A stretch of 64,000 nucleotides of DNA from the NCBI GenBank assembly GCA_048938855.1, contig JBHLLT010000003.1, positions 96,001-160,000 of the forward strand. Reading direction: 5' to 3'. Below, piece by piece: positions 1 through 64,000 of this stretch (positions within the stretch are counted from its first letter, which is position 1; each line of letters opens with the position of its first letter). A program made the translations under genes and the position numbers. Below the pieces are notes generated by a model. It saw only the letters and a program-made list of their open reading frames with translations, did not search any database and was not told where the DNA came from. Origin of the DNA: Promethearchaeota archaeon. Lineage in GTDB: Archaea; Asgardarchaeota; Lokiarchaeia; Sigyniarchaeales; SOKP01.

Positions 1-363
1 CCCCTCTTTTTTAATCTCTTCAAATAAGTTGTTGAGTAGCGCTGAACCAATACCTTTTCTCCGCCATTTAGGATTAGTATACATATTCATAATATAAGCA
101 AACTTACCAGTCATATTTATGAAATGAGGTGGCTTTTGCAGGAAGGATAAACCACTAGTAGCAATTATTTCATTATTAGATTCTGCTAACCAAGCGATAA
201 ATTCGTTAGATTTCATCTTATCAAGAAAAAATTGCCCTAATATTTCTCGGAAAATTTCCATATCTTTAACGGAGGGAATTTCTTGGATTTCTGATAAAAA
301 CTTAATGCGGAAATCAATTAAATTGTCTATATCATCAAGATTAGCTTTTCTTAGGGAGTACAT
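1..363 (-). CDS. GNAT family N-acetyltransferase (3' end runs off the window)
   Basis: Not in the ORF track. ATG at 363 on the minus strand reads MYSLRKANLDDIDNLIDFRIKFL...FAYIMNMYTNPKWRRKGIGSALLNNLFEEIKKRG, which contains the R-x-x-G-x-G acetyl-CoA motif. Open to position 1. Confidence 0.85.
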   Translation of the reverse strand, partial: MYSLRKANLDDIDNLIDFRIKFLSEIQEIPSVKDMEIFREILGQFFLDKMKSNEFIAWLAESNNEIIATSGLSFLQKPPHFINMTGKFAYIMNMYTNPKWRRKGIGSALLNNLFEEIKKEG

Positions 364-528
364 AAATATCAAATAAGTTGAAAAATATTTAACTATTCTT
401 ATTGGACTAGATAAAGAATCAAATTATTTTAACTAAGGACAAAAGTATCATAAAAATTTTTAAAGCAAATTTAACGTATTAATAAGTTATTTGAATTGTA
501 TTATGAAATAAATAGAGAATGATTTATA

Positions 529-1023
529 TTGAGTGAAATTAAGAAATTTTTTTGGTTAATCCCTTTAATTGGGGCTACTCTGTCATTATTTGGATTATTT
601 ATTCCAACTTGGTATAGTCCTCCGGTTTGGGTAGGATATTGGTGGATGATAGGTTTAATTTATCATGTCACTGGAGGTAATGTAATCGAGTTTGGCCCGC
701 TTGAAATATCGATTCCTAGTCTTATAGCTTTTGGTTTAATCGCTCTAAGTTCAGCAATAATTATTCTCAATTCCATATTTAAATCAAGAAATAAAACTCT
801 TTGGGGGAATCCTGAGAACTTGTGGATAAAAATGGCATTAATTGAAACTAGTGCTGTCATATTTTATATCATAAGTGTACAAATAGGTTTTTTTATTAAT
901 ACAAGCCTTGTTTTTTGGGATCGACATCTAATTCAATTTGGTTTGATTACCCCTTTTATCGGAGCTGGATTAACTCTGATAGGGGCAATTCTAGAGATTA
1001 AGTTAAATCGGACTACAAAATGA
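529..1023 (+). CDS. Hypothetical membrane protein (about 4 TM helices)
   Basis: 164-aa ORF with four hydrophobic segments; TTG start. Confidence 0.7.
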   Translation: MSEIKKFFWLIPLIGATLSLFGLFIPTWYSPPVWVGYWWMIGLIYHVTGGNVIEFGPLEISIPSLIAFGLIALSSAIIILNSIFKSRNKTLWGNPENLWIKMALIETSAVIFYIISVQIGFFINTSLVFWDRHLIQFGLITPFIGAGLTLIGAILEIKLNRTTK

Positions 1024-1184
1024 ATGATTCAATAATATAAAAAGAGTAAGAAAAAAAAACCAAATAATAAAAATTTAGAATTAAGCTTTAGATTGGTATT
1101 TTCATTAACTTAATTTTGTCATTTTAAAATCAATAATACAAATTATCTTAAATTTTTTTAAATCATATCCTAATATTAAAATTC

Positions 1185-2597
1185 TCAAGTTTTTCTATTT
1201 GCAACTCCTTTTTCTTTTAAATAATTGAGATATTCAATTTCCTTCTTTTCATGAATCTTAATTAATTCTTCTTTTTTAGATAACCATTCAGGTCCTTCTA
1301 AACGGTATAAAATCATTGTTATTGCTCCTATTATCAAAAATATCGCGGGTAATAGTGCAAATCCTATTAATATTCCTAGTTGGGCAAGATAGTCTTGGGA
1401 TTGAATTCCTTCCTGAAAACCAAACCTTGAAATAATTGTTAAAAATAGCCAATTCGCAATTGATATGGCCGGTTTAGTAAGTAAAGCGTTTATCCCCGAG
1501 TAGGTGGTTTCTCTCCTCTTGCCTGTTCTTGTTTCATCATAGTCTACAATATCAGCAATAATAACTTGATTCGTTAGCATATAACCTGACATTCCAATGC
1601 CAATAAAAATAAATCCGATTAATGCAGTTCCAAAATTCCATCCAATGAAAAACACTAGTATAAAACTTAATCCTGTCCATAAAATTGAAAAAATAAATGT
1701 TTTTTTAACCCCATACCAAACAATTAATTTATTAAAAACAATAAAAAAAGCAAAAATTACAAGAAAAACAATCATTAATGGAATTGAGGCTTTAAAGCCG
1801 CTAATTACAAGAACATAATCAAGATAATAGTAAATTCCTGTAGTTAGAATTGTTTGTGCCAAGGTAAATGAAAAATTAGATATTTCAAAAATTAAGAAAG
1901 GTTTATTCTTAAACGTCTCAACAATACCCTTGGTCACCGGAAGGGGAGTTTCCAATTGCGTATACTTATTCTCCTTTAAGTAAAAACTACTTATGAATAA
2001 TATTATAGCCGAGATGATTCCCACAATAATCATAGTAAAAAGAAAGACAGAGTCATCTACTAGCGCCTCATTTCCTGTTAGCAAAACTATTGGCAATATG
2101 AAAGAAATTAGTAACCCAATTGAATTTAAAATATTCCCATAAACTAATAAATTAGCTCTTTCTTTTGCGGTCATTGCCATTTCTGCAGGGAGAGTAAAAT
2201 TAATGAGCCCTAATATAGTAAATATAGTATCAAATGCAAAAAGAACAATTAAAAAATTTATAAAAAGAGCTATTTGATTTGTTATATCTACAAAAGGAAA
2301 CCAACATAATATAAAAATAATACCATAAACTGGAGCACCAAACCGAATGTAGAAAATTCTTCTCCCGTACTTCTCAGATTTGGTTCTATCTCCTATAAAA
2401 CCAAAAAGAGGATCATTAATCGCATTCCATAATGAAAATATCATCCAAGCTATTCCAATTAATTCCGGATTTAATCCTAATCTCACATTATAAAAAAAAG
2501 TTATCGCAGAAAAAGTTATTTGAGATGGTAAGCTTATACCAGCCCCAAGTCCCCCATAAGCTAGCTTAGATTTTAACGGTAATTTACTCATAGTCAT
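1185..2597 (-). CDS. MFS transporter, glycoside-pentoside-hexuronide (MelB-like) family
   Basis: About 12 TM segments; motifs WNAINDPLFGFIGDRT..YGRR and IIADIVDYDETRTGKRRE. Start probably ATG 2597 or 2591 rather than TTG 2609. Confidence 0.9.
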   Translation of the reverse strand: MTMSKLPLKSKLAYGGLGAGISLPSQITFSAITFFYNVRLGLNPELIGIAWMIFSLWNAINDPLFGFIGDRTKSEKYGRRIFYIRFGAPVYGIIFILCWFPFVDITNQIALFINFLIVLFAFDTIFTILGLINFTLPAEMAMTAKERANLLVYGNILNSIGLLISFILPIVLLTGNEALVDDSVFLFTMIIVGIISAIILFISSFYLKENKYTQLETPLPVTKGIVETFKNKPFLIFEISNFSFTLAQTILTTGIYYYLDYVLVISGFKASIPLMIVFLVIFAFFIVFNKLIVWYGVKKTFIFSILWTGLSFILVFFIGWNFGTALIGFIFIGIGMSGYMLTNQVIIADIVDYDETRTGKRRETTYSGINALLTKPAISIANWLFLTIISRFGFQEGIQSQDYLAQLGILIGFALLPAIFLIIGAITMILYRLEGPEWLSKKEELIKIHEKKEIEYLNYLKEKGVANRKT

Positions 2598-2733
2598 TTT
2601 TTCTTTCAAATGTAATTTAGATAAAAAGATATACTTAAAACTATTGACTCTACTGACTTATAATTTGAAAATCCGATTAATTATAGCTAAAAAAATTAAG
2701 AATAAAAAATAAAAGATTTTGAAAATAAAAAAT

Positions 2734-3294
2734 TTAGGCTTCAGTTTCTTTCAATATTTCGCCAAAAAGGCGCTTTACAGCATCAATTCGCTTTTCTTCT
2801 CCAATTTGTTCTACATTTTTTAATGAAATTGCCTCTTTTGGACAAACGTCAATACAAGCAGGATATTTTTCTCCTCTCTCAGGATTAATGTAATCATCTT
2901 TCATTGTATCGCAGAGGTCACAAATAAGAGCCTTCTGGGATTGGATATGCAAGCTTAGAACACCAAAATCGCATGCTCTAATACAAAAAGCGCATCCATT
3001 ACATTTATCATCGTCTACGATAATTGAACCTGTTTCTTTATCTTGTTCTAAAGCTTTTTCGGGACAACTTCTAACACAGGGAGCATCATCACATTTTTGG
3101 CATGCTAACGCAACATTTAAGATAGGTTCAATCCTTACCCTATGGATTCTTGTATTTATTGGATTAAACTCACCATCATGGACAAAAGAACAAACTGATT
3201 CACATGTTTCGCACCCTGTACATAAATCAGGATCGACAACAATAAATTGGTGGACAACTCCGCCTCTCTTTTTAGTTGTTTGTGTTTTTGACAT
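2734..3294 (-). CDS. 4Fe-4S polyferredoxin (DmsB/NrfC-like) subunit associated with AOR
   Basis: Four Cys groups (CTGCETCESVC, CQKCDDAPCVRSCP, CNGCAFCIRAC, CDLC...PACIDVCP); abuts the AOR stop codon. Confidence 0.9.
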   Translation of the reverse strand: MSKTQTTKKRGGVVHQFIVVDPDLCTGCETCESVCSFVHDGEFNPINTRIHRVRIEPILNVALACQKCDDAPCVRSCPEKALEQDKETGSIIVDDDKCNGCAFCIRACDFGVLSLHIQSQKALICDLCDTMKDDYINPERGEKYPACIDVCPKEAISLKNVEQIGEEKRIDAVKRLFGEILKETEA

Positions 3295-5220
3295 TTATTT
3301 CTTACCTCCAGCGGGGTTTAATTTACCAATTACAAAATCTAATCCAAGAGACTTCAAGGTATCATCAGTTGGAATTCCTGTTTTAGAATCCCATCCTCGA
3401 GCTTCGTAATAACCACTTAATAACTTTTGATAACCATCTTCCTTCAAAGTGACTCCCTTTGCAGGTCCTCTTGTATGCGCTTCTTTAAAGAATCGATCAG
3501 GAGGTCTATCATCATTTCTGGTCCAACCTTCTCGTATATTAAAACATTTTGAAAGTGTTACGATCGCATCTCCTCTTAATTTAATAAAATCTTCAGTTAC
3601 GGGAATCCCTGTGACTAGCTCAAAAACTTTGGCCATTTCTGCATCGTTTTCATAAATTCCTCGAGTAAATTTACATACGATATATGAATCAATTATGGCA
3701 TAGATGTCTTCTAATGATTTGATGGCCTTCCCTCTCTCGACAGGTTTATCATAAGCAAATCTGTCGAAGTTACCTTTAGCATCGAGTCCATAAGAGCCAT
3801 TTCTTAAATGACATGCGCCACGAATAGAAACACTCATTCCCACTGCAAATGAGTTCATGCCATGTACGTCAAAAGCAGGTATTTCTAATCCTTTAATATG
3901 CATACCATAATAACTTGCATTTTTTCTGCCCATTTCTTCTAATCGCTTTCCAGCTTCACGAGTTCCATCTCCAAAAATCTTACCTGCAAACCCTTTACCA
4001 AGAATCATTTCCTCTGTAAATCTCACAAGATTAACTGTAGAGCCAAAAGGTAATTCATAGCCTAAATCTTCTTTAGTGATAATTCCTTCTTCGAAACATT
4101 CGCACGCCATAGCGGCCGTTACGCCTGCACTAATAGCATCTACACCTAAATCATCAGTTAAAGACACACATTTAAACACAGTAGGCCAATCGAAATTGCC
4201 GCAAGCAGAACCAAAACTATAACACAATTCTTGATCAATACTTGAATAGAGATTAGGCCAATTTGGGTGATCTTTTGGTATCTTAGTGATATGATCACAC
4301 CCTATAGAACATTGAGAACACGCAACTTTTTTAACCACCCAATCTTGATTTAATATATCCCCAGTAAAAGTTCCATCATCAACTTTATCCCAGGTACCTT
4401 CACGATGATTGAAAGTAGGCATCATTCCAAGTTTATTATAACTGGTTATTCCTGCGGGAGTACCTAAATCACGATACTTAGCAGTCGCGGGGCCATTTGC
4501 AACCTTAATTAGCTTTTTAGCTAATTTAAAGAACTCTACAGGCTGTGCAACATTAATTCCTTTAGTACCTCTAAAACATATTGCTTTTAGGTTTTTAGAT
4601 CCCATAACAGCGCCCATTCCGGTTCTTCCAGCTTGCCTATTGCGATCATTAGTGATACTTCCCATGTGACTAGCACGTTCTCCTCCTGGGCCAATAGTCA
4701 TTATTCCAAGACGATAATCTTGAAATTCATTTCTTAGAATTTCTTCTGTTTCCCAACATCCTTTTCCCCATACTGTGTCTTTACATGGTACTAAGTAGTG
4801 ATCATCATCATCAATAACCAGGTAAACAGGCTCTGGAGCTTTACCTTTAACCACAATCATATTAATACCAGCACGTCTTGCTTGAGCTGCAACGGAACCA
4901 GAAGAAATTGCCATCCCAAACATATTTGTTAAGGGAGATTTAGCAAATACCCCATATTTACTGGAAGTAGGTAAGATCGTTCCTGGAAAAGGACCCTGTG
5001 CATAAACGAAGACGTTCTCAGGACTTAGAGGATCAACACCAGCTGGACATTCGTCCCACAACACCTTACTTGCAAAACCATATCCACCAATCCAATCTCT
5101 ACAGAATTCATTTGATAATGTAGATTTACTAATTTTTCCATCTGTGAGATTAACATCAAGTCGAACCTGCGTAAACCCTTTTACTTTATCAGGAACAGCT
5201 ATTTCCTTAGTTTTACTCAT
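3295..5220 (-). CDS. aor: Aldehyde:ferredoxin oxidoreductase (tungstopterin AOR/WOR family)
   Basis: AKSPLT, RQAGRTGMGAVMGSKNLKAI, CSQCSIGC, DDLGVDAIS, RGACH and YYEARGWD motifs. ATG 5220 is preceded by a GTGA ribosome-binding site. Confidence 0.93.
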   Translation of the reverse strand: MSKTKEIAVPDKVKGFTQVRLDVNLTDGKISKSTLSNEFCRDWIGGYGFASKVLWDECPAGVDPLSPENVFVYAQGPFPGTILPTSSKYGVFAKSPLTNMFGMAISSGSVAAQARRAGINMIVVKGKAPEPVYLVIDDDDHYLVPCKDTVWGKGCWETEEILRNEFQDYRLGIMTIGPGGERASHMGSITNDRNRQAGRTGMGAVMGSKNLKAICFRGTKGINVAQPVEFFKLAKKLIKVANGPATAKYRDLGTPAGITSYNKLGMMPTFNHREGTWDKVDDGTFTGDILNQDWVVKKVACSQCSIGCDHITKIPKDHPNWPNLYSSIDQELCYSFGSACGNFDWPTVFKCVSLTDDLGVDAISAGVTAAMACECFEEGIITKEDLGYELPFGSTVNLVRFTEEMILGKGFAGKIFGDGTREAGKRLEEMGRKNASYYGMHIKGLEIPAFDVHGMNSFAVGMSVSIRGACHLRNGSYGLDAKGNFDRFAYDKPVERGKAIKSLEDIYAIIDSYIVCKFTRGIYENDAEMAKVFELVTGIPVTEDFIKLRGDAIVTLSKCFNIREGWTRNDDRPPDRFFKEAHTRGPAKGVTLKEDGYQKLLSGYYEARGWDSKTGIPTDDTLKSLGLDFVIGKLNPAGGKK

Positions 5221-5406
5221 GTTTTTCACAACTAGTTGTAAGTTTATATTTTAAATAGATTGTAGATATTAAAAATAAATAACCAAAATTTTAAAGGTTA
5301 CTTGTTAATCCTAAAAATCTCTCACATTAAAATTCTTATATAATGAATTTATCTAAATAATTGAATAATAAATAGTTTACAAATCTGTAAAAAATGAAAA
5401 AAGTAA

Positions 5407-7191
5407 TTATTTTGTTAGTTTTTCTAACTGATCTACAAATTCCTCAAATTGCTTAATTCCAAGTTGCCAAAAATCAGCTTTAGTAATATCTAAACCTACA
5501 ATCTTACTTAGCTCTTCTGGTGATAAGCTACAACCGGCACTTAAAAGTTTCTTAAATTTAAGAACAAATTCTTTACCCTCATTTTTATATGTATGATATA
5601 ATGCGTAAACGAAGAGCTGGGCATAAATATAAGGGTAATTGTAGAAACGAAAGTTTGGAAGGAAATAATGCGGTGCGGTGATCCAAATCCATTTCATCTC
5701 ATCAAACCATTCAATAGAATCTCTATATACATTATCTCTAGCAGCACACCAGTACTGAGATATCGTTTGTCCATCTAAAAATTCACCTTTATTAATTGCG
5801 TTATAGAGATTCTGTTCAAATCTAAATCGTGCACTATGGCTAAAAATATAACTCGCAAGATTTATTTGGTTTGTTAACAATGAAATCCTTTCATTTTTAG
5901 CCTTAATAGTATTTAATAAATAGTCAGTCAATAATAACTCACCAAATTTTGACGCGGTCTCCGCTACTACCATTCCTGGGATATAATTTAAAAATGTTTG
6001 TTCTCTAGACGAGAGATAACTATGAATTCCATGACCCATTTCATGAGTGACAAAAAGCAAATCACTCACCAATCCTTTGAAAGAAGTCAATATAAAGGCA
6101 GATTTTCCTTTATACCAAGGATAACAGTAAATTCCCCCCGTTTTACCTTCTCTCGTACTCGCATCAATATGATTTCTAATAAACATATCGTTTGCATATT
6201 CACCAAATATTTCATCAAATTTAGCATAAACTCGGACAATAAGTTCCTTTGCTTCTTCCCATGTATACCTCTTCTCAAAAGGGGGAAAAGCCCATAAGTC
6301 AACACCATTTAACTTTGGCAGATTTAGTAGTTTTTCTTTAATTTTTAAGAATTTTTGATAAATTCCGATATTATCCTCTATTGTTTTAATTAGACTATCA
6401 ATGATGTGTTGAGTAGTATCATTATCAAGGAGACTTTGATGGATAGGGTTATCATAATGTCTCCGATTCACAATTTTTACCCAATCACTGCAAATATATC
6501 TTAGTGCTGAAGAATATATTTCTTCTTCATTTCCTAATGAACCGCAAACTGCTTTAATCACAGATATTCGAGTGCTTCTGTCTGGATGATGCAATAAAGG
6601 AACAAAATCGCTAATAGTTATCATCTTTTCTTTTCCTTCAACTCTAACTTTAAATTTTCTAGAACTCATCCATGAATCTTTTAATTGTTCCCATGCGATA
6701 ACACCAGATTCATCTTTTTCTAAAATTATTTGTTCTTCGGTTTCTGACAGTTTATAAGGAGACTTTGCTTTAATTTTTTTAAGATAATGTTGATAGTTAT
6801 TAAGAACTTCTTTTTCTACTAATTGAGGGTTAGTGTTAACCAATTTTCCTATTTCTAACTCCAAAAATGCTAATTTTTTTTCTAAAGATGTTTTTAAATT
6901 TTGATATTTATTAAGCAGTTCTTTATTTTCGGGAATAAGTGTATTTGCATTAAATAAATTCCAACAAAAGACTTCTAAATCTTGCTGACCTACTAATATT
7001 GATTCATATTTTTCTAATAGATTGTGCAAATTTTGGGCAGAAAAATTGGTGGTGTTAATTCTACCTTTGTATTCATTTACAATTTCATCAGAATCTTTAA
7101 GGAGAGCATCCATATTTTCTGAAATTTTCGGGTCATCACATCCAGAAAAAATCTCGCTTAAATCCCATGCGATTTCTTTTTCAGTCATCAT
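5407..7191 (-). CDS. pepF: Oligoendopeptidase F (M3B family zinc peptidase)
   Basis: N-terminal WDLS motif, HEMGH zinc motif, downstream AETAS and FYNYPY. Confidence 0.92.
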   Translation of the reverse strand: MMTEKEIAWDLSEIFSGCDDPKISENMDALLKDSDEIVNEYKGRINTTNFSAQNLHNLLEKYESILVGQQDLEVFCWNLFNANTLIPENKELLNKYQNLKTSLEKKLAFLELEIGKLVNTNPQLVEKEVLNNYQHYLKKIKAKSPYKLSETEEQIILEKDESGVIAWEQLKDSWMSSRKFKVRVEGKEKMITISDFVPLLHHPDRSTRISVIKAVCGSLGNEEEIYSSALRYICSDWVKIVNRRHYDNPIHQSLLDNDTTQHIIDSLIKTIEDNIGIYQKFLKIKEKLLNLPKLNGVDLWAFPPFEKRYTWEEAKELIVRVYAKFDEIFGEYANDMFIRNHIDASTREGKTGGIYCYPWYKGKSAFILTSFKGLVSDLLFVTHEMGHGIHSYLSSREQTFLNYIPGMVVAETASKFGELLLTDYLLNTIKAKNERISLLTNQINLASYIFSHSARFRFEQNLYNAINKGEFLDGQTISQYWCAARDNVYRDSIEWFDEMKWIWITAPHYFLPNFRFYNYPYIYAQLFVYALYHTYKNEGKEFVLKFKKLLSAGCSLSPEELSKIVGLDITKADFWQLGIKQFEEFVDQLEKLTK

Positions 7192-7326
7192 AAACAACTT
7201 ATATAATTATTGAAACGTGCCCATTAACTTTTCTGTAAGTAATTATACCTTTTAAGTGTATGCCAATATTTCCAAGAAATTAGAACAAATAAAGCAGACT
7301 ATGAGAAAAGATAAGTTAGCAAAATA

Positions 7327-10089
7327 TTATATTAAGAATAGTACTTTTCCTAGAAAGCTTACTATATCAATGACTTTAATTTTATTTTTTAATTCTCTAT
7401 TTTCATTGAGATAACAATTCAAATGAGTAATACATTTAGGACATGCCGTAATTAGATATTCTGCTCCGGTCTCAATTGCTTGCAATATCTTTTTCTCTTG
7501 GAACTTTTTTGAATCTTGATTACAAGAAATATAAGCAGAAACACCACAACAATCAGCATCTTCCTTAGAGTCCTCCATTTCTATTAACTCTATAGATGGT
7601 ACGAGATTTAAAACATCACGAGGGGCATCAAAAACATTACTAAATCGCCCTAGTCTACATGGGTCGTGATAGGTCACTTTAATTTTATCCATTACGGGAT
7701 ATGTTATGTTTTCTAATAATTTTTCTTTGAGAATATATTCAGTTATGTGGTAAAACTCAAAATCAAAATCATGATTACCTTTAAATAATTTTTTATATTC
7801 GTTTTTCCAAGTATAATAACCCTCAGCGCAGTTAAAGATAATTGTCTTGACACCTGCATCTTTAAATAATTTGAAATTATATTCTGCTAATTTTTTAAAC
7901 GTATCAGTATCTCCTTGCCAAAGAGCATCATGTCCACAGCACTTTTCTTGAGGTAGAACAACTGGAGTTATATCATTTCGATTTAATAAACCAATAACAC
8001 TTTTAGGAATATGATAATAATTAGATGCATTTATTGAAGGCCAAATATCTTGGCTTCCATAATCACAGTTCATAATACCTGATGAGTCCAGAGCTTTCTC
8101 AAAATCTTCTGGCATTTGATCGGAATTACAACAGCAATTACAGTTTAAACATCGGTTAGCTTCTTTTTTAGCTTGTTCTTCAGTAAAACCTAATTCCATT
8201 TCATCAAAACAGACTAATCTCTCAGAGCTAGGCATAAAGTTCATATCTTGACATACTTGTGTTTGAATATACTTTTTTGGTATGGTAGACCGCTTAAGGT
8301 CATTCTTTCTTATTCTTCCTTCCTTTAAGTCAAAACCTCGGAGATATCTATCAATTGAGTAAGCTGCTTCTCTTCCATCTCCAACAGCATCGACTGCGCA
8401 CATTAACGAATTATTAATAATATCTCCTCCAGCAAAGACTCCAGGAATACCAGTTTCATAAGTTAGATTATCAACTATAACTTTACCTCGATCTATTTTT
8501 AATTTATTATCTGTAGCAGTAAGAAGAGGTTCATCATTGAGACCTTGACCAATAGCTATTACAATATGATCAACAATAATTTTGAATTCTGAATCTTCAA
8601 TTTTACTTAAGGGTCGTCTACCAGTTTCTGGATCTGGATCTCCCCATTTAATTTTATAACAATTTAACGCTAATTTACCATTAGGTTCTTGAGTGATGTT
8701 TACTGTTGATGTTTCAAAATGATATTCCATAACTTCTCTTTCAGCTTCATGTAAGTCATCCAATACTTTTTTTAGAGCTTCTTCAGTTAAAATATCGACA
8801 AGGTCAACTTTAGTAGCTCCCAAGCGAAGAACCGTCTCACCAACATCAACTGCTACAGCACCTCCACCTATAATGCCAAAAGTCTTACCTTTAAACTCTT
8901 CGGGGTTCTCACTACATTTATACTTCCGTTCTAAAAGAAAATCTATTGCCACATCGACATTGGGTAAATCTTCTCCTTCGAGTCTAAGAGTTTTGGGAAC
9001 ATATAATCCTACAGCAATAAAAATTGCTTTAAACCCTTGCTCCCAAAGATCTTCAATTGTGAAATTTGGACCAAATTCTTTATTTAAAACCATTTCTACA
9101 CCCATACTTTTTATAAATTCTATATCTTGGTCAAGTGCCTCATCAGAAAGTCTATATTGTGGAACACCGTATCTAACGACACCTCCAATTTTATCTCCTT
9201 TTTCAAAAATCGTTGGTTTATATCCCATTCTTGCGAGAAAATATGCTGCAGATAAACCACCTGGTCCAGCACCAATCACAGCTACTTTTTCCTTTGTCTG
9301 AGGCACTGGTTTTATTTTAGTTTGGTTTGGATGTTCAACCTCCCAGTCACAGACAAATCTTTTTAATTCACGTATAGCTATTGGAGCATCAAAATGTTGA
9401 CGGTTACAATTTAATGCACATTGAGCAGTGCAAATCCGCCCACATAAGTATGGTAACGGATTTGTTTCTCTTATCAGATCTAAAGCCTCTTGATATTTCC
9501 CCTCAGCTATAAGAGATACATAACCTTGAACGTCAACTCCCGCAGGGCATCCAACAACACATGGTGCAGAACCTGTTAAAAAGGGAACACATCCCATAAA
9601 ATATGCAATTTCTCCCTTATCAGTTGTTTTTAATCCTGATCCATCGAGGAATCCTATTTTATTAGTAAATTTTATTTTATCCTCAGCCATTAATTTTGGT
9701 AGACTTGAGTATACCCTTTCGTGATTACAGCTTAATAATCCTTCTTGTAATGGCTTATATTCTGAAACAAGAGAGCGAAGATCTTTAATGATTTGAGTAA
9801 AATTTACACCAGTGTCTTCCTTAGTCATAGGACAATAAATTGAGCATAATCCACAGGTTAAGCACTTCCAAATATCATTATTTTGTAAAGCTTCTTCTGG
9901 TGTTAGGAATGTCAAATCTGTAATTAAGCTACGAGGGTAAAAAATGCCGATAAAGGCAGTTGGACATACATTATTGCAACGATTACAGTTATAACAATAA
10001 TTAGCAGCAGAATTTACTTTTTTAAGCAATTCTATTGAATTAACACTAGTAATTTTTTCACTAGTTGCTTTATCGTTAGATTCAGTCAT
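7327..10089 (-). CDS. HdrC/HdrD-like Fe-S/CCG protein with an internal GltD-like FAD/NAD(P)H oxidoreductase module
   Basis: N-terminal 2x[4Fe-4S] motifs (CYNCNRCNNVCP, CLTCGLCSIYCP). Middle GltD-type block (PCVVGCP, CGRICTAQC, GAGPGG, YGVPQYRL, GVFAGGD, EANRCLNC). C-terminal CCG motifs (CCGH, CAEG, YHDPC, CCG, TACPKC). Confidence 0.88.
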   Translation of the reverse strand: MTESNDKATSEKITSVNSIELLKKVNSAANYCYNCNRCNNVCPTAFIGIFYPRSLITDLTFLTPEEALQNNDIWKCLTCGLCSIYCPMTKEDTGVNFTQIIKDLRSLVSEYKPLQEGLLSCNHERVYSSLPKLMAEDKIKFTNKIGFLDGSGLKTTDKGEIAYFMGCVPFLTGSAPCVVGCPAGVDVQGYVSLIAEGKYQEALDLIRETNPLPYLCGRICTAQCALNCNRQHFDAPIAIRELKRFVCDWEVEHPNQTKIKPVPQTKEKVAVIGAGPGGLSAAYFLARMGYKPTIFEKGDKIGGVVRYGVPQYRLSDEALDQDIEFIKSMGVEMVLNKEFGPNFTIEDLWEQGFKAIFIAVGLYVPKTLRLEGEDLPNVDVAIDFLLERKYKCSENPEEFKGKTFGIIGGGAVAVDVGETVLRLGATKVDLVDILTEEALKKVLDDLHEAEREVMEYHFETSTVNITQEPNGKLALNCYKIKWGDPDPETGRRPLSKIEDSEFKIIVDHIVIAIGQGLNDEPLLTATDNKLKIDRGKVIVDNLTYETGIPGVFAGGDIINNSLMCAVDAVGDGREAAYSIDRYLRGFDLKEGRIRKNDLKRSTIPKKYIQTQVCQDMNFMPSSERLVCFDEMELGFTEEQAKKEANRCLNCNCCCNSDQMPEDFEKALDSSGIMNCDYGSQDIWPSINASNYYHIPKSVIGLLNRNDITPVVLPQEKCCGHDALWQGDTDTFKKLAEYNFKLFKDAGVKTIIFNCAEGYYTWKNEYKKLFKGNHDFDFEFYHITEYILKEKLLENITYPVMDKIKVTYHDPCRLGRFSNVFDAPRDVLNLVPSIELIEMEDSKEDADCCGVSAYISCNQDSKKFQEKKILQAIETGAEYLITACPKCITHLNCYLNENRELKNKIKVIDIVSFLGKVLFLI

Positions 10090-10183
10090 TTTATCTCGAG
10101 AAATTAGATCTATTATTGTTAATTAAAAAGGTTATTATAATTTGAATATAACGATTATATTTTGTTAAAAGAATTATTAATAC

Positions 10184-11044
10184 TTAGGAATGTCTTGAAG
10201 GTTGACATATTCGAAGGCAATAAGAGCAGTAATTATTCTCTAAAATACTTTGAATGCATTTAGTTCTATCAATGTGAGTGATTACACCATTCTCTTTTTT
10301 GATAGGAGTTTCAAAAACAGAACCACCTTTACATTCTCTCACACATGCACCACATTTCTCACATAAATCTTTTAACTCATTAAAATCTCTTTCTTTATTT
10401 TCAGGAATATTTGCATCTGTAGTAATTATACTCCATCTTTGTCGAGGACCAAATTCAGGCGTAAGGATTAATCCATTTCTTCCCATTATTCCCAAGTTTG
10501 CCGCTACTACATGAGGGCCATATAAAAGTTTTCCGCCGAAAGGATGATGTGCTTCACTTTTATATCCCTGTTCTTTCATATATTCCGCTAATTCAATTGT
10601 GACATCACCTAAAACTTTATAGACTCGAAATACTTCAATTTCACAAATAGCACTTGGTGCATTTTTGATTTTATCCCATTTCATTTCCATTCCAAGGACT
10701 ATTGCATTTTTACCATAAACTTTTAGGTCTTTAAATATATAGTTTTCATTAACAGGTGTATATGCTATGAGATCTACATCAAGCTCTTTCGCTTTTTTCT
10801 CAAAACTATCCCAAAAATCAGGTGTAGTATCTGTTCTTGTGTTGCTTTCATTTCCATATTTCGTTTTCCTAGCTATTTGGAAACCTTTAAAAGTACCTCT
10901 AATATATTTACTGAATAATTTAGCAGATTCGCGATCTAAGACTTCTGCCGGTCCTAAACTCATATTAAATAGTTCTTTAGGAACAATAAAAACAAGATTC
11001 TCATTTTTCCCAATATAGGTTGGTTCAATCCCGGCATCTGACAT
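10184..11044 (-). CDS. Reductive dehalogenase / epoxyqueuosine reductase-like cobalamin-Fe-S protein
   Basis: NAIVLGMEM, ANLGIMGRNGLILTPEFGPRQRWSIITTD, CEKCGACVREC and C...CSYCLRIC; no Tat signal. Confidence 0.8.
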   Translation of the reverse strand: MSDAGIEPTYIGKNENLVFIVPKELFNMSLGPAEVLDRESAKLFSKYIRGTFKGFQIARKTKYGNESNTRTDTTPDFWDSFEKKAKELDVDLIAYTPVNENYIFKDLKVYGKNAIVLGMEMKWDKIKNAPSAICEIEVFRVYKVLGDVTIELAEYMKEQGYKSEAHHPFGGKLLYGPHVVAANLGIMGRNGLILTPEFGPRQRWSIITTDANIPENKERDFNELKDLCEKCGACVRECKGGSVFETPIKKENGVITHIDRTKCIQSILENNYCSYCLRICQPSRHS

Positions 11045-11241
11045 ATTTTATCCCTTTTAATTCAAAATAGCAAAATATCTACTTAACTTTATATTAAAAA
11101 TATTAAAAATATGATGATTTTAATGAAAATTTCCATTTGCTTTTCTTACAATAATGTAAAAGTGTAGATTTTAGAAGCTTAAAGATTTATTTAATTTTAT
11201 GAAATATTAATTTTATACACTTAACTGTTGAAAGAATTATA

Positions 11242-12873
11242 ATGAAAAATTTGAGAGTTTTATCAAACAAGAAAATTATAACTTTAATTATTGCTGTTAT
11301 TCTGATTGCTTCAAGTGTGTTCATAGTAGTATTCCTCAACACTAATAATTCAAATAAAAAAGTAACTATTCTTGAGGGTACTCTTACTGAAGACACCACT
11401 TGGTCAGGCTTTGTTCATATTCACGATACAGTTATTGTTCCTGAGAATGTAACTCTAATAATCCTCCCTGGAACATGGGTGGAATTCAGACATTATAGGG
11501 GATATAAAGAGGATATCTCAGTTAGTCTATTTATTGCAGGTGGGACCATAATTGCTGTTGGAACTCCTTCTCAACAAATCTGGTTCACTTCGGATGCTGA
11601 GGAACCAATAAACGGTGATTGGGGTGGAATTAGTTGTGCGAAAACTAATGATTCCATCTTTAAATATGTAATAGTTGAATTTAGCACAATTGGAATTGAA
11701 CAATGGGACTCTCAAGTCACCATTTCTCATTCAATTGTGAGGTGGGTGAATACAGAGGGCATTGCTATCTTTTCCTCATCCCCACTTATTGAATACAATC
11801 TTCTCTACGAAAATGCGTATCACGAAATCGTATTGGAACTACAGAATCCTAATGTCACAATCAGATATAATATTTTTAAGGGGGGTCATAATGGAATCCA
11901 TGTAGAAGCGTCAAATGTAATTATAGAAGGAAATTATTTTGTGAATTATACTGGTCAAGCAATTTCTGGCAGGGAATTCTCCAATCTATCTATTATAGGC
12001 AACAAATTTGAAAATATTCAAGATCCTCCAATATTATTAGACCCTACAGCAACAAATATAACACAAGACAATGATTTTGGAGATGATACTGTTCCAATTC
12101 CAACACTCAATTTTCCAGATAGCAAAAGAATAGAACTAGGATATATTCCAGGAGATCCTGAGGATCAATACCTTTATGTTTATCCAACATTAGATGAGAC
12201 ACGTAAAATTATAAAAAGGCTTGAAAATGAGTCCATTGTAGGATCTACACTAACATTCATGAATGATAGTTTATGGCGGTTTAATCTTGCTTCTTATTCA
12301 AAAGGGTCTTACCAAGATTTCGTTAGAATAGATCCTGTAACTGGAAATGCTACTTTCTACGGAAATAATTTTGTATTTAATCCGCGTGGCTTAGCAAATG
12401 ATGGTAAATACTTCTGGGTTAATGATCTGACATTCCGTAAAATTTTTAAATTTAAAATTAATTCAAGTGGATTTTTAGAAATCATTGATTCATTTGATGT
12501 GCCTTATTCAGATGTAAGAGGTTATGCTTGCCTTGCATTCGACGGAACCTTTTTATACACCATTGCTGGATCTCTTGTTTATAAGATTAATATGACTGGA
12601 GATCTAGTAGCAGAAACTACCTATCAGGGAGCACCTCTTGGAGGGTCTATTGTATGGACAGGAAACTTCTTTTGGGCAGATTCCGGAACCCATATAACAA
12701 AATGGAATCCAAATTGGACGATAGCAGGTAAAATCTTTCCAGCAGCATGGGGTACAGATGCACTAGCTTGGGATGGTACCTATTTATGGGCTTTGCAGAG
12801 AACATGTGAATTATGGAAGGATGGTAAGATCTTTCAAATAGAGATTATCGATGATCAAATTATTAATGGTTAA
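11242..12873 (+). CDS. Membrane-anchored or secreted protein: right-handed parallel beta-helix plus C-terminal beta-propeller-like domain
   Basis: N-terminal hydrophobic anchor; VPENVTLIILPGT, WFTSD..GDWGGI and repeated I.I..N.F strands; C-terminal GLANDGKYFWV / LAFDGTFLY / LAWDGTYLW repeats. Confidence 0.75.
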   Translation: MKNLRVLSNKKIITLIIAVILIASSVFIVVFLNTNNSNKKVTILEGTLTEDTTWSGFVHIHDTVIVPENVTLIILPGTWVEFRHYRGYKEDISVSLFIAGGTIIAVGTPSQQIWFTSDAEEPINGDWGGISCAKTNDSIFKYVIVEFSTIGIEQWDSQVTISHSIVRWVNTEGIAIFSSSPLIEYNLLYENAYHEIVLELQNPNVTIRYNIFKGGHNGIHVEASNVIIEGNYFVNYTGQAISGREFSNLSIIGNKFENIQDPPILLDPTATNITQDNDFGDDTVPIPTLNFPDSKRIELGYIPGDPEDQYLYVYPTLDETRKIIKRLENESIVGSTLTFMNDSLWRFNLASYSKGSYQDFVRIDPVTGNATFYGNNFVFNPRGLANDGKYFWVNDLTFRKIFKFKINSSGFLEIIDSFDVPYSDVRGYACLAFDGTFLYTIAGSLVYKINMTGDLVAETTYQGAPLGGSIVWTGNFFWADSGTHITKWNPNWTIAGKIFPAAWGTDALAWDGTYLWALQRTCELWKDGKIFQIEIIDDQIING

Positions 12874-12977
12874 TATAAGCATCAACAATCCTGTTTATTT
12901 TTAAATACTAAATTCTTTCTTCTTTTTAAGGAAGAAAATTATGATTATTAATTTCTTTAGGGTTTAATGAATATAGA

Positions 12978-13745
12978 TTACTTTTTCTTCTTAACTACTC
13001 CGAAAATCCTTCGCCAATCTTTTAATAAAGGAAGACGTTCTGTTGCTTCTTCAATCCATAGAAGAGATCCCTCCTTTCCCATCTCTCTAATCAGAATGTC
13101 TTTTGATTCAATTATTTTCTTGTAAACTTCATATTGTCTTTGTTTCCAATTTAAAATTTCCTTATAGATTATAATTTCAAAACCGCTTTCTTGCAGAATA
13201 GGTCGATAATCGTTTAAAGTTGTTGGTGTTTCCCAACATGTAAATACAAACGATGCATCTGAACGAAGAATTCTGGTAATTTCACTAATACTTTTTGCCT
13301 TATCTTGTATATATGTAAGGGTATCAACACTGACTGCTCCATCAAAATAACTATTTGGGAAGATTGCTGAACAAATATTCATCACATGGAATTCAGCTTT
13401 ATTTTCTAATCCAAACTCCGGTATACGTTTTTTTGCTAAGTCAATAGCAACTTCTGAGAGATCAATACCAACATAATTTGCATTTGTTTCACGTGCTACC
13501 CACAATCCTGGTCCTGCTTTTCCACATCCAATATCAAGAAAAGTTTCCCCAGGATTGATTTTAAGATATTTTACTATATTCCGCAAATCCGTCATTGTAA
13601 CAAAACTATCAATACTCAATTCCTCTGGATAATCATTCCGATAAATTTTTAGGAAAATCTCATGAACAAGCTGACTTTTTTTTTGTTTGTACCAGAAATT
13701 AGCTCTTTCTTTCTGTTTTATGATCTCAATGTTTTTTTCGTTCAA
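12978..13745 (-). CDS. Class I SAM-dependent methyltransferase
   Basis: FLDIGCGKAG motif I, YVGIDLS, FDGAVS. Confidence 0.9.
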   Translation of the reverse strand: MNEKNIEIIKQKERANFWYKQKKSQLVHEIFLKIYRNDYPEELSIDSFVTMTDLRNIVKYLKINPGETFLDIGCGKAGPGLWVARETNANYVGIDLSEVAIDLAKKRIPEFGLENKAEFHVMNICSAIFPNSYFDGAVSVDTLTYIQDKAKSISEITRILRSDASFVFTCWETPTTLNDYRPILQESGFEIIIYKEILNWKQRQYEVYKKIIESKDILIREMGKEGSLLWIEEATERLPLLKDWRRIFGVVKKKK

Positions 13746-13826
13746 TCTATTTTAGATTTAAGAACTCCTTTAATTTAAAATACGAAAATTTTTACTTCTA
13801 TTTATATTAGATACATTGTAAAGATA

Positions 13827-16800
13827 ATGGCTTTAAACGTAAATCCTCCAAACTATAGTTGCCCCTTCTGTGGAAAAGAATTGGAATCAAGATTTTTTAA
13901 ATGTTTTAATATATATTGTCAAGGACAAAAGTTTAATGTAGGTAATCTAGTTATATATAGGTTAAATCCAGATTTGGGATTAGGGCGTATAATAAAAAAG
14001 TTGGAGATACCCACATCAAAATCTTTAGATGAGGAGGATTCAAATTTCATATCTAAATATAAAGTCTCTTTTAAAAACAACATTGTAAAAATAATCCATC
14101 CAATTGATCTGATTCATTATGTGTTTGAGTTAAATGACAAAATAGTTACCAAACATGGAGTAGGATATATAAATACAAAGGATTTTCTAGTTCAGGACGG
14201 GGTAATATCATATGAATTTTTAAAAGAAGATGGTAAAAAATCCCAAATTTTCGAAAGTGAAATTTATTCTAAATATGAGACTCCTATTAAGACTCTAATT
14301 TCAAAGCAAAGCTTAGATCCTCCAACTAATTTTTTAATCAAGTATTGGGCAAATTTATTCTATTCTTATTACAAATCATATCAAATAAAATGTATAACAA
14401 ATTCGCGTTTAACTCTAATGCCTCATCAAATTAATGTAACCCATAGATTAGCTGAAGAATTTTTTCCAAGAATTATTCTAGCTGATGAAGTAGGACTTGG
14501 AAAAACAATTGAAGCAGGTATTTATATTAAGGAGATGATTTCGAGAGATCTAGCAGAACGTATTTTAATTATTGTCCCCGCTTCCCTTTTGAAACAATGG
14601 GCTTTCGAAATGAGTAATAAATTCAATCTTGAATTTACGATTTATGATGGAAAGAAGATTAAAGAATTAAAACGCAAAGGTAGTTATAAACATCCAGATA
14701 TACTCCATAATCCTTTCTATTATGATAATTTAATTATATGTTCACTTCAATTTGCTCGAAATAAAAAGTATATTGAATTGTTATCAAGTATCTCATGGGA
14801 TATAGTTATTTTTGATGAGGCTCATCATTTAAGAAGATACCTCATAAACGCTATGACCGGAAACTACCGAGAAACGCTCAATTATGAGTTAGCTAAAACT
14901 TTGAGTTTAAATTCAGAAAGTATGTTGCTATTAACTGCTACACCTTTACAATTACACTCATTTGAGTTATTTTCATTAATTGAGTTAATCCATCCAGAGA
15001 CCTTCGAAAACTTTAGTGATTTCGAACATTTCAGGAAGAATATGCCATTCATTAACTTAATGATAACAAACTTGAATAATATTGATAAACTGAATAATTT
15101 TGAAGTTAAAAACACAATTAAACTTCTTAAAGACTTGAAGTATATTGATAGAAATAAAAATCTAACCCAAATTCTAGCAGAAGTAAAAGATGATTCATTT
15201 AAATTACAATTGTTAAATAGAATTGAAGAAGATCACACTTTATCTAAATTTTTAATTAGAAACCGTAAAAAAAATGTATTTACTGATGATCTATTAAACA
15301 AAAGAATCGTAAATACAATAATGGTTATCCCAACAAAGGAAGAATTAGATATTTATAATGAAATCCGTCTTTACTTAGCAAATATTTATAATTCGTCTTT
15401 AACTAAAGAAAATGTCGGAATTGGATTCATAATTACAACTCTGCAAAAACTTTTGACCAGTTCCAAACAATCATTTCTTAAAAGCATTGAAAGGAGGCTA
15501 GATCAACTCGATAGATATAAGGACATTTTTCTGGATACTACAATTATAAAGGAAGGAGATCCTGAATATTATGAAGCAGAAATAGAAGAACAATACCTTG
15601 ATAGTGAAATATTTGATACCTTTAACAATAAAACAGCTCAAGAAAAGAAAGACGAGGTCATTGATCTCCTTAATCAAGAGAAGATCTTAAAGGAGTATTA
15701 TGATAAACTAAACGCATTATCATATGATTCGAAATCAGCTAAATTAATTGAATTGTTAGATCATATCTATTCGCAAAATCCTCGGGAGAAAATAATAATT
15801 TTCACTCAGTTCGTTGATACCTTAAAATTCTTGAAATCTCTAATAGAGAAACATAATATTAATTATGATGTTGAGTTATTTTTTGGAGGATTAGATAAAG
15901 TACAAAAGGACGAATCAGTTGAGAGGTTTCGCTCGAGTAAAAAATTCTCAATATTGATATCTACTGAAATTGGTGGTGAAGGGCGGAATTTCCAGTTCTG
16001 TCGTGTTTTGATAAACTATGATTTACCATGGAATCCAATGAAACTGGAGCAAAGAATCGGTAGATTAGATAGAATTGGTCAAAAATCAAAAGAAATTTAT
16101 ATTTATAATATATTTATGGAAGGTACAGTAGAAACAGATATTATTCATGCCATCCTCAAAAGGATTAATCTTTTTGAAGAATCTATCGGGATTTTGGAGC
16201 CAATAATTGGCAGGATTGAAAAAGATTTTAAAGGAGTAATTTTTGCTGAAGAAGACGGAAAAAAACGGAAAAAATTAAATGAATTTTATCGAACCCTTGA
16301 TGAAGAAATAAGGAAAGCAAAAGAGATTGAGATGCAGTTAGATGATCTTATGATTGATAAAAAATCTTTCCAAATGGAAGGATTGATTACCTCATTAGCT
16401 TCCTGTGTGGATGTTAAACTTACTTATAACGAATTGTACTTATTGATGAAATTATTTTTTGAAAATGAAGAAAATTTGTATGGAAAATTGATAAAGATAC
16501 AAGAGATAGAGGAAGAGGATATTCAAGATTATTATTTTCCCTCTAAAATTGTATTAAAAGATACTTTATTAAAAAATCCTAAATATCAATTTCAGAATAA
16601 ATATACAGGTACATTCAATTTAGATCTTGCAAGAAAAAAGGAAGAGATTGATTTTTTTGCTTTAGGACATCCATTTATAAACAATATTTTGGATTTTTGC
16701 AGAAGTGATGAATTTAAAGGAAACTTTAGTGAGTTATATTTAGATAGCAAAGAATTAGAAAACTATTATAATCTCAAACTAATTCATGATAATGACTTGT

Positions 16801-17438
16801 ATTTATTTGTTTTTTCAGTTAAATTCCAAGGCTATATAATAGAAAGCCAAATCTCAGCTATTGTGATTGATAAAAATGGAAATGAAATTAAAGACTTTGT
16901 AGATATAATATTGGATATTAAAAATTTCATTAAAATTTATCTTTTAAATGAAAGCCAAGAGAATTTGAATATTAATTATAATCTTATCAACGATCTCCGG
17001 GAAGAAGCAAAAAATATCGTTAAAACTAAAACATCCATTTGGAAGAGAGAAATTAAAATCCTTAATGACAGCATTTTTGATCAAGAGAAGAAGAAAAAAG
17101 AAAAAATATATGCTCATAAAAGGAGAACTCTAAATCTTCGACTTGAATCATTAGCAAATAATTTAGAGCAAAAACAAAATAAAAGACCTACAGCTCGCCA
17201 ATTGCATAATATCGAAAAAATAACAGATGTCGAACGGAAAAAAGAGCGATCAGATTATTTTAAAAAATTAGAAGAAGATATTAAATTCATTCATCAAGAT
17301 ATGAAATCAACTAAAAAGAAATTAGATGATTTACAATTCGAATATGAAGATCTCAAAAATGAAATGATTAAACGAAATAAATCAAAATTCTATACAAATC
17401 TCATTTCATTTGCATTATTAAAAATTGTGAATTCTTGA
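13827..17438 (+). CDS. rapA: RapA/HepA-like SNF2 family ATPase with N-terminal zinc ribbon and C-terminal coiled coil
   Basis: ILADEVGLGKTIEAG, FDEAHHL, LLLTATP, STEIGGEGRNFQF and YDLPWNPMKLEQRIGRLDRIGQ. N-terminal CPFC...C..C followed by a RapA-like DLGLG segment. The symbol denotes family resemblance only. Confidence 0.82.
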   Translation: MALNVNPPNYSCPFCGKELESRFFKCFNIYCQGQKFNVGNLVIYRLNPDLGLGRIIKKLEIPTSKSLDEEDSNFISKYKVSFKNNIVKIIHPIDLIHYVFELNDKIVTKHGVGYINTKDFLVQDGVISYEFLKEDGKKSQIFESEIYSKYETPIKTLISKQSLDPPTNFLIKYWANLFYSYYKSYQIKCITNSRLTLMPHQINVTHRLAEEFFPRIILADEVGLGKTIEAGIYIKEMISRDLAERILIIVPASLLKQWAFEMSNKFNLEFTIYDGKKIKELKRKGSYKHPDILHNPFYYDNLIICSLQFARNKKYIELLSSISWDIVIFDEAHHLRRYLINAMTGNYRETLNYELAKTLSLNSESMLLLTATPLQLHSFELFSLIELIHPETFENFSDFEHFRKNMPFINLMITNLNNIDKLNNFEVKNTIKLLKDLKYIDRNKNLTQILAEVKDDSFKLQLLNRIEEDHTLSKFLIRNRKKNVFTDDLLNKRIVNTIMVIPTKEELDIYNEIRLYLANIYNSSLTKENVGIGFIITTLQKLLTSSKQSFLKSIERRLDQLDRYKDIFLDTTIIKEGDPEYYEAEIEEQYLDSEIFDTFNNKTAQEKKDEVIDLLNQEKILKEYYDKLNALSYDSKSAKLIELLDHIYSQNPREKIIIFTQFVDTLKFLKSLIEKHNINYDVELFFGGLDKVQKDESVERFRSSKKFSILISTEIGGEGRNFQFCRVLINYDLPWNPMKLEQRIGRLDRIGQKSKEIYIYNIFMEGTVETDIIHAILKRINLFEESIGILEPIIGRIEKDFKGVIFAEEDGKKRKKLNEFYRTLDEEIRKAKEIEMQLDDLMIDKKSFQMEGLITSLASCVDVKLTYNELYLLMKLFFENEENLYGKLIKIQEIEEEDIQDYYFPSKIVLKDTLLKNPKYQFQNKYTGTFNLDLARKKEEIDFFALGHPFINNILDFCRSDEFKGNFSELYLDSKELENYYNLKLIHDNDLYLFVFSVKFQGYIIESQISAIVIDKNGNEIKDFVDIILDIKNFIKIYLLNESQENLNINYNLINDLREEAKNIVKTKTSIWKREIKILNDSIFDQEKKKKEKIYAHKRRTLNLRLESLANNLEQKQNKRPTARQLHNIEKITDVERKKERSDYFKKLEEDIKFIHQDMKSTKKKLDDLQFEYEDLKNEMIKRNKSKFYTNLISFALLKIVNS

Positions 17439-17444
17439 GATAAT

Positions 17445-17975
17445 TCATTTCGAATCAACGTTTTTGATCATTATTTCCACTAGGTTTAGGAAGGCTTCTT
17501 CCACTTTTTCCCCGGTTTTTGCAGAAGTTTCAATATAAAAAGTATCTTCTTTTTTGGCAAACACTTCCGCGTTTTCTCGTTCATAGAGTTCATCTCTTTT
17601 GTCGATCAAATCCACTTTATTACCAATAACCGCAAAAGGTATACTATCACCTGCATAATCCCGTAAATCGGATAGCCATTCTTCAAGTTCTTCAAATGTA
17701 TGCCATCTAGAAAGATCAAAAACAATTAGGGCTCCATTAGCTCCATCAAAAAAACTAGATCTTAAAAATTTATATCTATCTTGACCACCGATATCCCAAA
17801 TCTGTATTTTTATAGTATCACCATTATTGTGAATTGTCTTTGAAAGGAAATCTGCTCCTATAGTCAATTTATATCTGAAAGAGAACTTATCTTCAACAAA
17901 TCTATGTAATAACGATGTTTTACCTACAGCACCAGGTCCTATAATTATCATTTTAAAGACATAAAGGTGTGAAAT
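17445..17975 (-). CDS. Rab-like small GTPase (copy 1)
   Basis: GPGAVGKT, TIGADF, KIQIWDIGGQ, NKVD, ETSAK. The ORF track starts at ATG 17951; homology to the paralogs and a GGTGA site favour ATT 17975. Confidence 0.92.
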   Translation of the reverse strand: MSHLYVFKMIIIGPGAVGKTSLLHRFVEDKFSFRYKLTIGADFLSKTIHNNGDTIKIQIWDIGGQDRYKFLRSSFFDGANGALIVFDLSRWHTFEELEEWLSDLRDYAGDSIPFAVIGNKVDLIDKRDELYERENAEVFAKKEDTFYIETSAKTGEKVEEAFLNLVEIMIKNVDSK

Positions 17976-18118
17976 ATATTCTCACCATATTGAATGTTCA
18001 TATCTAATTTGCAATTCTAATAAATAATCTAAATTCAATATTTAAACCTTTTCCAAAACATTGAGTTTAAATAGAAATTCTTGTTAAGCTTGACAAAATT
18101 CGAAATTAGAGAATGTAA

Positions 18119-18649
18119 TCATTCCCCAAAGGTATTTTTTACAATTAGTCGTGTTAGTTGAGTAAATGCTTCTTGAATGTTTTCACCAGTTTTCGCTGAA
18201 CTTTCAAGATAGGAATAATCTAATTTCTCAACAAAATGATTAATCTCATTTTGGTCGAAAGATTCACCAATTTTGGGTACCAAATCCGATTTATTCCCCA
18301 GAATCACGATTGGAACTTTTTCTTCAATTATCACGTTTAAATCAGAGATCCATTCTTTCATTTTTGAAAATGTCTGTGGTCTTGAAAGATCAAATACCAC
18401 TAATGCCCCATAAGTACCCTCATAAAAATTTCTACGTAATATTTTAAAACGTTTTTGTCCTCCAATATCCCATATTGTGAGCAGAGCAAACGAGTCTTTC
18501 TCAAACTCTACTAATTTAGAATTGATTTCCACCCCAATTGTGAACATATAATCGAAGGAAAACTCATTTTTAACAAATCTACGAATGATTGAGGACTTTC
18601 CAACTCCTCCAGGTCCAATTACTATAATTTTTAGTACATATTCATACAT
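18119..18649 (-). CDS. Rab-like small GTPase (copy 2)
   Basis: GPGGVGKS, TIGVEI, WDIGGQ, NKSD, ESSAK. Confidence 0.93.
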   Translation of the reverse strand: MYEYVLKIIVIGPGGVGKSSIIRRFVKNEFSFDYMFTIGVEINSKLVEFEKDSFALLTIWDIGGQKRFKILRRNFYEGTYGALVVFDLSRPQTFSKMKEWISDLNVIIEEKVPIVILGNKSDLVPKIGESFDQNEINHFVEKLDYSYLESSAKTGENIQEAFTQLTRLIVKNTFGE

Positions 18650-18801
18650 ATATGGTATTCAAGCTTACATTATTTGTTCTTATAGTAATATTTAGAGATA
18701 TTATGCTAAATTTGTGGGATAGTTCCTAATTAAATTGCAGTTAATAAAAACATTTATAAATATATTAAATTCTGATACAAGAGAACAAATTATGAATATA
18801 T

Positions 18802-19332
18802 TTACTCCTTAAATGAATTTTCAACTATCATTTTAGTAAGTTCAACAAAAGCACTTTGAACATTATCACCCGATTTTGCAGATGTTTCAATATAAATACT
18901 TCCAATCTTATCAGCATAATCTTTAGGTTCGTTTCTATCAATTACTTCACCAATTTCAGAAATCAGATCTAGCTTATTTCCAAGAATTACAAGAGGAACT
19001 TTTTCTTCTATCAACTCATTCATGTCAGAGACCCATTCTTTCATTTTTGAATAAGTCTGGACTCTTGTAAGATCAAACACCACTACTGCTCCATGAGTTC
19101 CTATATAAAAATTTCGACGTAGATTTTTAAACCGATCTTGACCGCCTATATCCCAAATGGTTAATCTTGCTTTCTTGTCTGAATCATATTCTATAATCTT
19201 AGTTGAGAAATCTACACCAATTGTGAACTGATAATGTAAGGTAAATTTATCCTCACTAAATCTACGGATGAGACTGGACTTTCCTACGGCTGCTGGGCCA
19301 ATAACAATGATTTTAAATGAAAGCTCTACCAT
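18802..19332 (-). CDS. Rab-like small GTPase (copy 3)
   Basis: GPAAVGKS, TIGVDF, WDIGGQ, NKLD, ETSAK. Confidence 0.93.
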   Translation of the reverse strand: MVELSFKIIVIGPAAVGKSSLIRRFSEDKFTLHYQFTIGVDFSTKIIEYDSDKKARLTIWDIGGQDRFKNLRRNFYIGTHGAVVVFDLTRVQTYSKMKEWVSDMNELIEEKVPLVILGNKLDLISEIGEVIDRNEPKDYADKIGSIYIETSAKSGDNVQSAFVELTKMIVENSFKE

Positions 19333-19397
19333 TTTATAGGTTTTTTAGGGTTATTGATATATAACAAAGTTAAAGAAATTCATGAATTTATATAATT

Positions 19398-20210
19398 TCA
19401 TTCTCTTACAAGATTATATTTTCTACCATATTTCTTAAAAAACTTAGTTCCCCCTCCTTCTTGTAAGATTTTGATTGTAGCTTCTGAATTAAAAATCTCC
19501 ATACCTCCAACAACATCTATTCCATAATCAAAAAGGATATCAGGAATCATACTAGCAGTAGGACCAATTAAAATAATTTTTCGAGCTCTTCTCTTAAAAA
19601 ATTCCAAGATAGACTCAAGTGTATTATTTATTAAAGTAGTTCCGGTACAAAATAATACATCAGTATATATATTTTCATCTTTTAATTGAGTTATATCATG
19701 CATTAAATTGAATTCATTAAACTCTGTAGAGATTATCGGTGCTTCTTCAATTATTGTTATCTTTTTAGTTATTTTACTAATTTTACGTATCATTGGTTTT
19801 ATCAGGCCAATAAATGTTATTGATGTGTTGTTATTTATTTCTAAGTATTTGGCTAGGTCTTCCTTTAGATTTTTATAGGGATTCAATATACGTAAAATAT
19901 GTTGAGATACTCCATTTAAAGTTGCAATACCTATGATTTTTTTAATGCTAGGAGCTCCAACTGACCAGTTTAGAAGCTCGCTAAGTTTCATATCAGTAAG
20001 ATTACCTGCAAAATCAATTTTAGAACAATCTGCAGAATTAATAATATTATGGTAGGTTGATGCTAATCCCAAAAATGGTTCATAAGCATAACCAGTAACT
20101 TCTACACCGGTATATCCTAATCCAATAACTACTTTTGTAGCTTTAGGAGGTACAATCTTATGGATCTTATAAATCTGCTTGACCAAGTCGACAGTTTTCT
20201 CTAAAATCAT
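19398..20210 (-). CDS. DUF364/DUF4213 Rossmann-like protein (putative heavy-metal chelation family)
   Basis: VVIGLGYTGV, IGIATLNG, DVLFCTGTTLINNTLE, IGPTAS, LFDYGIDVVGG. Confidence 0.8.
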   Translation of the reverse strand: MILEKTVDLVKQIYKIHKIVPPKATKVVIGLGYTGVEVTGYAYEPFLGLASTYHNIINSADCSKIDFAGNLTDMKLSELLNWSVGAPSIKKIIGIATLNGVSQHILRILNPYKNLKEDLAKYLEINNNTSITFIGLIKPMIRKISKITKKITIIEEAPIISTEFNEFNLMHDITQLKDENIYTDVLFCTGTTLINNTLESILEFFKRRARKIILIGPTASMIPDILFDYGIDVVGGMEIFNSEATIKILQEGGGTKFFKKYGRKYNLVRE

Positions 20211-20235
20211 ATTATATCTTTAAAGGAGTTTATTA

Positions 20236-20679
20236 TTATATGTCTAATTCATAAATAGTATCACAAAATGGATCCCCTGCTGCCAAAGTTTTAATAATCT
20301 TAAGTTTGACATCATCTCCAACAGCTTCGCGGAAGTATTCATGATCAATGACCATTACTGCCTCACATAATTCCCTTGAAGTATTTTCAAGACCAAATGG
20401 ACATCTTGTGCCACGGATTTGAAACTTTTTATCAGATATCGAAATTATATCTACAAAATTTTGATCAAAACTTTTAGAAAATACTCGAGCAACAGTTGAA
20501 AGGGTATTATTCGGAATTTTCTTTTTAAGTTTAAGGCCTAATGATTTTCCTTGTCTTTTACAAATATCTTTAATTATTGGTAGTGCTTCCTTTCCAAATT
20601 TCTCATAGATAGCTTTGATCAATAAGCCTTGAGCTTCAATTGGACTTGAAGGTAATTTTTCAGTATTGTTTTGACTCAT
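20236..20679 (-). CDS. L-2-amino-thiazoline-4-carboxylate hydrolase-like / V4R-like small ligand-binding protein
   Basis: TRCPFG, LCE..D and TLAAGDPFCD Cys pattern. Confidence 0.65.
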   Translation of the reverse strand: MSQNNTEKLPSSPIEAQGLLIKAIYEKFGKEALPIIKDICKRQGKSLGLKLKKKIPNNTLSTVARVFSKSFDQNFVDIISISDKKFQIRGTRCPFGLENTSRELCEAVMVIDHEYFREAVGDDVKLKIIKTLAAGDPFCDTIYELDI

Positions 20680-20841
20680 ATTCTAAAAATTATTTATTCC
20701 TAATTATAGAATTAATATTAATCATAGAATAATTAACTACTTACTTCAATTTTCAAAGTCTATATGCTTTTATCCTAAGACTTCTTATTATATATACGAT
20801 TTTATTTATATTAAAATTAGCAAATTCCGGAGTCTTTTAAG

Positions 20842-21225
20842 ATGGAATATATTATCATTGAAAATGAAAAAATTGGACAAGTGAAAGCTAAATTACTGTT
20901 GGATAAAAATCCTAAAACATGTCAAGCTATCTGGGATGCGCTTCCCTTTAAAGTTGAGTTATCAAGATGGGGAGAAGAACTATATGGTGATTGTCCTACT
21001 TCAATTCCCGCAGAAAATTCTCAAATTGAATGTGATATTGGAGATGTTGGTTATTGGATTAGTGGGCAAGGATTCTGTATTTTCTGGGGACCAACTCCTG
21101 CGAGTTCTGGAGACAAACCAGTAGCTGCAAGTCCGGTAAATATTTTTGCGAGAATTGAGGGAGATGCAAAAGCAATATTTAATAAATTTTCCTCATTTCA
21201 AGGAAAAATAAGCAAAGGTGAATAA
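20842..21225 (+). CDS. Cyclophilin-like fold protein (TM1367/DUF369 family)
   Basis: PKTCQAIWDALP, RWGEELY, GDVGYW...FCIFWGPTPAS, ASPVN. Confidence 0.85.
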   Translation: MEYIIIENEKIGQVKAKLLLDKNPKTCQAIWDALPFKVELSRWGEELYGDCPTSIPAENSQIECDIGDVGYWISGQGFCIFWGPTPASSGDKPVAASPVNIFARIEGDAKAIFNKFSSFQGKISKGE

Positions 21226-21282
21226 TCACCTAAAAACTACTTTGTATTGTGATTTCATAGAGGTATTACTGGAGATATGACA

Positions 21283-21304
21283 TCGTGAAAGATGGATTTC
21301 ACGA
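21283..21304. terminator. 8-bp hairpin between convergent genes (possible terminator or stability element)
   Basis: TCGTGAAA-gatgga-TTTCACGA is a perfect inverted repeat in the gap between convergent stop codons. Confidence 0.35.
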
Positions 21305-21308
21305 AGAT

Positions 21309-21659
21309 CTAGATTTGTGATAAAGTGGTTCTAAAGTTATCCTCAAGAATCTCACATATCTTTAATAATCCATCAATAGATTCTAAAAATCTCTTTTTCA
21401 CTTTTTCAATTTTTTCAAGTTTTATTAATGAACTCTTTTCACGGATCAATTTCTCTTTTTCAAGTAAATCATTATATTTATTAGGTATTGATTCAACAGT
21501 GGATTTAATTTCGGCAATATCTAGTCGACCATTCTCTAAAGCTAAGAGCCAATGTTTATTGTTTAGCCCTGTTCTTTTGGATATTAATTTTTCTAGCTCG
21601 TCACTAAGTTCCTCTAATTGCCTTATTTTTAACTTAAACGGTTCAAATTGCTTCGACAT
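21309..21659 (-). CDS. Hypothetical helical/coiled-coil protein
   Basis: 116-aa ORF rich in Lys, Glu and Leu; ATG 21 bp downstream of the CMD gene. Confidence 0.65.
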   Translation of the reverse strand: MSKQFEPFKLKIRQLEELSDELEKLISKRTGLNNKHWLLALENGRLDIAEIKSTVESIPNKYNDLLEKEKLIREKSSLIKLEKIEKVKKRFLESIDGLLKICEILEDNFRTTLSQI

Positions 21660-21680
21660 ATTAAATTACTATTTTTAATA

Positions 21681-22019
21681 CTAATTTATAATTTTTAATC
21701 GCTTTAGAATTTTAAACGAATATCTTACATATGGATAACTTACCGAACCACTAGCCATCATTCCCATTTTGATTGCTTCAATAATTTCTTTTTTATTTGA
21801 ATTAGCATTTAAACACTCTTTAATATGATATTCTATACATTCTTTACATTTAGAGACAATTGAAACGGCAACCATAGTCAACTCCTTATATTTCTTCGGA
21901 ATATTTCCATCTGCAAAAGCATCATCATCAAGGTTACCAAAATCTTGGAAAAATTTATCTGAATTTTTCATTAAATCCATTAAATATTTTCTTTCTATAT
22001 CAAACTCATTTTTCTCCAT
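21681..22019 (-). CDS. Carboxymuconolactone decarboxylase / AhpD-like protein
   Basis: IPKKYKELTMVAVS...CKECIEYH...EIIEAI; GGAG ribosome-binding site. Confidence 0.88.
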   Translation of the reverse strand: MEKNEFDIERKYLMDLMKNSDKFFQDFGNLDDDAFADGNIPKKYKELTMVAVSIVSKCKECIEYHIKECLNANSNKKEIIEAIKMGMMASGSVSYPYVRYSFKILKRLKIIN

Positions 22020-22126
22020 AATTTACTACTCCTTTAAAAGTCCTTTATTTAAAACTTCAAATTTTGGATATTAATTTCTTAATTATTATGAAAGTTTTAT
22101 CTGTATTCAAAATTATTATATTAATT

Positions 22127-22215
22127 AGATGTTCGAAAATGATGATTAATGTGGTTTGAGTAATAATACCCCTTTTTACAATGATAATGGAGCAGAGATC
22201 TGATTTCGAGCATCT
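22127..22215 (+). ncRNA. Box C/D guide sRNA (snoRNA-like)
   Basis: Box C ATGATGA 22139-22145 and box D CTGA 22200-22203, directly closed by a 12-bp stem (AGATGTTCGAAA 22127-22138 / TTTCGAGCATCT 22204-22215, one G-U pair). Internal D' TTGA 22156-22159 and C' ATGATAA 22181-22187. Lies in an ORF-free 253-bp gap. Confidence 0.8.
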
Positions 22216-22272
22216 TAAAATAAGTTTTCAATATTTTATTAACCCGTTAATATGTGATATTTCAAGAGTAAA

Positions 22273-22821
22273 ATGAATTATAGGGAAGCTACTATATCAG
22301 ATTTAAAGGGAATAGTTAAAGTCCAAATAGATACTTGGAAAACAACATATAAAGGGATAATATCAGAAGATTATCTTCAAGGACTATCGCGTAAAGATAA
22401 AGAACAAAATTGGAGAGAGCGATTTGAAAATCCCACTCATGGAGCAAAAATTTATGTTGCTGAAACAGAACAGTATAAAATTGTTGGTTTTGCTTTAGCA
22501 ACTCTTGAAAAAAATAATCCTCTCATAATTTTAATCCAACCTGAGAGATATATAGGGGAATTATGCGCAATATATGTTTTAAAAGAATTTCAAGATAAAA
22601 AAATCGGAACGCAATTAATTAAGTTAGTAACTAAATATTTTCTTAAGAATAAAATAAAGAGTATGATTGTTTGGGTATTAAAAGAAAATCCTTACTATCG
22701 ATTTTATGAAAAAATGGGAGGGCAATATGTAGGGGAGCAATCTATCGAAATTGGAGGAAAAAAATATATTGAAAAAGCATACGGATGGGAGGATATAATC
22801 CCTATTCTTTCAAACCAATAA
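22273..22821 (+). CDS. GNAT family N-acetyltransferase
   Basis: WKTTYKGII, ELCAIYVLKEFQDKKIGTQL, VWVLKENP..RFYEKMGG. Confidence 0.9.
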   Translation: MNYREATISDLKGIVKVQIDTWKTTYKGIISEDYLQGLSRKDKEQNWRERFENPTHGAKIYVAETEQYKIVGFALATLEKNNPLIILIQPERYIGELCAIYVLKEFQDKKIGTQLIKLVTKYFLKNKIKSMIVWVLKENPYYRFYEKMGGQYVGEQSIEIGGKKYIEKAYGWEDIIPILSNQ

Positions 22822-22945
22822 AAATTTTTGCAAATATTACAAAAAATAGCTCTATAGTGTGAAAATTTATATACAACTAAGGAGATATTTAGGATAATAT
22901 TTCATCTATATAATAATAAACAAAATTAAGACAGGTAAAAGAGTT

Positions 22946-23908
22946 ATGGAAATTCAATATGGCAAAATGATTTTACATGGAATTCTTTCTGCAATATTTT
23001 ATCTTGTTGTCCCTCTTGTTTTATTTTATTTTCTTGAGTTGTACGGTATAATGACTTTTTCTGATGCCTATAGGATAGGTATTATTGTTTTTGGGATTAT
23101 TGGTGTGGTAATCTCTATTTTAAGACATGCATTTCCCCAAGATACACCAGCAAATCGTTTTATCAGATTTGGAATAACAGTTTATTCTGGAATTTTTCTT
23201 TTCTACATTTTTGGAGGTTTTGAACCGGGAAGGAAACTCGGAACTTATTTTATAGATATCACATATTTACAAGTTTATTTAGGTTTGCAAGTAATAGCTT
23301 GGTTGTTATTAGGTTCAACGATAATTAGAGGTCTACGATATCTAGTAGAGGGTATTGAATTGCATAAAAAGAAGGAATACCGATTAACAGTAAAGAAAGG
23401 TTTTAAAGTCAGTTCAATCTTTAAAGTCTTAGGAATAATTGCAAGCCTAGTTGTAGTAGGGTATTTTGGAAGCATAGTTTTTAGTGGATTAAATCTAAGA
23501 GTAAATCTTCATGGTAGCTTTCCCCCTCCTGTTCATGATGATGGAGGAACTCCTGGAGTTTATGGAGATGATTCCTTTATTATCACAGTTCCATTCGATG
23601 TTACTAACAATGGTTTATATGCTATTTACAATGTAATTTTAAATGCTGAAATTCAAGTGACAACAAGTAGTAATTCTACTTTACTTCCATTTGATACAAT
23701 AATAGGAAGTTCCCCAGTGCCGTATCAAAATACTTTTCATGCATTTACACAGACTTTAAATCAAGAAATTAATGTAAGTATTGATACAGCATATATAGAA
23801 GGATTATTAACCGAGACTGCTAACTTATTATTTAAAATTACCTTTTCCACGCTATATGCATTAATCTTTATTAATATGACTGTTTCATTACCAATTTCTT
23901 GGCCTTAA
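22946..23908 (+). CDS. Hypothetical membrane protein with C-terminal beta-rich (LEA2/Ig-like) domain
   Basis: About 5 TM helices, followed by a beta-strand-rich region (ITVPFDVTNNGLYAIYNVIL). Confidence 0.65.
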   Translation: MEIQYGKMILHGILSAIFYLVVPLVLFYFLELYGIMTFSDAYRIGIIVFGIIGVVISILRHAFPQDTPANRFIRFGITVYSGIFLFYIFGGFEPGRKLGTYFIDITYLQVYLGLQVIAWLLLGSTIIRGLRYLVEGIELHKKKEYRLTVKKGFKVSSIFKVLGIIASLVVVGYFGSIVFSGLNLRVNLHGSFPPPVHDDGGTPGVYGDDSFIITVPFDVTNNGLYAIYNVILNAEIQVTTSSNSTLLPFDTIIGSSPVPYQNTFHAFTQTLNQEINVSIDTAYIEGLLTETANLLFKITFSTLYALIFINMTVSLPISWP

Positions 23909-24018
23909 ACAAACCTATTTTTTTAATTTTTCTTTTTCTTTTTTCAATTTTCACAACTTGACTAAATCTTCTTTATTTTCTGAAAAAAATCTTAAGTGAA
24001 TAAATTTTATAATTTCAT

Positions 24019-24843
24019 ATGAAAAATTCTAAAACTATAAAACAGTATGCGAAACATCAGTATAAGACAAATGAAAATTTGGAAAAAAGGATAAATCTAT
24101 GGTCATTTGGCACTAACCCCGAATCTCTGGCTGAGTGGATTTTTAGTAAGATTAAACTTAAAGAATATGAGCATATATTAGAGCTTGGATGTGGAACAGG
24201 GCAATTATGGCTTGAGGATGTTAAAAATATTCCTTCAACTTGTTCTATAGTATTATCAGATTTCTCAAAAAATATGCTAAATACTGCAAAAAAAAACTTA
24301 ACCAAGTTAAAACTCCCAATTGAATTCAAACTTATTGACGCAGAGAATATTCCTTATCCAAATCAGAGTTTTGATGTGATTTTGGCGTGTCATATGTTAT
24401 ATCACATTCCAAATTTCGAGAAGGCTTTAACGGAAATAAATCGTGTAATAAAGCATAATGGTAGATTCATTGCAACCACAGTTAGCAGAAATCATATTAA
24501 AGAACTTACAGATTTTCTATCTCAGTTCGATTTAGACATTGAAATAAAGAACGAATATTTTAATGAATTTAGAAATGAAACTGGGAAAGAATTGTTAGAA
24601 CCTTTTTTCAATGAAATTGAGTTATTTGAGTATATTAATCCTGTAATTATTTCCTCTGTAGAGCCTTTAATGAAATATATTGAATCAATGTTTCAAAAAG
24701 ATTATTACCCTAATTTTCATGAAATTAAGCCTGACATCGAAATGGAACTCATAAAAATAATCAAAAAAGGTTCAGTTTTCAAAATGAAAGGGATCTCTGG
24801 ATTATTCCAAGCAAAAAACCCAAAAATACTGAAATCTCTCTAA
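24019..24843 (+). CDS. Class I SAM-dependent methyltransferase
   Basis: ILELGCGTG, LSDFS, FDVILACHMLYHIP. Confidence 0.9.
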   Translation: MKNSKTIKQYAKHQYKTNENLEKRINLWSFGTNPESLAEWIFSKIKLKEYEHILELGCGTGQLWLEDVKNIPSTCSIVLSDFSKNMLNTAKKNLTKLKLPIEFKLIDAENIPYPNQSFDVILACHMLYHIPNFEKALTEINRVIKHNGRFIATTVSRNHIKELTDFLSQFDLDIEIKNEYFNEFRNETGKELLEPFFNEIELFEYINPVIISSVEPLMKYIESMFQKDYYPNFHEIKPDIEMELIKIIKKGSVFKMKGISGLFQAKNPKILKSL

Positions 24844-25652
24844 ATTTTCTTATAAGCTTTAATTGAGAACATCATAGGAACTGTGAAGTTGAAATTTTCG
24901 AATTCCCAATAGCCATCTTCTCTTTTTTTCATATCTGGGTGAATTCCAAAAAACGTGTACGGAAATTCATGAAGAAATTCAATTTCCAAATTTACGCCTA
25001 ATAAGCTATTAATTATTTCGCTTATAGGATGGTCCCATTGAAAAGATCCCTGATTTTTAAGTTCCGCATTAGGATCTGCATATGCACCTCCTTCATCAAA
25101 ATAGACTGGATTTCCCTCAGAAAAGTAATTAAATCCTACTTTAAAAGGCTTTTGATTCTCATCGATTATAAAACCAAAAGGATGACCATCAATTATATAG
25201 AAAACACCATTAAATTTTAAGCAATTGCTAATAATTTCAGCCCATTTCTCTAAATCGGGTAACCAGCAAATAGTACCATAAGATGTAAAAACAATATCAA
25301 ATTTTTCATTTAAAATATCTGGAATGTCATAGATATTTGCATTGATGAATCTCGCAGTGATACTAAGCTCTTTACTTAATGTTTTTGCTAAATTAATTGC
25401 TTTATCTGAAAAATCTACACCAGTTACTTTAGCACCTAATCTCGCCCAAGAGAGTGTATCCATTCCAAAATGACATTGGAGATGTAAAAGTGACTTACCC
25501 GACACATCTCCTAATTCTTCAAGCTCTATAGGAAATAAGGATGTTTTTCCCGATTTAAAGCCCTCTAAATCATATGATCTTGACTTAGCATTTATATCTA
25601 CTAACTCATTCCATCTTTTTAGATTTGTTTCAAAATATTTATCGTTATTCAA
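24840..25652 (-). CDS. Class I SAM-dependent methyltransferase
   Basis: LLHLQCHFGMDTLS, GVDFS, FDIVFTSYG..CWLPDL. TTG 25652 follows GGTGA at 25658-25662. Confidence 0.88.
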   Translation of the reverse strand: MNNDKYFETNLKRWNELVDINAKSRSYDLEGFKSGKTSLFPIELEELGDVSGKSLLHLQCHFGMDTLSWARLGAKVTGVDFSDKAINLAKTLSKELSITARFINANIYDIPDILNEKFDIVFTSYGTICWLPDLEKWAEIISNCLKFNGVFYIIDGHPFGFIIDENQKPFKVGFNYFSEGNPVYFDEGGAYADPNAELKNQGSFQWDHPISEIINSLLGVNLEIEFLHEFPYTFFGIHPDMKKREDGYWEFENFNFTVPMMFSIKAYKKI

Positions 25653-25705
25653 GAATATCACCAACAATATTTTAAATTTAGAACTATTTTCATTAAAAAA
25701 TTGAT

Positions 25706-26140
25706 CTATTTGAATTTATGCATAATTCTGTAAAGCTCTTCTTTATCTTTTGCATTACCAACGATAACGCAATTATCTATCAGAAGATTTTTACAATTTA
25801 ATGAACTATTTTTTCCAATGATGCAATTATCCAATTTCATATTTTCACTAATAATACAATTATCATAAATAATCGAGTTTGAAATTTCTACATAATCATT
25901 TATTTCAACATTTTTTCCAACATATGTATTTGGTCCTAAGAGTACATCGTCTCCGATTTTTACATTGTCTTCGAGATATACAGGTTCTATAAATGTAGGA
26001 TAATCGCCAATATAAGTATCGATTTTACTATGAGTTAATTGAGTTTTTATAAAATTATTCAATAAATCTTGGAGCCGAATTTTGGAATTCAACTCCAAAT
26101 TATCTACAATTTTTTCAATTTCTTTTAACTCTTTTTTCAT
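25706..26140 (-). CDS. Left-handed beta-helix (hexapeptide repeat) protein resembling the C-terminal domain of NDP-sugar pyrophosphorylases
   Basis: PVYLEDNVKIGDDVLLGPNTYVGKNVEI..ISNSIIYDNCII repeats; no nucleotidyltransferase domain. Confidence 0.75.
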   Translation of the reverse strand: MKKELKEIEKIVDNLELNSKIRLQDLLNNFIKTQLTHSKIDTYIGDYPTFIEPVYLEDNVKIGDDVLLGPNTYVGKNVEINDYVEISNSIIYDNCIISENMKLDNCIIGKNSSLNCKNLLIDNCVIVGNAKDKEELYRIMHKFK

Positions 26141-26160
26141 TGTTCTTACGCCTAAAATTT

Positions 26161-26877
26161 CTATAATTCTAAAATTTCAATTAATTGATCAATGTTTCTT
26201 CCATCTTTAGCGCTAGTAGTTATTACTTCTATGTTTGGATTAAATTTCTTAGCATCTTTTATCATTTTATCTATATTCGTTCCCAACCTTTCTAAAAGAT
26301 CAATTTTATTTATTATAGCAATATCAGACATCTTAAAAAGCATGGGATGTTTCTCAATTACCCATTCTCCTTCGGTAATCGAAACGACAGTCAATCTTTT
26401 ATCTGTTCCAAGTTTAAAATCAGAAGGACAAATTAAATTACCAACATTTTCTATAAAAATTAAATTATAATCACTTAAATCTTGATTTTTCAGAACTTGA
26501 TGGATATGATATGCATTTAAAGCACATTCTCGCCCCGTGTTAATCTGAACTGTTTTAACATTATTCTTTTCAATTCGATCAGCATCAACTCGAGTAGTTA
26601 TATCACCACAAATAACTAATATCTTATATTTCTTTGATAATTTTTCAGTTAATCTTTCTAAAAGAGCAGTTTTACCTGCTCCAATGGCGCCTACAATGTC
26701 TATAGATTTTATCCCATTGTTATTAAGCTTACTATTTATTTGATTAGCTAGGAAATCATTATCCTTTTCAACTTCTTTCTTTGTTTCTATTACAAAATCT
26801 CTAATTTCCTCTCTTGCTAGATTAATACTCTCAAGTTCTTTAATCCTTTGAATATCTTGCTTTTTTTTATCTGACAT
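26161..26877 (-). CDS. hypB: Hydrogenase nickel-incorporation GTPase HypB
   Basis: GAIGAGKTALLE, GDI...DADRI, QINTG, ENVGNLICP, VSITEG, KHP, INKIDL, TSAK. Confidence 0.88.
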   Translation of the reverse strand: MSDKKKQDIQRIKELESINLAREEIRDFVIETKKEVEKDNDFLANQINSKLNNNGIKSIDIVGAIGAGKTALLERLTEKLSKKYKILVICGDITTRVDADRIEKNNVKTVQINTGRECALNAYHIHQVLKNQDLSDYNLIFIENVGNLICPSDFKLGTDKRLTVVSITEGEWVIEKHPMLFKMSDIAIINKIDLLERLGTNIDKMIKDAKKFNPNIEVITTSAKDGRNIDQLIEILEL

Positions 26878-26943
26878 TTCAATAATAATTTAATAATAAA
26901 GGCTTTAAGAATTACTTTTTTAAATTAAAATTCAAAAAAAAAA

Positions 26944-27786
26944 TTATTTGTTACTATAATTGTAAAATCCTTTTCCAGATTTTACTCCTAATTCTCCTTT
27001 ATCAACCACATCTTTAAGCAAATCAGGTGGTTTATCATCCGGAAGACCGCTATTCTTAAAATATGACATTTCGATATCATAAATTACATCTAATCCAATT
27101 CTATCCATAAATTGAAATGGACCATATTTATTTATGATAAAATATTGACAGAAAATTTGCCAAGCTTTATCTACTGTCTCAATATCGGCATAACCACCTG
27201 CCCAAATTTTTAAACAATCTTTTTTAATTGCTCTCCATATTCTATTAAGAACAAAACCATAACATTCTTTTTTAACCTCAAGAGGCACAATTTCAATACT
27301 CTCTATCCATTTCTTCCCTTTCTGGAACGTTTCCTCACTAGTTTTAGTTCCTCGCATGATATCTGCTAGAGGCATGGTGAAAAGATTGTAAAAATGAATA
27401 TTCAATAATTTATCTTTGCGATCAACAACATCTTCCAATTTTGAAACCGGAATGGAAGAGCTATTAGTAGCTAATATAGCATTTAGAGGTGCTGATTTGT
27501 CAATCTGGGCAAAAATTTCTCTCTTTAATTCAAGCTTCTCTGGAATTGCCTCAATGATAAGATCTGTGTTTTTTACGCTATCAGAGAGAATAGAATAACT
27601 TTTTATTTCTATTTTAATGTTTTTCTCGAGAACTTTCTTTTTGATATTCCTAATAAAATCATCCAATCCTTCCGGATTTGCTTCAAATACATTTATATCA
27701 TATCCGTAAAGAGCAGATTTTTCAATAATTTGTTTTCCCATATACCCTGCTCCAATTACAGAAATTGTTTTAATTTTATCAGCCAT
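26944..27786 (-). CDS. 3-hydroxyacyl-CoA (3-hydroxybutyryl-CoA) dehydrogenase family
   Basis: VIGAGYMG, EAIPEKLELK, ATNSSS, HF, GFVLNR, GPFQFMDRIGLD, GELGVKSGKGFY. Confidence 0.9.
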   Translation of the reverse strand: MADKIKTISVIGAGYMGKQIIEKSALYGYDINVFEANPEGLDDFIRNIKKKVLEKNIKIEIKSYSILSDSVKNTDLIIEAIPEKLELKREIFAQIDKSAPLNAILATNSSSIPVSKLEDVVDRKDKLLNIHFYNLFTMPLADIMRGTKTSEETFQKGKKWIESIEIVPLEVKKECYGFVLNRIWRAIKKDCLKIWAGGYADIETVDKAWQIFCQYFIINKYGPFQFMDRIGLDVIYDIEMSYFKNSGLPDDKPPDLLKDVVDKGELGVKSGKGFYNYSNK

Positions 27787-27854
27787 ATACTCACCTATAA
27801 ATCATATAATTGTACTTTTAATAGAGATTATGTCAATTTTTAATAAAAATCTAT

Positions 27855-28838
27855 TCAATTTTTGCTACGGTTTATAATTTTTTCAAGAACTTTCAAAAAA
27901 TATGTATTTTCTTCAGATGAACCAATAGTTAATCTACAATAATCTGATCCAAATTGATTTGTTACATCATGCACTAAAACTCCTAGTTCTAACAATTTCT
28001 CTGTAATATGACCTATTTTTGTTTTCAACAGTAGAAAATTAGTGCAGCTCGGATAGGAGATAATCTCTAAATCAGATAAATTTCTTCTAATTCTATTTTT
28101 TTCAGATTCAATTTCATTAACATAATCTTCCATGTATTGCTGATTTTTTAAAGCGTTAATGCCAGCAACCACACTTGGATATGGTAACATAATCTCTAGT
28201 CCTTGGAATTTTTTTCTAATATATTCTCCCCCAATTAAATATCCTATCCCTGATCCTGCTAATCCAAAAGATTTACTTAATGTTCTTATAACTGCGAAAT
28301 TAGAATAATTTTTAGTAAGTTTTGCATAACTAACTTTTGAGAATTCAAAATAAGCCTCATCAATTAGTAATATTGCATTTTCATGTTTTAAAATGGTTTT
28401 AATATCATTTTCAGTTAAAATTGTATTACCCGTTGGATTATTTGGATTATCTAAAACTATTAAGGATGGTTTATCCAACTGATCTATTATAGCATCTAAA
28501 TGTATTTTAAAATCTGGCTCATTTAATCTGACTTTTATTAAATAGCTATCAGTACTTTGAGCGGAGTTATTAATAACAATGAATGTTGGTTCTGCAATTA
28601 TAATTTGTCTATTATTCGAAAATAAAAAAATAAACTCTTTTAATAGTAAATCTGAACCAGAACTTAAAAAAATTGATTCTTGTGGAACATTTGCATAGTT
28701 CGATAATTCTTCAGTTAAAATTTCTACCTCTTTTTGAGGAGTATATCTATTTATGAGATTAATTGATTCTATCACAGGTTGTAATACTTCTTTTGGAGGA
28801 AGCTTATACATTTCATTCAAATTTAATCTAATATTCAT
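27855..28838 (-). CDS. Histidinol-phosphate aminotransferase / CobD-like PLP enzyme (fold type I)
   Basis: LNLNE, GSDLL, NPNNPTG, IDEAY, RTLSKSFGLAG, NFLL, RLTIG. Confidence 0.82.
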   Translation of the reverse strand: MNIRLNLNEMYKLPPKEVLQPVIESINLINRYTPQKEVEILTEELSNYANVPQESIFLSSGSDLLLKEFIFLFSNNRQIIIAEPTFIVINNSAQSTDSYLIKVRLNEPDFKIHLDAIIDQLDKPSLIVLDNPNNPTGNTILTENDIKTILKHENAILLIDEAYFEFSKVSYAKLTKNYSNFAVIRTLSKSFGLAGSGIGYLIGGEYIRKKFQGLEIMLPYPSVVAGINALKNQQYMEDYVNEIESEKNRIRRNLSDLEIISYPSCTNFLLLKTKIGHITEKLLELGVLVHDVTNQFGSDYCRLTIGSSEENTYFLKVLEKIINRSKN

Positions 28839-29012
28839 AGGTTTCAGACCAAGGAATTATAATTTCGATTTAATAAGTAAAATTCAATTCAAATTTACTT
28901 AATTAAGATAGAATCGAATATTGAATTAAAAATGTTTTTTTATTAAATTTGTCTTTAATATCTAACTATATTCAAATAAATTTGAGAAGAGAATAAAAGG
29001 GGATTATTTCAG

Positions 29013-30299
29013 ATGCCTACTTGGTATGAATCGCAAATAATTAAAGATCTAATGCCTATTTTAGGTGCTAGAGCCGTAAGGGGTATAGAAACTAACTTTT
29101 TTTTGTCAAGAATATACACTGGCAAATCAGCTTTGCTTAAAGTAGCAAGATATTTAGAAGCTGTTATTCCTATGGAGGATAGAAGAGCTTTAATCATAAC
29201 TGATTCATTTACAAAAAAATTTGTTAAAAATGTTGAGAAGTTTCTTGAATTAATTAAGATGGATTACAAAATTTGGTCAGGTGTAGTTCCAGAGGTCCCT
29301 ATATCAACTATTCATGAGGCTGCGAAAGTTTGCGATGAATACAATCCAACCATTATAATTGCTATTGGAGGTGGAAGTGTTATGGATACTGCTAAAATGA
29401 CACTGGTGAAATATGAAAAACCTGGTCAAAATCTATTCATGATTTTACCCAGTATTGGTGCTCCTCTTGGATTGAGGAAGAAAATAAAATATTTAATAGC
29501 TATTCCAACCACAGCAGGAACAGGTTCTGAAGTTGCTACCGCCGCTTTAATTACCGATACCTCTAGGGATCCTCCGAAAAAGATAGAGGTTGTTCATGAA
29601 GAATTATTAGCGGATATCACAATATTGGATTCTGATTTTGTAAAAGATTTACCACCATTTTTGACAAAGGCAACTGGTTTAGATGCTTTAGCCCATGCAA
29701 TGGGATCATTTACAACTAATTGGGGTAATCCTTATTTTGATGCAGTAAATAAAACCACAATTCAAGAAATTATAAAATATTTACCAAGATCATATAAATT
29801 TGGGGCACGAGATATTGAAGCTCGAAGTCATATGCAAGTAGCGTCTACTTTAGCTGCTTTTGGTTCTTATGGAAATCAAGCTCCTGGAATAAATCATGCG
29901 CTAGGTCATAGTTTTGGAAAAATATTTAGTGTTCATCACGGAATATCTGTCAGTTTGTTTTTACCATATGGGATTGCTTTTAAGGCAAAAATCACAGATA
30001 GATGGATAGATCTGTGCCAATTATTTAATATTGAAACTCAAAATAAAAATCGAGATACTTTGTTAAAAGAGCTTATTATTTCTCTTAAAAATTTCATAAA
30101 ATCTGTAGATGGCCCTACATGTGTTAAAGATATTAACGAACCCCCTATTTCTAAAGAAGAATATTACGCAAAATTAGATAAACTTGTTGAATATGCTAAT
30201 AATGATGCCGTTACCTTAACTACTTATCGCCCTATAGATCCAGATCTTTATAGAAAGATATTCGAATATGCTTGGGATGGAAAAATGATAGATTTTTAA
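29013..30299 (+). CDS. Iron-containing alcohol dehydrogenase
   Basis: AIGGGSVMDTAK, IPTTAGTGSE, DALAH, HALGH, HHG metal ligands. Confidence 0.92.
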   Translation: MPTWYESQIIKDLMPILGARAVRGIETNFFLSRIYTGKSALLKVARYLEAVIPMEDRRALIITDSFTKKFVKNVEKFLELIKMDYKIWSGVVPEVPISTIHEAAKVCDEYNPTIIIAIGGGSVMDTAKMTLVKYEKPGQNLFMILPSIGAPLGLRKKIKYLIAIPTTAGTGSEVATAALITDTSRDPPKKIEVVHEELLADITILDSDFVKDLPPFLTKATGLDALAHAMGSFTTNWGNPYFDAVNKTTIQEIIKYLPRSYKFGARDIEARSHMQVASTLAAFGSYGNQAPGINHALGHSFGKIFSVHHGISVSLFLPYGIAFKAKITDRWIDLCQLFNIETQNKNRDTLLKELIISLKNFIKSVDGPTCVKDINEPPISKEEYYAKLDKLVEYANNDAVTLTTYRPIDPDLYRKIFEYAWDGKMIDF

Positions 30300-30321
30300 T
30301 TTAAAGATGTGAGATAATGAA

Positions 30322-32202
30322 ATGAATGAAGAATTTTATGGATACAATGGAAAGATAGCATTTATAGATCTAAATAATCAAACAGTTGAAATCAAAGACT
30401 TAGATTATGATGATGCAAAGAATTATCTTGGCGGTACAGGTTTGAGTGCTAAACTAACATATGATCTATTATCTAAAGAAGATTATGAAATATTAAAACA
30501 TGATCAATTTTATGAAAAAAATCCTTTAATATTTGCCACAGGACCAGTAACTGGAACAATTAGACCATCATCAGGAAGATATTCTGTTACTGGTATATCA
30601 CCTCTAACAGGAATTTGGGGAGAAGGAACATCGGGGGGATTTTTTTGCATTTCCTTAAGAAATTGTGGATTTGATGCTATAGTTATTATAGGAAAATCTA
30701 AAGATCCGGTATATTTATTTATTCACGACAAATTAATAGATTTTTTAGATGCTAGTAAATTATGGGGTAAAGATACTTACGAAACTCAATCTCTTATTAA
30801 AAATGAATTAGGTAATGAACGAATCAGGATTGCGACAATAGGTATTGGAGGAGAAAATCTTGTAAAATATGCTGGGATAATTAATGATGAAGGAAGAGCA
30901 ATTGGGCGATGTGGTTTAGGAGCATTAATGGGATCCAAGAAAATAAAGGCAATAGCTATTCATGGAACTGAAAGAATAAAAATTTTTGATACAGAAGTTG
31001 GAAAAACTTTAATCAAAGAAGATGAAGATTCAAAACGAGGAAATCTACTTGCGTCAACTACACCAATGTTATATACCCTTTACGGAACTAACTGTTATCT
31101 TGATATCGGAATGGCACTTGGAGATACTCCTGCATACTATTTCACAGAGACTGAATTTCCTGCAGAAAAGTTAACAGGAAAAACATTAAGAGAAAAATAT
31201 CCCGTCTTAGATTATGGGTGTGCTGGGTGTACAATGCGATGTGGGAAACAAACAATTATCCAAGATAATGGTAAAGAAATTAATGTTGATGGACCTGAAT
31301 ATGAAACCGTTGCCGCATTCGGTCCACTGTGCGGAGTGTTTGATTCCGGGGATGTTATTTTAGCAAATCATTTATCTAATATTTATGGGATTGATACGAT
31401 TTCAAGTGGTGTTTGCATTGCGTTTTTGATATATTTAGTTGAGAATAATATTAATCTACCAAAAATAAAAGGACACCTAGTAGACATCAGCCTCGACGAG
31501 ATAAAATGGGGTAATGGTAAATTAATTTTAAGTTTAATTGAGAAAATTTCAAATCGCCAAGGAATAGGGAATCTATTAGCTGAAGGAGTTCGAACAATGG
31601 CTAAAGATCTTAATGTTGACCCCGAGTTAGCTGCTCATATTAAGGGCTTAGAAGTACCTATGCATGACCCTAGAGCGTTTGCAGGACAAGCTTTAAGTTA
31701 TATGACATGTTGTGTAGGTGCAAATCATCAGAAATGCGATTGGTATAGTGTAGAAGTAACAACAGTTTCATTTCCAAGTTTAAGAGTAAAAATAGGTAAA
31801 GGAAGATCACAAATTAAAGGAAGAGAAAAAGGTGTAATTGCACTACAAGATATAAGAGCAATAGATGACTCAGCTGTGAACTGTGCTTTTATAAGTTTAA
31901 CTTTAGATCATATTATAGGACATATCAATGCCGTAACTAACTTTAACTATAATAAAAACTCATTACTTGAAGTTGGAGAACGTATTAACAATCTTAAGAG
32001 ATTAATTAATTGCAAATTAGGAATTACAAGAGAAGATGACAGAATTCCAGGAATTTTAAGACAAGAATTAGAATCAGGAAAAACTGTTCATGTAAAGTTA
32101 GAATTAGAAGATAATTTAAAAACTTATTACAAATACCGAGAATGGGATTGGAAGTCAGGTAAACCCACTGAAGAGAAATTAAAGAAACTTAATATCATTT
32201 AA
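30322..32202 (+). CDS. aor: Aldehyde:ferredoxin oxidoreductase (second AOR-family gene)
   Basis: SPLTG, GRCGLGALMGSKKIKAI, CAGCTMRC, GPEYET, GIDTIS, KGLEVPMHDPR. Confidence 0.92.
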   Translation: MNEEFYGYNGKIAFIDLNNQTVEIKDLDYDDAKNYLGGTGLSAKLTYDLLSKEDYEILKHDQFYEKNPLIFATGPVTGTIRPSSGRYSVTGISPLTGIWGEGTSGGFFCISLRNCGFDAIVIIGKSKDPVYLFIHDKLIDFLDASKLWGKDTYETQSLIKNELGNERIRIATIGIGGENLVKYAGIINDEGRAIGRCGLGALMGSKKIKAIAIHGTERIKIFDTEVGKTLIKEDEDSKRGNLLASTTPMLYTLYGTNCYLDIGMALGDTPAYYFTETEFPAEKLTGKTLREKYPVLDYGCAGCTMRCGKQTIIQDNGKEINVDGPEYETVAAFGPLCGVFDSGDVILANHLSNIYGIDTISSGVCIAFLIYLVENNINLPKIKGHLVDISLDEIKWGNGKLILSLIEKISNRQGIGNLLAEGVRTMAKDLNVDPELAAHIKGLEVPMHDPRAFAGQALSYMTCCVGANHQKCDWYSVEVTTVSFPSLRVKIGKGRSQIKGREKGVIALQDIRAIDDSAVNCAFISLTLDHIIGHINAVTNFNYNKNSLLEVGERINNLKRLINCKLGITREDDRIPGILRQELESGKTVHVKLELEDNLKTYYKYREWDWKSGKPTEEKLKKLNII

Positions 32203-32224
32203 ATATCCATTGACATTTTACAAT

Positions 32225-32686
32225 TTAGATTCTACCAGGGTAGGCTACTTTCTTAAAAGGCCAATCTTCACTAATCCATTTCCTTACAGTTTGGAATAGA
32301 ATATCATCCAATCCTTTGTCATATTCGCTCTGACGTACCCACATAGACACGGTTGCATCTAACTCGGTCTCTTCAGGAGGGCTTGGATTGATGTAAATGC
32401 AACCAAGAACCTTTGATTCATCCAAGGATATAACTGTATAAGCAAATGCCTTTCGATCGAGGAATTCTTGTTGATGCCTTTCTAGATCAGCAAGATTTTC
32501 TTCAATAGTAAATCCTTCTCTAGGCCAGGAACCGCCAAACATTTTATGAAGCAACTGCCTACTCTCAATGACTGCTTCATAATCCTTTTTGACATCATCT
32601 ACAGACAGCATTCGAAGACGAAACTGATCTGTCTCAAGTATTGCAGGAATTTCAAAATCGTCAGGTATGAAATGGTATGTAGAAAT
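32225..32686 (-). CDS. GNAT (RimJ/RimL-like) N-acetyltransferase
   Basis: DLERH..EF..R.AFAY, GCIYI, WVRQS and WPF...YPGR. The reading frame extends 25 codons upstream of ATG 32611 (FIPDDFEIPAILETDQFRLRML), so the start is probably ATT 32686. Confidence 0.8.
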   Translation of the reverse strand: MSTYHFIPDDFEIPAILETDQFRLRMLSVDDVKKDYEAVIESRQLLHKMFGGSWPREGFTIEENLADLERHQQEFLDRKAFAYTVISLDESKVLGCIYINPSPPEETELDATVSMWVRQSEYDKGLDDILFQTVRKWISEDWPFKKVAYPGRI

Positions 32687-32704
32687 TACTTTTTCACCAT
32701 TAAT

Positions 32705-33832
32705 TTAAATTTTTATCTCAATAATTAATTCTTCCTTATATCCAGTAATTACTTTTGTGAATCCTTTAAATTGATTATCAACCTCTAAACTCCCTGTATC
32801 GACTCTTAAACAGTTGAGATCTTTCATTTTCTGTTTAGTTGCTATAATTTTTATATTTTTTATACCTATCTTTTGAAGTATATCATAAGTAAATTGTTTA
32901 TTACCCCTCCCAAAAATAAAACCTTGACCACCTATTGGTGAAACAATAATTTCTCTATTAGTATATTTCGTCATCAGTTGAAGTATATCTTTCTCATTTA
33001 GATCTTTCCTAATTAATTCTTTATTATAGATTGCATCTATTCCAAGAAGAGTTTTGGGGATATTTAAATTATCAGTAATAGCCTTGATCGTAGTACCTGA
33101 ACCCAAGAAATATAAGATATTATCTTGCATATTCTCAATTATGAATTGAGCAATTTCCTGCTTATTTTCTTCAATTGTTCTCTCAAATCCAGAACCTGTT
33201 TTTCCTGATTGTATTAAATGGATGACTTTTGGTACTTTCAAATATCCATACAATTTTGCTTGTAAGATGTCTTGACGGACTAAATCTTCATCAATATCAA
33301 GGACTTCCTTTTCTTGAGTTTCAATTTCTTCATCCACAAATTTATCAACAATTTCAGCTGCAGCTCGAGGATTAATAGCAAAAACAGAGCTAAACATTTT
33401 CACTCCTGCTGGTAAGGCAACTATTGGCATTTCAAGCCCCACTGAATCAAAGATGTCTCGTGCCGTTCCGTCACCTCCACAAAAAATTAAAAGATCAATA
33501 CCCTCCCTTATCATTTGTTTTGCAATTTTTTTTGTATCTTCTTTTGTAGTTTGTTTACCGATTTCACCTATAATTTTAAATTCTATGCCAAGATCTTTTA
33601 CAATATTTGCTCCCATCTTACCTGGAGCAACTAATAGAATAATTTTATGTTTATTTTTCATAGTTGATAATAATTCACTTGCTCTAAGAGGAGTTATTGG
33701 AGTTGCTCCCATCTCTATAGCTTTTTTGTAGATATCACCATCTGTTCCTTTAAGTCCCACACTACCCCCCATTCCTGCAACCGGATTTATAATTAAACCG
33801 ATTTTTTTTATGGGATTATTATGCTTCTTCAC
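32705..33832 (-). CDS. ATP-NAD kinase-related protein (NAD kinase / diacylglycerol kinase-like fold)
   Basis: IINPVAGMGGSVGLKGTDG, FCGGDGTARD, PAGVKMFSSVFA, SPIGGQGFIFGRGN. Confidence 0.85.
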   Translation of the reverse strand: MKKHNNPIKKIGLIINPVAGMGGSVGLKGTDGDIYKKAIEMGATPITPLRASELLSTMKNKHKIILLVAPGKMGANIVKDLGIEFKIIGEIGKQTTKEDTKKIAKQMIREGIDLLIFCGGDGTARDIFDSVGLEMPIVALPAGVKMFSSVFAINPRAAAEIVDKFVDEEIETQEKEVLDIDEDLVRQDILQAKLYGYLKVPKVIHLIQSGKTGSGFERTIEENKQEIAQFIIENMQDNILYFLGSGTTIKAITDNLNIPKTLLGIDAIYNKELIRKDLNEKDILQLMTKYTNREIIVSPIGGQGFIFGRGNKQFTYDILQKIGIKNIKIIATKQKMKDLNCLRVDTGSLEVDNQFKGFTKVITGYKEELIIEIKI

Positions 33833-33951
33833 TTTTTGGAATCATTCCTTAAAGTCTAACTTTAACTCAATTAAATAGAAGTTTTAATATTCTTTAAAAT
33901 ATTTTTTTTTTGGATAATTAAATCTTTAAATTTAATTAATTTATAACACTC

Positions 33952-34578
33952 ATGGAATATTGGAATGACAGATATTCTGATGGCGGAAAAATCTGGGGTA
34001 CTGAACCTAGTAAAACAGCAAAATATGCACTTAAATTATTTAATAATTACGATATTAGAAATTTATTAATTCCTGGTTCTGGTTATGGGCGACATACAAA
34101 ATATTTTTCCGAAAATAATTATAATGTGACTGGAATTGAGATTTCTGCAACCGGAATTAACATTGCTAAAGAATTTGATGGGAAATCTAAGTATATCTTA
34201 GGTTCAGTATTAGATATGCCATTTAATGACGTAAAATTTGATGCAATATTTTGCTATAATGTTTTGCATTTATTACTTAAAAATGAAAGAACGTTATTCA
34301 TAAAAAAGTGTTATAACCAACTTGATTACAAAGGATTTGCGTTTTTTGCTGTGTTTTCAAATGAAGAACAAAGTTTTGGTAGAGGAAAAAAGATTGAAGA
34401 AAACACTTTTGAAAGTAAACCATATCGACCTACCCATTATTATACAGAACAAGATTTATTGGATGAGTTCAATTATTTTTCAGTTATTGATACCGGGATA
34501 ATAGAAGAGAACGAAAACCATGGCGAACTAGGACCTCATACTCACAAATTAAGATATATTTTTACTAAAAAAAATTGA
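33952..34578 (+). CDS. Class I SAM-dependent methyltransferase
   Basis: YWNDRY..G..IWG.EPS, LIPGSGYGRH, GIEIS, FDAIFCYNVLH. Confidence 0.88.
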   Translation: MEYWNDRYSDGGKIWGTEPSKTAKYALKLFNNYDIRNLLIPGSGYGRHTKYFSENNYNVTGIEISATGINIAKEFDGKSKYILGSVLDMPFNDVKFDAIFCYNVLHLLLKNERTLFIKKCYNQLDYKGFAFFAVFSNEEQSFGRGKKIEENTFESKPYRPTHYYTEQDLLDEFNYFSVIDTGIIEENENHGELGPHTHKLRYIFTKKN

Positions 34579-34594
34579 AAAAAAATTAGACTTT

Positions 34595-35740
34595 TTATGC
34601 CTTAATTATAGGATACTTGCCAAAATTGTTAATTGTTTTAAGTATTATAGGCACAAATTTTAACATATGCTGAAATGATGGAAAACCTTCTGAAATGCCC
34701 ATTAAGAAGTTATCTCCTGGAGCAGCATCATATAACATTTCAATTGTTTTAGCTTTAACGGCTTTTTGACCTTGCATGCTAAGGGGTTCAGGAAAATTTG
34801 CCCAAATTACTTTATCACTCCATAATTTCTTTGCTTCAGTTATAGTCAAATCACCAACCGGAGGATGAGTAAAGCTTTCTATCACATCTATCCGTGATCT
34901 AGCAATAAGCTCTGCAAGATGTTTCAATGTGCCGTCCATGTGAACAATATAAATTTTATCATGTTTATGAAGAATATCAGATACCTCATTATAGAATGGT
35001 AAATTATATTTTTCAAATAGTTTTGGACTAGTAATAAGGCTGGTCACATTATCCGGTGCCCAAATGACTTCTGCCGGAGATTCAGCCGCGATTTTATATA
35101 TCTCAAGCTGTTTTTTATATATCGCTCTATAAAGGTCATCAAATTCTTTTTGATGCATAAAATAATCTAAAGATAATTTTTTAGGTCCCATAAGCATTAT
35201 AAGTGATTGTAATGGCGATTTTGGCATCATACTATCAACAACTCCATAATTACCCATTATCATTTGTAATTCTCTTATCTCATCATAGAATGGTGTATAT
35301 TCTGCATCTTCTATTAGATATTTGATAACTTCATAATCATTAAAATCTTTAATAATATACCCATCTTCTTGAAACCAAGGAAGCTGTTCTGAAAAATCTA
35401 ATCCCTTAACACTAGCTTTAAACGTAGTTTCCCCTGAAGGTGTCTGAAATTTACCCAAGATATCGTGAGGTGCTTGCATTGCTATAAGAACATCTGCAGG
35501 AGACCAAGAAGTATGGTGACCATATTGATGAATGATATCCATGTTCACATGTGGACAAGTTACTTTATGGGTTTGAGTAACCAAGGGTGCATGGAGGCAT
35601 AATCCTTTATCTAATAGCCTTCGCCATGGTTCATACACCGCTAATCCTGCTAACTGAAGGGTTTCAAAATAAATTGAGAAAGGGATTACATCCGGCTCTT
35701 CTCTCCTAAGTACTGTTAACACTCTCTCTTTGGCATTCAT
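34595..35740 (-). CDS. Uroporphyrinogen decarboxylase / MtaA-like (methylcobamide methyltransferase) family protein
   Basis: MNAKERVL...EPD.IP, ITSPKLFEKYNLPFY, HMDG. ATG 35740 overlaps the corrinoid gene stop (ATGA). Confidence 0.8.
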   Translation of the reverse strand: MNAKERVLTVLRREEPDVIPFSIYFETLQLAGLAVYEPWRRLLDKGLCLHAPLVTQTHKVTCPHVNMDIIHQYGHHTSWSPADVLIAMQAPHDILGKFQTPSGETTFKASVKGLDFSEQLPWFQEDGYIIKDFNDYEVIKYLIEDAEYTPFYDEIRELQMIMGNYGVVDSMMPKSPLQSLIMLMGPKKLSLDYFMHQKEFDDLYRAIYKKQLEIYKIAAESPAEVIWAPDNVTSLITSPKLFEKYNLPFYNEVSDILHKHDKIYIVHMDGTLKHLAELIARSRIDVIESFTHPPVGDLTITEAKKLWSDKVIWANFPEPLSMQGQKAVKAKTIEMLYDAAPGDNFLMGISEGFPSFQHMLKFVPIILKTINNFGKYPIIKA

Positions 35741-36384
35741 GCTCCAACCCACCTCTTACATTTTTTAACTCCATCAATGACGTTAATGGCGAGAGCATCA
35801 GCACCTATATCTTCAATAAATTCTTTTGTTATAGGAGCTCCACCTACAATTACTTTAATTTGATTCCTAAGATTAGCATTTTCAAGTGCCTTTAGTGTAT
35901 TACTTACCTCCGGCATTGTTAATGTAATCAATGTGGAAATAGCTAGAATGTCTGGTTTTTCATTTCTTACTGTATCTACAAATTGCTCAGGTGAAACATC
36001 GACGCCTAAATCTATAACTTCAAATCCTTCTGCCTCCAGAAAGAAAGATACAATATTTTTACCAATATCGTGCATATCACTTTTAGCTGTACCAATAACA
36101 ATTTTACCAAGCATTTTTTGATTCCCAGAACCTTTAATATGAGGTTCCAAAATTTTCATAGCTTTTTTAACGATTTCAGCAGCCATAAAAAGCTCAGGTA
36201 GAAAAAATTCTTCGTTTTCAAATTTATCACCTATAATTTTTAGAGCTTTGGCAATCGCAGCTTCGATAAAATCATAAGGATCTATTCCTTCATTAATAGC
36301 TTTCTTAGTTGATTCCTTGGCAGCTTTAATATCCATATTAACTGCTGCATTGATAAAATCCTCTGCAATTTCCTCTTTTGTCAT
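35737..36384 (-). CDS. Corrinoid methyl-carrier protein (MtbC/MttC-like)
   Basis: B12 cap domain (IGDKFENEEFFLPELF), DMHDIGKNIV (DxHxxG), VIDLGVDV, VIVGGAP. Confidence 0.93.
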   Translation of the reverse strand: MTKEEIAEDFINAAVNMDIKAAKESTKKAINEGIDPYDFIEAAIAKALKIIGDKFENEEFFLPELFMAAEIVKKAMKILEPHIKGSGNQKMLGKIVIGTAKSDMHDIGKNIVSFFLEAEGFEVIDLGVDVSPEQFVDTVRNEKPDILAISTLITLTMPEVSNTLKALENANLRNQIKVIVGGAPITKEFIEDIGADALAINVIDGVKKCKRWVGA

Positions 36385-36456
36385 TATCTTTATCCAATTA
36401 TCCTAATTAAACTATATTAATAAATTGGCTTTTGGTGTATTTAATCATATCTCTTC

Positions 36457-37314
36457 TTAAAGTTTATTTTTTACCAGTTTTTTCCTTGCTTTTTTGTAAC
36501 TACTGTCCATAAACCATCTTACAAGTTTAGGAAAAATTCTATGAATATATCTTATAGATTTTGCATTACCTGGAGATATGTGAAATTGTTTTTTCAAAAG
36601 TTTTTTAATAACATATTCTGAGATTTCTTCAGGTTCTAAAAGCCCTCCTGTTTCGGACATCATAGCACATTCAGGTGGTTTTCCTTCATTTTCTGTACTA
36701 AGCCCTGGTGTATTAGTGTCTGGTGGATAGACTATTGATATTCTTATATTAAGCGGTTTTAATTCATTTCGTAAAGATTCTGCAAGCCCTACAATTGCAA
36801 ATTTAGTTGGTACATAAGCTCCATATCCCATCATACCCATATATCCTAACATTGAAGAAAAAAAGATGATATGTCCCTTTTTTTCTTTCATAAATTCTGG
36901 GAGTAATATGAGAGTAGGAACTAATTGTCCATAATAATTTGTATCCATATTATTCTGGAAATCATCTATTGTATAATCTTCAATATAACCAGGAATAGCT
37001 CGCCCTACTAGATTAAACAAATAGTCTGGTACGCCATGATTTTTGATAGAATCTTCCAATATTGGTTTTAAAATCTCCATATCAGTGGCATCACACGATT
37101 TAGATACTACAAATTGAGATTCATTTACTATTTTTTGTTGAATCTCACTTGCAGCTTCTTCTAAAATGTTCTTACGTCTAGCAATTATTAAAACACTACC
37201 ACCAAGATTTACAAAATCTTTTGCGATTGCTCTTCCCATTCCAGTGGAAGCTCCAATTAGGAATGCAACTTTACCCTTAAAAGGCTGTTTTTTTATTAAT
37301 TTTTCTTTTACCAT
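36457..37314 (-). CDS. Short-chain dehydrogenase, 3-ketodihydrosphingosine reductase (KDSR)-like subfamily
   Basis: GASTGMG, IARR, SSMLG..G..GYGAYVPTKFA..GLAESLRNEL and YPPDTNTPG...EN..KP. Confidence 0.8.
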   Translation of the reverse strand: MVKEKLIKKQPFKGKVAFLIGASTGMGRAIAKDFVNLGGSVLIIARRKNILEEAASEIQQKIVNESQFVVSKSCDATDMEILKPILEDSIKNHGVPDYLFNLVGRAIPGYIEDYTIDDFQNNMDTNYYGQLVPTLILLPEFMKEKKGHIIFFSSMLGYMGMMGYGAYVPTKFAIVGLAESLRNELKPLNIRISIVYPPDTNTPGLSTENEGKPPECAMMSETGGLLEPEEISEYVIKKLLKKQFHISPGNAKSIRYIHRIFPKLVRWFMDSSYKKARKKLVKNKL

Positions 37315-37337
37315 CCTATATCAACTCATTTCTTTTA

Positions 37338-37745
37338 TTATATCCCTAGTCCAAATGCCCCATACAATATGAAAATCGGAGCAAATATTAAAGTTAGCAC
37401 AACCACACCTATGTTTACAATAGCATCGAAACCATGCTTTTCTCTGTTAAATTTATTATTTTGTATATTAAAAGCTAAATCAATAATTCCCAAAAACATC
37501 ATTCCACTCCCTGCTAACGCCGAAAAGAAAAACCCATAATTTTGTTCAAATAATACACCAATAGCAGCTACAATTAGAGTTGGTACTATCCAACCTAAAT
37601 CTGGAAAAGGGAAGGATAATTCATGTTTCCGCTCAACTTCTGACATCTTAGGCTTTTTATATTCTGTGAAATAAAAAACAGTCCAATATCCTATGAAAAG
37701 CAATATCCATATCATTTGAAATATCCCTATTATTATATTTAACAT
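37338..37745 (-). CDS. Hypothetical membrane protein (about 4 TM)
   Basis: Four hydrophobic segments, a HELSFPFPD motif, and a GAGGTGA ribosome-binding site. Confidence 0.75.
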   Translation of the reverse strand: MLNIIIGIFQMIWILLFIGYWTVFYFTEYKKPKMSEVERKHELSFPFPDLGWIVPTLIVAAIGVLFEQNYGFFFSALAGSGMMFLGIIDLAFNIQNNKFNREKHGFDAIVNIGVVVLTLIFAPIFILYGAFGLGI

Positions 37746-37769
37746 TTTTTTTCACCTCTTTTTGATTTT

Positions 37770-38588
37770 TTATATATTTGATTTAAAATAATATGCTGGT
37801 ACACCAACTTCAGCAATCCCACCATCTACAATGAAGTTATGACCTGTTATGAAATTTGATGCTGGAGACGCTATAAAAACAGAAACATTGACAACATCAT
37901 CTACAGTACCATATCTATTCAAGGGTGTTTTTACATGACCTTCATCCATTGTCACTTTCATTGCTTCTAAATTGTTCCTATATGCGCCTGTTAAATGATA
38001 TCCTGGCGAAATTGCATTCACAGTTATTCTTGGAGCAAGACTCTGAGCTAGAATTTGCATCATAGCGATAACTCCTGCTTTACTTATTGAATAATCAGGG
38101 ATTCCTGGATCTACTCTTACTCCTGCAATTGATGCTGTATGAATAATTTTTCCTGCTAATGGCTCAAAGGTTTGCTTTTTCATCTTTTTAGCAATTTCTT
38201 TTGCAACTACCCATTGCCCTTTTAAATTCAGCGCGATTGTTTTATCAAAAAGTTCCTCTTTCACTCTTAATGGATCTTTATAGAATCCAAATCCTGCACC
38301 TGCATTATTATTTAAGATATAAATATTATCTAATTCATTGAAAGCTTGTTTTGCCATATTTTGAACTTGACTTGAATCTGACACATCACATATAATTGGA
38401 ATCACATTTTGTCTAGTTTCTTTCTCTATTTTTTTACAAGTCTCTTCTAATAATTCCTCATTAATATCAACTAATACTAAATCAGCCCCTCTTTGCGCAT
38501 AAGCAAATCCAAATCCTCTTCCAAAACCAGAAGCTCCCCCCGTGATTAAAGCTCCCTTTCCTTCCAAAAATTTTTCATTCAAACCCAT
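37770..38588 (-). CDS. Short-chain dehydrogenase/reductase (FabG-like, probably NAD-dependent)
   Basis: TGGASGFG, LVDIN, NNAG, YSISK, PLNRYG, VDGG. Confidence 0.9.
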   Translation of the reverse strand: MGLNEKFLEGKGALITGGASGFGRGFGFAYAQRGADLVLVDINEELLEETCKKIEKETRQNVIPIICDVSDSSQVQNMAKQAFNELDNIYILNNNAGAGFGFYKDPLRVKEELFDKTIALNLKGQWVVAKEIAKKMKKQTFEPLAGKIIHTASIAGVRVDPGIPDYSISKAGVIAMMQILAQSLAPRITVNAISPGYHLTGAYRNNLEAMKVTMDEGHVKTPLNRYGTVDDVVNVSVFIASPASNFITGHNFIVDGGIAEVGVPAYYFKSNI

Positions 38589-38614
38589 ATAATTTCACAA
38601 TTTAATTTTTTTAA

Positions 38615-39427
38615 TTATAATTCTACATCTAGTTTGTGAGAAGGAACACCTGCCTCAGTAATACCTCCATCAACAGTAAAACAATGCCCTGTAATAAAAT
38701 CACTTTTTTCTGAGCTCAAGAATAGAACTAAATCTACTACATCTTTAATTGTTCCTATTCTATTAAGTGGGGTTTTCACATCACCATCATTCATAACTTG
38801 TAGCATTATATCTTCTCTGTGTCCATACATTCCCGTAACATGAAAACCAGGAGCAATTGCATTTGAAGTTATATATGGAGCTAATGTTTTAGCAATAAGT
38901 TTATTTAATACAATAATACCTGCTTTACTTATACTATATACTGGAACAAATGGACTTAAAACTATTCCATAATGAGAAGAATTATGAATAATTTTACCTC
39001 TTAAAGGCTTAAATTTTTGCCTATTCATTTTTCTACCAGCAAATTTATCAACTAACCATTGACCTTTAAGGTTAGTATTCATAGTTTTATCCCATGCTTT
39101 TTCTCCAACTCTTAGTATATCAACTCCATAAGTGGTTGCTATTCCTGCGTTATTGAATAAAATAAATACATTATCAAGCTCTTTAAAGGCATCATTGACC
39201 ATTTGTTTCACACACTTAGAATCTGAAACATCACACGTGATAGGAATAACTTTTCTCCCAAAACTTTTCTCTAGTTCTCTACTTGTTTCTTCTAATAAGT
39301 TTTCATTAATATCAACGAGAACTAAATTAGCACCTCGCTCTGAGAAAGCATAAGCCACACTTTTTCCAAAACCAGAAGCTCCTCCGGTAATTAAGGCACC
39401 TTTTCCTTCTAAAAATTTTTCAGTCAT
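38615..39427 (-). CDS. Short-chain dehydrogenase/reductase, tandem paralog of 37770-38588
   Basis: Nearly identical N-terminus EKFLEGKGALITGGASGFG; NNAG, YSISK. Confidence 0.9.
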   Translation of the reverse strand: MTEKFLEGKGALITGGASGFGKSVAYAFSERGANLVLVDINENLLEETSRELEKSFGRKVIPITCDVSDSKCVKQMVNDAFKELDNVFILFNNAGIATTYGVDILRVGEKAWDKTMNTNLKGQWLVDKFAGRKMNRQKFKPLRGKIIHNSSHYGIVLSPFVPVYSISKAGIIVLNKLIAKTLAPYITSNAIAPGFHVTGMYGHREDIMLQVMNDGDVKTPLNRIGTIKDVVDLVLFLSSEKSDFITGHCFTVDGGITEAGVPSHKLDVEL

Positions 39428-39593
39428 TAATTTAACACATTTAATCTCAAATATGAACTATAATCAATGATTATAATTTTTTCTTATTTTATTTAAATTT
39501 TTAATCTAAATTTAGTGAACTTCACTCAAAACCATAACATTAATTATTATACCGGTATTAAAAATAAGTATAGAAATATCAAGTGATTAAAAT

Positions 39594-41174
39594 ATGGTTA
39601 ATAAAGTAGTCCCTTATTTAATTAATATGGGCGAAGTGACTCCCGCACGGAGCCAAGCAGCCTTATTAAACGAATTAGCTATGGGGTTAATTGATTGTAT
39701 TAATATATATGGTAAAACTCTTAGAAAATTAGGAAAAATTTCAAAAATTTCTACAGCATTCTGGCCAGTTCGTTTAATTCCAATAAGTGATACAAGAGCG
39801 GCTGTTTTTAGTTATCTTTTAAATAAACAAGAGAAGCTAAGTGTAGGAGCGTTTTCTCAAATGCCACCTAGACCTGAAAATGTTATTAAAGGGGCAGATC
39901 CTGTATCTTTTCTAAATTCATTACAAACATATAATAATACATATCTTAGGCGTTCAAAAAACTTTAAACGAGGAACAGTAATTCAAGAAGCTTTATTCAG
40001 CACTAGTGAAGTAGGATATTTTCAAAATTTCTTTCTTAATCAATATGATCTAAGTTCTCATTCAACACCTTATTTTATATTAGAAGGTGGGTCCATAACT
40101 AAAAGTGTTAATCAGACAAAAGTTGCACCAGAAGTTCCTGTTTATGTTTCACAGAAAGATGTTAAAATGCTTGATTCTTATGCAGATGCTATAATTAAAT
40201 TATGTGAAAGATGGGTCGAAAAGGGAGGGAAGGAGGTCGATAAGATTAGAGATACTAAGGTAGATACAGGGGAAGAAGAAAAACAACTCGCTGTATTGAA
40301 TAAAGAAATACAAGCAGAAAAAGAACGCGAAATTGAAAAGTCTCCAGAAGAATTAGTAAAATTGGGAAAATATAAAATAAATGATAAAACAGGAGAATTG
40401 AATAATAACCTTAGTTCGATTAAAAATAGTGTTGATAGCTTAAAAAATGCAATTAACAATCGTGATTTATTTCTTGTGGAAGAAGGTCTAAAAGATATTA
40501 ATGTAAAATATAGAGAATTAGGAGATTCTATTAGTAGATATAATAATGAAATTGCCCAATTAAGAGCAAATGTTCAGCGTGAAATCTCTGATCTTGAAAA
40601 AACAAAACAACAGAAAATCAGGGAATTGGAACGAAAAAAAGCTGAAGTTGAAAAACAAATTCAAACAAAACATAGCGGGCTTAGTAGAGATTTAACTTCT
40701 GCAGAAGATACTGTAGCTCAAATACAAGCAGAGAAGCAATTTTCTCTCGACAACATCGAAAGTATTAAAGATAAAGAGATGACCGATGTTCAGAATTTCT
40801 TTAATAACTATACACTTGAGATTAAGACTCAAAATGTCATAGTTGGTATTCCAATATATATTTTCTTCTTTACAGACCCTAATACAAATCGAACTACTGA
40901 AAGAGCTCCAGTTCTTCCAATCTTGATTGATAAGGGAAAACCAGTAGATACAAAAGTTAAGGCGGGTTTCAGAAAAAAATTACGAGATTTAATGAATAAA
41001 GACAATGCAATGATTGAGCTAGTTGAAACTCAGTCTGATAAAAACAATTTGATGGAAACTAAAAACTTAGACACTCGTCTTGAAGATGCTATTAATGATT
41101 TAAGAATTCGCAAAATTTTAAGTAAGAAACAAGCTGAAACAGCAAAGGATATGATAGCAAATTTAGTTTGGTAG
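39594..41174 (+). CDS. Hypothetical protein with long central coiled coil
   Basis: 526 aa; residues about 190-400 are heptad-rich in Glu, Lys, Gln and Leu; both ends look globular. Confidence 0.8.
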   Translation: MVNKVVPYLINMGEVTPARSQAALLNELAMGLIDCINIYGKTLRKLGKISKISTAFWPVRLIPISDTRAAVFSYLLNKQEKLSVGAFSQMPPRPENVIKGADPVSFLNSLQTYNNTYLRRSKNFKRGTVIQEALFSTSEVGYFQNFFLNQYDLSSHSTPYFILEGGSITKSVNQTKVAPEVPVYVSQKDVKMLDSYADAIIKLCERWVEKGGKEVDKIRDTKVDTGEEEKQLAVLNKEIQAEKEREIEKSPEELVKLGKYKINDKTGELNNNLSSIKNSVDSLKNAINNRDLFLVEEGLKDINVKYRELGDSISRYNNEIAQLRANVQREISDLEKTKQQKIRELERKKAEVEKQIQTKHSGLSRDLTSAEDTVAQIQAEKQFSLDNIESIKDKEMTDVQNFFNNYTLEIKTQNVIVGIPIYIFFFTDPNTNRTTERAPVLPILIDKGKPVDTKVKAGFRKKLRDLMNKDNAMIELVETQSDKNNLMETKNLDTRLEDAINDLRIRKILSKKQAETAKDMIANLVW

Positions 41175-41214
41175 ACTTTTTTATTCTTATTTTTATTTAT
41201 TTTTAATAATTTCT

Positions 41215-41388
41215 TTAGTGTTCTATATATTCCATTTTTTCTCCACAACATTCAGGAATAGGTTGATATCCGCATTCTTTTGAACAGCAACAAAGCAAAT
41301 AATCATCTTCCACTATCATTGATTTCTCACAACAAATTGGAACCTCTTTTTCTGCGCCACAAATACGACAAACTAGTTTACTTGACAT
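41215..41388 (-). CDS. Small Cys-rich metal-binding protein (tandem desulforedoxin-like motifs)
   Basis: 57 aa from ATG 41388: CRICG...CCEKSM...CCCSKECG...CCGEKM. Confidence 0.75.
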   Translation of the reverse strand: MSSKLVCRICGAEKEVPICCEKSMIVEDDYLLCCCSKECGYQPIPECCGEKMEYIEH

Positions 41389-41620
41389 TTTTTTTCCAAC
41401 ACCTAACCAATTACTTTTCCTAATGACCTTATAACATAAAAATAACAAAAATGATTCGATTATGGATTATAACTTGATTAAAAATTCTGATTTCATATGA
41501 AAAGTAAAACTAATGATAATCTTGTTGAATATTAGAATAGAGTGTAAATTAGTTTAGAAACCTTCAATAACAATGTTTAATAATTAATAGCTATATTATT
41601 AGAAAAAATGGAGAGAGAAA

Positions 41621-42877
41621 TTGACTGATAAATTAAACCTTAACAATACTTTCAAATTATATCAGGAAGCCTTAGAATTAATTCCGGGTGCAATTTTAGG
41701 GATAAGACGACCATATAATTTTGTTGAAGGAGAATATCCTATATTCTTTGAATCTGCTAAAGGTGGAAAAGTAATTGATGTTGATGGTAATGAATATATT
41801 GATATGTTATGTGCCTATGGGCCAATTATTATTGGACACAGAGAAGAAGAAATCGATAATGCAGTTATTGAGCAAATCCGTAATAAAGGATTTTGTATGT
41901 CCCTTACTCAACAAATACAAAATAAGCTAGCAAAGAAATTAAAGGATTTAATACCTTGCTGTGAAAAGATGGTATTAATGAAAATGGGTACTGATGCAAC
42001 TACTGCCGCGATCAGAGTAGCTAGAGCTTATACAAAAAAAATGAAGATTCTTAGTTGTGGATATCATGGATGGTATGATGCTTTCAGTGAGGTACATGGA
42101 ATTGAAGCGGGAATACCTAAGAAATTATTTGAAGATTTTTATGAATTTAATTTTAATAATCTAGAGGAAATTGAGAATTTATTTAAAGAGAACAAAGATG
42201 AAGTAGCAGCTATAATAATCAACCCAATACATACTCCAGGAGGTCGAGAAGTTGAAACGCCTGAGAATGGATACCTTGATGGACTTCGTGAATTAGCAGA
42301 TGAAAATAACGCGTTATTGATTTATGATGAGATAAGGACAGGTTTTAGAGTGGATATGGGTGGAGCACAAAAATTATTTGGAGTTCTTCCTGATTTAGCT
42401 GCATTTGGAAAAGCTATGGGAAATGGTTATCCTATAAGTACCCTTGTAGGTAAAGCAGAATTTATGGATGTTTTAGTTGAAAAAGTCTTTCTTAGCTCAA
42501 CTTTCTTCCCTAATAGTCTGGCTCAGGTTGCTTCTCTAAAAACAATTGAATTTCTTGAACGTGAGCATGTTTTAGAAAATATTCAGAAAAAAGGTGACTT
42601 TTTCGCAAAACAAGTCAAAGATCATATAAATGATACTAGAATTCCATGCAATTTTACAGGTGGTCCATGGATGCCTTATATTACATTCACACCCGATCCC
42701 AATTATCTATACAGAAAAATTCGAGAAGAATTTTATAAACAATTGATTCGTCGAAAAGTTTTTCTTCAACCATATCATCATGGATATATCGCATACCGGC
42801 ATTCCAGTGAAGATTTAGATTATGCTTCAGAAATGATTTATGAATCGTTAAAAGAATGCAAAAAAATAACTAACTAA
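41621..42877 (+). CDS. kat: 3-aminobutyryl-CoA aminotransferase (class III PLP aminotransferase)
   Basis: Class III motifs (DVDGNEYID, GYHGW, YDEIRTGFR, FGKAMGNG). N-terminal PG...GIRRPYNFVEGEYP matches my recollection of the Kat subfamily; located upstream of kce, kdd and kam. Confidence 0.75.
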   Translation: MTDKLNLNNTFKLYQEALELIPGAILGIRRPYNFVEGEYPIFFESAKGGKVIDVDGNEYIDMLCAYGPIIIGHREEEIDNAVIEQIRNKGFCMSLTQQIQNKLAKKLKDLIPCCEKMVLMKMGTDATTAAIRVARAYTKKMKILSCGYHGWYDAFSEVHGIEAGIPKKLFEDFYEFNFNNLEEIENLFKENKDEVAAIIINPIHTPGGREVETPENGYLDGLRELADENNALLIYDEIRTGFRVDMGGAQKLFGVLPDLAAFGKAMGNGYPISTLVGKAEFMDVLVEKVFLSSTFFPNSLAQVASLKTIEFLEREHVLENIQKKGDFFAKQVKDHINDTRIPCNFTGGPWMPYITFTPDPNYLYRKIREEFYKQLIRRKVFLQPYHHGYIAYRHSSEDLDYASEMIYESLKECKKITN

Positions 42878-44036
42878 TTTTTTTCTCTAACCTTAATTGT
42901 ATTATTTTCTTGTCAGTATACCACCATACAACACCACAAGAGATGCAAATAGTCCAATTCAAAATTAATAAGGAAAAATTTATAAAAAGATTCTCAGTGG
43001 CGACCCCTATAATATTGACAATTGTTATCCCCCCTATTGATCCCCATATAGTCTCATGAATTATATAGGAGATAGTAAAATAAAGGTCTTGAACAAGAAA
43101 TATATGAAAAGTAGATCGACCAATTATTTTAAATGTTTTTGCTACCTTTTGGTTAGCAGTTTCTGGAATAAAATTCAGAAAGAGCAGGAATATGAAAGCA
43201 GAATATAGAAATGTTAAGGAATTGTAATCTCCCCTTAAAATACTTGCACCATTAATAGCTAAGCGAAAATTAAAGAAATCCCATGCTATCATGTACAGAG
43301 TGCTGACAGGGAAAAGTATCCATACAAAAAGATTCTTTTTAGTAAATATGCCTTGATATTTAGAAAGCCACATACCCATACCTAAAGCTGATACATACAA
43401 TAAGATTATATTTCGAAAATTAGCCTCCAGTAGAATTTCTTCAGGACTAGTTATATTTCCAACAACAAAAAACACTAATAAATGCATTAAAAACTCGATA
43501 ATAAAGCATAAAATCAGTGTAATTTTTGGCCATTTAGAAAAACTATAATATAATAAGGGCATTATAATTATCGATTGAAAAAGCACAGGTATAAACCAAT
43601 TTCCAGGACCTTGTAAGAGAGATTTTTGGAAGATAATATATTCCAAGAACCAATTTTCATTAAATATGCTAGGAAAAGAAAGACCATACAGAATAAACCC
43701 AATTAAAGTTCCAATAATATATAGAATAATATAAGGATAAACATAACGCCAAAATTTTTTTTTAAAATAACGCCAGGAATATAATTCTTTTAATTTTAGA
43801 TGACTTTCTTTAGAAAAAGACTTACCCATATTAAATCCCATAATTATTAGAAAAACTGGTATAGCAATTCTTTCCCATAATTGAAAGCCTAAACCATTTA
43901 AATTTGAATATACAAGAGAATGATCAATAATTACTAATCCAATCATTAAGGCTTTTAATAAGTCTATCTGAAAGAGTTTATCCTCTTTTAACGTTACTAT
44001 ATTTGATTCCGTTGCCTCTATACTGTTTCCGTTCAA
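42870..44036 (-). CDS. Membrane acyltransferase family 3
   Basis: QIDLLKALMIGLVIIDH, AIPVFLIIMG, WFIP, IGRSTFHIFLVQ; about 10 TM. Confidence 0.82.
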   Translation of the reverse strand: MNGNSIEATESNIVTLKEDKLFQIDLLKALMIGLVIIDHSLVYSNLNGLGFQLWERIAIPVFLIIMGFNMGKSFSKESHLKLKELYSWRYFKKKFWRYVYPYIILYIIGTLIGFILYGLSFPSIFNENWFLEYIIFQKSLLQGPGNWFIPVLFQSIIIMPLLYYSFSKWPKITLILCFIIEFLMHLLVFFVVGNITSPEEILLEANFRNIILLYVSALGMGMWLSKYQGIFTKKNLFVWILFPVSTLYMIAWDFFNFRLAINGASILRGDYNSLTFLYSAFIFLLFLNFIPETANQKVAKTFKIIGRSTFHIFLVQDLYFTISYIIHETIWGSIGGITIVNIIGVATENLFINFSLLILNWTICISCGVVWWYTDKKIIQLRLEKKIS

Positions 44037-44198
44037 ATTTTATTAACTATTTCAAAAATTACTTACTAATTTATAGGAGAAGGTGCGTATTAAAATAAAC
44101 CATATTTTTATGTATAATTCCGAATAGGGTAGGATTAATAGACTATCACCCACTTAATAAGAGATTAAGTTTAAAATCATAGAAATATTGAAGATGGT

Positions 44199-45023
44199 AT
44201 GGAGAAACTAATAATAACTGGAGCCATATGTGGCGCAGAGGTATCAAAAGAACATAATCCTAACATTCCCTATACAGTTAAAGAAATTGGTAATGAAGCA
44301 GAGTCAGCTTACAATGCAGGAGCGAGTATTATCCATTTGCATGTTAGGGAAGACGATGGAACTCCTACCCAAAATATAGATAGGTTTAGAGCATGTATTG
44401 AAGAAATAAAAAAAAGATGTCCTAATGTAATAATCTTGCCTTCAACGGGAGGTGCGGTAGGAATGACAAATGAAGAAAGACTTCAGCCCATATATTTAGA
44501 TCCCCCTCCAGAAATGGCCACACTTGATTGTGGCACGATGAATTGGATTGGTGGAGATGATATTTTTATTAATACAGAGAATACAATAATAAATTTTGCT
44601 GAAGAGATGAATAAGAGAGGAATTAAATATGAATTGGAGTGCTTTGACAAAGGAATGGTCGATATGGCATTGCGGTTATACAATAAAGGATTTATAAAAG
44701 GTCCTATGCACTTTAATTTTATGTTAGGAGTGAAAGGTGGCATAGATGCTACGCCAAGAGATTTGGTTTTTCTGGTCAATAGCATTCCAAAAGATTCTAC
44801 ATTTTGTGTTGGGGGGATTGGTAGATATGAATTCCCGATGGTAACGATGTCAATAATACTGGGGGGGCATGCAAGAGTAGGTTTTGAAGATAATATCTAT
44901 CTATCTAAAGGCAATTTAGCAAAATCAAATGGAGAACTCGTAGAAAAAGTTGTTAGGATTTCGAAAGAATTAGGGAGAGAAATTGCCACACCTGATGAAG
45001 CACGTAAAATTTTAGGGCTTTAA
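44199..45023 (+). CDS. kce: 3-keto-5-aminohexanoate cleavage enzyme (BKACE/DUF849)
   Basis: LIITGAICGAE, GASIIHLHVR, STGGAVGM, ATLDCGTMN, GGHARVGFED; lies in the lysine cluster. Confidence 0.93.
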   Translation: MEKLIITGAICGAEVSKEHNPNIPYTVKEIGNEAESAYNAGASIIHLHVREDDGTPTQNIDRFRACIEEIKKRCPNVIILPSTGGAVGMTNEERLQPIYLDPPPEMATLDCGTMNWIGGDDIFINTENTIINFAEEMNKRGIKYELECFDKGMVDMALRLYNKGFIKGPMHFNFMLGVKGGIDATPRDLVFLVNSIPKDSTFCVGGIGRYEFPMVTMSIILGGHARVGFEDNIYLSKGNLAKSNGELVEKVVRISKELGREIATPDEARKILGL

Positions 45024-45053
45024 TTATTAATGCTCTTGGAGGGATGAAATATA

Positions 45054-45764
45054 ATGATGTATAAAGAATTAGCAAAATATTATGACTTGATTTATTCATG
45101 GAAGGATTATAAGGAAGAAGTTAAATCAATTAAGAAATTAATTAACCAGTATAAAATTTCTGAGGAAAACGAATTACTTGATGTTGGTTGTGGAACAGGA
45201 AAACATTTAGAGTACTTGAAGGATGATTTTTCTTGTATTGGAAGCGATATTAATACGGAAATGTTAGATGTTGCTAGACAAAAGGTTAGTGGAGTTACGT
45301 TCATCGAAGCAGATATGATAACTTTAGACCTCAATAAGAAATTTGACGTTATCATTAGTTTATTTAGTTCTATTGGACATGTGAAAACATATGATAATCT
45401 AGAACAGACTCTTCAAAACTTTTCCAAACATTTAAAGAAAGGAGGAATTGTAATCATTGAACCGTGGCTTACTAAATCAACTTATGATGCTGGACGTCCA
45501 GGAATGACAACTTACGATACTGAAGATATTAAAATTGCAAGATTAAATACAACAAAAATAGAAGATGATCTTTCAATCTTAGAATTCTACTATTTAATAG
45601 CTGAAAGAAACAAGGATATTGTGTATTATTCTGAAAAACATGAATTAGGACTCTTTGAGATTGATAAATTTTTAAATTATATGACTAATTCAAGTTTAAA
45701 GTCACAATTTTTGGAAGATGGCCTAATGAAAGGAAGAGGACTCTATATTGGAATTAAATTGTAA
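45054..45764 (+). CDS. Class I SAM-dependent methyltransferase (TylM1/DesVI-like N-methyltransferase fold)
   Basis: YYDLIY..KDY..E, LLDVGCGTGKH, FDVIISLFSSIGH, IIEPW. Confidence 0.85.
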   Translation: MMYKELAKYYDLIYSWKDYKEEVKSIKKLINQYKISEENELLDVGCGTGKHLEYLKDDFSCIGSDINTEMLDVARQKVSGVTFIEADMITLDLNKKFDVIISLFSSIGHVKTYDNLEQTLQNFSKHLKKGGIVIIEPWLTKSTYDAGRPGMTTYDTEDIKIARLNTTKIEDDLSILEFYYLIAERNKDIVYYSEKHELGLFEIDKFLNYMTNSSLKSQFLEDGLMKGRGLYIGIKL

Positions 45765-45796
45765 ATATTAAGTATTAAGTAAAATGATGTGATATT

Positions 45797-46837
45797 ATGA
45801 GAAAAGGATCGAAGTACGGGACTCATAGAGTTATTGAACCAAAAGGATCATTACCTCAACCTGCATTAAAGATATCAAATGACATGAATATATTTGATAA
45901 TGAAATCTTAATTGATGTAGACTATTTAAATATCGATTCAGCAAGTTTTACTCAACTTAGAGAAGAAGCAAAGAATAACATTGAAAAAATAAAAGAAAAA
46001 ATATTGAAAATTGTGGAAGAAAGAGGTAAAATGCAAAATCCGGTAACTGGTTCTGGGGGAATGCTTATGGGAAGGGTTGAACTAATCGGTGATTCCTTGA
46101 AAGATAAAATTGATTTAAAAATTGGAGATCGAATTGCTACTTTAGTATCACTTTCATTAACACCATTAAGAATCGATAGAATTTTGAATATTCAACCAGA
46201 AATTGATAGAGTAGAAATCGAAGGAAAAGCTATTCTATTTGAGAGTGGAATATATGCTAAGCTTCCTGAAGATATCGAAGATACTTTAGCTTTAGCAGCT
46301 CTCGATGTTGCCGGAGCTCCAGCACAAGTAAAAAAAATTGTTAAAGATGGACATAATATACTAATTCTTGGTGCTACTGGAAAATCAGGTTTAATGTGTT
46401 CTTATATGGCAAAGAAATTGGTCGGACAAGAAGGAATTGTAATTGGACAAGCTAGAAATAAATCACGTGCTGAATTCCTTAGAAGTACAAATTTTTGTCA
46501 TAAAATTATTATAGGAGATGTTCTAAATCCTATAAATATATTAGAAGAAACCTTAAAAGAGAATAATGGAAAAGAAGTAGATATTGCAATTAATTGTTTG
46601 AGCATACCTAATACGGAAATGGCTAGTATTCTTCCAGTAAGAGATGGAGGAATGGTTTATTTTTTTTCTATGGCAACCAGTTTTACTAAAGCAGCTTTAG
46701 GTGCTGAGGGCGTAGGAAAAGATGTAACTATGATTATTGGCAATGGATACACTAAAAACCACGCACAAATTACATTAGATTTATTAAAAGAATCAGATAT
46801 ATTAAGAAAGATTTTTGAAGAAAAATATATGAAATAA
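45797..46837 (+). CDS. kdd: L-erythro-3,5-diaminohexanoate dehydrogenase
   Basis: YGTHRVIEPKGSLPQPA, LNIDSASFTQ, RGKMQNPVTGSGGML, LDVAGAPAQ, FFSMATSFTKAALGAEGVGKD. Confidence 0.95.
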   Translation: MRKGSKYGTHRVIEPKGSLPQPALKISNDMNIFDNEILIDVDYLNIDSASFTQLREEAKNNIEKIKEKILKIVEERGKMQNPVTGSGGMLMGRVELIGDSLKDKIDLKIGDRIATLVSLSLTPLRIDRILNIQPEIDRVEIEGKAILFESGIYAKLPEDIEDTLALAALDVAGAPAQVKKIVKDGHNILILGATGKSGLMCSYMAKKLVGQEGIVIGQARNKSRAEFLRSTNFCHKIIIGDVLNPINILEETLKENNGKEVDIAINCLSIPNTEMASILPVRDGGMVYFFSMATSFTKAALGAEGVGKDVTMIIGNGYTKNHAQITLDLLKESDILRKIFEEKYMK

Positions 46838-46847
46838 TTTAAACAAG

Positions 46848-47855
46848 TTAGTATCCTTCATCCAGATTAACTAAATTTTCTGGTTTTTCACCGCGAATAA
46901 ACCTATTTACATTTTCAAGAAATGGTTTAAGATCTATCATCAATGCATCTGATTGCCATGCTCTATGTGCTGTCATTATCACATTTTTTAGCTTATGAAA
47001 GGGAAATTTTGAAGGATAACAGGGAAATGGTTCTTGTTTTTCCCCTCCTCTAATGTCTGGGTAATTATACCAAACATCTAATGCGGCGCCTCTAATTTTT
47101 TTTTCCTTCAAGGCATTATATAATTCTTGTTCATTAATAGTCATACCCCGACCTACATTAACAATAATTACATTCGAATTCATAGCTTCAAACTCAACCT
47201 TATCAATGAAATTTATTGTTCTTTCGGTTAAAGGGAGGGTGTTAATGATAATATCTGTTTGTCCAATAGCAGCAAGTTTTTCTTCAGGTGTAAAAATCTT
47301 GATACTGGGATCATCACATTGTTTAGTCCTCTTAACAGTGATATAGTTCATTTGAAATGGTGTACACATTTCTTTTAAGATTTGAGCGATATTTCCATAT
47401 CCTAAAAATAATATCGTTTTACCAAACAGAGTGATCGCAGGATATTTAGTATAATCCCAGTTACCTTCTCTTAAAAGCTGATCATTAGTGTTTATCTCCT
47501 TAGCAATTGTAAGTAATAGAGCAAATGCATATTCAGCAATAATTTTAGAATGGGTATGAGAATTACAGAGAATTATGTTATTTTTTTTATAAAATTCAAA
47601 GTTAAACACTTCCAAACCTGTTGCAAATGTTTGATGCATTTTTAGCTTAGTGTATGAGTTTAGTTCTTTTTCATCGATTTTAGGACCAATTAAAATATCT
47701 ATTTCTTTAATAACATCTTCTCTCTCTTCTTTTTTAATATCATTATAAAAAATTAAATCTACATTTGGTTCTATCAATTGCCTATAAACATTTTTAACAT
47801 TTTCCTTTAATAAGAGATCTTTTATTTCTGGTCTTGGTTTTATTAGGACTTTCAT
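46848..47855 (-). CDS. D-isomer-specific 2-hydroxyacid dehydrogenase family
   Basis: IAEYA, FLGYGNIA, LPLT..T, VNVGRG, ALDVW, NVIMTAH. Confidence 0.88.
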   Translation of the reverse strand: MKVLIKPRPEIKDLLLKENVKNVYRQLIEPNVDLIFYNDIKKEEREDVIKEIDILIGPKIDEKELNSYTKLKMHQTFATGLEVFNFEFYKKNNIILCNSHTHSKIIAEYAFALLLTIAKEINTNDQLLREGNWDYTKYPAITLFGKTILFLGYGNIAQILKEMCTPFQMNYITVKRTKQCDDPSIKIFTPEEKLAAIGQTDIIINTLPLTERTINFIDKVEFEAMNSNVIIVNVGRGMTINEQELYNALKEKKIRGAALDVWYNYPDIRGGEKQEPFPCYPSKFPFHKLKNVIMTAHRAWQSDALMIDLKPFLENVNRFIRGEKPENLVNLDEGY

Positions 47856-48202
47856 GATATTATTTAATACTAAATTTATATAAATATTTAAAGAATTTAA
47901 AAATCCTTCGTTTAGATCTGTATTTGAAGGGTGTTGATATTTTATACAAATTTTATTAATGACGTTTCAAAAGCATAATAAGTTAGATTTTTCACTTTCT
48001 ACATGAGTTTCTTCAGGGCTTAATTCTAATTCATTATGTAGCAATATATCTAATAATTATACATGGCGCATCAATTTTTTTTCTAAATTTGTGTTAATTA
48101 AAGTTTATAAAAATCTGAAAAATTACAAAAAATATTTGAAGAAATACACTTTTAATCAATCGTTGAGATAAATTAAAATTATAAATCATGTTGAGTTGAA
48201 TT

Positions 48203-57507: not shown

Positions 57508-60000
57508 TTAATAATATAATTTTTCTACCGTTTCTCTTACTTGCCAAATATCCCTGTAGTTGTACCTCATAGGCTTATAAGTCCAAGTCTCGTACAATGC
57601 AAGTTGATCATAGGCGTGCTTGTATTCAAATAAGTAATTCATGAATCCACTTTGCCCTGGTGGAATTACATTGAAAGCATAAGGTGCTGAATTCCAAGAG
57701 TTATGCCACCATTTATGTTTTGGCATTTCTACAATTTGATTATATGTGCCACGATTCATATAGTGCATAACAGGGGGCGGTAAGGCTCCAAGAGCACTGG
57801 GAACCCAGATTCTAACTGGTGTAAGCCATTTTTCCATATCTGGGCCCAATTCATCTCTTAAATTTATCACTGCATCTTTTAACACACGATTTATTACTTC
57901 ATCTCTATCTTCTCCATTAAGATAATCATAGTTTAAAGGTAATTTTGAATCTTCACCATCAAAAATATGAATTAATGTGCTGGAACTACCACGCATGCTA
58001 GGTGGAAGGTCATCATCGAATACTTCATTATCAATCATGCTAAACCATTCATCAAAAATTGTTAAACCAGGATCATCATATGTAGCGTCCGCACTAGGCC
58101 ATTGGGGGGGGTCATAATCATTATAATGAAAGTCCCAGGCTTCTAAATAGGGTAAAGCTGCTTGAATATCTGGATCGGTGGATTTACTAGCAGCATCTAC
58201 TAAATAGCTTAAAAAATTCATCCCATCTATATGATTATATCCACAATCTCTATTAATTGCAATCATATCATCTAGAGTAAATTTAACATCAGCTGATAGG
58301 AGTTGCATTATTCTTTTGACTCGATGACCTTCTCCCCATTCTGCATCTGATTCAGCATAGGGCCAATCTGTTATTGGTTTATTATTCCAGTTTGCTAGCC
58401 AACCTTGTTTAGGATTAATACATATTGGTATATAATCTTCACCGGTAACTCCTAACCATTCTTCTTCTCCTGTTCCCCATAAGGGTAATCTATCATCGAT
58501 TGGTCTTCCATCTTTACCTGTGGTAGGTTTTATTGGCCAATAACCTGAATGCCAATATCCTATATTTCCTTTGTTATCGGCCCAATAAAAATTATGCGCT
58601 GGCTCTACTCGTTTGCACGCAAAATCAAAATCCTTAATATTTCTAGCTTGTTGAAATAGTGACCAACCTTCTTCAGCAGCCATTTCCCTCTTATAATAAG
58701 GAGTCTTCATCGTAAAACAAAGATTATTATCAAGATCCCATCCAATTATAGGTCCATGGATGGTTCTATATACATTTCTTTCTTCATAGTACATTTTTTT
58801 ATAACCATAGAATCTCTCAGTTCTTACTTCCATATCAATAAATCCCCCGTTATACCAGTACTGGTAAGGATTTGCAGGGTTTAATACTTCAATGTAAGTA
58901 TCCATATTATCTGTAACACCAGTAGTAGACGTCCAAGCACCATATTTACTAGCACCAATCAAAATTGAAGGAGCATGAGGCATCATCATTCCCACAGCAT
59001 CAATTCCAGCTCCATGCAACCCTACTTCAAGAACAATTTGGGGAATAGATTGCCCCATTTGCGGACCCCCCTGTTGAAGAGCATTTTTCGTAACAGATTT
59101 TAAAGGACTGACAACCCATGCATTACTTCCGAACTTTGTAGGTAAACCTAAGGAGTTAAACAGTGCAGCTTGTCCCATTTTAAATTCATTATACTTATTG
59201 TAAACACTGATAAAATCACATGAATAATCTTTGCAAATACTCGGGTTCCACGAATTAATCTGTTGTACATCAGGCCAAGCTCCTTCTTCTATAGGTATTG
59301 TAACTTCTGCTCCTGGATCATTTTGGGGATAAAGATCATTAAAAATGTCCCATCCAATAGCTTCTCCATGAAGGTTTATAAGCCCTTGTAGAGCACTTAC
59401 ATATGATAGTTCATTACCTCCACATCCTCCAAATCTCCAAGCCATCATAACTACTATAGCCACGCAATCTTCAATTGTCCAAGGTTCAATTGGAAGAAGA
59501 CCATCGGGGAAAAGTACGCCTGGAAGATATTCTATAGGAATAAGAGAAGGATCACCTTCCTCATAATATCTTCTATGAGCTTCATCAATATAAGCATTAA
59601 CCCCATCAACGTAAGCAAACATCATTTCTTTAAGCTTTGCTTTAGGATCAGATGGTACCCAATCTTCAAATATTTCCAAAAGCTCTTCTTTACTATATGC
59701 CATGCTTCTAATATAGTAATCTTGATCAAAACTAGCTAATCCAAATTCAGCGAGACTACCATATCCTTGCCTACGATATAAATCTGCTTGCCATAACCTA
59801 TCTTGCGCCATTGCATAACCGCAACCAAACGCTAATCCCTCTTTCGTACTTGCAAAAACATGGGGAACTCCATAATTATCTCTAATAATTGTAATCTTTT
59901 TCTGTCCCCAGGCTTTTCCATTGGAACAGGCTGAAACTACAGGACTTAAAGAAAATATTATTAATATAGACAAAAATGCAATCCACAATCTTTTCTTCAT
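57508..60000 (-). CDS. Penicillin acylase family (Ntn-hydrolase), secreted
   Basis: Signal peptide; IIRDNYGVPHV, GYAMAQDRLWQ, GSNAWVV (beta-chain N-terminal Ser), RTIHGP, ANWNNKP, PPGQSG. Confidence 0.93.
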   Translation of the reverse strand: MKKRLWIAFLSILIIFSLSPVVSACSNGKAWGQKKITIIRDNYGVPHVFASTKEGLAFGCGYAMAQDRLWQADLYRRQGYGSLAEFGLASFDQDYYIRSMAYSKEELLEIFEDWVPSDPKAKLKEMMFAYVDGVNAYIDEAHRRYYEEGDPSLIPIEYLPGVLFPDGLLPIEPWTIEDCVAIVVMMAWRFGGCGGNELSYVSALQGLINLHGEAIGWDIFNDLYPQNDPGAEVTIPIEEGAWPDVQQINSWNPSICKDYSCDFISVYNKYNEFKMGQAALFNSLGLPTKFGSNAWVVSPLKSVTKNALQQGGPQMGQSIPQIVLEVGLHGAGIDAVGMMMPHAPSILIGASKYGAWTSTTGVTDNMDTYIEVLNPANPYQYWYNGGFIDMEVRTERFYGYKKMYYEERNVYRTIHGPIIGWDLDNNLCFTMKTPYYKREMAAEEGWSLFQQARNIKDFDFACKRVEPAHNFYWADNKGNIGYWHSGYWPIKPTTGKDGRPIDDRLPLWGTGEEEWLGVTGEDYIPICINPKQGWLANWNNKPITDWPYAESDAEWGEGHRVKRIMQLLSADVKFTLDDMIAINRDCGYNHIDGMNFLSYLVDAASKSTDPDIQAALPYLEAWDFHYNDYDPPQWPSADATYDDPGLTIFDEWFSMIDNEVFDDDLPPSMRGSSSTLIHIFDGEDSKLPLNYDYLNGEDRDEVINRVLKDAVINLRDELGPDMEKWLTPVRIWVPSALGALPPPVMHYMNRGTYNQIVEMPKHKWWHNSWNSAPYAFNVIPPGQSGFMNYLFEYKHAYDQLALYETWTYKPMRYNYRDIWQVRETVEKLYY

Positions 60001-60034
60001 TTTATTAGATCACTTTTTTTTGGATTTACAATTC

Positions 60035-60050
60035 TGGCAAATTATTGCCA
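60035..60050. promoter_or_regulatory. Palindromic candidate operator between divergent genes
   Basis: TGGCAA-atta-TTGCCA, 35 bp upstream of the acylase start. Confidence 0.3.
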
Positions 60051-60214
60051 AAGTTCTATTTTGTACATTTATATTTAAACTTTTTTGTCGTATTATTAAG
60101 GGGATATTCTATCCCATTATCTTCCCTAATTGACATCTAGAACCTCTAAACTTTTAATGAATCTGTACATATAATAAAGTAGTAATAGAAACAAAGAGAA
60201 AAAAGTGAAAATAA

Positions 60215-61477
60215 ATGCCAACTTCAAAAGAATTCATTGAAATGGATAATAAGTATGCTGCTCATAATTATCACCCCATACCAGTAGTAATTTCGAGAGC
60301 TGAAGGAGTTTATGTTTACGATCCAGAAGGTAAGAAATATTTGGATTGTTTATCCGCATATTCAAGTCAGAATGCGGGACATTGTCACCCTGAAATTGTT
60401 GCTACACTAAAGGAACAAGCTAGTATAGTTACCTTGACTTCACGTGCTTTTCATAACGATAAGATGGGCCCTTTTCTAAAAATGTTGGCGGAAGTGGTTG
60501 GACCACATATTAATGACCCTAAAAATTCGGGAATTATGAGTCTACCAATGAACACCGGTACAGAAGCTGTCTCAACTGGTTTAAAAGTGGCTCGTGCGTG
60601 GGGTTATATAAAGAAAAAAATCCCAAAGAATGAAGCTAAGATAATTGTCTGTCGAGGTAACTTCCATGGTCGAACTATAACAATTGTGGGCTTTAGTTCA
60701 GATATTTCAGCTGCACGCTATTTCGGTAATTTTGGCCCCTATACCCCTGGTTTTAGAGTTATCCCTTATGGAGACGCTGAAGAATTTGAAAAAGTAATAC
60801 TAGAAATAGGTCCAGAAAAAGTAGCTGCTTTTTTAGTTGAACCCATTCAAGGAGAAGCAGGAGTAAAAGTTCCTCCAGAAGGATATTTAAAAAGAATTAG
60901 AGAAATTTGTACAAAATATAATGTATTATTAATTTTGGACGAGATTCAAACTGGTTTTGGCAGAACTGGAGCATTTTTTGCATGTAATCATGAAGATGTG
61001 AAACCAGATATGTTACTTTTAGGAAAAGCTCTTGGAGGAGGAGTATACCCCGTATCTGCATGTGTATCTACAAAAGAAATTATAGGTCCTGATGTAATAA
61101 TTCCTGGAACTCATGGAAGCACTTTTGGTGGTAATCCATTAGCAGCAGCTATTGGAATGAAATCAATTGATATTCATTTACGCGAGAATCTTGCTGAACG
61201 AGCCAAAGAGATGGGAAATTATTTCATAAAAAGGTTAAAAGAAGTAGCTGAAAAAAGAACCAGAATTCCTATTAAGGAAATTAGAGGTAAAGGATTATTG
61301 ATTGCTGTTGAATTCACTGAAAGTGCTAGAAAGATTGTAGAAGAACTTAAGGATAATGGAATTTTAGCGAAGGATACTCATTCTACAATAATTAGATTTG
61401 CCCCACCTTTAGTAATTACGAAGGATGATATTGATTGGGCAATTGAAATTATTGAGAAAGTATTTGTAAAATCATAA
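60215..61477 (+). CDS. rocD: Ornithine--oxo-acid aminotransferase
   Basis: AHNYHPIPVV, DCLSAYS, TLTSRAFH, PMNTGTEA, NFHGRT, EPIQGEAGV, DEIQTGFGRTG, GKALGGG, HGSTFGGNP, KDTH..IIRFAPPL. Confidence 0.93.
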   Translation: MPTSKEFIEMDNKYAAHNYHPIPVVISRAEGVYVYDPEGKKYLDCLSAYSSQNAGHCHPEIVATLKEQASIVTLTSRAFHNDKMGPFLKMLAEVVGPHINDPKNSGIMSLPMNTGTEAVSTGLKVARAWGYIKKKIPKNEAKIIVCRGNFHGRTITIVGFSSDISAARYFGNFGPYTPGFRVIPYGDAEEFEKVILEIGPEKVAAFLVEPIQGEAGVKVPPEGYLKRIREICTKYNVLLILDEIQTGFGRTGAFFACNHEDVKPDMLLLGKALGGGVYPVSACVSTKEIIGPDVIIPGTHGSTFGGNPLAAAIGMKSIDIHLRENLAERAKEMGNYFIKRLKEVAEKRTRIPIKEIRGKGLLIAVEFTESARKIVEELKDNGILAKDTHSTIIRFAPPLVITKDDIDWAIEIIEKVFVKS

Positions 61478-61479
61478 TA

Positions 61480-62397
61480 TTAGTTATCTAGATATAAATA
61501 AGTTCCAGCTTTTCCTTCCAAGGCTTCCTTTATTTTTTCAATTGAAGTAATAATAGCTCTTTCTCCACCTGATTCCAAGAAGCTGATTAAAGCTTGAATT
61601 TTAGGACCCATGCTACCGGCAGGAAATTGTCCCTCTTCCAAATAATTTTTAGCTTCAGATGTGGATAATTTATCAAGTTGTTTTTCTTTTGGAGTTCCAT
61701 AATTAAGAGCTACTTTCTCCACATCAGTAGCAATAAGCAATATATTTGCGCCTATTTGTTCCGCTAATTTAGAACTAGCTAAGTCTTTATCTATTACTGC
61801 TTCTACACCGTATAATTTCTTTTCTTCTTTTATAACTGGTATACCACCACCTCCACAAGCTATTACAATCCAACCTCCTAACTCCATTAACCTTTTTATT
61901 TCACGCCATTGATAAATTTTTATAGGTTTAGGGGAAGGAACTACTTGACGCCATCCTTTTGATGTTTTTACTTGTCCTGGTTTCGTACGGACTGGATATG
62001 CTGGACCAATTGGCTTTGTAGGATTTTTAAAAGCAGGATCATTTGAATCAACTTTAACATAGGTTAAAACTGTGAGGAAAAGCTTTTTTTCATCAAGATC
62101 TATTTTCATAAGTTCCTCATCTAAAGTACTCTCAATCATAAAACCAATCTGCCCTTGAGTTTCTGCCACTAATATTTGCAACGGTCTTTTTGATACAAAT
62201 TCAGTTGCTTCCTGCTGCAATAAGAGGTTTCCAACTTGTGGGCCATTACCATGCGTTATAATTATGTTATAATCTCTAGCTAATTCTGCGATCTGACGTA
62301 TTGGTACTCTTAGATTCCTAAATTGTTCTTCTGTTGTACCTTCTTCTCCAAATTTAATTAAAGCATTCCCACCTAAAGCTACTATTAAAGTTTTCAT
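61480..62397 (-). CDS. arcC: Carbamate kinase
   Basis: VALGGNAL, THGNGPQVG, DPAFKNPTKPIGP, VVPSPKP, CGGGGIPV, EAVIDKD, GSMGPK. Confidence 0.95.
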   Translation of the reverse strand: MKTLIVALGGNALIKFGEEGTTEEQFRNLRVPIRQIAELARDYNIIITHGNGPQVGNLLLQQEATEFVSKRPLQILVAETQGQIGFMIESTLDEELMKIDLDEKKLFLTVLTYVKVDSNDPAFKNPTKPIGPAYPVRTKPGQVKTSKGWRQVVPSPKPIKIYQWREIKRLMELGGWIVIACGGGGIPVIKEEKKLYGVEAVIDKDLASSKLAEQIGANILLIATDVEKVALNYGTPKEKQLDKLSTSEAKNYLEEGQFPAGSMGPKIQALISFLESGGERAIITSIEKIKEALEGKAGTYLYLDN

Positions 62398-62475
62398 AAA
62401 AGGTCATTCATTTATTTAATAGAAAAATAAGACAATTTTGCTTTTTATTTAAAATTTTTTTCATGCCTAAGATTA

Positions 62476-64000
62476 TTATTGGATAGCAGATTTAGACAGA
62501 AATGAATCAGTAAGTAAATTCTCTAGTATTGGAATATCTTTTATTTGAATTTCCTGGTTTGTCTGATAATATTTATTAAAAGTCTGCCAAACCGTATTAT
62601 TGTTTAATATTTTATCAATAAAATTCTGTAATTTCTGTTGAGCCAAATATGATTGACCTTTGAATAAATAGCAAACTAAGAATGGTGAAACGGCTTTCAT
62701 TAAAAGAGTATATTCGCCAAATTTTGCGCGCTCAAGTCCTTCAGATAACATCTCATCGCTGAAGGAATTAAAAGCAGTTAAAAACCCACTCCAGAGATGG
62801 TCTTTAAATGAAAACTCATCCATAAAAGCTTTAGAAAAAATGGGAGTTCCTCCTTCAGAAGTTATTAAAAGAACAACTGGATTTTCATTCAGTGCTTTTA
62901 AAGATTCATCAACATGTTTATGGAGCATATTTTCAATCTGATCTCCTAAACGTGTAAACTTAATCCTTTCGGCAATCGGAGCTTCAGAATTTTGCAAATT
63001 TTCCCATGTATGTAATTGTCTTAATAACTCATCGTGTTCATTTGAAATTTCAATGGCTAATTGCTGCATTCCATATTTATTTGCAATTTGTTGAGCTTGA
63101 GTTAAATGTTTCCTTGCTTGTTTTATTTCTATTGTAATTAAAGCTAATTTCGCTTGTAATATATAAGTTTCACATAGAATATAATGTGAATGTGAATATC
63201 CTGCAATTTCAAGAAGACTGTTAATTATTGGATTAATATCTTTCAGTACTTCTAAATTATTAGAGGTCTGCAATTCAGTTAGATATAGATTGCATAATTG
63301 AATTAGTATTTCTATTTTAAGCCCAAAATTTGCTTCTGCCTTTTCAAGTAGTGTTAATAACATATCTTCTGCTTTAGCTTTATCTCTTGTTCGAGGACTT
63401 CGTTTAAGTATCAAAGTCTCATAAAAAATTACCCATAAATCTATAACTGTGTTCTTAAAGCGATCTTTAATCTGTTTCAATTTGTCTAAATATATATTTG
63501 CTAAGTGAATATCATCTTTATATAAACATAATTCAATAGCAGTGCCAATAGGGCCGAAAGTTGTAAATATTTCTCCGATTTCTCTATAGATCTCGATACT
63601 TTTTCCTATATATTTTAATGCTTCATCATATTTTCCTTTGTTTCCCATTATATTTCCGATTAGAGCATAACTCCTTGCTCTAAAAGATTCATTATTGATT
63701 TCTTCAAAGATTTTTAATGCTTCTTGATAATAATTTAGTGAACGATTTAATTCTCCTTTATAAAGATAGCTATTTCCTAAGTGATTTAATAGAAAACCAA
63801 TTCCATACTTATGGTTAAGCTCCTCAGCAATCCTTAAACCATGTTCAAAATTGTGTATAGATTTATCTAGATCTCCTTTAGAATATAAATAAGTTATCCC
63901 AATGCACATAAATGTCATTGCTTTTCCTAAATGAAGATCTAATTTATCCCATAATGACAGACTGTGCTTCAAATATCCTAAACCTTTTTCTGCATCCTTT
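62476..64000 (-). CDS. TPR-repeat protein with C-terminal longin-like domain (5' end outside the window)
   Basis: TPR repeats (LNHLGNSY..KGE...SL.YY..AL). C-terminal PVVLLITSEGGTPIFSK...LWSGFLTAFNSFSDEM...FLVCYLF. The frame is open to the window edge. Confidence 0.82.
   Translation of the reverse strand, partial: KDAEKGLGYLKHSLSLWDKLDLHLGKAMTFMCIGITYLYSKGDLDKSIHNFEHGLRIAEELNHKYGIGFLLNHLGNSYLYKGELNRSLNYYQEALKIFEEINNESFRARSYALIGNIMGNKGKYDEALKYIGKSIEIYREIGEIFTTFGPIGTAIELCLYKDDIHLANIYLDKLKQIKDRFKNTVIDLWVIFYETLILKRSPRTRDKAKAEDMLLTLLEKAEANFGLKIEILIQLCNLYLTELQTSNNLEVLKDINPIINSLLEIAGYSHSHYILCETYILQAKLALITIEIKQARKHLTQAQQIANKYGMQQLAIEISNEHDELLRQLHTWENLQNSEAPIAERIKFTRLGDQIENMLHKHVDESLKALNENPVVLLITSEGGTPIFSKAFMDEFSFKDHLWSGFLTAFNSFSDEMLSEGLERAKFGEYTLLMKAVSPFLVCYLFKGQSYLAQQKLQNFIDKILNNNTVWQTFNKYYQTNQEIQIKDIPILENLLTDSFLSKSAIQ

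What the first reader, a model, noticed from the sequence alone, without database searches (positions are those of the whole stretch)
22127..22215. Unannotated box C/D guide RNA with eukaryote-like architecture
Seen: a perfect box C (ATGATGA) and box D (CTGA) closed immediately by a 12-bp stem; degenerate D' (TTGA) and C' (ATGATAA) separated by 21 nt; guides TTAATGTGGT (22146-22155) and TGGAGCAGAGAT (22188-22199); a possible BRE-TATA (GAAAGTTTTAT, about 22090-22100) upstream. Known: archaeal C/D sRNAs are usually about 50-60 nt with well conserved C'/D' and short spacers, while long terminal stems and degenerate C'/D' are typical of eukaryotic snoRNAs. Inference: an independently transcribed Asgard guide of about 89 nt with intermediate character. 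I could not recognise an rRNA or tRNA target, so it may be an orphan guide.
Basis: partly seen in the sequence, partly recalled or inferred. Interest (0 to 1): 0.7.

Follow-up and report, generated by a model that had tools for sequence, protein, structure and literature searches.

The report
Loki archaeal 16S helix-28 guide RNA
This is a real, conserved small guide RNA of a Lokiarchaeia (Asgard) archaeon that most likely directs sugar methylation of one cytidine in the 'neck' helix of the small ribosomal RNA; it is not an orphan and is built like an archaeal guide, so it is a new example of a known kind.

Summary
The boxes and 12-bp stem are as described. The element is the best box C/D-plus-stem candidate in the genome and has 21 copies (15 genomes of one genus, including this one, plus 6 metagenome contigs) with covarying stems. 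It is not an orphan: the D guide makes 10 Watson-Crick pairs with this genome's own 16S rRNA, helix 28, predicting Cm1383 (E. coli numbering; 0 of 600 shuffled rRNAs match as well). The match includes a base specific to this order. The D' guide core is conserved but its target is unsettled: the opposite strand of helix 28 (C936, only 6 bp; the layout of Nanoarchaeum equitans sR17) or a 23S expansion segment; chance is about 0.015 for each. 'Eukaryote-like' is mostly not supported: guide spacers are 10 and 12 nt (archaeal type), C'/D' keeps a K-turn helix, and Methanococcus guides have longer linkers. Only the 11-14-bp stem is unusual. The RNA has been lost repeatedly within the genus, so it is dispensable. 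Expression and methylation are untested. The scan noted other Asgard guides on other DNA, not this one.

The parts
22090..22100 (+). putative BRE/TATA promoter element (TTTAT at 22096-22100)
   Evidence: TTTA(T/A) at -29 to -31 from the stem start in 18 of 21 copies in several gene contexts; the genome's tRNA genes gave no sharp motif position to compare with; function inferred
22127..22138 (+). 5' arm of the terminal stem
   Evidence: 12 pairs, 96.7% of cells paired, 4 pairs with changes on both sides in 15 sequences; 11-14 bp in 20 of 21 copies
22139..22145 (+). box C
   Evidence: invariant in alignment A1
22146..22155 (+). D' guide (10 nt); D'+5 is G22151; core UGUG invariant; target unsettled (16S C936 or 23S expansion segment C761, G069 numbering)
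22156..22159 (+). box D' (UUGA; CUGA, AUGA, UUAA, CUAA in relatives)
22160..22180 (+). D'-C' linker (15-25 nt in the family); 22160-22163 pairs with 22176-22179 as the helix of the internal K-turn
   Evidence: first pair formed in 21 of 21 copies (17 G-C, 4 A-U), second 17 of 21 (U-A, C-G, G-U)
22181..22187 (+). box C' (AUGAUAA; degenerate at its 3' end)
   Evidence: its sixth base pairs with the first base of D' in 14 of 21 copies (U-A, C-G, U-G)
22188..22199 (+). D guide (12 nt); 22189-22198 pair with 16S rRNA 1389-1380; D+5 is G22195, facing C1383 (E. coli numbering)
   Evidence: identical in 19 of 21 copies
22200..22203 (+). box D
   Evidence: invariant in alignment A1
22204..22215 (+). 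3' arm of the terminal stem

Best explanation
A stand-alone archaeal box C/D sRNA. It is transcribed from its own TATA-like promoter (inferred), folds into two K-turns (C/D closed by the long stem, C'/D' closed by the linker hairpin; pairing shown by covariation), binds L7Ae, Nop5 and fibrillarin (genes shown present, binding inferred), and pairs its D guide with the 3' strand of 16S helix 28 (complementarity shown). By the D+5 rule fibrillarin then 2'-O-methylates C1383 (inferred). The D guide copies the sequence of the helix's own 5' strand, so it can only bind while helix 28 is open, during small-subunit assembly (inferred from energies). The D' arm is a weaker second arm, most simply a 6-bp grip on the displaced 5' strand of the same helix, probably too short to methylate C936 well. 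The RNA is accessory: many close relatives have lost it.
For: Target: 10 Watson-Crick pairs plus a terminal G-U with the 16S on contig C40, which is 98.4% identical to 16S genes of the genus and sits in an AT-rich contig with a tRNA gene. Duplex -20.3 kcal/mol against -14.0 for the next best site; 0 of 600 shuffled rRNA sets and 0.7% of shuffled guides do as well. The guide's A at D+4 fits U1382, found in every 16S of this order read except contig C18, whereas the genomes outside the order have C there. 9-10 bp is the efficient duplex length for archaeal C/D complexes (PMC7229835). Conservation. Covariation. Fibrillarin and Nop5 genes adjacent on C81, an L7Ae-family gene on C34. Guide duplex -20.6 against -14.4 for the two helix-28 strands folded together. 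The only CCACA in the 16S lies in the 5' strand of helix 28; 0.017 such sites expected in a 25-nt window. Precedent: N. equitans sR17 pairs D with the 3' and D' with the 5' strand of helix 28 (PMC4644070).
Against: No expression or methylation data. No case of guide and target changing together: two copies carry a D-guide change (G003, G072) but their 16S 3' ends were not found, and genomes with a variant target (G042, G050, G052, G054) yielded no guide. The host's own 16S 5' strand and 23S are not assembled, so those come from congeners. The D' pairing with helix 28 is 6 bp, under the 9-bp criterion of PMC4644070; the invariant A at D'+8 and two A variants at D'+2 do not fit it. Found in only 15 of 53 genomes of the genus.
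Confidence: 0.8

Rival explanations
1. Same RNA and same 16S C1383 target, but the D' arm works on 23S rRNA: it methylates C761 (G069 numbering) in a lineage-specific expansion segment of domain II, and the D guide has a second target 108 nt away at C869 (about E. coli C660). The RNA would then act on both subunits.
For: This genome's D' allele pairs over 10 nt (8 Watson-Crick + 2 G-U, -8.5 kcal/mol, its best rRNA site) and the D guide over 9 nt (-14.0). Both within 120 nt happens in 1.3% of shuffles. The site explains the invariant A at D'+8 and the G/A variation at D'+2. Guides with one arm serving two targets are described (PMC4644070 Table 3).
Against: G025 carries guide and 23S, and its U at D'+7 breaks this site while improving the helix-28 match to 7 bp. 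The C869 site varies among congeners, and the C761 site is just as conserved in genomes without the guide (G069, G075), so its conservation is not owed to the guide. G is kept at D'+2 in 19 of 21 copies despite a 30% GC genome, which fits a C in the target better than a U. Mean energy over alleles is weaker than for helix 28 (-6.3 against -7.4). The host 23S is not assembled.
Confidence: 0.3
2. Single-guide RNA: only the D arm works, and the D' spacer is kept for structural reasons or for a target not tested here (5S, SRP or RNase P RNA, tRNA introns, mRNA).
For: No D' site stands out by energy; several score alike, and a 6-bp match somewhere in the rRNA is expected 96% of the time. D' is damaged in two copies (UUAA, CUAA) and C' in one.
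Against: The UGUG core at D'+3 to +6 is invariant in 21 copies, whereas the D' spacer of the second guide family of this lineage drifts to about 11% GC. The internal K-turn helix covaries.
Confidence: 0.25
3. A eukaryote-like intermediate snoRNA: a guide whose internal motif has decayed and whose architecture foreshadows eukaryotic snoRNAs.
For: C' departs from consensus in all 21 copies and D' in most; the terminal stem is 11-14 bp. The second guide family also has degenerate C'/D' and a drifting D' arm.
Against: Guide spacers 10 and 12 nt, invariant (PMC7229835). C'/D' keeps K-turn geometry with compensated pairs. Longer linkers occur in M. maripaludis. One Nop-domain gene only, no Nop56/Nop58 pair. 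No mapped plant site lies between 18S Am1579 and Cm1645. The family was found in one genus only.
Confidence: 0.1
4. A MITE-like mobile element or a chance motif that mimics a C/D RNA, like the inverted-repeat-flanked elements of Pyrobaculum calidifontis.
For: Flanked by 12-bp inverted repeats, degenerate C'/D', different neighbours in different genomes and a patchy distribution; such elements are described (PMC6009581).
Against: One copy per genome. Guides are more conserved than the linker and flanks, and one matches rRNA perfectly. Relatives show loss or truncation at the shared locus, not fresh insertions.
Confidence: 0.03

Closest known systems
Nanoarchaeum equitans C/D box sRNA sR17 (Dennis et al. 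2015, PMC4644070)
   Same: D guide aimed at the 3' strand of 16S helix 28 and shares the core GGAGCAG; its D' guide is aimed at the 5' strand, as the D' core here may be; proposed assembly chaperone.
   Different: sR17 targets the positions equal to E. coli 1384 and 933; this RNA predicts 1383 and 936. sR17 is 60 nt with a 4-nt linker, consensus C'/D' and a long D' duplex; this one is 89 nt with a 21-nt linker, a 12-bp stem and only 6 bp on the D' side. No similar guide was recognised among the listed matches in 400 genomes of the phylum (a noisy search, 97 matches not shown), so convergence is as likely as common descent.
Sulfolobus acidocaldarius sR118 and Ignicoccus hospitalis sR56 (PMC4644070)
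   Same: Their D' guides pair with the same 3' strand of helix 28.
   Different: They target alignment position U1367 (E. coli 1380), three bases away, with the other arm. The nucleotides predicted here (alignment C1370, C919) are not listed for any of the 489 sRNAs.
Methanococcus maripaludis C/D box sRNAs sR102, sR103, sR107 (PMC4644070, Additional file 1)
   Same: Mesophilic archaeal guides with long D'-C' linkers (about 19-34 nt), terminal stems and lengths up to about 90 nt.
   Different: Their C'/D' boxes are near consensus and their terminal stems look shorter (about 5-6 bp by eye); different targets.
Arabidopsis snoR70 and 18S Cm1626
   Same: A listed 2'-O-methyl cytidine in helix 28 (PMC8351944).
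   Different: In that table's numbering it maps to about E. coli 1387, not 1383; numbering schemes differ by 4, and the site is absent from the mapped plant sites in PMC11542601. No equivalence can be claimed.

Membership tests
Archaeal box C/D sRNA | Terminal box C and box D brought together by a stem (K-turn) | tested here: met
Archaeal box C/D sRNA | Internal C'/D' motif able to form a K-turn or K-loop | tested here: met
   UGA of C' and GA of D' kept in 18 of 21 copies; closing helix covaries
Archaeal box C/D sRNA | Guide spacers of about 10-12 nt | tested here: met
   10 and 12 nt in all 21 copies; criterion from PMC7229835 and PMC7994747
Archaeal box C/D sRNA | At least one guide with 9 or more Watson-Crick pairs to rRNA or tRNA, including a Watson-Crick pair at D+5 | tested here: met
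   10 pairs to host 16S, G-C at D+5
Archaeal box C/D sRNA | Host encodes L7Ae, Nop5 and fibrillarin | tested here: met
Archaeal box C/D sRNA | Expressed, bound by the complex, and target methylated | not testable with these tools
   needs RNA data or reconstitution
Long-range double guide of the N. equitans sR17 type | D guide pairs with one strand of a long-range helix | tested here: met
   3' strand of helix 28
Long-range double guide of the N. equitans sR17 type | D' guide pairs with the opposite strand over 9 or more nt | tested here: not met
   only 5-7 bp in the family, 6 here; it may work like sR17 but is not filed as a member
Long-range double guide of the N. equitans sR17 type | Common descent with sR17 | tested here: inconclusive
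   similar guide cores follow from the shared target; no intermediates recognised
Eukaryote-type box C/D snoRNA | Long, variable guide spacers | tested here: not met
Eukaryote-type box C/D snoRNA | Degenerate C'/D' | tested here: inconclusive
   degenerate in sequence, conserved in structure
Eukaryote-type box C/D snoRNA | Host has separate Nop56 and Nop58 | tested here: not met
   one Nop-domain match in the genome
MITE-like sRNA mimic (P. calidifontis) | Many copies per genome with poorly conserved guides | tested here: not met
Any Rfam 15 family | Score at or above the gathering threshold | tested here: not met

The most novel reading that the evidence does not exclude
The RNA is a two-armed clamp that holds both strands of 16S helix 28 apart and then lets the neck of the small subunit close, the sR17 arrangement turning up again in an Asgard lineage with very few guides, here with one methylating arm and one short, non-methylating anchor arm; in the strongest version the same two arms also serve a pair of sites in 23S domain II, so one guide acts on both subunits.
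Probability: 0.3. Interest if true: 0.55.

Novelty: new member of a known kind. Interest (0 to 1): 0.36.

Why it matters
I found no paper describing Asgard C/D guides in the library searched, and this family is in neither Rfam nor the 489-guide archaeal set, so it adds a predicted modification (16S Cm1383) in the neck of the small subunit. It bears on the untested proposal that double guides chaperone long-range rRNA helices, known mainly from N. equitans. Close relatives with and without the guide give a natural comparison. It does not support a stepping stone towards eukaryotic snoRNAs, and its repeated loss limits its importance.

Tried and rejected
Rfam: no family. tRNA targets: none of the genome's predicted tRNAs beats -9.4 kcal/mol with the D guide; intron-containing tRNAs were tested only as unspliced ARAGORN models. 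mRNA matches: an exact 12-nt complement at C43:101702 was not followed up. Contig C18 rRNA has a mismatch at D+4 but is 79-83% (16S) and 63-64% (23S) identical to the genus and is taken as contamination. Expression: no RNA holder listed, so no reads were laid. Covariance model search of 151 genomes of the order: strong matches only in this genus. Guide-target covariation could not be tested, because rRNA genes are missing from most guide-bearing genomes. Equivalence with Arabidopsis Cm1626: not established. The bacterial promoter and terminator scan was uninformative; tRNA upstream regions gave no clean TATA profile. My first genome scan for other guides missed the C70 guide; the relaxed scan found it, so the guide inventory is a lower bound. 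5S, SRP and RNase P RNAs were not tested as targets.

Full report
Observation. The element sits in a 253-nt gap between a divergent CMD-family gene and a GNAT gene and is not covered by an ORF. Among 389 box C...box D pairs in the 3.95-Mb genome it has the best terminal stem, and four shuffled genomes produced nothing close. Rfam has no matching family. The host is a Lokiarchaeia archaeon (a 90% cluster mate of its fibrillarin is so named).

Conservation. BLAST, pattern and covariance-model searches found the RNA in 15 genomes of the genus, this one included, and in 6 metagenome contigs (three further pattern hits were chance). Boxes C and D are invariant, the D guide is identical in 19 of 21 copies, and the core UGUG of the D' guide is invariant, while the linker and flanks vary. 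The terminal stem is paired in 96.7% of cells, with four pairs changed on both sides, and falls to 22-52% when slid; these sequences are related, so the shuffle figure is not a probability. The linker forms a second helix in K-turn geometry: its first pair is G-C in 17 and A-U in 4 copies, and other registers fit worse. A TTTA(T/A) motif lies 29-31 nt before the stem in 18 of 21 copies, although the neighbouring genes differ between groups. With the upstream gene pointing away, this argues for an own promoter (inference).

Target of the D guide. The genome holds two 16S fragments. Contig C40 is AT-rich, carries a tRNA gene and is 98.4% identical to 16S genes of the genus; contig C18 is about 80% identical and is taken as contamination. 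The D guide makes 10 consecutive Watson-Crick pairs with the C40 16S, at E. coli positions 1380-1389, plus a possible G-U at 1379 (numbering counted on the E. coli line from known landmarks). The D+5 rule gives C1383. This is the 3' strand of helix 28. The site reads U at 1382 in all other 16S genes of this order that were read and C outside the order, and the guide has the matching A. The duplex is -20.3 kcal/mol against -14.0 for the runner-up; none of 600 shuffled rRNA sets gave such a site. Ten pairs is the length archaeal complexes use best (PMC7229835). Fibrillarin, Nop5 and an L7Ae-family gene are present. So the RNA is not an orphan.

Target of the D' guide. Two readings are about equally supported. 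First, the only CCACA in the 16S lies in the 5' strand of helix 28; the D' guide pairs 6 bp there, with D'+5 on C936; 0.017 such sites are expected in that window. This is the layout of N. equitans sR17, whose D and D' guides are aimed at the positions equal to 1384 and 933 and which was proposed to chaperone the helix (PMC4644070). But 6 bp is under the usual 9-bp criterion. Second, this genome's allele pairs over 10 nt (two G-U) with a 23S expansion segment at C761 (G069 numbering), 108 nt from a 9-nt secondary match of the D guide at C869; such a pair turns up in 1.3% of shuffles. This fits the invariant A at D'+8, but it is broken in G025, the site is equally conserved in genomes without the guide, and both sites come from congeners because the host 23S is not assembled. 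That the D' core is under selection is suggested by a second guide family of the same lineage, whose D' spacer drifts to 11% GC.

Mechanism. Shown: boxes, two covarying helices, spacer lengths, complementarity to host 16S, the protein genes. Inferred: transcription, protein binding, methylation of C1383, timing. The D guide copies the 5' strand of helix 28 and binds the 3' strand more strongly than that strand does (-20.6 against -14.4 kcal/mol), so it has to act before the helix closes or displace it. The simplest role for the D' arm is a weak grip on the displaced strand.

Eukaryote-like? Mostly no. The feature that separates archaeal from eukaryotic guides is the length of the guide spacers, and these are 10 and 12 nt. 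The 21-nt stretch is the D'-C' linker; M. maripaludis guides have linkers of about 19, 28 and 34 nt and reach about 90 nt (counted by eye). C' and D' depart from consensus but keep the bases and helix of a K-turn in most copies. There is one Nop-domain gene. The 11-14-bp stem is unusual and unexplained, but it is a family trait: the second family has mostly 2-6 bp. No eukaryotic equivalent of the site could be established.

Distribution. On a Nop5 tree of 55 rows the guide needs 5-6 gains or losses (one gene; G005, G016, G036 and three outgroup genomes left out). At the shared locus G075 keeps only the 3' half, and G012 and G063 have nothing; genomes rated 99-100% complete lack the guide word with box D. 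The likeliest history is presence early in the genus and repeated loss, so the RNA is dispensable. It was not found in the other genera searched.

Verdict. A real, previously undescribed archaeal box C/D guide with a well-supported 16S target: a new member of a known kind. Interest 0.36. The helix-clamp reading (probability 0.3) would merit 0.55.

Noticed in passing
L360:814-870 (G000:C70:182313-182369, +), outside the window: A second box C/D sRNA. Its D guide pairs 9 Watson-Crick + 1 G-U with 23S and predicts Cm2498 (E. coli numbering), the site that the protein RlmM methylates in E. coli (PMC3488215); the table in PMC11542601 lists no counterpart in Haloarcula or eukaryotes. Found in 27 of 154 genomes, 5 genera, control 0. 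Short stem, drifting D' arm. Possibly more interesting than the finding itself.
   Followed up: partly
L352:1479-1550 (G075): A 3'-half relic of the guide: C', D guide, box D and 3' arm kept; box C, D' guide and D' lost.
   Followed up: partly
L083 about 1595-1625; also L350, L352, L353: A conserved inverted repeat (core CGTGAAAG...CTTT(T/C)ACG) downstream of the guide locus that persists where the guide is lost; three diverged copies in G000. Perhaps a regulator site or a terminator.
   Followed up: partly
L003 (G000:C18) and contigs C11, C19, C29, C30, C37: Contamination in the assembly: C18 is a linked 16S-23S stretch of another archaeon with an insertion of about 145 nt in the 16S; the other contigs are 65-67% GC.
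   Followed up: partly
L100 (G069 23S, about positions 745-830): An insertion of about 45 nt in 23S domain II relative to the C18 23S, present in four congeners, with a conserved short loop.
   Followed up: no
window 17445-19332 (-): Three tandem Ras-family small GTPase genes (one confirmed by Pfam), a common Asgard trait.
   Followed up: no
window 22132-22137 and the same place in relatives: The stem arms carry a self-complementary TTCGAA core, a 12-nt palindrome in some relatives; the stem sequence is more conserved than pairing alone requires. Unexplained.
   Followed up: no
whole genome G000: Only two convincing rRNA guides were found; no guide for the 23S P-loop guanosine turned up, although earlier notes report one in other Loki genomes. 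The scans are lower bounds.
   Followed up: partly
G000:C49:41348-41440: A selenocysteine tRNA gene.
   Followed up: no
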